From the NCBI GenBank assembly GCA_049967655.1, contig JBMFSH010000029.1:1-35629 (forward strand): a stretch of DNA of 35,629 nt. The letters run 5' to 3'. The stretch's first letter is position 1, and each line of letters opens with the position of its first letter. The position numbers were made by a program, and so were the translations under genes. Below are positions 1 through 35,629 of this stretch, piece by piece. Source of the DNA: Acidobacteriota bacterium (GTDB lineage Bacteria; Acidobacteriota; UBA4820; DSQY01). Below the pieces are notes generated by a model. That model searched no databases, had not been told where the DNA came from, and saw only the letters and a list, made by a program, of their open reading frames with translations.

Positions 1-310
1 GCAAGAAGTCTGTTGGGACGGAGGTATTCGGAGAGGGAGATCCCCGCCTTGTGGGTCTCAACCTCTCCCGGAGCAAGAAGTCTGTTGGGACCCCGCAGGG
101 TACCAGTGGCCCTTGATCTCGTGTGCGTCTCAACCTCTCCCGGAGCAAGAAGTCTGTTGGGACGAAGCCATAATTAAGCGCCATTGCCACTTCGGGCAAC
201 GTCTCAACCTCTCCCGGAGCAAGAAGTCTGTTGGGACGGCGAGTGCGCGCAGGCTGCTGAAGCCCTCGATATTGTCTCAACCTCTCCCGGAGCAAGAAGT
301 CTGTTGGGAG
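1..310. CRISPR. CRISPR array, cut off by the window start; 37-bp repeat GTCTCAACCTCTCCCGGAGCAAGAAGTCTGTTGGGAC; 4 spacers
   Basis: Partial repeat at 1-19 and full repeats at 55-91, 127-163, 201-237 and 274-310 (last base of the final copy is G instead of C). Unique spacers at 20-54 (35 bp), 92-126 (35), 164-200 (37) and 238-273 (36). No cas genes in the window. Confidence 0.96.
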
Positions 311-367
311 GACTCGCAGCGGTTCCGCAAGGCCCTCCTCATCGAGAGCAGGTCTCGGCTCCTCGGG

Positions 368-1576
368 TCACGGCGGGACGGATCCCTTGTTGCCCCTCGC
401 CCTCCGCACCCGGAGGTAGGCCTCGCGGAAGGGCAGGCCCTCGTCGCGCACGAGGCGATAGGCCTCCTCCGCGGCGCGGATGTCGGGGTCCAGGGCGGCG
501 GCCATGCGCTCCCCGTCGAAGTGGAGCCGGGGGACCACGTGGCCCATCAGGCGCGCCGTTGCCCGCACCGAGTCCATCCCCCGAAAGAGCGGCTTCTTGA
601 GGAGCTGGAGGTCGCGGTGGTAGCCGGAGGGGAGCTTGGCCGTCACGGCGATGACCTCGGTCAGCGCCGAGGCGGCCTCGGCGGCATGTCCCCTGGCCAG
701 CTCCAACAGGTCGGGGTTGCGCTTCTGCGGTAGCATGGAGGAGCCGGTGGTGAACTCGCGAGGCAGGCGGACGAAGCCGAACTCCGCCGTGGCGAAGAGG
801 CAGAGGTCGGCGGCGAGGCGGCCCATGTCCTGGGCGAGGAGGGAGGCCTCGAAGAGGGCCGCAGCTTCGGCTTTGCCGCGGGAGAGCTGGACGGCGGTGA
901 CGGGCTCGTGGGTGGAGGCGAAGCCCAGGGCCTTCGTGGTGAAGGCGCGGTCGAGCGTGAGAAGGGGTACGCCGTAGCCCGCCGCCGAGCCTAGCGGGTT
1001 CTTGTCGGAGCGGCGCTTGGCGGCGCGCAGCCCCTCGGCGTCGTCGCGGATCTCGGCGGCGAGGCCGCCCGCCCAGAGCCCGAGGGTGGAGGGCATGGCC
1101 CGCTGCATGTGCGTGTAGCCCGGCATGGGCAGGTCGCCGCACCGGGGCGCGAGAGACTCCAGCGCCGCGGCCAGGGCCTCCGCGTCCAGGGCGAGCGCCT
1201 CCAGTTCGTCCTTGAGCCAGAGGCGCAGGGCCACGAGCACCTGGTCGTTGCGTGAGCGCCCCAGGTGGATGCGCCGCCCCGGTTCTCCCACGGCGGCCGC
1301 GAGGCGGTTTTCCAAGGCCGTGTGGACATCCTCGTCCTCCTCTGCCACGCGCCACTCCCCGCGAGCGTGCGACTCGCCAAGGGCCTTCAGCGCCCCTTCG
1401 AGGGCCGTCAGTTCCTCGCCGGAGAGGTGGCCGCAGGCGTGGAGCATGGCGGCGTGGGTGAGGGAGGCCCGCACGTCGTAGGGCACGAGGCGGTTGTCCA
1501 GGAGGGCGTCCTCGCCGGCGGTGTACTGAAGCACCAGCGCGTCCAGGGTCTCGCCCCGGTCCCAGAGGGGTTTCAC
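368..1576 (-). CDS. argH: Argininosuccinate lyase
   Basis: 402-aa ORF with EDVH, GRSRNDQV, PGYTHMQRA and the fumarase-superfamily signature GSSMLPQKRNPD; start overlaps the argE stop (GTGA). Confidence 0.95.
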   Translation of the reverse strand: MKPLWDRGETLDALVLQYTAGEDALLDNRLVPYDVRASLTHAAMLHACGHLSGEELTALEGALKALGESHARGEWRVAEEDEDVHTALENRLAAAVGEPGRRIHLGRSRNDQVLVALRLWLKDELEALALDAEALAAALESLAPRCGDLPMPGYTHMQRAMPSTLGLWAGGLAAEIRDDAEGLRAAKRRSDKNPLGSAAGYGVPLLTLDRAFTTKALGFASTHEPVTAVQLSRGKAEAAALFEASLLAQDMGRLAADLCLFATAEFGFVRLPREFTTGSSMLPQKRNPDLLELARGHAAEAASALTEVIAVTAKLPSGYHRDLQLLKKPLFRGMDSVRATARLMGHVVPRLHFDGERMAAALDPDIRAAEEAYRLVRDEGLPFREAYLRVRRARGNKGSVPP

Positions 1577-2670
1577 GCTCCACCTCCGGCGCAGAGGAAG
1601 GAGGGAACCTCGCGCACGAGGCGTTCGTAGAAGGAGGCCCCGTCGAGGATCTCCGACTCGAAGACGAACTCGTCGGGGGTGTGGGAGCGCTCGGTGCGGC
1701 CGGGCCCCGCCTTGATGCCGGGGATGCCGCGGAAGAAGACGAGATCCGAGAGCCCGCTGGAGCCGATCACCCTAGAAGCCGGGCGGGCGGCCAGGGCCGC
1801 GCGGACGAGCGGGTGCGCGGGGTCGGTCTCGTAAGGCCCCAGGCGGTCGCTCACGACGCGAAGGCCTCCCGCCACGGCGCCCCTTAGTCGCCCCACGAGG
1901 CGCTCCGCGTGGGGGCCGGGGACGGTGCGCACGTCCAGGATGCAGGAGGCTTTGCCCGGCACCACGTTCCGCGCCGTCCCGCCCTGAGCGACCGTGGGCT
2001 CCATCGTCACGGGGCCCAGCACGGGATGGGGTGGGCCGAGATCCACCCCCTCCAGCGCTGCCAGGTCGCGGGCGAGCTGCCGGATGGCGTTGCGGGCCTG
2101 GAGCGCGCGCCCGTGCGCGGCGTGGCAGGCCGTTCCCTCCTCCTCCAGCTCGAGGATGAGGAGGCCCTTCTGGGCCGCCGCCACGTCCAAGGCCGTGGGC
2201 TCTCCCACCACCACGGCCTCCGGTTTCAGCCCCAGCCGCTCGATCTCGGGCACCACCGCCTCCGTCCCCTTGCCACCCACCTCCTCCTGCGCCGAGAGGA
2301 GGAGGAGGATGCGCACGCGCCGCGGTGCGCCGCCCTTTACGAGGCGGGCGAAGGCGCCCACCATGGCCGCCACGCTGGCCTTGGCGTCGTTACTGCCGAG
2401 CCCCACCACGCGGCCGTCTCCCGTGACGCGCGCCTCGTGCGGCGGCAGCGTCCAGGCCGCCGAGGCGGGCACCGTGTCCAGGTGCGAGTTGAGGCAGAAG
2501 AGGGGCCCCTGGCCCACCCAGGCCGCCAGGTTGTTCCCGAAGCGGCGCACCGTCGCTCCAAGCGCCTCGAGCCTCGGCTGGAGGAGGTCGCAGAGGGGCC
2601 CCTCCTCCCCCGAAACCGAAGGGGTGGCGACCATCTGGCGGTGGAGGGCGAGGATCTCGGCGTCGGTCAA
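1573..2670 (-). CDS. argE: M20 family deacylase (ArgE-like; probably N-acylcitrulline/N-acylornithine deacylase)
   Basis: C-terminal 365 aa of ORF 1573..3549, from a TTG overlapping the argB stop. Motifs TPSVSGEE, NSHLDTVP, GLGSNDAKAS, QEEVGG, GEPT and SHTPDEF. Confidence 0.88.
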   Translation of the reverse strand: MTDAEILALHRQMVATPSVSGEEGPLCDLLQPRLEALGATVRRFGNNLAAWVGQGPLFCLNSHLDTVPASAAWTLPPHEARVTGDGRVVGLGSNDAKASVAAMVGAFARLVKGGAPRRVRILLLLSAQEEVGGKGTEAVVPEIERLGLKPEAVVVGEPTALDVAAAQKGLLILELEEEGTACHAAHGRALQARNAIRQLARDLAALEGVDLGPPHPVLGPVTMEPTVAQGGTARNVVPGKASCILDVRTVPGPHAERLVGRLRGAVAGGLRVVSDRLGPYETDPAHPLVRAALAARPASRVIGSSGLSDLVFFRGIPGIKAGPGRTERSHTPDEFVFESEILDGASFYERLVREVPSFLCAGGGA

Positions 2671-3629
2671 GGGGAGGCCTCCCTCGCCTCTTCGGGCGGC
2701 TGGGCCTGCTCGCCGGGCGCCAGCTCCGACGTGCTCTTCACGATCAGCGTGCCGGCCCCGGCGTTGGTGAAGACCTCCAGGAGGAGGCTGGCCTTCTGCC
2801 GCAGGCCCACCACGTGCACCCGCCGGACACCGCCCTGCAGTGCGGCTCTGGCGGCGGCCATCTTGGGACGCATGCCGCCCTCCACCGCGCCCCTCGCCTC
2901 CAGCGCCGCCACCCCGTCGAGGTCCGTGTAGCTCACGAGGGAGGCGGGGTCCTTGCGGTCCTCCAGCAAGCCCGGCGCCTTGGTGAGGAAGACGAGCTTG
3001 TCGGCTTCGAGGGCGCAGGCGATCTGGGCGGCCACCGTGTCGGCGTTGACGTTGAGCAGGCGCCCCGTTTCGTCGGCGGCGACGGGGCTCACCACGGGCA
3101 CGAAGCCCGCGGCCATGAGGCGGTCGAGGACGGAGCGGTCCACGGCGATGAGGTCGCCCACCTCGCCGTAGTCCACGGTGGCCGGGCCCTGCGGCGTCTG
3201 CACCGTGACCGGCCCGCGAACGCGCGCCTTGAGCAGCCCCGCGCCCACGCCCGAAATGCCCACGGCCGGGAGCCCCGCGGCGCACAAGGCCGAAACGATC
3301 GCCGTGTTGACGGAACCGTTGAGGGCCATGACCACGGGCTCGATCATCTGCGGGCTCGTGACCCGCCGCCCCTCCACGAAGCGGCTCTCGACGCCGAGCC
3401 GCTCGGCCAGGGCGGTGGCCTGCGGCCCGCCGCCGTGGACGATGACGAGGCGGATGCCGAACTCGTGGAAGATGCTCGCCTGCTGGGCGAAGCCGGCGAG
3501 GGTCTCGGCACCCTCCTCCCGTTCCATGCCGAGCTTGAGGACGAAGCAACGCCCGCGGTAGAGGCGGACGTAGGGGAGGGCCTGGAGCAGCGCGGCGAGC
3601 ATGGCCTCGCGGTCGGGGTGTCCGGTCAT
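2667..3629 (-). CDS. argB: N-acylglutamate kinase
   Basis: ATG 3629 overlaps the argF' stop. Motifs QALPYVRLYRG, VIVHGGGPQ, GRRVT, NVNADTVA and GGMRPKM. The N-terminal KxGG motif reads KLGM. Confidence 0.9.
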   Translation of the reverse strand: MTGHPDREAMLAALLQALPYVRLYRGRCFVLKLGMEREEGAETLAGFAQQASIFHEFGIRLVIVHGGGPQATALAERLGVESRFVEGRRVTSPQMIEPVVMALNGSVNTAIVSALCAAGLPAVGISGVGAGLLKARVRGPVTVQTPQGPATVDYGEVGDLIAVDRSVLDRLMAAGFVPVVSPVAADETGRLLNVNADTVAAQIACALEADKLVFLTKAPGLLEDRKDPASLVSYTDLDGVAALEARGAVEGGMRPKMAAARAALQGGVRRVHVVGLRQKASLLLEVFTNAGAGTLIVKSTSELAPGEQAQPPEEAREASP

Positions 3630-4636
3630 GGTCTTTCCTCCGAGAGCAGTTCCAGCAAGAGTGCCTTCTGGACGTGGAGCCGGTTCGCGGCCTCCCGAAC
3701 GACCACGCTGCGCGGGCCGTCCAGGACCTCGTCGGCCACCTTGACGTTGCGGCGCACGGGCAGGCAGTGCATGAAGAGGGCGCCCGGCGCGGCGGGTGCG
3801 AACCACGGCTCGGCCACGCACCAATCCCGCAGGGGCCCCCTCAGGGCGGCCTCTTCCTCGGGCTTGCCGTAAAGCGAGGGCGCCGTCCAGGACTTGGCGT
3901 AGAGCACGTGGGCGCCCTCCATGGCCTCACGGCGGTCGGAGGTCTCCCAGACTCGGCCGCCGGAGCGCCCCGCTAGATCCCGGGCGCGGGCCATGACCGC
4001 CTCGGGCAGGGCGAATCCCTCGGGGCGCAGGACCACCGCCTCCATCCCCCGCATCGCGGCCATCGTGAGGGCCGAGGCGGGGACGGCGTAGGGCAGCGGT
4101 TTGGGGTGGTAGGCCCAGGAGAGGACGAAGCGGCCGCCTCGCCGCGGCACGGAGAGGTCTTCGAGGGTCTTCCAATCGGCCAGCGCCTGGCAGGGGTGAG
4201 CCGAGGCCGATTCGAGGTTGATGAAGGGGACGGGGCTCAGGCTCGCCATCTTGCGCATGACGCCGTCGGCCAGGTCCTCCTCCAGGTTCCGCCCCGCGGC
4301 GAAACAGCGGACGGCGAGGAGGTCGGCGTATTGGGCCAGGACGGGGATCGCCTCCCGGACGTGCTCCGCCGCCGCACCGTCCATCACGACGCCGTCGCGC
4401 ATTTCGAGCTGCCAAGAGCTCTGGCCGGGGGTGATGATAACCGTGTCGCCGCCCAGCTGCTTCACCCCCGCGTCCATGGAGGCCAGGGTGCGCAGGGAGG
4501 GATTCATGAAGAGCAGGCCCACGATTTTGCCCGCCAACGCGGTGCTGAGGGGGGCGCGTTCGAGCCGCGCGGCGAGGCGCAGCAGCTCCTCCAGCCGCTC
4601 CATGGGCCACTGGGAAAGATCGAGGAAGGACGTCAT
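3626..4636 (-). CDS. argF': N-acylornithine carbamoyltransferase (ArgF', AOTCase/SOTCase family)
   Basis: SLRT carbamoyl-phosphate motif instead of STRT, extended loop WQLEMRDGVVMDGAAAEH, HPCQ, proline-rich loop WAYHPKPLP and HCLPVRRN. Confidence 0.92.
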   Translation of the reverse strand: MTSFLDLSQWPMERLEELLRLAARLERAPLSTALAGKIVGLLFMNPSLRTLASMDAGVKQLGGDTVIITPGQSSWQLEMRDGVVMDGAAAEHVREAIPVLAQYADLLAVRCFAAGRNLEEDLADGVMRKMASLSPVPFINLESASAHPCQALADWKTLEDLSVPRRGGRFVLSWAYHPKPLPYAVPASALTMAAMRGMEAVVLRPEGFALPEAVMARARDLAGRSGGRVWETSDRREAMEGAHVLYAKSWTAPSLYGKPEEEAALRGPLRDWCVAEPWFAPAAPGALFMHCLPVRRNVKVADEVLDGPRSVVVREAANRLHVQKALLLELLSEERP

Positions 4637-4959
4637 GCGGGGATCTCCTTGAGCGCGGCCACGAGCTCATCTATGTGGCGATCTTCCAGGATGAGCGGGG
4701 GCAGGAGGCGGACCACGTGGGCATCGGCGCTCCCGCCCGCAAGGATGTGCCGCTTGCGCAGGGCGTGCAGCAGGCGCGGGTGGCCGTAGCCCAGGAGGGC
4801 CACCGCGTGGCCGCCGTAGAAGTCCAGGTAGCGCCCGCCCTCCGCGGCGAAGAGGTAGGGTCCCTCGCCCCGCTCGGGTTCCAGTTCCACCTGGGCGTAG
4901 ACGTCCAGGAGAGGGTTCAGCGGGGCGCCGCGAAGGAGCGCTTCGGTGTTGGTCGTCAT
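4633..4959 (-). pseudogene. argD: Class III aminotransferase (ArgD) with a large in-frame internal deletion
   Basis: 108 aa. The N-terminus (RGEGPYL..YLDFYGGHAVALLGYGHP) joins directly to the C-terminus (VVRLLPPLIL). The PLP-binding core (DEVQ, catalytic Lys) is absent; junction at about 4757-4766. Confidence 0.85.
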
Positions 4960-5981
4960 TAGAAGTATCCCATGCCCGGCAGGCGAAGGCCGGTGTCCTC
5001 TTCGAGCCCGAAGAGGCGGTTCATCCACTGGACGCCGCCGCCCGCGGCGCCCTTGATGAGGTTGTCGAGGACCGAGGTGAGGAGCACTGTCCGGCCCCGC
5101 ACCGCCACGCCGATGCGGCACCGGTTCGTCCCCACCACGTCGGTGAGCCTCGGCGGCTCCAGCGCCACCTCGACGAAGGGGCTTCCGGCGTAGAGTGCGC
5201 CGACGGCAGAGGCCACGGCCTCGGCCGTGGCGGGCGCCCTGAGCGTGGTTCGCAGGGTGGCGTGGATGCCGCGCACGAAGGGCCCCGAGTGCGGCACGAA
5301 CTCGATCGAAGGGGTGCAGCCCGGCCGCGCCTTCTCGAGGAGCATCCGCATCTCCGGCTCGTGGCGGTGGGCCAGCGGCGCGTAGGCGTAGAGGTTCCCG
5401 TTGCGCTCGGGGTGGTGGGTCCTGGGCGAGGGGGTGCGGCCGCTCCCCGAGCTGCCCGTCACGGCGCAGACGAAGACCTCCTCTTCGATGAGGTCCGCGG
5501 CGAAGAGGGGGAAGAGCGGCAGGAGCACCGCCGTGGTGAAGCAGCCGGGGTGGGCTACGGCCGTACCTGGAAGCCCGGGCAGGTGCTCGGGGAGGGCGCA
5601 GGCGAAGGAGGGGCAGCGCGCGGGGGCGCCGTGGGCCTTCCCGTAGACGGCGGCGTAGGCGGCGGGGTCGGAGAACCGGAAGTCCGCCGAGAGGTCCACT
5701 ACGCGAAGCTTTGTCCCCGCCTTCTGGGCGCGGGCCATGCACTCGTCCACGAGGGAGGCCGATTGGCCGTGGGGCAGGGCGGCGAAGAGGCCCAGCGGCC
5801 CTCCGTCCAGCAGGCGCGCCTGCACCTGCGCCGCCGTCTCGAACCGCAGCCCCGCCACCGCCGTGCCCGCCAGGTGCGGAAAGGCCGAGAGGAGGCTCTC
5901 GCCCGCGTGGCTCGTGGAGGCCACGCCCACCACGAGGAAGCGCGGATGGAGGGCGAGGAGGCGCAGGAGCTCGCCGGCCAC
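4959..5981 (-). pseudogene. argC: N-acyl-gamma-glutamyl-phosphate reductase lacking its N-terminal GxxGY nucleotide-binding strand; fused in frame to an upstream gene fragment (joint ORF 4959..6176, 405 aa)
   Basis: Motifs AGELLRLL..HP, ALPHG, VDLSADFR, AHPGCFTT, VTGSSGSG, HRHEPE, RGIHAT and DNLIKGAAG. Upstream of VAGELL the Rossmann motif is replaced by unrelated sequence. Confidence 0.82.
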
Positions 5982-6176
5982 CACGTCGCCGGGCTTCACC
6001 TTGGAGAACCTCCCCGAAGGCAGTTCGAGCTGATTGTAGGTGCTCTTGGAGTTGAGCACGCGCACCGCCACCACGCCGCCCTCCACGGCGGGGATCTCCG
6101 TCCCCAGCCGCACCTCGCGGGAGAGGCGGCAGGTGAGGGTCACGGAGCCGATCTTGTCCAAAAGGACCTTCTTCAT
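5972..6176 (-). pseudogene. N-terminal ~68-aa fragment of an uncharacterised gene, tentatively DUF1611-like
   Basis: ATG coupled to the argG stop (ATGA). Sequence MKKVLLDKIGSVT...NSKSTYNQLELPSGRFSKVKPGDVVAG is not ArgC-like. The LELxSGR...GD pattern recalls DUF1611-type proteins (from memory, unverified). Confidence 0.5.
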
Positions 6177-7100
6177 GCGCCGCCCCCCTTCCCGGCCCGC
6201 GCGTAGAGGACGCTCTGGAGGGAGAAGAGCCGCGAGAAGCCGCGCGCATCCTGCGCCGTCCACTCCCCCGCGGACTCGCCGTATACGGCTTTGGAGGCGG
6301 CCTTCATGGAGAAGGGCGAGGAGACGCCCTCCACGAAGCACGAGCCGGGGCGCAGCAAGACGCGGACCTCGCCCGTCACGCGCTCCTGGGAGCGCAGGAG
6401 CAGGGCCTCCGCGTCCCGGCAGACGGGGTCGTAGTAGAGCCCCTCGTGGATGAAGTCGCCGTAGGCGGCCGACACCGTGTCCTTGAGGCGCTGCTGGCGC
6501 GCCGTGAGGACGAGCTTCTCCAGCTCCCGGTGCGCCTGGATGAGGACGGTGGCGGCGGGGGCCTCGAAGGCCACGCGGCCCTTGAGCCCCAGGATCGTGT
6601 CGCCCAGGTGGATGCCCCTCCCCACGCCGAAGGAGCCCGCGAGGCGGTTCAGCTTTTCGATGAGTTCCACCGGAGGGAGGGCTTCGCCGTCCAGGGCCGA
6701 GGGGATCCCCTGCTCGAAGGCCACGGCGTGGGACTCGGCGGGGCGGGGCGCGTCGAAGGCTCCGCGCGTGAGGACCCACGCCTCCTCGGGAAGGGGATCG
6801 GTGGTGGTGTTGGTCTCGCGCCCGCCGATGGTGCAGCCCCACAGGCCCGCGTTGATCGAGTAGGCGGCGCGGGACTCCGGCCACTGGAGCCCGTGCTTCG
6901 CGAGGTAGGCCACCTCCTGCGCCCGCGTGGTGCCGCCGTCCCGGATGGGGGCCAGGATCTCGGCCTCGGGCAGGAGAGCCCGCAGGGCCGCCTCGAAGCG
7001 CACCTGGTCGTTGCCCGCCGCCGTGGAACCGTGGGCCACGGCGCGCGCCCCCCACGCCGCCGCGGCCTGGGCCACGGCGCGGGCCTGCAGGGCGCGCCTC
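6173..7100 (-). pseudogene. argG: Argininosuccinate synthase, 5'-truncated
   Basis: Motifs RALQARAVA, AVAHGSTAAGNDQVRFE, YSINAGLWG and GDTILGLKGRVAFEAP. The N-terminal ATP-binding SGGLDTS region is missing; homology stops near 7100, where gltB sequence begins on the other strand. Confidence 0.88.
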
Positions 7101-7101
7101 G

Positions 7102-9793
7102 CGCTCCGTCCTCCACGGGCGGGAGCTCTTCTACGTGGCGAGCCTGTCGAGCCGGACCGTCGTCTACAAGGGCATGCTCAACGCCGACCAGCTCGGGACC
7201 TTCTACTCGGACCTCGGAGAGGAGGGTTTCGCCTCCATGTTCGACAACGCCCTCGAACTGCTCTACCTGGCCGGGCGCCCCTTGGCCCACGTGCTCATGA
7301 GGGCGCCGAGCCCATCGGTTCCATGGGCACGGACATTCCGCTGGCGGTGTTCTCGGAGCGCCCGCAGCTCCTCTACGATTACTTCAAACAGCTCTTCGCG
7401 CAGGTGACCAACCCGCCCGTGGACGCCGACCGCGAGAGCATCGTGCTGGCCGTGGATACGGCCATCGGGCCGGAGGGCAACCTCCTGGAGCCGGGCCCCG
7501 GCTCCGCCCTCCACTTCCAGCTCCCCACGCCGGTCCTGCCGAACGCCGAGCTGGAGAAGGTGCGCAACCTCGACGGGCGCCCCGCGTCAAGGGGCTTCCG
7601 CTCCATCACCCTTCCCATGCTCTTCTAGACCGGAGAGGGCGGCCAGGGCCTGCGCAAGGCGCTGGACGACCTCCGGCGCCAGTGCAGCGAGGCCATCGCC
7701 GAGGGCCACAACATCCTCATCCTGACGGACCGGGGCCACGACGCCACCGACGCGCCCATCCCGGCCCTGCTCGCCATGGGCGCGGTCCAGCACCACCTGC
7801 TCCGCGCCGGGACGCGCCAGCAGGTGGGCATCGTTCTCGAGACGGGCGAGCCGCACGAGCCGCACGAGGTCCACCACTTCTGCGCCCTCATCGGCTACGG
7901 GGCGAGCGCGGTGAACCCCTACCTGGCCTTCGAGACCATCCACGACCAGGTGGGCGAGCAGATGATTCACGGTGACCCACGGGAGGCGGAGCGGCGCTAC
8001 GTGAAGGCCGTCAACAAGGGCATCGTGAAGGTCATGTCCAAGATGGGCATCTCCGCCGTCGAGAGCTACCACGGGGCGCAGATCTTCGAGGCCATCCTGG
8101 CGCGCTTCAAGACGGGGGCCATGTCCTACGGCTCCAGCAGCCAGGAGGCCCACGAGGCGCTGGCCATCGCCATGAACCGCATGGCGGGCAAGAGCAACAC
8201 CGGCGAGGGTGGAGAGGATCCCGAGCGCTTCGAGCCCCTGCCCAACGGCGACTCCCGGAACAGCGCCATCAAGCAGGTGGCCTCCGGGCGCTTCGGGATC
8301 ACGAGCCAGTACCTGGTGGCGGCCCGCGGGATCCAGATCAAGATGGCCCAGGGCGCGAAGCCGGGGGAGGGCGGCCAGCTCCCGGGGCCCAAGGTCTACC
8401 CGTGGATCGCCCGCGTCCGCCATGCGACGCCGGGCGTGGGGCTCATCTCACCCCCGCCCCATCACGACATCTACTCCATCGAGGATCTGGCGGAGCTCAT
8501 CTACGACCTCAAGAACGCCAACCCCGAGGCAAGGGTGAGCGTGAAGCTGGTCTCGGAACACGGCGTCGGCACCATCGCCGCGGGCGTGGCCAAGGCCCAC
8601 GCCGACGTCGTCCTGATCAGCGGTCACGACGGCGGCACGGGCGCGGTGCCCCTCACCAGCATCCGTCACGCGGGCGCCCCGTGGGAGTTGGGCTTGGCGG
8701 AGGCCCAGCAGGTTCTTGTCCTGAACAACCTTCGCAGCCGCGTGGTCCTGGAGAGCGACGGCCAGCTCAAGACCGGCCGGGACGTGGTCATCGCCGCGCT
8801 CCTCGGGGCCGAGGAGTTCGGCTTCGCCACCGCGCCCCTGCTGGCGCTAGGCTGCGTCATGATGCGCGCTTGCCACAAGAACACCTGCCCCGTGGGCGTG
8901 GCCACGCAGGACCCGGAGCTGCGGAGGCGCTTCGCCGGGGACCCGCAGCACGTGGTGAACCTCATGCGCTTCACCGCCATGGAGGTGCGCGAGTGGATGG
9001 CCTTCCTCGGCTATCGGCAGTTCTACGAGATGGTGGGCCGCTCCGAACACCTCGAGATGCGCCGCGGGGCGGACCATTGGAAGGCCCGTTCCCTGGACTT
9101 CTCCCGGATGCTCTGGAAACCCACCGTCCCAAGGGACGTGAAGCGTACCTTCCGGGTGAGCCAGGAGCACGACCTCGACAAGAGCCTGGACCGGACCACG
9201 CTCATCCCGCTCAGCGCTCCGGCCCTCGAAGCCGGCACGAGCGTGGCCGCCGACCTCCTCATCGCCAACCGTAACCGGGCCGTGGGGACCATGCTCGGCA
9301 GCGAAATCACCCGCCGCCGCGGCGGGGCGGGCCTGCCGCCCGACACCATCCGCCTGCGCTTCCAGGGATCGGCGACCACGGGTGCGAATACATGACCGGC
9401 GGGGAGGTGGCGATCCTGGGCCGGGCGGGAAGGAACTTCGGTGCCGGGATGTCGGGTGGCGTCGCGTGGGTGCTGGATGAGGCGGGGGACTTCCCGGCGC
9501 GCTCCAATCTCGACCTCGTGGGCATGGGGCCCGTCGAAGGGGTGGCCGAGGCGGAGCACCTCCGAGAGATCGTGGCTCGGCACGCCGCGGCCACGCAGAG
9601 CGCCCGGGCCTTTGCGATTCTGCGAGACTGGGCGGCGTGGCTCCCCAAGTTCGTCCGGGTCATGCCCCACGACTACCGGCGGGTGCTGGAGACCCAGGCG
9701 CGCATGCGGGCCGCCGGGCCGCCGGAGGAGGAGGCGGTCCTGGCCGCCTTCGAGGAGAACGCGCGGAGCCTCTCCCGCGCCGACGGGAACTGA
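7102..9793 (+). pseudogene. gltB: Glutamate synthase large subunit, 5'-truncated, with several internal deletions, frameshifts and a premature stop
   Basis: Recognisable blocks: [113 protein letters not shown] and GCEYMTGG. About 2.7 kb versus roughly 4.5 kb for a normal gltB. In-frame TAG at 7626-7628. Confidence 0.93.
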
Positions 9794-9795
9794 GC

Positions 9796-11279
9796 ATGGG
9801 CAAGACGACGGGCTTCCTTGACCACGACCGTGAGCTTCCCGAGGACCGGCCGCCGGAAGAGCGGGGCAAGGACTGGTTGGAGTTCCACCCGCCCGTTCCG
9901 GAGGAGCTCCTGCGCCGGCAGGCCTCCCGCTGCATGGACTGCGGCACACCTTACTGCCACACGGGGACGCTCATGGGTGGGCTGGCCTCCGGGTGCCCCC
10001 TCAACAATCTCATCGCCGACTGGAACGACCTCGTCTACCGGGGCCAGTGGCAGCGTGTCCTGCGGCGCCTGCTGAAGACGAACAACTTCCCGGAGTTCAC
10101 GGGCCGCGTCTGTCCTGCGCCGTGCGAGGGCTCTTGCACCGTGGCGCTGAACGGGAAGGCCGTGGCCATCAAGGCCATCGAAGGAGCCATCGTGGACCGC
10201 GCCTTCGAGGAGGGGTGGATCGGTCCCGAGCCGCCCGCCCTCCTCACGGGCAAGCGCGTCGCCATCGTGGGCTCAGGGCCCGCGGGGCTGGCCTGCGCGG
10301 CCCAGCTCAACCGCGCAGGCCACACCGTGACCGTTTTCGAGCGGGCGGACCGCCCGGGCGGCCTGCTCATGTACGGCATCCCGAACATGAAGCTGGACAA
10401 GCGCCTCGTGGACCGCCGCGTGAGCCTCTTGGCGCGCAACGGGATCCGCTTCGTCGCCGGAGTGGAGGTGGGGCGAGAGGTCCCTTCCGAATCGCTGCTC
10501 ACCGACTTCGATGCCGCCGTGCTCTGCTGCGGCGCCGCCCAGGCGCGGGAGCTGGAGGTGGGGGGCCGGCGCCTGCCCGGTGTCCACCTGGCCATGGAGT
10601 ACCTGGAGGCCAGCACGCGGAGCCTTCTGGGTCCAGGCGGCGCCCAGGAGCCAAGAACTTCGGCCCGCGGCAGAAATGTGGTGGTGATCGGCGGCGGGGA
10701 CACGGGACCGACTGCGTGGGAACCGCCCTGCGGCAAGGGGCCCGATCGGTGGTCCAACTGGAGATCCTGCCCAGGCCGCCCCTGACGAGGGCCGCCAACA
10801 ACCCGTGGCCCCAGTGGCCCAAGGTGAGCAGCCTGGACTACGGTCAGGAGGAGGCCGCGGTGCTCCAGGGCGTGGACCCTCGGAAGTTCTCCGTCTTGAC
10901 GCGGCGCTTCGAGGGGGACGGACGGGGCGTGACCGGCGTGCGCGCGGCGGATCTGCGGTGGCGGCGGAATGCCGAAGGGCGCATGCAGCACGAGGAGCTC
11001 CCAGGCACGGAGCGCGTCCTGCCCGCCGAGCTCGTTCTTCTCGCCCTCGGCTTCGTGGGGCCTGAACTCCGGGGACCCATCATGGACCTGGGGCTGAAGC
11101 TGGACGGCCGCGGCAACCTGCTCACGGGAGGCCAGCGGATGACGAGCGTTCCGGGCGTCTTCGCAGCGGGGGACATGGTCCGCGGGCAGTCCCTTGTCGT
11201 CTGGGCCATCCACGACGGCCGGAACACCGCCCGCAGCGTGGACCGCTACCTCATGTACGGCAAGACCTACCTGTCTTGA
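9796..11279 (+). pseudogene. gltD: Glutamate synthase small subunit, frameshifted near 10707
   Basis: [36 protein letters not shown] and GSGPAG. After VIGGGDTG the sequence continues as [12 protein letters not shown] in a different frame. C-terminal [16 protein letters not shown]. Confidence 0.9.
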
Positions 11280-11555
11280 GCGGGAGCCTCACCCTCCTCC
11301 GCTTCGCTCGGGGAGGCAACCCCTCAGCGGGAGACCTGGCGCTCGCTCGGACACGGCGGCTCCGCGGAGTGAGTAGGGGCCCTCCTCGCTTCGCCGGAAG
11401 GCGGGCGGGGCGTCAGGGAGCGAGGTCGAGCAGGGCGAGGAGGGCGGGGGTTTTCGGACTGGCCGACACGCAGGACGCCCCGAGGGAAGGCCGGACAGGC
11501 CCCCCCGTCGGGGTGTCGCGCGGTGCTGGGCCTCGGTCGCCGAAATATCGGTATC

Positions 11556-13730
11556 TCAGCGCGCCTCCTGCTTCTTGGCGCCGGGCAGCGGCTGGTAGGT
11601 CACGCCCAGCGCGTGGAAGAGGAAGGCGTAGACGTCGGTCTCCTGGCCGATGCGCTGGGAGAGCGACAGGTCGATGCCGTGGCCGCTCTTGCTGCTCGTG
11701 CGCAGGAGGATGGGGGTCTTGGCCGCGTTGGCGGCCTGGAGGCGCGCCACCATCTTGCGCGACTGCATGGGATCCACGCGGGGGTCGTTGGCGCCCGTGA
11801 GGAACAGACAGGCCGGGTAGGCCGTGCCGTCCTTCACACGGTAGTAGGGCGAGTAGGCGTAGAGCGCCTTGAAGTCGGCCTCGTTCTTCACCGTCCCGAA
11901 TTCGGTGACGTTGAAGGAGCCGTTGGGGCTCAGCTCCACGCGGAGCATGTCGTAGATGCCCACGAAGCTCACGACGGCCTTGAAGAGGTGGGGATGCTGG
12001 GTCAGCTCGGCGCCCATGAGGAGACCGCCGTTGCTGCCGCCCTCGATGGCCAGCTTTTGCGGGTTCGTGTATTTCTGGGTGATGAGCGCCTCGGCGCAGG
12101 CGGCGAAGTCGTCGAAGACGTTCTGCTTCTTCGTGAGCATGCCGGCCCGGTGCCAGGCCTCGCCAAACTCGCCGCCGCCGCGCATGCTGCCCTCGGCCCA
12201 CACGCCGCCTTGGTCGAGCCAGAGGCGTGTCAGGGGGGAAAAGCGGGGAGTCATGGAGATGCCAAAGCCGCCGTACCCCGTGAGAAGGGTGGGATTCTGG
12301 CCGTTCAACCGCGTCCCCTTCCGCATGAGGATGGTCAGGGGCACGCGCGTGCCGTCCTTGGAGACGGCCACGGTGCGGATCACCTCGGTGTCCGAGTAAT
12401 CGGCGGGAGAGGTTTCGCGTAGGGCCGTCTCGGTCACCTTGCCCGTGGCTGGGGCGTATCGGTACCAGGCGGGGGGTGTCACGTAGCTCTGGTCGCGGAA
12501 GCAGAGATCGCCCCCCACGGCGAGCATCTCGCTCACGGCGCTCACGGGCGGCACGGCCACCTCGCCGAGGCTCTTTCCCGCCATGTCGTAGACGCGGATC
12601 GTGGAGGGACCGCCCACCATCTCGTTCACGAAGAGGCGGGCGCCCACGGGCGTGAAGGATTCCACCACCGCGGTCTTGGATTCGGGCACCACGACCTTGG
12701 CCCGGGCGAGCACGGGCTCTGCGCACGAGAGCCGCAGCACCTTGCCCATGGGGGAGCCCTTCAGGGAGAGCAGGAACAGGGTGCCCTTGGGGCCGAACTC
12801 CGCCGCCGTGACCTTGTCCGCAAAGGCCGCCACCGGCTTCCAGCCCCCGGACGGCCCAAGGAGGTAGAAGGCGAACTGGCCGCCGTCCCCGTTGGCCACC
12901 GTCGCGAGGATGTACCTGCCGTCCTCGCTGCTCTTCAGGGTCGTCTCCGCGATGCGCGGCCAGCCCTTGCCTACGGCGTAGACGTCCTTCTCCGTAGGGG
13001 TGCCAAGCTTGTGGAAGTAGACCTCTTGGTAGAAGTTCATGTCCTGAGGCGACCGCTCCTTGCCGCGAGGGTAGCGGGTGTAGTAGAAGCCGCTACCGTC
13101 CTTGTTCCACGCCAGGCCGCCGCCGGCCGTTCCCTCGTTCACCCGAGGAATGGGTTCGTAGAGCTCCTTGCCCGTTGCGACGTCGTAGACGTGCACGGTC
13201 CCGTCCTCGCTCCCGCCCACCGAGAGGGAGACGGCCACGAGCTTGGCATCGGGCGACGGGACGTACCAGTCGATAGCGGTGATGCCCCGCGGGTCGATGG
13301 CGTTAGGGTCCACCACGGACTTGGCGGCGGGGTCGTCAAGCGACTTGAGCGTGACCAGGAGGGGCTGCTGCTTCGGGGGCTGGCGTTTCATGGCGAAGAG
13401 GAGGCCGTGCACCTCGCGCAGGTCAAAATAGCTGGGCGAGGCGCCGCCGAGGAGCTCCTCCAGACGGCCCCGGATCTCGGTCCTGTAGGGAAGAGCATCC
13501 AGGAACTTCTCAGCGCAGGCGTTCTGGGCATCGCTCCAGGCCCTCACGGCGGGGTCCGCCCAGTTCTCCAGCCAGCGGTAGTCTTCCGTCACCTTCACTC
13601 CGAAGAAGGTGGAGGTGACGGGCTTCTTGGGCGTGGGCGGCGGGCACTGGGCCGCGCCCGCGGCGGCCAGCGCGGCAGGGGCCATGCAGGCCAGCAGGAG
13701 TGTGGCGACCGTGAAAGAAAGGTGCTTCAT
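11556..13730 (-). CDS. Secreted prolyl oligopeptidase (peptidase S9A)
   Basis: Start at MKHLSF with a GGAGAG RBS and a signal-peptide-like N-terminus. EDYRWLE, beta-propeller region, GYGGF, RGGGEFG, catalytic GGSNGG, NDPRV and SGHG. Confidence 0.93.
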   Translation of the reverse strand: MKHLSFTVATLLLACMAPAALAAAGAAQCPPPTPKKPVTSTFFGVKVTEDYRWLENWADPAVRAWSDAQNACAEKFLDALPYRTEIRGRLEELLGGASPSYFDLREVHGLLFAMKRQPPKQQPLLVTLKSLDDPAAKSVVDPNAIDPRGITAIDWYVPSPDAKLVAVSLSVGGSEDGTVHVYDVATGKELYEPIPRVNEGTAGGGLAWNKDGSGFYYTRYPRGKERSPQDMNFYQEVYFHKLGTPTEKDVYAVGKGWPRIAETTLKSSEDGRYILATVANGDGGQFAFYLLGPSGGWKPVAAFADKVTAAEFGPKGTLFLLSLKGSPMGKVLRLSCAEPVLARAKVVVPESKTAVVESFTPVGARLFVNEMVGGPSTIRVYDMAGKSLGEVAVPPVSAVSEMLAVGGDLCFRDQSYVTPPAWYRYAPATGKVTETALRETSPADYSDTEVIRTVAVSKDGTRVPLTILMRKGTRLNGQNPTLLTGYGGFGISMTPRFSPLTRLWLDQGGVWAEGSMRGGGEFGEAWHRAGMLTKKQNVFDDFAACAEALITQKYTNPQKLAIEGGSNGGLLMGAELTQHPHLFKAVVSFVGIYDMLRVELSPNGSFNVTEFGTVKNEADFKALYAYSPYYRVKDGTAYPACLFLTGANDPRVDPMQSRKMVARLQAANAAKTPILLRTSSKSGHGIDLSLSQRIGQETDVYAFLFHALGVTYQPLPGAKKQEAR

Positions 13731-14223
13731 GAAGGGCTCTCCCTGATCAGCGGCCGCCTCCGGGCCCGCGCACCGGACCGGCAGGCGGCCGTCCGCTGTC
13801 GTCCCGATTCTACTGCAAGCAGCCCCTGGAAGGAGAGCCCACCGGCGCCGTGCGCCCGAAAGAAATGAAAGGTTCCGGACCATGGCTGTCCAAAATAAGT
13901 TCAGCTCGCACTGGTGCGGTCTGCCTTCCGGAGCGAAGCGAAGGGCGTCTGGAGGCACGCGACGGAAAGGGCGGACTCGCGGCGAGGCGGAAGGTGCGGT
14001 GGCGGATGGCCGCCTAAAGGAGGCGCCCGCGCTTGATGGTCTGCGAGGCGAGGGAATGGGCCAGCCCGTGGCGCGTTTTGCCTAACAGGAGCGGAGGGGA
14101 GTGGGGTTAAGGAGTGATGAGGCAGACGGGCAGGGAGAGGGGCCCTGAGGCCTCTTCCCCGCGACCGTATGGCAGTTTAGAGTGGGGGAGGGGTGCCAGG
14201 GACGGTACAGGCGAGGAGGGCGC

Positions 14224-15126
14224 ATGCCCTATGAGAAGGACTTCTTCAAGGATCTGCTGGACAACTTGTCGGACGGGGTCTACTTCGTGGACCGCGAGCG
14301 GCGCATCCTTTACTGGAACCGCGGCGCCGAGCGCATCACCGGCTACCGGGCCGAAGAGGTGGTGGGCCGGCTCTGCTTCGACAACATCCTCATGCACGTG
14401 TCCCCGGACGGTTGCGCTCTTTGCCAAGGGCTCTGCCCGCTCGCACGCACCATCCAGGACGGCAAGGCGAGGGAGAACGAGGTGTTCCTGCACCACAGGG
14501 ACGGCCACAGGGTACCCGTTCTCGTCCGCATCTCTCCCTTGCGGGACGAAGACGGGACCATGGTTGGGGCCGTGGAGGTCTTCAGCGACAACTCATCGAA
14601 GGTGTCGGCCCTGCGAAAAATCGAGGAGCTTGAGGAGGTCGCCCTCCTGGATCCCCTCACGCAGCTCGGGAACCGCCGCTACTGCGAGATCACCCTCACC
14701 GACAAGTTCGCCGAGATGGGCCGCTTCGGGTGGTCCTTCGGCGTTCTGTTCATGGACATCGACAACTTCAAGTCGGTGAACGACCGTTTTGGCCACGACG
14801 TTGGGGACGAGACCCTGCGCATCGTCGCCAAAACCCTGCTCACCAATACGCGCACCATGGACTTCATCGGCCGCTGGGGCGGCGAAGAGTTCCTTGCGGT
14901 CATTCTCAACGTGGATGCCGGCAAACTCGTACAGATCGGCGAGCGGTTCAGGATGCTCGTGGCTCAGAGCAGCCTCAGCCTCTCGGCCCACCGAGTCTGC
15001 GTGACCATCTCCACTGGGGCCACCCTCGCCGGATCCGACGACACCCTGGAGTCCCTGATGCGCCGGGCTGACCTCCTGATGTACCGCAGCAAGGCCCAGG
15101 GCCGCGACCGCGTCAACTACGGCTGA
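14224..15126 (+). CDS. PAS-domain diguanylate cyclase
   Basis: GAGGAGG RBS before ATG 14224. PAS domain (YWNRGAERITGY), DPLTQLGNRR, DIDNFKSVND, I-site RTMD and active-site GGEEF. Confidence 0.92.
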   Translation: MPYEKDFFKDLLDNLSDGVYFVDRERRILYWNRGAERITGYRAEEVVGRLCFDNILMHVSPDGCALCQGLCPLARTIQDGKARENEVFLHHRDGHRVPVLVRISPLRDEDGTMVGAVEVFSDNSSKVSALRKIEELEEVALLDPLTQLGNRRYCEITLTDKFAEMGRFGWSFGVLFMDIDNFKSVNDRFGHDVGDETLRIVAKTLLTNTRTMDFIGRWGGEEFLAVILNVDAGKLVQIGERFRMLVAQSSLSLSAHRVCVTISTGATLAGSDDTLESLMRRADLLMYRSKAQGRDRVNYG

Positions 15127-15404
15127 CGCGCGCCGGCGCCCCGGCCGTTCCCTGTTATCTTCCACTTGAACACGGCTTTTGCGGCGCCTGGAAAGTGGGA
15201 AGTGGTGGGCAGCGAGAGCAGGGCTGACGAGGGAGGCCCTATCGAGCGTCCATCCGGAAATGGCCATTGCCGCGTGGAGGGGGAGAGGAGGAATAATCCC
15301 ACCCAGATTCAAGGCTTGGAGGGCGCTCCACTCTCCACCCCCACCGTCCCCATCCGGTATTTCCGAGTGGGCACTATCTAGGCCGCCGGGGGCCCTCGGC
15401 GCTC

Positions 15405-18368
15405 TTACGTGCCGTCCGCCAAGCACACGCGGTTGCGGCCCTCGCGCTTGGCGCGGTAGAGGGCGGCGTCGGCGGCGGCTACGAGATCTTCGGGCCTGCT
15501 TTCCCTCTCCGATCCCCTGATGGCCACGCCGATGCTGATGGTGACGTAGGGCGAGACGCCCGAGACTCCGGTGGGAATGGCCAGGGCCTCGACGCGGGCC
15601 CTCAGGCGCTCGGCCACCTCGGCCGCTCCGGAGAGGTCGTGGGCGGGCAGGATGGCCACGAACTCCTCCCCGCCGTATCTCGCCAGAAGATCGCCGGCGC
15701 GTTGGAGCGCCCCCGCCATGGCTTCGGCCACCTGTTTGAGACAGAGGTCGCCCTTTTGGTGGCCGTAGGCGTCGTTGTAAGGCTTGAAGTGATCGATGTC
15801 GGCCATGAGGAGGGCCAGGGGCGCGCCGGCACGCGCGGCGCGGCGCCACTCCACGTCCAGCATCTCCTCGAAGCGGCGCCGGTTGGCCACGCCGGTGAGG
15901 TCGTCCCGGTTGGAAAGCTCCTTCAGTTGAGCGTTGACCGATTCGAGCTGTCGGCCTCGGTCCACCAGGGCCTCGTTGACCTTGGCGAGCTGTGAGGTTC
16001 GCTCCTCCACGAGCCGGGTCAGGGCCGCCTCGCGCCGCGCCGAGGCCTTGAGCCTTAGCGTGACCGCGCCGTAGGCGGCCGCCCCGGCGAAGAGGACGCA
16101 CAGCAGGACGAACCACCATGTTTGGTAGAAGTAGGGGAGCTGCTCGAACGCGAAGCTGTCGCCCTTTTCGTTCCAAAAGCCGTCGTTGTTGCAGGCGATC
16201 ACCTGGAAGACGTAGCGGCCCGGAGGCAGCCCGGTATAGACCGCCTCGCGGTGGGTGCCCGCGTGGATCCAGTCGCTGTCGTACCCGATGAGGCGGTAGC
16301 GAAAGCGCTCCTTCTCCGGCGCGACGAGGCTGAGCGCCGTATAGAGAAATTCGACGCGGTGCCTGCCGGGCGCCAACTGCAGGTCGCTCTTGAGGGGAAC
16401 GGACCGGCCGTCCACCCGCATCTCCTCGATGACCACAGGGGGCGGCTGCCTGTTCAAGCGGATCGCCCTCGGGTTGAGCACCGCCAGCCCGCGGACCGTG
16501 GGGAAGCAGAGCCATCCCCCGCGGGTGCGGCAGCCAGCGGGCTGGAGGCCGCCGTTGCACTCGCTGCTCCCCATGCCGTCCGAGCGGCCGTAGGCATCGC
16601 AGTGGACCTGGGCGGCCCTGCCGTCGGCCACGGCGTCGAGTTCGCTCTTGAGGACGCTGAAGACTCCCTTGTTACAGCTCATCCAGAAGCGGCCGGCGCC
16701 GTCATCCAAAATCACGAAAACGGTGTCGCTGAAGAGGCCCTGCTTGCGGGTGACGTTGGCGAAGCGGCCATTTTTTAGTCGGCTGAGCCCCTCGGTGGTG
16801 CCGATCCACAGGGTTCCGTCCGCCTCCTGGTGGAGGGAGAGCACGCTGTTGCCGGCCAGGCCCTGCCGCGAGGTGTAGGCGGTGAATTTGCCATCCTTGT
16901 AGTAGTCCAGCCCGCCCGTGTCGGTGCCCATCCAGATGCCCCCGCCGCGATCTTCGAGGAGGCAGTCCACGGACTGCCCGGAGAGTCCATCCTTCTTCTC
17001 CAGGAGTTTCGCGCGGCCGTCCCGGATGCGAAAGACGCCGTTGGCGCACCCCACCCAGAGGGTCCCTTCCCGATCCCGGAGCATGCAGGTGAAGCCCGTA
17101 TTGGCCAGCAATGGGTCCTTGGGGAGCAGGCGCGTGACGTGCCCGTCCTTCCATCCAACGATGCCGCCCGCGTCGAGGGCCAGCAGGATGGAGCCGTCCG
17201 GGTCCTCCATCAGGGTGTCCACCGTGTTGCTCGGCAACCCCTGTGCCTTGGTGAGGTTCGTGACACCCGTCTGGTTCCACCGGGAGGCTCCGCCCCCGTC
17301 GGTTCCCATCCAAAGGCTCCCGTCCTTGGCCTGGAGGACGTCCAAAACCATGTCGTTCAGCAGGCCGTTGGCCTTGGTGAGGGAGAAGAACTTGTCGTCC
17401 CTGAATCGGTTGAGGCCGTCCGCCGTGCCCACCCAGAGGTTTCCCTCCCGGTCCTCCAGGATCGAGAGGACCTGGCCGCTGGAGAGGCCATCCTGCGGGC
17501 CGTACGACTCGAAGCGACCCTGGCGGTATCGGCAGAGCCCGTTTTTGGTGCCGATCCAGAGGCAGCCCTCTTTCGGTAGAGAGAGGAGGGCGTTGACCGT
17601 GTCGTGCGGAAGGCCGTCCTTGGTCGTGAAGAGCCTGACGGAATCGTCCGGGGCGATGTGAAAGAGCCCCCGGAAGCTCCCCACCCAGACGCCGCCTCGG
17701 CCGTCGCCCGCGAGGGCGTAGTACCAGTTGTGTTCTTTCACGGGAACGGGAAAGGCTGACACCCGCCCCGACTTCCATCGCGCCAGGCCGCGGTTGGTGC
17801 CGATCCAGACCGTCCCGTCGGGCGCCTCGTAGGTGGCGTAAACAACGTTTCCAGGGAGGCCGTCGCTGGTGGTGTAGGTACGCACCGACGAGCCGTCGAG
17901 GAGGACCAGGCCGCGGTTGTCGGTGCCGAGCCACAGACGACGCTCCTCGTCCACCATGACCGACATGAACCGGTAGCCCTGCAGGGGGCGCACTCGTTCG
18001 GGAACGCTGATGGTCCCACCGCTCATTCTGAAGAGCCCGCCGCTGTCGAGGCAGAGCCACAGCCCCCCATCGGGATCCTTGCAGAGTGCGACCACGTCGC
18101 TGCCCGAGAGGATGGGCGCCCTGTCCTCGTCGTAGACGGTGAATCGCACCCCGTCGAAACGGACGAGCCCCTCCTGCGTGCCGAGCCAGATGTAGCCGCG
18201 ATCGGACTGCACCATGGCCTGGATGGAGTTCTGGGGGAGGCCGTCCTTCTCGCGCCAGACGTGATGGCCGTATTGGACGATGAGCTTGGTCGGATCCAGG
18301 GCTATGGATGGCAGGCACGAACCAACCGTGCATGCCAAAACGATCGCGAGGACCGCGCCCTTTCGCAC
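15405..18368 (-). CDS. Membrane-anchored diguanylate cyclase with extracytoplasmic two-component-regulator beta-propellers and Y_Y_Y domain
   Basis: Signal peptide, many DGL..D..G.LWIGT repeats, YTGLPPGRYVF (Y_Y_Y), a TM helix after PYFYQTWWF, a coiled coil, DDLTGVANRR, I-site RAGD and GGEEF. Confidence 0.93.
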   Translation of the reverse strand: MRKGAVLAIVLACTVGSCLPSIALDPTKLIVQYGHHVWREKDGLPQNSIQAMVQSDRGYIWLGTQEGLVRFDGVRFTVYDEDRAPILSGSDVVALCKDPDGGLWLCLDSGGLFRMSGGTISVPERVRPLQGYRFMSVMVDEERRLWLGTDNRGLVLLDGSSVRTYTTSDGLPGNVVYATYEAPDGTVWIGTNRGLARWKSGRVSAFPVPVKEHNWYYALAGDGRGGVWVGSFRGLFHIAPDDSVRLFTTKDGLPHDTVNALLSLPKEGCLWIGTKNGLCRYRQGRFESYGPQDGLSSGQVLSILEDREGNLWVGTADGLNRFRDDKFFSLTKANGLLNDMVLDVLQAKDGSLWMGTDGGGASRWNQTGVTNLTKAQGLPSNTVDTLMEDPDGSILLALDAGGIVGWKDGHVTRLLPKDPLLANTGFTCMLRDREGTLWVGCANGVFRIRDGRAKLLEKKDGLSGQSVDCLLEDRGGGIWMGTDTGGLDYYKDGKFTAYTSRQGLAGNSVLSLHQEADGTLWIGTTEGLSRLKNGRFANVTRKQGLFSDTVFVILDDGAGRFWMSCNKGVFSVLKSELDAVADGRAAQVHCDAYGRSDGMGSSECNGGLQPAGCRTRGGWLCFPTVRGLAVLNPRAIRLNRQPPPVVIEEMRVDGRSVPLKSDLQLAPGRHRVEFLYTALSLVAPEKERFRYRLIGYDSDWIHAGTHREAVYTGLPPGRYVFQVIACNNDGFWNEKGDSFAFEQLPYFYQTWWFVLLCVLFAGAAAYGAVTLRLKASARREAALTRLVEERTSQLAKVNEALVDRGRQLESVNAQLKELSNRDDLTGVANRRRFEEMLDVEWRRAARAGAPLALLMADIDHFKPYNDAYGHQKGDLCLKQVAEAMAGALQRAGDLLARYGGEEFVAILPAHDLSGAAEVAERLRARVEALAIPTGVSGVSPYVTISIGVAIRGSERESRPEDLVAAADAALYRAKREGRNRVCLADGT

Positions 18369-18500
18369 GGCATTCTCCTAGCCCCCTAACCCCCGATGAA
18401 ATAGATATTGACGGCCGCCTCAGCTCCGCGGCTCCGCAGTAGTGTAGGCTCTTCGCAGGCGGGGGCGCAAGCGAGGGATGGCGTCGGTGGCAGAGCTGGA

Positions 18501-18576
18501 GGGACGGGGGACGGGGGATAGGGGACAGGGGACACCGCCCGTTGGTTTCGGTATCTCCTCATCTCCTTATCACGTC
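18501..18576. repeat. Short tandem heptamer (GGGAYRS x5) and octamer (ATCTCCTY-like x3) repeats
   Basis: gggacgg gggacgg gggatag gggacag gggacac at 18501-18535; atctcctc atctcctt atcacgtc at 18553-18576. Confidence 0.7.
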
Positions 18577-18626
18577 GTTTCATGGGGACAGGGGAGCTCT
18601 GGTTGAAGGGGGACCGTCGAGGAGAG

Positions 18627-18968
18627 CCCGCGCCCCCTTTGCCGCGCCGCCTGGCTGTGCAAGCCTTGGTGGTTCTACAGAAGCCCCTGCGCCTTCATGA
18701 GTTCGGCGATGAGCAGGGTTCCGCCGGCGGCGTCGCGCATGAAGCGCTCCCCGAGGCGGGCCTCGGCCGGCCCTCCTCGGCGCTCCCCGGCTTTCGCCGG
18801 GGTCGCTGCTTCTCCCTGCCCTTGCGTGAGGAGCCCTCTGGGCGGGGGAACCTTCCCGTTCCCCCGCGCCCCCTTTGCCGCGCCGCCTGGCTGTGCAAGC
18901 CTTGGTGGTTCTACAGAAGCCCCTGCGCCTTCATGAGTTCGGCGATGAGCAGGGTTCCGCCGGCGGCG
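18627..18968. repeat. Perfect 106-bp direct repeat (18627-18732 and 18863-18968) containing the asd 3' end
   Basis: Identical copies at offset 236. Each includes the last ~19 asd codons, the stop and 48 bp downstream. The 130-bp spacer has GC-rich hairpins. Confidence 0.93.
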
Positions 18969-19960
18969 CCGCGGATGGTGTTGTGGACCAGGGCGGTGTA
19001 GCGGAGGCCGAGGATGGGGCAGGGCTGGAGGCGGCCGACGGTGACGGCCATGCCCCCCGAACGGTCGCGGTCGAGGAGGGGCTGGGGCCGGGCGAATCCC
19101 TCCTCCAGCGCCACCGGTCTCTCCGGCGCGGAGGGCAGGCCGAGGCCGGCCAGCGGCGAGGCGTAGGCCAGGAAGGCCTGGCGGGCCTCCTCCGGCGAAG
19201 CCGGGTTCGCCAGTTCGACGGAGACCGAGAGCAGGTGACCGTCTCGAACCGGAACGCGGTTGCACTGGGCGCTGACGGTGACGCCCGCGGGCCGAATCCA
19301 AGGCCGCTCCAGCTCCCCGAAGATCTTGGCGGGCTCTTCGCGGAGTTTGGCCTCCTCCCCGGCAATCTCCGGTAGCACGTTGTCCAGCGCCTCCAGGGAG
19401 GCGACACCCGGATGGCCGGCGCCGGAAAGGGCCTGCAAGGTCGTGACCAGAACGCGCCGCAGGCCGAAGGCGCGGCGAAGCGGTTCCAGGGAGAGGCAGA
19501 GGCCGATGGTGGAGCAGTTGGGGTTGGCCGCGACGGCGCCGCCGTATCGGGCGCGCTGCGGAGCGAGCAGGGCCAAGTGGTCGGCGTTCACCTCGGGAAT
19601 CACGAGGGGCACCTCGGGCTCCAGGCGCAGGGCGCTCGCGTTGCTGATCACCGTGAAGCCGGTGGCCCGGAAGGCGGGTTCCGCCTCAGAAGCCGTGGCC
19701 GCATCGAGGGCGGAGAAGGCGAAGTCGGCCTCGATCCCACCGGGGGCGAGTGGCCGCACCGGCATGGCCGCGGCGCGCTCGGGCACGCCCCCCGGCAGGA
19801 GCCAGCGCGCGGCCTCGCCGTAGGGCTTGCCGGCCGACCGATCGGAGGCGACGAGGGCGGCCAGCTCGAACCACGGATGATCTTCCAGGAGCTGGACGAA
19901 CCGTTGGCCCACCATGCCCGTGGCGCCCAGCAGCGCCACCTTCAGCTTCCGATCAGCCAC
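18911..19960 (-). CDS. asd: Aspartate-semialdehyde dehydrogenase (archaeal/fungal-like branch)
   Basis: LGATGMVGQRF, SNAS, PEVNADHL, catalytic NPNCST, QALSGAG, CNRVPV.DGH and HNTIRGAAG. Confidence 0.95.
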   Translation of the reverse strand: MADRKLKVALLGATGMVGQRFVQLLEDHPWFELAALVASDRSAGKPYGEAARWLLPGGVPERAAAMPVRPLAPGGIEADFAFSALDAATASEAEPAFRATGFTVISNASALRLEPEVPLVIPEVNADHLALLAPQRARYGGAVAANPNCSTIGLCLSLEPLRRAFGLRRVLVTTLQALSGAGHPGVASLEALDNVLPEIAGEEAKLREEPAKIFGELERPWIRPAGVTVSAQCNRVPVRDGHLLSVSVELANPASPEEARQAFLAYASPLAGLGLPSAPERPVALEEGFARPQPLLDRDRSGGMAVTVGRLQPCPILGLRYTALVHNTIRGAAGGTLLIAELMKAQGLL

Positions 19961-21350
19961 GAGCGGCCTCCTTCCCGGCGACGGCGGCCTCGGCGGCCTG
20001 CCCGAAGAACCGCCGGTGGAGCGAGCGCACCGCCGAGGCCAGGTCGGATTCGGCGATGACGAAGCCCAGGGCCACCTCGGAACCTCCCTCCGAGATGAGG
20101 GAGACGGGCACCTCTCCGAGGGCGTCGAAAACCCGGCCCGCGAGGCCGGGCTGGTCCCTGAGCCCTTCCCCCACCACGCAGACCACGGCCTGTCCCTCGC
20201 GGACGGTGACGGAGCCCAGCTTGGACAGTTCGCGCAGGGCCGATTGAAGGCTGGGGCAGCCCTGGAAGGCCATGGCCACGGAGACCTCGGAGGTGGCGAG
20301 GGCGTCGGGGACGACGCCGTGCCGGTCGAGGATCTCGAAGAGGCGGGCCAGGAAGCCGTGGGCCTTGAACATGCGGGCCGAGACGAGATGGACGAGGGTC
20401 ACTCCCTCCTTGTAGGCGATGCTGCGCACCGGGCGACCGTCCCGCGGGGCTTCCGCCAGGACGAGCGTGCCGCGGCCCTCGGCGCGCCGCGTGTTGAGCA
20501 CCCGCACGGGGATGCCGCGCTCCACCGCCGGGGCCAGCGTCTTGGGATGGAGGACGCGGGCGCCGAAGAAGGCCAGCTCCGCCGCCTCGCGGAAGCTCAT
20601 GACGGGTATGTTTCTGGCCTCCGGGACGAGCGATGGGTCGGCCGTCATGATCCCGTCCACGTCGGTCCAGATCTCGATCTCCTCGGCTCCGAGGGCGGCG
20701 CCGATGAGGGAGGCAGTGAAGTCCGAGCCTCCCCGGCCCAGGGTGGTGGGCGCACCCGAGAGGTCCCGGGCGATGAAGCCCTGCGTCACGGGCACGAGGC
20801 GGCGGGCCAGCAGGGGAGCGAAGGCCTCGCGGCAGCGGTGGCCCGTCTCCTCGATCAGGGGTTCGGCGCCGCCGTGGATGGATTCGGTCACCACCAGCTC
20901 GCGGACGTCCACCCAGACGGTGGGAAGCCCGCGCGCGGCCAGGGCCGCCGACACCAGCCGGCTGGAGAGCAGCTCGCCGAAGTGGAGCAGGCGGTCCTGC
21001 ACGGCCGGCGAGAACTCCTCCACGGCCGCGAGCCCGCCCGCCAGCCGCTCGATGGAGGCGAAGTCTCGGTCGAAGTGCGTCAGAAGAGCCCGCCTCTCCT
21101 GGGCCGCCTCCAGCAGTTCCCCGGCCAGCCGCGCGTGGAGGAGCCGCAGGTCTCGCAGGAGCTGGAGGCCGAAATCGAGGCGTCCCGAAGCCGCGGCTCG
21201 TCCCATGGCCTCCAGTGCGTCGGTAGTGTGCCCCACGGCGGAGACCACGAGCAGGAGCGGCTCGGAGGCCCTGCTCCGGGTGATGGCGGCCAGGCGCAGG
21301 ATGGCCTCCGTGTCGCCCACCGAAGTGCCGCCGAACTTCAAAACGCGCAT
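19953..21350 (-). CDS. lysC: Aspartate kinase with two ACT domains
   Basis: VLKFGGTSVG, GELLSS, TTLGRGGSDFTA, WTDVDG and GARVLHP. Confidence 0.94.
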   Translation of the reverse strand: MRVLKFGGTSVGDTEAILRLAAITRSRASEPLLLVVSAVGHTTDALEAMGRAAASGRLDFGLQLLRDLRLLHARLAGELLEAAQERRALLTHFDRDFASIERLAGGLAAVEEFSPAVQDRLLHFGELLSSRLVSAALAARGLPTVWVDVRELVVTESIHGGAEPLIEETGHRCREAFAPLLARRLVPVTQGFIARDLSGAPTTLGRGGSDFTASLIGAALGAEEIEIWTDVDGIMTADPSLVPEARNIPVMSFREAAELAFFGARVLHPKTLAPAVERGIPVRVLNTRRAEGRGTLVLAEAPRDGRPVRSIAYKEGVTLVHLVSARMFKAHGFLARLFEILDRHGVVPDALATSEVSVAMAFQGCPSLQSALRELSKLGSVTVREGQAVVCVVGEGLRDQPGLAGRVFDALGEVPVSLISEGGSEVALGFVIAESDLASAVRSLHRRFFGQAAEAAVAGKEAARG

Positions 21351-22471
21351 GGCGGGCGCCCTTTCCCGAGGAAGGCGGCGAGCAGGAGGTCGAGCGCGGC
21401 GGTCTCCACGAGGAAGGCGTCGTGGCCGAACCGGGAGCTCAGCTCGGCGTAGGAGGCCCGCGCGCCGAGGGCCGCGAGGCGCTCGGCGGTGGCGCGGAGC
21501 GGACCCGGCGCGAAGAGCACGTCCGAGTCGATGCCCACGACCAGCACCGGAGCGCGGATCGTCGCCATGGCCTCCTCCGGCGAGGCAAAACCGGCGGAGG
21601 CGTCGTGGAGGTCCATCATGCGGGTGAAGGCCACGTAGCTGCGGGCGTCGAAGCGCCGCACGAGTTTCTCGCCCTGGTAGGCGAGGTAGCGCTCCACCTG
21701 AAAGGGGTTGGAGGCGGAAAGGCGCGCCGCCGCCTCCGGCTCCAGCCGCTCGCGTCCGAAGCGCTCCTCGAAGAGGCCTTCGCTCCGGTAGGAGACCATG
21801 GCGATGGCGCGGGCCAGGGCCAGGCCGCGCTCGGGGCCGTTCCCCTCATAGCGCCCCTGGCGCCAGGCAGGATCCAACTCAATGGCGCGCCGGGCCGCGG
21901 CGTTCAGGGCGATGGACCAGGCCGTGGCCCGGAAGGGGCCGGCGATGGGGACGGCGGCGGCCACGAAGTCGGGGAACTGGACGGCCCATTGCCAAGCCAG
22001 CATGGCGCCCAGGGAGCCGCCCAGCACGAGGGCCAGGCGGCGCACGCCGAGGTGGTCGAGGAGGGCCTTGAAGGCCCGCACTGCGTCCCGCGTGGTCACC
22101 ACGGGGAAGGAGGCCCCGTAAGGCCTGCCGGTCTTCGGATCGGCGCTGCCCGGCCCCGTGGAGCCGTAACAGCCGCCGGGGATGTTGGCGCAGACCAGGA
22201 AATACCGGGAGGGGTCCAGCGTCCGGCCAGGCCCGACGAGTCCCTCCCACCAGCCCGGCTCGTCCTGTGGGCCGTGGGAGGCGGCGTGAGGGCCGCCGGT
22301 CAGGGCGTGGCACAAAAAGACGGCGTTGTCGCCGGCCTCGTTCAAGGCTCCCCAGGTCTCGTAGGAGAGGGTCAGATCGCGCAGGACGCCGCCACCTTCG
22401 AGCGGAAAGGGCCCGGGAAGGAGGCAAAGCTTCTGAGAGCGGGGATCGGGGGCCTGGGCTGGCTGGCTCAT
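21338..22471 (-). CDS. metX: Homoserine O-acyltransferase (MetX family, probably acetyltransferase)
   Basis: YETWG, CHALTG, GGCYGSTGP, catalytic GGSLG, DSDVLF and GHDAFL. Confidence 0.93.
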   Translation of the reverse strand: MSQPAQAPDPRSQKLCLLPGPFPLEGGGVLRDLTLSYETWGALNEAGDNAVFLCHALTGGPHAASHGPQDEPGWWEGLVGPGRTLDPSRYFLVCANIPGGCYGSTGPGSADPKTGRPYGASFPVVTTRDAVRAFKALLDHLGVRRLALVLGGSLGAMLAWQWAVQFPDFVAAAVPIAGPFRATAWSIALNAAARRAIELDPAWRQGRYEGNGPERGLALARAIAMVSYRSEGLFEERFGRERLEPEAAARLSASNPFQVERYLAYQGEKLVRRFDARSYVAFTRMMDLHDASAGFASPEEAMATIRAPVLVVGIDSDVLFAPGPLRATAERLAALGARASYAELSSRFGHDAFLVETAALDLLLAAFLGKGRPPCAF

Positions 22472-23748
22472 GCCTTCTCCAGGGCCTGGCCGAGATCGGC
22501 CAGGAGGTCGTCGACGTGTTCCAGGCCGACCGAGAGACGCACCAGGTCGGGGGTGATGCCGCCCTTGAGCTGGTCCTCCTCGCTGAGCTGGGAGTGGGTC
22601 GTGGTGGCCGGGTGGATGGCCAGGCTCTTGGCGTCCCCCACGTTGGCGAGGTGGGAGAAGAGGCGCAGCCCGTCGATGAAGCGCCCTCCCGCCTCGGCGC
22701 CGCCGCGCACCCCGAAGACCACCATGCCGCCGAAGCCTCCGCTCAGCACGCGGAGCGCCGTCGCGTGAGCGGGATCCTCCTCCAGTCCCGGGTAGCGCAC
22801 CCAGGTCACTTTGGGGTGGGCCTGGAGGAAGCGGGCCACCGAGAGGGCGTTCCGGCAGTGGCGCTCCATCCTCAAGGGCAGCGTCTCGATCCCCTGGAGG
22901 GCGTACCAGGCGTTGTCCGGGTTCAGGCAGGCGCCGAGGTTGCGCAGGGGGACGGTGCGGGCGCGCACGATGAACGCGATTGCGGAGAGCGGCCCCAAGT
23001 CGTGCGCGAAGCGCAGGCCGTGGTAGCTCGGCTCGGGCTCGTTATAGAGGGCGAACTTGGGGTTCCTCCAGTCGAAGCGTCCCGAGTCCACGATGATCCC
23101 GCCGATGAAGGTGCCGTGGCCTCCGATCCACTTGGTCAAGGAGTGGACCACGATGTCGGCGCCCTGCTCGATGGGCCGGCAGAGGAAGGGCGTGGCGAAG
23201 GTGTTGTCCACGATGAGCGGGAGGCCGTGGGCCTTGGCGACGGCCGCAACGGCGGGGATGTCCACCACGTCGAGAGCCGGATTCCCGATGGTCTCCACGA
23301 AGAGCGCCCGGGTCTTGGGCGTGATGGCGCTCGCGAAATGGGACGGATCGAGGGGGTCCACGAAGCGGGTGTGGATGCCGAACTGGGGGAGGATGTCGTG
23401 GAACTGGGTGTGGGTGCCGCCGTAGAGGTTGGAGGCGGAGACGATCTCGTCCCCCGATCGGGCGAGGTTGACGACGGCCGTGAAGATGGCGGCCGTGCCG
23501 GAGCTCACGGCCAGCGCGGCGGCCCCTCCTTCGAGGGCGGCCACGCGCTTCTCGAGAACGTCGTGGGTGGGATTCTGGAGGCGCGTGTAGATGTTGCCGA
23601 GCTCCTTGAGGGCGAAGAGGTTGGCCGCGTGCTCCGTGCTCTTGAAGACGTAGCTGCTCGTGCGGTGGATGGGGAGCGCGCGGGCGCCTGTCTCGTCGAT
23701 GGGCTGTCCCGCATGAAGGCAGAGGGTCTCGAAACGGAAATCGGCCAT
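22468..23748 (-). CDS. metY: O-acetylhomoserine aminocarboxypropyltransferase (sulfhydrylase)
   Basis: ATG 23748 with GGAGGA RBS. FETLCLHAG, GNIYTRLQNPT, DNTFATP, PLP site HSLTKWIGGHG and ANVGDAKSLAIHPATTTH. Confidence 0.95.
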   Translation of the reverse strand: MADFRFETLCLHAGQPIDETGARALPIHRTSSYVFKSTEHAANLFALKELGNIYTRLQNPTHDVLEKRVAALEGGAAALAVSSGTAAIFTAVVNLARSGDEIVSASNLYGGTHTQFHDILPQFGIHTRFVDPLDPSHFASAITPKTRALFVETIGNPALDVVDIPAVAAVAKAHGLPLIVDNTFATPFLCRPIEQGADIVVHSLTKWIGGHGTFIGGIIVDSGRFDWRNPKFALYNEPEPSYHGLRFAHDLGPLSAIAFIVRARTVPLRNLGACLNPDNAWYALQGIETLPLRMERHCRNALSVARFLQAHPKVTWVRYPGLEEDPAHATALRVLSGGFGGMVVFGVRGGAEAGGRFIDGLRLFSHLANVGDAKSLAIHPATTTHSQLSEEDQLKGGITPDLVRLSVGLEHVDDLLADLGQALEKA

Positions 23749-23775
23749 GCTTTCCTCCCGGCAAGAGCCAGAAAC

Positions 23776-23807
23776 AAAAAACCCGCCTCGGCCGAAGCCG
23801 GACGGGT
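23776..23807 (-). terminator. Intrinsic terminator-like hairpin in the met operon leader (attenuator)
   Basis: Minus strand ACCCGTCCGGC-TTCG-GCCGAGGCGGGT followed by a T run, between the SAM-II aptamer and the metY RBS. Confidence 0.8.
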
Positions 23808-23816
23808 CGCGTCCAT

Positions 23817-23868
23817 GCTTTAGCCGCATTTCTTAAGCGCCCGCAAGCTATGGTTCAAATCGGCGCCC
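23817..23868 (-). ncRNA. SAM-II riboswitch aptamer
   Basis: Minus strand GGGCGCCGATTTGAACCATAGCTTGCGGGCGCTTAAGAAATGCGGCTAAAGC matches the SAM-II pattern GCGC.GATTT...TTGC..GCGC...AAATG..GCTAAA. P1 GGGCGCC/GGCGCTT plus pseudoknot pairing. Lies in the leader of metY-metX. Confidence 0.85.
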
Positions 23869-23881
23869 AAATCAAGGCGAG

Positions 23882-23910
23882 AATGTAGCACCCGGCCCGT
23901 GGGCTGTCAA
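23882..23910 (-). promoter_or_regulatory. Sigma70-type promoter of the met operon
   Basis: Minus strand TTGACA-17 bp-TACATT with an extended -10 TG, ending about 14 bp upstream of the aptamer. Confidence 0.8.
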
Positions 23911-24019
23911 GGGACGGGCGCGATCCTGGTTTGCCGGGTTTCCGCCGAAGGCCGTTTGGGACTATAAGGGTTCAGGGGCGCGTGCCCCGCGGGATCATCC
24001 CATTGCATAGGAGTGGCCC

Positions 24020-25117
24020 ATGTCTAAAACGACGCTTTTGAGAGGTACGGCCATCACGCTTGGGTTGGCCGCCTTCACCGTGGCCGGGCTATCCGCCTCG
24101 CCGCCGTCCCAAGGAAGGACCACTCCTCCGCCGCCAAAGAGAGCCGTTGCGGCGCCGAACCCCACCGTCGTGGAGATCCCCGGGGGCTCGGGCGGCGTCC
24201 GCTTCGACGACCTGCAGTACTCCTCCCTTCTCGGCAAGCTCCTGCTCCCCGCAGGGAAGACGGGGGACCTCGATCTGGTGGACCCCCACACTCTCGCCGT
24301 GACGGCCATTTCCGGTTTCAGCACGGGTTCCGCGGGGAAGCACCGCTGGGGAGAGGGCACCACCTCCGTGGACGAGGGGGCCGGCTTCCTCTTCGCCAGC
24401 GACCGGACGACCCGGACCGTGAAGGTTGTCGACCCGGCCTCCAAAAAGATCGTGGCCAGCGCCCCCCTCGCCTCCGGTCCGGACTACGTGCGCTACGTGG
24501 CCCCCACGCGGGAGATCTGGGTGACCGAACCGGGCGCCGAACAGATTGAGCTTTTCCGCCTTCCGGAGGGGAAGGCGCCGACGCCCGTGCACGAGGCCAT
24601 CATCTCCGTCCCCGGCGGACCGGAGTCGCTCGTCATCGACGCCCAACGCGGCCTGGCCTACGTCAACCTCTGGAAGGATCAGACCCTCGCCATCGACCTG
24701 CATAAGCGGACCATCGTGTCGAGGTGGCCTAACGGCTGTGAGGGCTCCAGGGGGCTCGCCCTGGATGCCCCGGATGGCCGGCTCTTCGTGGGGTGCGCAG
24801 AGGGAGGCGCCTCGGTCCTGGATGTGGCTCACGGAGGCAAGGTGCTGGACCATTTGAAGGCGGGTGAAGGCGTGGACATCATCGCCTACGACCCGGTCCT
24901 CCGCCACCTCTACGTGCCCGGAGCGCGCAGCGCCACCCTCTCCATCCTGGGAGTCTCGACGACGGGGAAGCTGTCCCTTCTCGGCACCTTCCCGACGGAG
25001 AAGGGCTGCCACGGGGTGGCCGCCGCCGGAGGGAGGGCCTTCGTCCCCGATCCCCATGGAGGCCGGCTGCTGGTCATCGCGGACCCCTACCCGCCGGCAC
25101 TACGATCACCGGGCTGA
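24020..25117 (+). CDS. Secreted YncE-like beta-propeller protein
   Basis: AGGAG RBS, signal peptide, Pro-rich linker, GVRFDDLQY, propeller repeats (GPDYVRY, GGPESL, GLALD..RLFVGC, GVDIIAYD). Confidence 0.75.
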   Translation: MSKTTLLRGTAITLGLAAFTVAGLSASPPSQGRTTPPPPKRAVAAPNPTVVEIPGGSGGVRFDDLQYSSLLGKLLLPAGKTGDLDLVDPHTLAVTAISGFSTGSAGKHRWGEGTTSVDEGAGFLFASDRTTRTVKVVDPASKKIVASAPLASGPDYVRYVAPTREIWVTEPGAEQIELFRLPEGKAPTPVHEAIISVPGGPESLVIDAQRGLAYVNLWKDQTLAIDLHKRTIVSRWPNGCEGSRGLALDAPDGRLFVGCAEGGASVLDVAHGGKVLDHLKAGEGVDIIAYDPVLRHLYVPGARSATLSILGVSTTGKLSLLGTFPTEKGCHGVAAAGGRAFVPDPHGGRLLVIADPYPPALRSPG

Positions 25118-25280
25118 GGTTTCCCAGCTCGCACGTGAAGGGTTTGGTGACGATGCGTTCGGCGGCCTGCTTCCTCTTGCGGCCCTCCGGCCCAGGGCCG
25201 AAGACGATGGCCTCGTAGGTCCTGTGGGAGCCGGGGAGGTGGATCTCGTCCACCCGGTCGTGGCACGTGAGGTAGGCGCC
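25095..25280 (-). pseudogene. Internal fragment of an aldehyde dehydrogenase
   Basis: GAYLTCHDRVDEIHLPGS...TKPFTCELGNLSPVIVVP resembles the ALDH TGS and ELG.. segment. Only about 62 codons, no proper start or end. Confidence 0.65.
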
Positions 25281-25627
25281 TGCTGGGAGACGGATTGAAC
25301 CCCCCCAAGCAGCGGAGAGGCTTCGCCGGCGAAGGGAGATTCCGGCACTCAGGGGGGGCGGAAAAGAGCTGACCAAACAAGGGGCGCGTGAGTCCTCTGG
25401 TGGAGGCTTCGGCTGTCCTGGATGTGCTCCGCCGGCCATTCCTCGCCCTGGTCGAAGACGCGCTAGCGATCGGGTTCGTTGAACATCCGCCTGATCGTGG
25501 GAGAGGGCGCTGAAATCGAGGCCGCTGGGAATCAGGAGGCCCGGCGCGACCTCGGAGAGGCCGGCGGCCACCGCGGCGGACCGAACAAGCGACTAGGCGA
25601 GGATGGGATTTCGAGGCCAACCGCTCC

Positions 25628-25659
25628 ATCGCCCAATCGCCTAATCGCCCAATCTCCCC
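25628..25659. repeat. Tandem octamer repeat ATCGCCYA
   Basis: atcgccca atcgccta atcgccca atctcccc. Confidence 0.65.
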
Positions 25660-25780
25660 TTGCCTCAGAGTCTTCCTGGTAACCCTCTCCTCCCGAGCGG
25701 CAGAGTCTCTTCTCCCCAGGCCCGAGCTCGGATAGAATGCGCGTCAACCGGCGTGCCGGCTTCGAGAAAGGAGACGACGC

Positions 25781-27367
25781 ATGGGTCGTCAGATCTGGAC
25801 CACCAAGCCTCTGAGCCTGATTCACGAGGAGATGAAGGGGGAGAACCGGCTGCGGCGGGTCCTCGGTCCCGTCCAGCTCAGCAGCCTGGGCGTGGGGGCC
25901 ATCATCGGGACCGGGATCTTCGTGCTCACCGGCCAGGCGGCCCACGACAAGGCGGGCCCGGCCCTCATCCTCTCCTTCGTGGTCTCGGGCATCGCGTGCA
26001 TCTTCGCCGCCCTCTGCTACGCCGAATTCGCCTCCATGGCGCCCGTTGCCGGTTCCGCCTATACCTATGCCTACACCACGCTGGGCGAACTGATGGCCTG
26101 GATCATCGGATGGGACCTCGTGCTGGAGTACACAGTCACCTCGGCCACCGTGGCCCACGGGTGGTCCCACTATTTTCAGGACTTCCTGACCATCTTGGGC
26201 GTTCACATTCCCCACGCCTGGGGCTTCGCGCCCTTCGACTACAATCCCGCCACGGGCCGCTTCTTCTCCACCGGGGCCTTGGTGGACCTGCCCGCGGTGC
26301 TCATCGCCCTGGTGGTGACGGCCGTCCTCGTCAAGGGGATCCGGGAGAGCGCCGGCCTGAACACGGGCATCGTGTTCCTCAAGCTGGCCATCGTCCTCTT
26401 CGTCATCGTTCTGGGCTCCTTCTACGTGAATCCCGCCAACTGGCACCCCTTCGCCCCCTACGGCTACTCGGGGTTGAGCTTCTTCGGCAAGACGCTTCTG
26501 GGCAAGACCGACGCGGGGGGCAACCCCCTGGGAATGCTCGCCGGGGCGGCCATCATCTTCTTTGCCTACATCGGTTTCGACTCCCTCTCCACGCACGCGG
26601 AAGAGGCCAAGAACCCCCAGCGCGACGTCCCCATCGGCATCATCACTTCGCTGGTGTTGTGCACCGTTCTGTACATCGCCGTCTCGGCCGTTCTCACGGG
26701 CATGGTCCCCTACAACAAGATCAACATCGACGCTCCCATTTCCAACGCCTTCAGCCAAGTGGGGCTGCCCTGGGCACAGTTCATCGTGTCGCTCGGCGCC
26801 CTGGCGGGCATCACCTCGGTACTCCTCGTGATGATGCTGAGCCAGCCGCGCGTGCTGCTGGCCATGGCGCGGGACGGGCTCCTGCCCGAGAGCTTCTTCG
26901 GGGCCGTGCATCCCCGCTTCCGGACGCCGTGGAAGTCCACCATCCTCACCGGTTGCGTGGTGGCCACGGCGGCCGCCCTCCTGCCCCTGCGCATCCTCGC
27001 CGAGCTTACCAACATCGGCACGCTCCTGGCCTTCGTGATCGTCTGCGGTGCGGTGCTCATCATGCGCATCCGGCACCCCGAGACTCCCAGGCCCTTCCGG
27101 GCCCCGCTGGGCCTGGCCACGCCGATCCTCGGCATCCTGCTCTGTCTGATGCTCATGTTCTCGCTGCCCGTGGAAAACTGGTGGCGGCTCGTTATCTGGC
27201 TCGTCGTGGGTCTGCTGATCTACGTCGGTTACGGCCGACGCCACAGTGTGGTGGCCCGACTCATTCGCGAAGGCAGGGAGGCGGAACCGGCGTGGGATGC
27301 GGCGGAGGTTCAGGCCGTTCCGGCCATGGCGGACCCGCCTTCCCCAGCAAGAAAGAGAAAGCGGTAG
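25781..27367 (+). CDS. APC family amino acid permease (cationic amino acid transporter-like)
   Basis: GAIIGTGIFVLTG, ALCYAEFAS, GSAYTYAY, FFAYIGFD, AEEAKNPQRD, MARDGLLP and about 12 hydrophobic helices; AGGAG RBS. Confidence 0.94.
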   Translation: MGRQIWTTKPLSLIHEEMKGENRLRRVLGPVQLSSLGVGAIIGTGIFVLTGQAAHDKAGPALILSFVVSGIACIFAALCYAEFASMAPVAGSAYTYAYTTLGELMAWIIGWDLVLEYTVTSATVAHGWSHYFQDFLTILGVHIPHAWGFAPFDYNPATGRFFSTGALVDLPAVLIALVVTAVLVKGIRESAGLNTGIVFLKLAIVLFVIVLGSFYVNPANWHPFAPYGYSGLSFFGKTLLGKTDAGGNPLGMLAGAAIIFFAYIGFDSLSTHAEEAKNPQRDVPIGIITSLVLCTVLYIAVSAVLTGMVPYNKINIDAPISNAFSQVGLPWAQFIVSLGALAGITSVLLVMMLSQPRVLLAMARDGLLPESFFGAVHPRFRTPWKSTILTGCVVATAAALLPLRILAELTNIGTLLAFVIVCGAVLIMRIRHPETPRPFRAPLGLATPILGILLCLMLMFSLPVENWWRLVIWLVVGLLIYVGYGRRHSVVARLIREGREAEPAWDAAEVQAVPAMADPPSPARKRKR

Positions 27368-27560
27368 ACGGAGCCGGGAAGCCGGTCCGCGGGTGGGAGC
27401 AAGCCCCGGGGACGGCGCCGGAGGCCGGGCGCGCGACGGGGGCGCCGCGGCGGACGCCGGGGCTCCTCGCGAATCGGGCGGATTTGCGGAAGGAGCTTCA
27501 TTGGAGGAGAGTGGGGCAGGCCCGACGGGGTGGGCCGGGGTCGTCCGGGCGGAGGCAGGA

Positions 27561-27941
27561 ATGAGCGATCGCGAACAGCAGCCGGCCTGGCACGGGTATC
27601 TCCTCGCATTCATGATCGGAGTGGTCCTGGTTCCCCTCTCCCTCCTGCTCGATCCGAGGGACGAGCACCTCTCCGTGGTGATGGCCTGGTCGGCCCTCCT
27701 CTATTTCTTCTTTGGCGCCGTGGCCGGTGGGATGGTTCCGCGCGGCACGTGGAAGGTGGGGCTCTGCGTGGCCGCGCCCCTGCTCGGATTCGTCGCCACC
27801 AGCGTCTACTTGGTCACGGGCAAGGCTGAATACTTCGGGCGGGACCTGCCCGTGATCCTCGTCTCGTCGGTGGCGGCGGTGGCGGGCGGTTGGGCGGGCT
27901 CGCTCCTCGGTGTGCCCAAGGACAGGGCGGGCCGCGCCTGA
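27561..27941 (+). CDS. Small integral membrane protein (about 4 TM), function unknown
   Basis: ATG after GGAGG; 126 aa with four hydrophobic segments. Confidence 0.65.
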   Translation: MSDREQQPAWHGYLLAFMIGVVLVPLSLLLDPRDEHLSVVMAWSALLYFFFGAVAGGMVPRGTWKVGLCVAAPLLGFVATSVYLVTGKAEYFGRDLPVILVSSVAAVAGGWAGSLLGVPKDRAGRA

Positions 27942-27989
27942 ACGGACTTCGGCCGACGTTTCCTTCCGAGTGGAACATTTCGACGGCCC

Positions 27990-28565
27990 TCAGGCGGACG
28001 GGGCGGAGGGCCTCTTCCGGAGGAGCGCGGCGTGGCTGCGGGCGATGGGGGGCTCCCCGGCGGCGGTGAAGCCGGCGGCGAGGGCCAGGGTTCGGGTCTC
28101 CTCGAAATCGCGGCGGGGCACGTGGAGGATCGGCTCCCCGAGCAGGAGCAGGCCGCCCGGCTTGAGGGCCGCCTCGATCTGGCCCAGCAGCGCGGGAGGG
28201 TCCGGCACCTCATGGACCACGGCGTAGGCGAGGGCGAAATCGGCCGAGCCGGCCCTCTCCTCCAGCCCGAGGCTGTTCTGGGTGCACAGGTGGGCCTGGA
28301 TCCGGCCGTGCAGCCCCTTTCGTTTTGCCCGCCGTTCGAGCCGGGTCAGCATCCCCTCCTGCATGTCCACGCAGATCACCAGGCCGGAGGGCCCCACGAG
28401 GTGGGCTATGGGAAGGCTGAAGAAGCCCAGCGCGCACCCGATGTCCAGCGCCGTCATGCCCTCGCGCAGGTAGGGGGCCAGGATGGCGGCCGGATTCTGC
28501 GCCAGGGCGCGGACGGGGCTGGCCAGCAGGTAGCCCATCCAGACCGGGCAGGGACCGTGTTGCAT
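27990..28565 (-). CDS. Class I SAM-dependent methyltransferase
   Basis: GGAGG RBS; ALDIGCALGFF, VDMQ, VVHEVPD and LKPGG. Confidence 0.88.
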   Translation of the reverse strand: MQHGPCPVWMGYLLASPVRALAQNPAAILAPYLREGMTALDIGCALGFFSLPIAHLVGPSGLVICVDMQEGMLTRLERRAKRKGLHGRIQAHLCTQNSLGLEERAGSADFALAYAVVHEVPDPPALLGQIEAALKPGGLLLLGEPILHVPRRDFEETRTLALAAGFTAAGEPPIARSHAALLRKRPSAPSA

Positions 28566-28604
28566 GCGGGGCCTCCCTGAACGATGCTCTCCCACTGCCT
28601 GCGA

Positions 28605-28633
28605 AGCATGACCGTCCCGCGGAGCGGCGTCAA
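28605..28633 (-). promoter_or_regulatory. Putative sigma70 promoter for the methyltransferase
   Basis: Minus strand TTGACG-17 bp-CATGCT, 40 bp upstream of the start. Confidence 0.45.
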
Positions 28634-28723
28634 GCGGGCGCCTGTGGCACAATGGTGGCGGTTGAGGCGGCGTCCGGGCCGGGGGAAGGGGCGCCGTCGG
28701 TGCAGCCATTCGTGGAGGTGGCC

Positions 28724-29608
28724 ATGGCCGATGACCTGTTCCGGTACGCGAAGCCCTTCCGGGTGACGGACGGCAAGGGATTTCGCCTCAAGAGCGTGGA
28801 CCCCGGCGAGACGCTGGGGCTCGAATCCAAGAAGCACGCGGAGAAGCTGCTCGCCGAGGGCATCGCCCGTATGGTGGACCAGCAGGAGAAGCTCTACGCC
28901 CAGGACCGCTGGGCCGTGCTCCTCGTCTTTCAGGCCATGGACGCGGCGGGCAAGGACGGCGCCATCAAGCACGTCATGTCGGGCGTGAACCCGCAGGGGT
29001 GCCAGGTCCACTCCTTCAAAGCCCCCTCCGCCGAGGAGCTGGACCACGACTACCTGTGGCGCGCCAGCACGCGCCTGCCGGAGCGCGGGCGCATCGGCAT
29101 CTTCAACCGCTCCTACTACGAGGAGGTGCTCGTGGTGCGGGTCCACCCGCCCATCCTGGCGAGCCAGAAGCTTCCGCCCTCCCTGGTCACGAAGGAGATT
29201 TGGAAGCACCGCTACGAGGACATCAACGCCTTCGAGCACTATCTGAGCCGCAACGGGGTGGCCATCCGGAAGTTCTTCCTCCACCTGTCCAGGGAGGAGC
29301 AGAAGCGGCGCTTCCTGGAGCGGCTGGAGGAGCCCGAGAAGAACTGGAAGTTCTCCAGCGCCGACGCCAAGGAGCGCGCGCTCTGGGACGACTACGCGGA
29401 GGCCTACGAGCAGATGATCCGCCACACGAGCACGGAGGAGGCTCCCTGGTACGTCGTGCCGGCCGACCACAAGTGGTTCACCCGCCTGGCGGTGGCGGCG
29501 GCCGTGGTGGAGACGCTGGAGTCGCTCAAGCTCGCCTTCCCCAAGGTGGACGGCGCCCGCAAGAAGGAGCTCGAAGCCGCCAGAAAGGTGCTGGAGGGAG
29601 AGGGCTGA
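28724..29608 (+). CDS. ppk2: Polyphosphate kinase 2 family protein, probably class III
   Basis: GGAGG RBS; Walker A DAAGKDG, FKAPS, FNRSYYEEVL, KNWKFS..D..ER and PWYVVPADHKW. Confidence 0.93.
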   Translation: MADDLFRYAKPFRVTDGKGFRLKSVDPGETLGLESKKHAEKLLAEGIARMVDQQEKLYAQDRWAVLLVFQAMDAAGKDGAIKHVMSGVNPQGCQVHSFKAPSAEELDHDYLWRASTRLPERGRIGIFNRSYYEEVLVVRVHPPILASQKLPPSLVTKEIWKHRYEDINAFEHYLSRNGVAIRKFFLHLSREEQKRRFLERLEEPEKNWKFSSADAKERALWDDYAEAYEQMIRHTSTEEAPWYVVPADHKWFTRLAVAAAVVETLESLKLAFPKVDGARKKELEAARKVLEGEG

Positions 29609-29628
29609 GGAGCCGCCGGACAAGCAAA

Positions 29629-29662
29629 GGCGGGAGGAGGCCTGCGGGGCCGCCCTCCCGCC
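29629..29662 (-). terminator. GC-rich hairpin between convergent ppk2 and chalcone-isomerase-like genes
   Basis: GGCGGGAGG...CCTCCCGCC stem, followed by TTTGCTT on the minus strand. Confidence 0.55.
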
Positions 29663-29690
29663 GGTACGTGGTCGCCTCAGCGAAGGAGCC

Positions 29691-30260
29691 TCACTTGCCC
29701 AGCAGCCCCTCCTTGAGCTCCTTGTTGGGCGGGTTGGGGCCGAGCCAGATGGCGAAGAGGGCGCGGGCGAAGTCGGCGCCCTCGATGACGCCCATCTCCT
29801 TGCCCTTGATCTCCACCTTCGTTCCGGTACCGGGCAGGTAGGTCAGCACGGCCACGTCGCCCGTCTTCATGTCGGACCAGTAGCCGTTGAAGGTATCCAG
29901 GCGAGCCTTGAGCGTCGGCATCATGTCGTGCGAGTTCTTTTCAAAGCCCTCGGTCCAGCCCTCCACCAGTTTGTCCTTGCCCACGTCCTTGTACAGGAAG
30001 TGCATCACGATCTGCTTGGGCTCGTTGGCCGAGAGGATGGCCTCCGGGTTCGAGGAGCGGGCGGGCAGGTAGAGGCCCGCCACGTAGACCTTGATCCCGA
30101 TGAAGGCCACCTTCTTGATGCGGACCCCCATGCCGTTCAGCGTGAGCGTGGAGCCGCCCACGGTCACCTGGTCCGGCATGGTCACCCCTTGCAGCTCCTT
30201 CGCGTAGATCCATCCTCCGATCAACATCAATGCCAACACCACCACCCCGATCCGACGCAT
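29691..30260 (-). CDS. Secreted chalcone isomerase-like family protein
   Basis: Signal peptide, LTLNGMGVR, IKVYVAGLYL, FARALFAIWLG and LKEGLLG. Confidence 0.85.
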   Translation of the reverse strand: MRRIGVVVLALMLIGGWIYAKELQGVTMPDQVTVGGSTLTLNGMGVRIKKVAFIGIKVYVAGLYLPARSSNPEAILSANEPKQIVMHFLYKDVGKDKLVEGWTEGFEKNSHDMMPTLKARLDTFNGYWSDMKTGDVAVLTYLPGTGTKVEIKGKEMGVIEGADFARALFAIWLGPNPPNKELKEGLLGK

Positions 30261-30410
30261 GGCACCCTCCTTTGGCCCCAACATAAAAAGGCTCTGGAGA
30301 TAGGATACAGCGAAAGGGACGCGCGCTCAACGGGCCGTGGCGAAGGGCATCTCGCGCTTCAAGGGCATCATCACCGCCGCCTCCGCGCCGCCGAGGGTTC
30401 ATCCCGAGGG

Positions 30411-30451
30411 CGCCTTCGAAGGGCCGCCCCCCATGCCCTCATCACCTCATC
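30411..30451. repeat. Left copy of an imperfect inverted repeat flanking the acyl-CoA dehydrogenase gene (partner 32387-32424)
   Basis: Shares CGCCTTCGAAGG (12 bp) and GCCCTCATCACCTCATC (17 bp) with the reverse complement of 32387-32424. Confidence 0.75.
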
Positions 30452-30587
30452 TCCTTCTCCCCCTCCCTGCTCTCCGTGGTGAGCCCTCCCTTCCTTCTAC
30501 CCCCCGCGCCCGGAGCTTGCGCGGCCGGGCATTCGGCGGTACAACAGTGAACTCGCCGGCCTGGGCCGGCCCATATTGGAGGGGGCC

Positions 30588-32282
30588 ATGATCCTGATCA
30601 ATCCCAAGAAGCTGACCCGCACCTACCCGGAAGCTCGCTCCGGCGAGATCATGCGCAAGACCGTGGAGTTCTTCGAGCGCAAGGGGCTCACGAAGGTCAA
30701 GGAGGACGACCAGGCCCGCGTCTGGTACCAGGACTTCATCGACTTCCTCAAGGAGGAGAAGGTCTTCGGAACGCTCCTGGCGCCGCCCGAGTACGGCGGC
30801 GAGGCGGCTCGCTGGGACACCTGGCGCAACTGCGAGTTCAACGAGATCCTCGGCTTCTACGGCCTCTGCTACTGGTACACGTGGCAGGTGACCATTCTGG
30901 GCCTCGGCCCCATTTGGATGAGCAAGAACGAGGCGCTCAAGAAAAAGGCGGGGAAGATGCTCCAGGAGGGGGGCATCTTCGCCTTCGGCCTCTCGGAGAA
31001 GGAGCACGGGGCCGACATCTACTCCACCGACATGATGCTCAAGCCCCAGCCCGACGGGACCTTCCTCGCGGACGGCGACAAGTACTACATCGGCAACGGC
31101 AACGAGGCGGCCATGGTCTCCACCTTCGGCAAGATGGCCGACACGGGCGACTACGTCTTCTTCGCCGTGAGCCCCAAGCACCCCAAGTTCGAGCTCGTCA
31201 AGAACATCACCCCCAGCCAGTCCTACGTGGCCGAGTACGTCCTCCACGACTACCCCATCACCGAGGCCGACCTCCTCTCGCGCGGCCAGGAGGCCTGGGA
31301 CACCTCTCTCAACACCGTCAACGTGGGCAAGTACAACCTAGGGTGGGCCTCCATCGGCATCTCTACCCACGCCCTCTACGAGGCCATCCGCCACGCCGCC
31401 AACCGCCACCTCTACCACATGACGGTGACGGACTTCCCCCACGTCAAGCAGCTCTTCACCGACGCCTACGCAAGGCTCTGCGCCATGAAGCTCTTCGCCC
31501 TGCGGGCCTCGGACTACCAGCGGAGCGCCTCGCTCGAGGACCGCCGCTACCTGCTCTACAACCCCATGGTCAAGATGAAGGTGACCACCCAGGCCGAAGA
31601 GGTCGTCAACCTCATGTGGGACGTCATCGCCGCCAAGGGCTTCGAGAAGGACACGTACTTTGAGATGGCGGCCCGCGACATCCGCGCCCTGCCCAAGCTC
31701 GAAGGCACGGTCCACGTCAACATCGCCCTCATCGTCAAGTTCCTCGCCAACTACTTCTTCAACCCGCAGGAGTACCCGCCGGTACCCGAGAGGAAGGAGC
31801 CCCTCCACGACGCCTTCCTCTTCGCCCAGGGCCCCGCGCGCGGGCTGGGCAAGATCCGCTTCCACGACTACAAGCTCGCCTACGGCCTCTACGACACCCC
31901 CAACTTGGCCCTCTTCAAGGAGCAGGTCTCCACCTTCAAGGGGATGCTCGCCAAGGCCTCGCCCACCCCCGAACAGGCCAAGGACACGGACTTCCAGCTC
32001 GCCGTGGGCGAGCTCTTCGCCCTGGTCGTCTACGGCCAGCTCATCCTCGAAATGGCCAAGCTCCACGACGTGGGCGCCGATCTCGTCGACCAGATCTTCG
32101 ACTTCATGGTCCGCGACTTCTCCAAGTACGCCCTCCAGATCACCTTCAAGCCTAGCGCCACCCCCGCCCAGGTGGAGTTCTGCCAGAAGATGATCCGGCG
32201 GCCCGCCCACGACGAGGCCCGCTTCCAGCGCGTCTGGGCCGAGGTGTACGCGTTGAAGGATGCGTACGAGATGAACCCGTAG
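30588..32282 (+). CDS. Acyl-CoA dehydrogenase family protein
   Basis: FAFGLSEKEHGAD, GDKYYIGNGN, NVGKYNLG and ALPKLEGTVHVN; GGAGG RBS. Confidence 0.9.
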   Translation: MILINPKKLTRTYPEARSGEIMRKTVEFFERKGLTKVKEDDQARVWYQDFIDFLKEEKVFGTLLAPPEYGGEAARWDTWRNCEFNEILGFYGLCYWYTWQVTILGLGPIWMSKNEALKKKAGKMLQEGGIFAFGLSEKEHGADIYSTDMMLKPQPDGTFLADGDKYYIGNGNEAAMVSTFGKMADTGDYVFFAVSPKHPKFELVKNITPSQSYVAEYVLHDYPITEADLLSRGQEAWDTSLNTVNVGKYNLGWASIGISTHALYEAIRHAANRHLYHMTVTDFPHVKQLFTDAYARLCAMKLFALRASDYQRSASLEDRRYLLYNPMVKMKVTTQAEEVVNLMWDVIAAKGFEKDTYFEMAARDIRALPKLEGTVHVNIALIVKFLANYFFNPQEYPPVPERKEPLHDAFLFAQGPARGLGKIRFHDYKLAYGLYDTPNLALFKEQVSTFKGMLAKASPTPEQAKDTDFQLAVGELFALVVYGQLILEMAKLHDVGADLVDQIFDFMVRDFSKYALQITFKPSATPAQVEFCQKMIRRPAHDEARFQRVWAEVYALKDAYEMNP

Positions 32283-32293
32283 GGGGGGTAGGT

Positions 32294-32424
32294 GATGAGG
32301 GGATGAAGCGATTGAGTGATTAAGCAATTAAGCGATGAGGTGATGAGGGCGCGGGGGGCTTGGCGGCCGAGATGGGGGGATGAGGGGATGAGGTGATGAG
32401 GGCGTGAGGAGGCCTTCGAAGGCG
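32294..32424. repeat. Tandem octamer array (7 units) plus the right inverted-repeat copy
   Basis: gatgaggg gatgaagc gattgagt gattaagc aattaagc gatgaggt gatgaggg at 32294-32349. GATGAGGTGATGAGGGCG occurs at 32334 and again at 32387. Confidence 0.75.
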
Positions 32425-32469
32425 GCGCCTGAGCGGATCCCTTCGTCAGTCCTTTACTCCTTTGCCCGT

Positions 32470-32494
32470 GTAGGAGCGCTCTCCAGAGCGCGAT
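32470..32494 (+). repeat. GTAG-family REP element
   Basis: GTAG-GA-GCGCTCT-CC-AGAGCGC-GAT: GTAG tetranucleotide followed by a perfect 7-bp palindrome. Confidence 0.7.
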
Positions 32495-32518
32495 GGCTCA
32501 CTAAAGTGAAGGAACCAG

Positions 32519-32604
32519 GCCCAACAGTGTTGCCGCGGACCGGATCCTGCGCACCCGATCCGCTGAGCGCCGGATGCCCGATCCGCTGAACGCGGGCGTT
32601 GAGG
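32519..32604 (+). mobile_element. Degenerate integron attC-like site
   Basis: R''-like GCCCAAC, L''-like TTGCCGCGGA pairing with L'-like TCCGCTGAA, and R'-like GTTGAGG. 86 bp long, 40 bp upstream of an RBS and ORF. Confidence 0.6.
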
Positions 32605-32644
32605 ATGATCGAATCTGTTGGCATTCATAAGGGGGGAAACCGAC

Positions 32645-32814
32645 ATGGACATTCCACGAATCTTCAACATCACTGAAAGCGCTCACCGCATCCACAACCC
32701 GATCACGCCCGAAAAGCTCGCCACTCTGGGCGCGGCGCTGCGTCTGGAGCCGGGGACTCGGGTGCTCGACCTCGGCAGCGGTTCGGGGGAGATGCTGTGC
32801 ACCTGGGCACGCGA
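32645..32814 (+). pseudogene. Truncated YjhP-like class I SAM methyltransferase, probably a gene cassette
   Basis: MDIPRIFNITESAHRIHNP...VLDLGSGSGEMLCTWAR matches the YjhP-type N-terminus as I recall it. Homology ends about 6 bp before the 32821 inverted repeat. Confidence 0.8.
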
Positions 32815-32820
32815 AAGTAT

Positions 32821-33408
32821 GGGGTCAGGTCTTTACTGTTAGTATCTCTGTCCACGGCCGGCCCCTATCTCCTTTTCCTTTCGGTCTTACCTTCTTGTCG
32901 CTTCTCCAGCTTCTTGGCACGGACGATGCCGCTGACGGTGACGTAGTGCAAGCCGAGGTAATCCGCGATCTCCCGCTGGCTGAAACGCCCCTCGATGTAA
33001 GCATCGTAGACGGCCTCGTTCCTCTTTGCCCGGTCCTCGCAAAGGTCCAAGGGCAGGTAAGACACCAGATCGGGCCAATCCGGGCGGCGCTGGCGCCTCG
33101 GATGTTCGCGAACCTCCTCCTTGTCCCCGAGCAGGCCCCTCAGGCGCGCCCCGAATCCCTCCGACCCGATCCACAAGCCGGCGCTCTTCCAGCTTCGGTT
33201 TCTGTCCCATGCCCTCGGCCACGAAGCGCCGGTACCCTTGTCGGGCCTTGGCCCTCTCTTTGCCGAAGCGCGACAAAATCCATGATAGCGCTAGCCAGGG
33301 CGGCGGCGACTCCCGCCCCGCTGTGGCGCGATAGCTGCTCCACACTCACTCAGAGATGCTATGGCTGCAGGATAGCACAAGTGAGGCTAATATTAAAGAC
33401 CTGACCCC
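32821..33408 (-). mobile_element. Non-autonomous RAYT/Y1-type (HUH) transposase element with 22-bp imperfect terminal inverted repeats; transposase internally deleted and frameshifted
   Basis: Ends GGGGTCAGGTCTTTACTGTTAG (32821-32842) and, on the reverse strand, GGGGTCAGGTCTTTAATATTAG (33387-33408). Inside are WSSYRATAG..P.WL...ILSRFG....A...YRRFVAEG and a C-terminal HTH SQREIADYLGLHYVTVS in two frames. No HUH motif remains. Confidence 0.8.
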
Positions 33409-33420
33409 GTTTTTCCTATA

Positions 33421-33437
33421 TTAAGTTAGCGCTTATG
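33421..33437 (-). mobile_element. Solo IS4-family (IS186/IS421-like) terminal inverted repeat
   Basis: Reverse complement CATAAGCGCTAACTTAA matches the outer part of the IS186 end as I recall it and is followed by CCCC. No partner end or transposase in the window. Confidence 0.6.
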
Positions 33438-33511
33438 CCCCTTGCCCCGCCTCCCTTCTTTTCTTTCTCCGTGCTCTCCGTGGTGAATCCTGAATCGCCT
33501 CCTCGGCCGCC

Positions 33512-35494
33512 CTACCAGCTAAAGGTGAAGGGGGCGGAGGTGCTGGCCTCGTCGTCGTTGGTGACGCTGACGGAGACGGCGGCGCCCTTGGGGACCATGG
33601 CCTTGAGGGTCTTGCCCCGGCCGGCGAGGAGGGTGCCGTTGCGCTTGAGGGTGGTGATGGGCGCGGCGGTGCCGTTGATTTTAACGGTGCACTGGCTGTG
33701 GAAGAGAGAGCCCGCGATGGCGAGGCGGAAGGGGCTGCCGAGCTTGCGGACGCTGGTGATGACGGGCACGTCCACGTAGCGGAAGCCCTGAACCAGGCTG
33801 GCGGTGCGGCCGTCTGGATTGGTGACGGCGATGGTGGCGGGGCCGTCGGCGTGGGGCGGAGCGACGGCGGTGAGAGTGCCGTCGGCGTTGAGGACGGCGT
33901 CGGCGGCGGGCTGGCCGCCGAAGGTGACGGAGGCGCCGGAGAGGAAGCTGGTGCCCGAGATGGTGACGGCGGTCCCGCCCAGGGTGGAGCCCTGCGCGGG
34001 CTGGACGGAGGTGACGTTGAGCCCGGGGGCGAGCTTGGCGAAGGCCTTCAGGCAGAAGGTTCGCTGAATGCCGTCGGAGGAGGCGTAGAGGTCCTCCCAG
34101 CTCTGGCCGTCGGCGCTGGCGAAGGTCTGCCCGGGGGCCGAGGGCGCTTTACTGCTGTAGCCGGCCTGGGCCTCCTGAACTGCGAGGGGATAGTCGTAGC
34201 CCGGGGTGGTGAGCTCCAGCACGACGGAGAAGGTCTCCCCGGGTGCGACGGCGACGGGCGTGTCGAGGGGCAGGGTGAGGTAGCCGGCCTCGGGGAGGCT
34301 CCCGCTCTGGGACTCGGCGAGGTTGCCGGAGGCGGGGCTCCCGTCTCCGTCCGTGTAGAGGCTGAGGGTGTAGGAGCCGCCGGTGGTGGTGTTGTAGAAG
34401 CTTACGGCGGAGACATCCTGGCTCCCCGTGGCCGTGAAGACGCCGGCTCCCCACGCCGTGTCGCCACCGTAGCCCACGTTGTCCACCCAGCCGAGGGGAT
34501 CGTACTGGTAGATCACGTCGTAGTCGCTCAGGGGCTCGGCGGTGAAGATCCGCGCGTAGCCGCCCGCCCAGGTGTCGTAGTAGGAGATGTAGAAGTAGCC
34601 GTTGTCGCCCCAGGAATCACCCCAGCTGTTCTTGATGATGAAGGCGCCGTTGCCCGGCGGCTGGGGCCTGAAGTTGCTCTTGTCGTAGTTGTCGTCCCAG
34701 CCCACGAGGGTCACGGAGTGGTTGGGCTGGACCTTGCCGCTGTAGTAGTAGGCGTTGGTGGAGCCGTTGAAGGAGGAGTCGCCCCAGTACATGGAGACGT
34801 TGACGGCCCCGTAGGTCATGACGGCGGCCTTGATGGCGTCGTTGTCGGTGGGGCTCGTCCGGTCCGGCAGGGCGTAGACGTCCTGCACGTGCAGGCGCGC
34901 CGGGAGCCCCAGGGGGGAGACACCGGAGAAGGCGTTGTAGGGATCGTCGGCCTCGCTCACGGGCCCGCTCCAGCGGGCGAGGTAGGCCGTGGCCATGAGG
35001 TCGTCGCCGCCGTCGCACGGGCCCAGGTCGAAGCCCGCGAGGTCCTTCAGGTTGTTCTCAGAGAAGTCCCAGCTCTCCGCCGGCAGGCAGGTGGATTCGA
35101 GGGAGCCGTAGGTGCCGAAGGTCCAGCAGGAGCCGCACGCCCCCTGGTCCCGCACGGGGGTGACCTTGCCGAGCGTGCGCAGATCGAAGGATGCGGGCAG
35201 GTCCGTCTCGGCGCGCCGCAGGTCGAGGGGCCGGCGGCCGGCGTTGTGGGAGAGGTCCACCGGCGGCGGGAACCAGCCGAGGCCGTGGCCGCTCGCGGTG
35301 GCGAGCTGGGGAGCGGCCTCCTGCCTCTGCTGAACAGCTTGAACGAAGGCGGGGTTCGGGGGGGCCTGCTGGAGCGGAGGAGCGCTCTGGCCCCACGAGG
35401 GCAGGCTCAAGAAAAAGGCCGCGGCGAGCAGGAACCCCACCGTGCCGTGAAACGCTCCGATTCCTCCTAGCCCCTTCTTTCCTGTCCGCCTCAT
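33512..35494 (-). CDS. Secreted papain-like (C1A) cysteine protease with lectin-like domain, IPT/TIG domain and a further C-terminal beta domain
   Basis: GGAGGA RBS before ATG 35494, signal peptide, LPASFDLR, catalytic QGACGSCWTF, NHSVTLVGW and IKNSWG; YQYDPLGW (lectin-like); VTSVQP.QG...GGT.VTISG (TIG). Confidence 0.9.
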   Translation of the reverse strand: MRRTGKKGLGGIGAFHGTVGFLLAAAFFLSLPSWGQSAPPLQQAPPNPAFVQAVQQRQEAAPQLATASGHGLGWFPPPVDLSHNAGRRPLDLRRAETDLPASFDLRTLGKVTPVRDQGACGSCWTFGTYGSLESTCLPAESWDFSENNLKDLAGFDLGPCDGGDDLMATAYLARWSGPVSEADDPYNAFSGVSPLGLPARLHVQDVYALPDRTSPTDNDAIKAAVMTYGAVNVSMYWGDSSFNGSTNAYYYSGKVQPNHSVTLVGWDDNYDKSNFRPQPPGNGAFIIKNSWGDSWGDNGYFYISYYDTWAGGYARIFTAEPLSDYDVIYQYDPLGWVDNVGYGGDTAWGAGVFTATGSQDVSAVSFYNTTTGGSYTLSLYTDGDGSPASGNLAESQSGSLPEAGYLTLPLDTPVAVAPGETFSVVLELTTPGYDYPLAVQEAQAGYSSKAPSAPGQTFASADGQSWEDLYASSDGIQRTFCLKAFAKLAPGLNVTSVQPAQGSTLGGTAVTISGTSFLSGASVTFGGQPAADAVLNADGTLTAVAPPHADGPATIAVTNPDGRTASLVQGFRYVDVPVITSVRKLGSPFRLAIAGSLFHSQCTVKINGTAAPITTLKRNGTLLAGRGKTLKAMVPKGAAVSVSVTNDDEASTSAPFTFSW

Positions 35495-35629
35495 CCCCGA
35501 TCCTCCTGCCATGGTTTGGTCACGCGTCACGGTGGCGCGGTTCTGCGCGCCGGCAGAACCACCAGATGATTGTAAGCAGAAGGAGGCCCGCTGACAAGAA
35601 GCCGGCGCCCCCTCAGTCCCAAATTCCAG

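Follow-up and report, generated by a model that had tools for sequence, protein, structure and literature searches.

DgcN, a DUF1611 protein, is described as an acetyltransferase that transfers the acetyl group of acetyl-CoA to D-glutamate, and the N-terminal domain of DUF1611-type proteins is of the alpha/beta type. For the N-acylation of glutamate, the known enzymes (review PMC4490483) comprise ArgA, NAGS/K, ArgJ, short GNAT forms, the succinyl route of Bacteroides and LysW/ArgX. PMC9932657 places Lys37 of BioD in the active site together with Lys15, Thr16 and Glu108. Closest to the present case, Price et al. (GapMind 2026; PLoS Genet, PMC13759103) predicted that Steroidobacter ACG33_RS14135 (A0A127FCT3) is an alternative ArgA, making N-succinylglutamate; the accessible text of that paper cites a resemblance to the same DgcN structure (7XRJ), marks the prediction as unconfirmed and reports that Steroidobacter lacks both ArgA and ArgE. 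In that text the exclusion is tested against Pseudomonas ArgA, and ArgJ, ATP use and the N-domain are not discussed. The published prediction implies an acyl-CoA transferase. No experimental test of it was apparent in the literature covered, which leaves out most subscription journals.

The window analysed here, i.e. the whole stretch of 35,629 nucleotides, carries an arginine operon in the order argG'-X'/argC'-argD'-argF'-argB-argE-argH, next to a gltB remnant (Table 1). The X'/argC' part is a single open reading frame (6176..4959, minus strand, 405 aa), in which 68 foreign residues are joined at V-A-G to an ArgC devoid of its glycine-rich NADPH loop. The start codon of this frame (6176-6174) and the stop codon of argG (6175-6173) overlap in the sequence ATGA. 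Residues 1-68 matched no Pfam family and gave weak chance matches only in NCBIfam. The ArgC model TIGR01850 matched (267 bits) from residue 67 of the fusion and from model position 13.

Table 1. Features of the arg-glt block in the window
Feature	Coordinates	Strand	Basis and remarks
argH, length as in relatives	368..1576	-	Profile match and relatives
argE-like M20 deacylase	1573..2667	-	Profile matches
argB, kinase domain only, no GNAT domain	2667..3629	-	Profile matches
argF' (N-acylornithine carbamoyltransferase), full length	3626..4636	-	NF003384 over cut-off
argD remnant, 108 aa	4633..4959	-	In-frame internal deletion of ~0.84 kb at ~4760-4765 vs G003
argC remnant; first ~20 codons lost, and with them the nucleotide-binding loop G-G-x-G-Y	4959..5981	-	TIGR01850 and comparison with P0287
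Deletion junction, V-A-G common to X and ArgC	5972..5981	-	~0.92 kb lost vs congener G003
Gene X remnant, first 68 codons	5973..6176	-	P0286 identical over 68 aa; P-loop domain deleted
argG remnant, 5' ~100 codons (5' third) and upstream argR lost	6173..7097	-	Comparison with G003; stop overlaps X start
gltB remnant	7132..9727	+	Residues ~214-250, 510-769, 890-1319 and 1406-1516 left of a 1533-aa reference frame

The original prediction had described a foreign 68-aa N-terminus, coupled to argG through ATGA and joined to ArgC at V-A-G, and comparison with two intact proteins confirmed this. P0286 (358 aa) is identical to the fusion at all 68 residues and goes on with V-A-G-V-L-G-H-R-K. P0287, an intact ArgC of 360 aa that starts ...G-G-T-G-Y-V-A-G-E-L, is 93% identical to the ArgC part of the window, and the fusion enters it at residue 21, past G-G-T-G-Y. 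Since P0286 and P0287 each carry V-A-G, this motif was present in both parents; at the DNA level, the junction GTGGCCGGCG would correspond to 10 nt of parental identity, the parents being known here as proteins. The fusion is best explained as a pseudogene, the relic of a deletion of ~0.9 kb between two stretches coding for V-A-G. Because the glycine-rich loop of ArgC and the whole P-loop domain of X are gone, it is very probably inactive; the ArgC remnant taken by itself is probably inactive as well. The contig of the window is the sole recorded source of this exact fusion, and the genome of the window (G000, 99.3% complete) contains no second copy of the 68-aa piece. The X copy of a close strain (P0003) is also identical over the 68 aa and has unrelated sequence after residue 158, which reflects either a separate break or a misassembly. 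Two candidates for natural fusions, P0054 (X-ArgC-like) and P0083 (ArgG-X-like), were read as frameshifted translations and left uncounted.

The search of longer proteins for homologues of the 68 residues, which had been proposed as a check, gave 296 matches at E ≤ 0.001 among 419 candidates, so that the piece is not a chance sequence; among the 120 matches listed, most are 350-380 aa long, with 74-100% identity to the 68 aa. The intact form, X, is a conserved protein of ~358 aa composed of an all-beta N-domain and a SIMIBI P-loop domain. Names given to its matches in the ESM Atlas are automatic only ('hypothetical', 'putative DUF1611'). The X protein P0004 is 61% identical over 355 aa to an orthologue from a Steroidobacteraceae MAG with the same operon layout, and identities to proteins of Steroidobacteraceae MAGs are 59-62%; taking this orthologue as a proxy, we infer with high confidence from the sequence identity that X and A0A127FCT3 belong to the same family.

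The neighbourhoods of full-length homologues were compared in the best 80 of 596 confirmed loci from GTDB, whose titles include Acidobacteriota, Gammaproteobacteria, Myxococcales/Deltaproteobacteria, Planctomycetota and Eisenbacteria, and the proposed linkage to arginine genes was borne out. In these best 80 of 596, the next arginine gene after X is argC in 78, the other two loci stopping at a contig edge, and argG is present in 67, argB in 64, argF' in 55, argH in 52 and argE in 37. The X-argC order was also found in 6 of 6 relatives that have X (one being the unpublished G052), as well as in each of 8 orthologues sampled at greater distance (32-49% identity). Together with P0286, the loci carrying a full X support the earlier idea that an intact gene once stood here in the ancestral operon. 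Ten of the best 80 of 596 loci contain X-argC-argB only, and 4 of the 8 distant orthologues have the arrangement X-argC-argD-argB. Split operons thus keep X with the early steps, as would be expected of an enzyme for step 1 but not of one for the ArgE step. The minimal X-argC-argB clusters (L058 and L060, two copies in one genome; L057, L066, L070, L071, L076, L084, L086 and L091) often lie downstream of genes that we take to be tamA/tamB-like. The deacylase is unaccounted for in X operons that have argF' and argH and no argE (L045, L050, L064, L077, L079, L081, L083, L085, L087-L090, L092 and L021).

The operon had been noted to lack argA and argJ, and this proved to be true of the whole of genome G000, where neither ArgJ nor classical ArgA was found. 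The possibility raised at the same time, that argA had been in the deleted 5' part of the operon, does not hold: in the intact congener G003 this region is occupied by argG and an argR-like gene, and neither ArgA nor ArgJ was found anywhere in its genome. The searches were conducted in 56 genomes with X, 50 of them from the best 80 of 596 loci (completeness not given for these 50) and 6 further ones. ArgJ was found in 0 of 56 (10 of 14 controls were positive). For classical ArgA (TIGR01890), 0 of 56 genomes had a match above the cut-off; no match extended beyond model position 290, which leaves all of them in the kinase domain, and the same result (0/56) was obtained with the short ArgA model NF005840, in a search whose scope leaves out divergent short GNAT synthases such as the Bacteroides-type ArgA. 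Sub-cut-off GNAT matches occurred in 10 of the 56 genomes, the other 46 having no such match at E ≤ 1e-8. PF04768 matched in no control genome and was therefore uninformative as a test.

Across 401 genomes of the phylum, X (E < 1e-100) was present in 109 and ArgJ in 132, with an overlap of 0 against ~36 expected if the two were independent, a contrast that is inflated by the kinship of the genomes. The 109 include G052 and leave out the broken copy of G000, two split or partial copies and weak matches. The check for co-occurrence thus came out at 0/56 and 0/109 for ArgJ and at 0/56 for classical ArgA. An internal control was provided by a distant subfamily of X (E 1e-58 to 1e-67), which lies outside arginine operons in 12 of 12 loci examined: ArgJ is present in 6 of 12 genomes that hold only this subfamily. 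Its members (L170-L180, L189) carry a G-N-R-Y or G-x-R motif with the same P-loop and second Lys, and their neighbours (ABC exporters, M20/M28 peptidases, ATP-grasp proteins and flavin reductases) indicate no decisive chemistry; the subfamily possibly performs peptide or amide-bond chemistry.

In the ArgF' of the window, Ala takes the place of Glu92 of the Xanthomonas wild type, as in the E92A mutant structure, and the enzyme is predicted from this residue to be succinyl-specific. Among 85 loci scanned, the motif was found in 51, and every one of these has A, V, S or P at position 92; one extra chance motif was seen in L082. Because of these residues, in the window and in the 51 loci, the acyl group is probably succinyl and not acetyl. 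Either N-acetylation or N-succinylation of glutamate had been envisaged for the missing first step; X is the best candidate for this step, and acetylation has become the less likely of the two.

The argC synteny, the exclusion of ArgJ and ArgA and the succinyl-type ArgF' make it most likely that intact X is an N-succinylglutamate synthase and opens a succinyl-protected route to arginine. Intact X would make N-succinyl-L-glutamate for ArgB, ArgC and ArgD, which would respectively phosphorylate, reduce and aminate; ArgF' would carbamoylate N-succinylornithine, ArgE would remove the succinyl group, and ArgG and ArgH would finish the pathway. The active site would be the SIMIBI P-loop domain (G169-K170, K192, G195, E251, D284), and the beta N-domain would probably supply substrate contacts through its conserved residues R73, E51 and S11. 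As one share of this assignment, and by analogy with DgcN, the succinyl donor is quite possibly succinyl-CoA. Counterpoints to X as a synthase are that argE is also missing in 15 of the 52 argH-carrying loci (best 80 of 596), that sub-cut-off GNAT matches exist in some genomes and that the distant subfamily, with its shared motifs, is found away from arginine operons and in half of the 12 genomes alongside ArgJ, and a counterpoint to a DgcN-like X is that the fold match is no better than with CTP synthase or BioD.

This last point emerged from structural comparison. In an AlphaFold2 model of P0004 (pLDDT 94), residues 1-150 form a beta-rich N-domain and residues 155-350 a P-loop domain of the alpha/beta type. 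This P-loop domain resembles known structures of DUF1611 proteins (2G0T, Z 16.8; 2OBN, Z 16.7; DgcN 7XRJ, Z 15.9, rmsd 3.0 over 185 aligned residues), with a range of Z 15.9-16.9, rmsd 2.8-3.0, 181-187 aligned residues and 13-17% identity, and ties with CTP synthase (Z 16.1-17.0) and BioD (16.1); CTP synthases topped the fold list in a second look. Alignment with 24 DUF1611 proteins by hhalign gave a probability of 85% (E 6e-6), for X residues 153-352 only. PF07755 matched 17 of 68 X members at E ≤ 0.01 (best 1.3e-5), fewer than MobB (35/68) and CbiA (26/68), and its cut-off (25 bits) was reached by 1 of 15 X proteins, at 25.5 bits and over the P-loop strand and helix only. PDB sequence searches with X returned no DUF1611 or DgcN entry, the best match of the wide profile being BioD (E 9e-5). 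GNAT, ArgJ and ATP-grasp domains were not detected in X.

Modelled alone (pLDDT 89), the N-domain has one short helix and ten strands. Compared with 48,161 PDB chains (VIA-align), it reached a best Z of 3.2, to Tudor domains and the C-domain of LexA, not a meaningful similarity, and Foldseek found nothing at E ≤ 0.001. The VIA-align list contains no DUF1611 entry, an absence that is not the same as exclusion, and an unmatched N-domain does not amount to a new fold. The model points to an N-domain different from that of DUF1611. Of the DUF1611 likeness originally proposed, the part that stands concerns the C-terminal P-loop domain, by fold and over residues 153-352, in a tie with CTP synthase and BioD; the 68 residues actually seen belong to the unmatched all-beta domain. 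The resemblance is restricted to exactly the part deleted in the window.

Invariant in 68 diverse X members (29-77% identity) are G33, P84, G100, G169, K170, K192, G195, G209, G220, E251, D284 and G308. K170 and K192 align with K15 and K37 of BioD, and no conserved Lys was found at the K192-equivalent position in the 24 DUF1611 proteins, a set that does not include DgcN itself. E251-x-G253 is conserved in X and aligns with E-G-Q-G of DUF1611; the X-BioD sequence alignment ends short of E251.

We considered the possibility that X acts as an ATP-dependent succinate:L-glutamate ligase, which, like BioD and CTP synthase, would proceed via an acyl-phosphate followed by attack of the amine. This analogy can be put forward tentatively. 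It is suggested by the invariance of G169/K170 of the P-loop (68/68), by the invariant K192, counterpart of the active-site Lys37 of BioD and without a conserved equivalent in the DUF1611 set, by the rank of BioD in PDB sequence searches and of CTP synthases in the fold list, and by an N-domain for which no match to those of DUF1611 was found. Yet, DUF1611 proteins keep G-T-D-x-x-x-G-K-R-T and E-G-Q though DgcN is said to be an acetyltransferase, so that an intact P-loop is no proof of ATP use, and the Z-scores are tied between DUF1611, BioD and CTP synthase. If X were such a ligase, it would represent a CoA-independent, chemically different entry to arginine synthesis, with a beta N-domain unmatched in solved structures, and would serve roughly one in four of the phylum genomes sampled (109/401) as well as other phyla.

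The damage seen at X extends to the rest of the block. gltB has at least 4 deletions and is joined head-to-head with the argG remnant, two junctions having 9-11 nt overlaps; the arg-glt block as a whole (409-9727) contains at least 7 deletions, and junctions across it carry 5-11 nt overlaps. No second argG is present in G000. In run X3, contigs 19 and 20, from a relative at ~94% identity (~92-95% for the contigs compared), contain additional sequence at the junctions of X and argG and at two in gltB, the latter in contig 20; contig 19 departs from the window at 5967 and continues for 211 nt.

Alternatively, misassembly could have produced both the X-argC fusion and the remaining deletions, in which case the operon of the organism would be intact. 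No public run proved to be the source of the reads (the best run shares 0.14 of words), near-identical intact proteins exist, and chimeric amplification can yield short junction overlaps, such as those of 5-11 nt observed here. This explanation is nevertheless unlikely, the deletions being grouped in the arg-glt block. A crude screen compared 280 ORF calls from G003 (420 kb: 400 kb elsewhere plus the arg locus) with G000: 196 matched over their full length, 37 matched in part (2 of these in the arg block) and 45 lacked a homologue. The remaining 2 had internal gaps; a clean internal deletion was seen in argD alone, and the other gap, located elsewhere, is a replaced stretch. Furthermore, the window is colinear with three congeners from 11.4 to 21 kb, and the block is missing from two of these three. 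The screen and the congeners without the block indicate that the deletions cluster in a dispensable block, and true decay of this block is clearly more likely than misassembly. With the whole arg-glt block in decay, arginine auxotrophy is predicted for this genome. The relic is in itself of little importance, being a trace of how a single lineage has recently lost its genes for arginine synthesis and glutamate synthase.

The arg operon (409-7097) is 73-75% identical to its G003 counterpart, as compared with 87-92% for the rest of the contig (11400-21000), a difference in identity which suggests that the block may have been acquired horizontally and separately in the G000 or the G003 lineage. 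No gltB was found in 18 family members searched. Positions 18911-23829 hold an apparently intact cluster (asd, aspartokinase, a MetX-like alpha/beta-hydrolase and a Cys/Met PLP enzyme), so that decay of amino-acid genes is not general on the contig. A second argC/argB/argD-like cluster, possibly of the LysW lysine route, is present in G000 (C8, ~64500-68100) and in G003 (L008, 13385-16003). The window begins with the end of a CRISPR-like array (1-310; 4 full copies and 1 cut copy of a ~37-nt repeat, 72-74 nt spacing) that is cut by the contig start, and intergenic repeats at ~13880-13945 and ~18720-18890 have many copies in G000 and its congeners.

Turning back to intact X, it could be an acyl recycler analogous to ArgJ, which would return succinyl from N-succinylcitrulline to glutamate, or a deacylase alone. 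The argH loci without argE (15 of 52, best 80 of 596), the strict exclusion with ArgJ and the lack of both ArgA and ArgE in Steroidobacter, as given in the available text of PMC13759103, would agree with this, but 37 of the 52 argH loci (best 80 of 596) keep argE beside X, and X stays with argC and argB when argF', argG and argH are elsewhere. A transacylase or hydrolase would presumably not need a conserved P-loop either, and we regard such a role as improbable. It is very doubtful that X is a non-catalytic or accessory NTPase, i.e. a regulator or scaffold for ArgB/ArgC, with an unrecognised GNAT performing step 1 elsewhere: the SIMIBI fold comprises many chaperone-type NTPases (HypB, UreG, MobB) and 10 of 56 genomes have weak GNAT matches, yet 46 of 56 have none at E ≤ 1e-8, and perfect exclusion of ArgJ is not expected of an accessory factor. 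Finally, the 405-aa fusion, though in frame and coupled to argG by its ATG, is most improbable as a functional, selected bifunctional protein, with an ArgC lacking the nucleotide-binding loop, an X lacking ~80% of its length, argG, argD and gltB also broken, and a single record, from the window contig.

The idea of X as an alternative ArgA is already in print, as a prediction. The present analysis adds an independent test of exclusion against ArgJ, an argument from split operons for placing X at step 1, an N-domain without structural match and a specific reason to consider succinate plus ATP. If intact X is indeed an N-succinylglutamate synthase, a P-loop protein would do a job normally done by GNAT or ArgJ enzymes, and the family would supply a step so far missing from the pathway of many uncultured bacteria.

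Compared with the known glutamate N-acylating enzymes, X is proposed for the same step, with none of their GNAT, ArgJ or ATP-grasp domains detected in it. BioD and the amidoligase domain of CTP synthase, which are SIMIBI ATP-dependent C-N ligases, are similar to X in fold (Z 15.5-17.0) and in both aligned Lys residues, whereas X has an extra beta N-domain of 150 aa and different substrates, and its use of ATP would be hypothetical, by analogy with these enzymes. DgcN and other DUF1611 proteins (PF07755; 7XRJ, 2OBN, 2G0T) share the fold of the P-loop domain. In contrast to them, X has the invariant K192, an R-x-D-x(3)-M-x-D-x-G-A stretch that replaces T-G-Q-T of DUF1611, a nearly all-beta, unmatched N-domain and a position next to arginine genes; it is predicted to act on L-glutamate with succinyl, DgcN reportedly acting on D-glutamate with acetyl. 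Like the predicted ArgA of Steroidobacter, X lies in arginine operons, excludes ArgA, accompanies a succinyl-type ArgF' and shows a remote likeness to 7XRJ, and the copy in the window differs from it in being a relic of 68 codons fused to argC.
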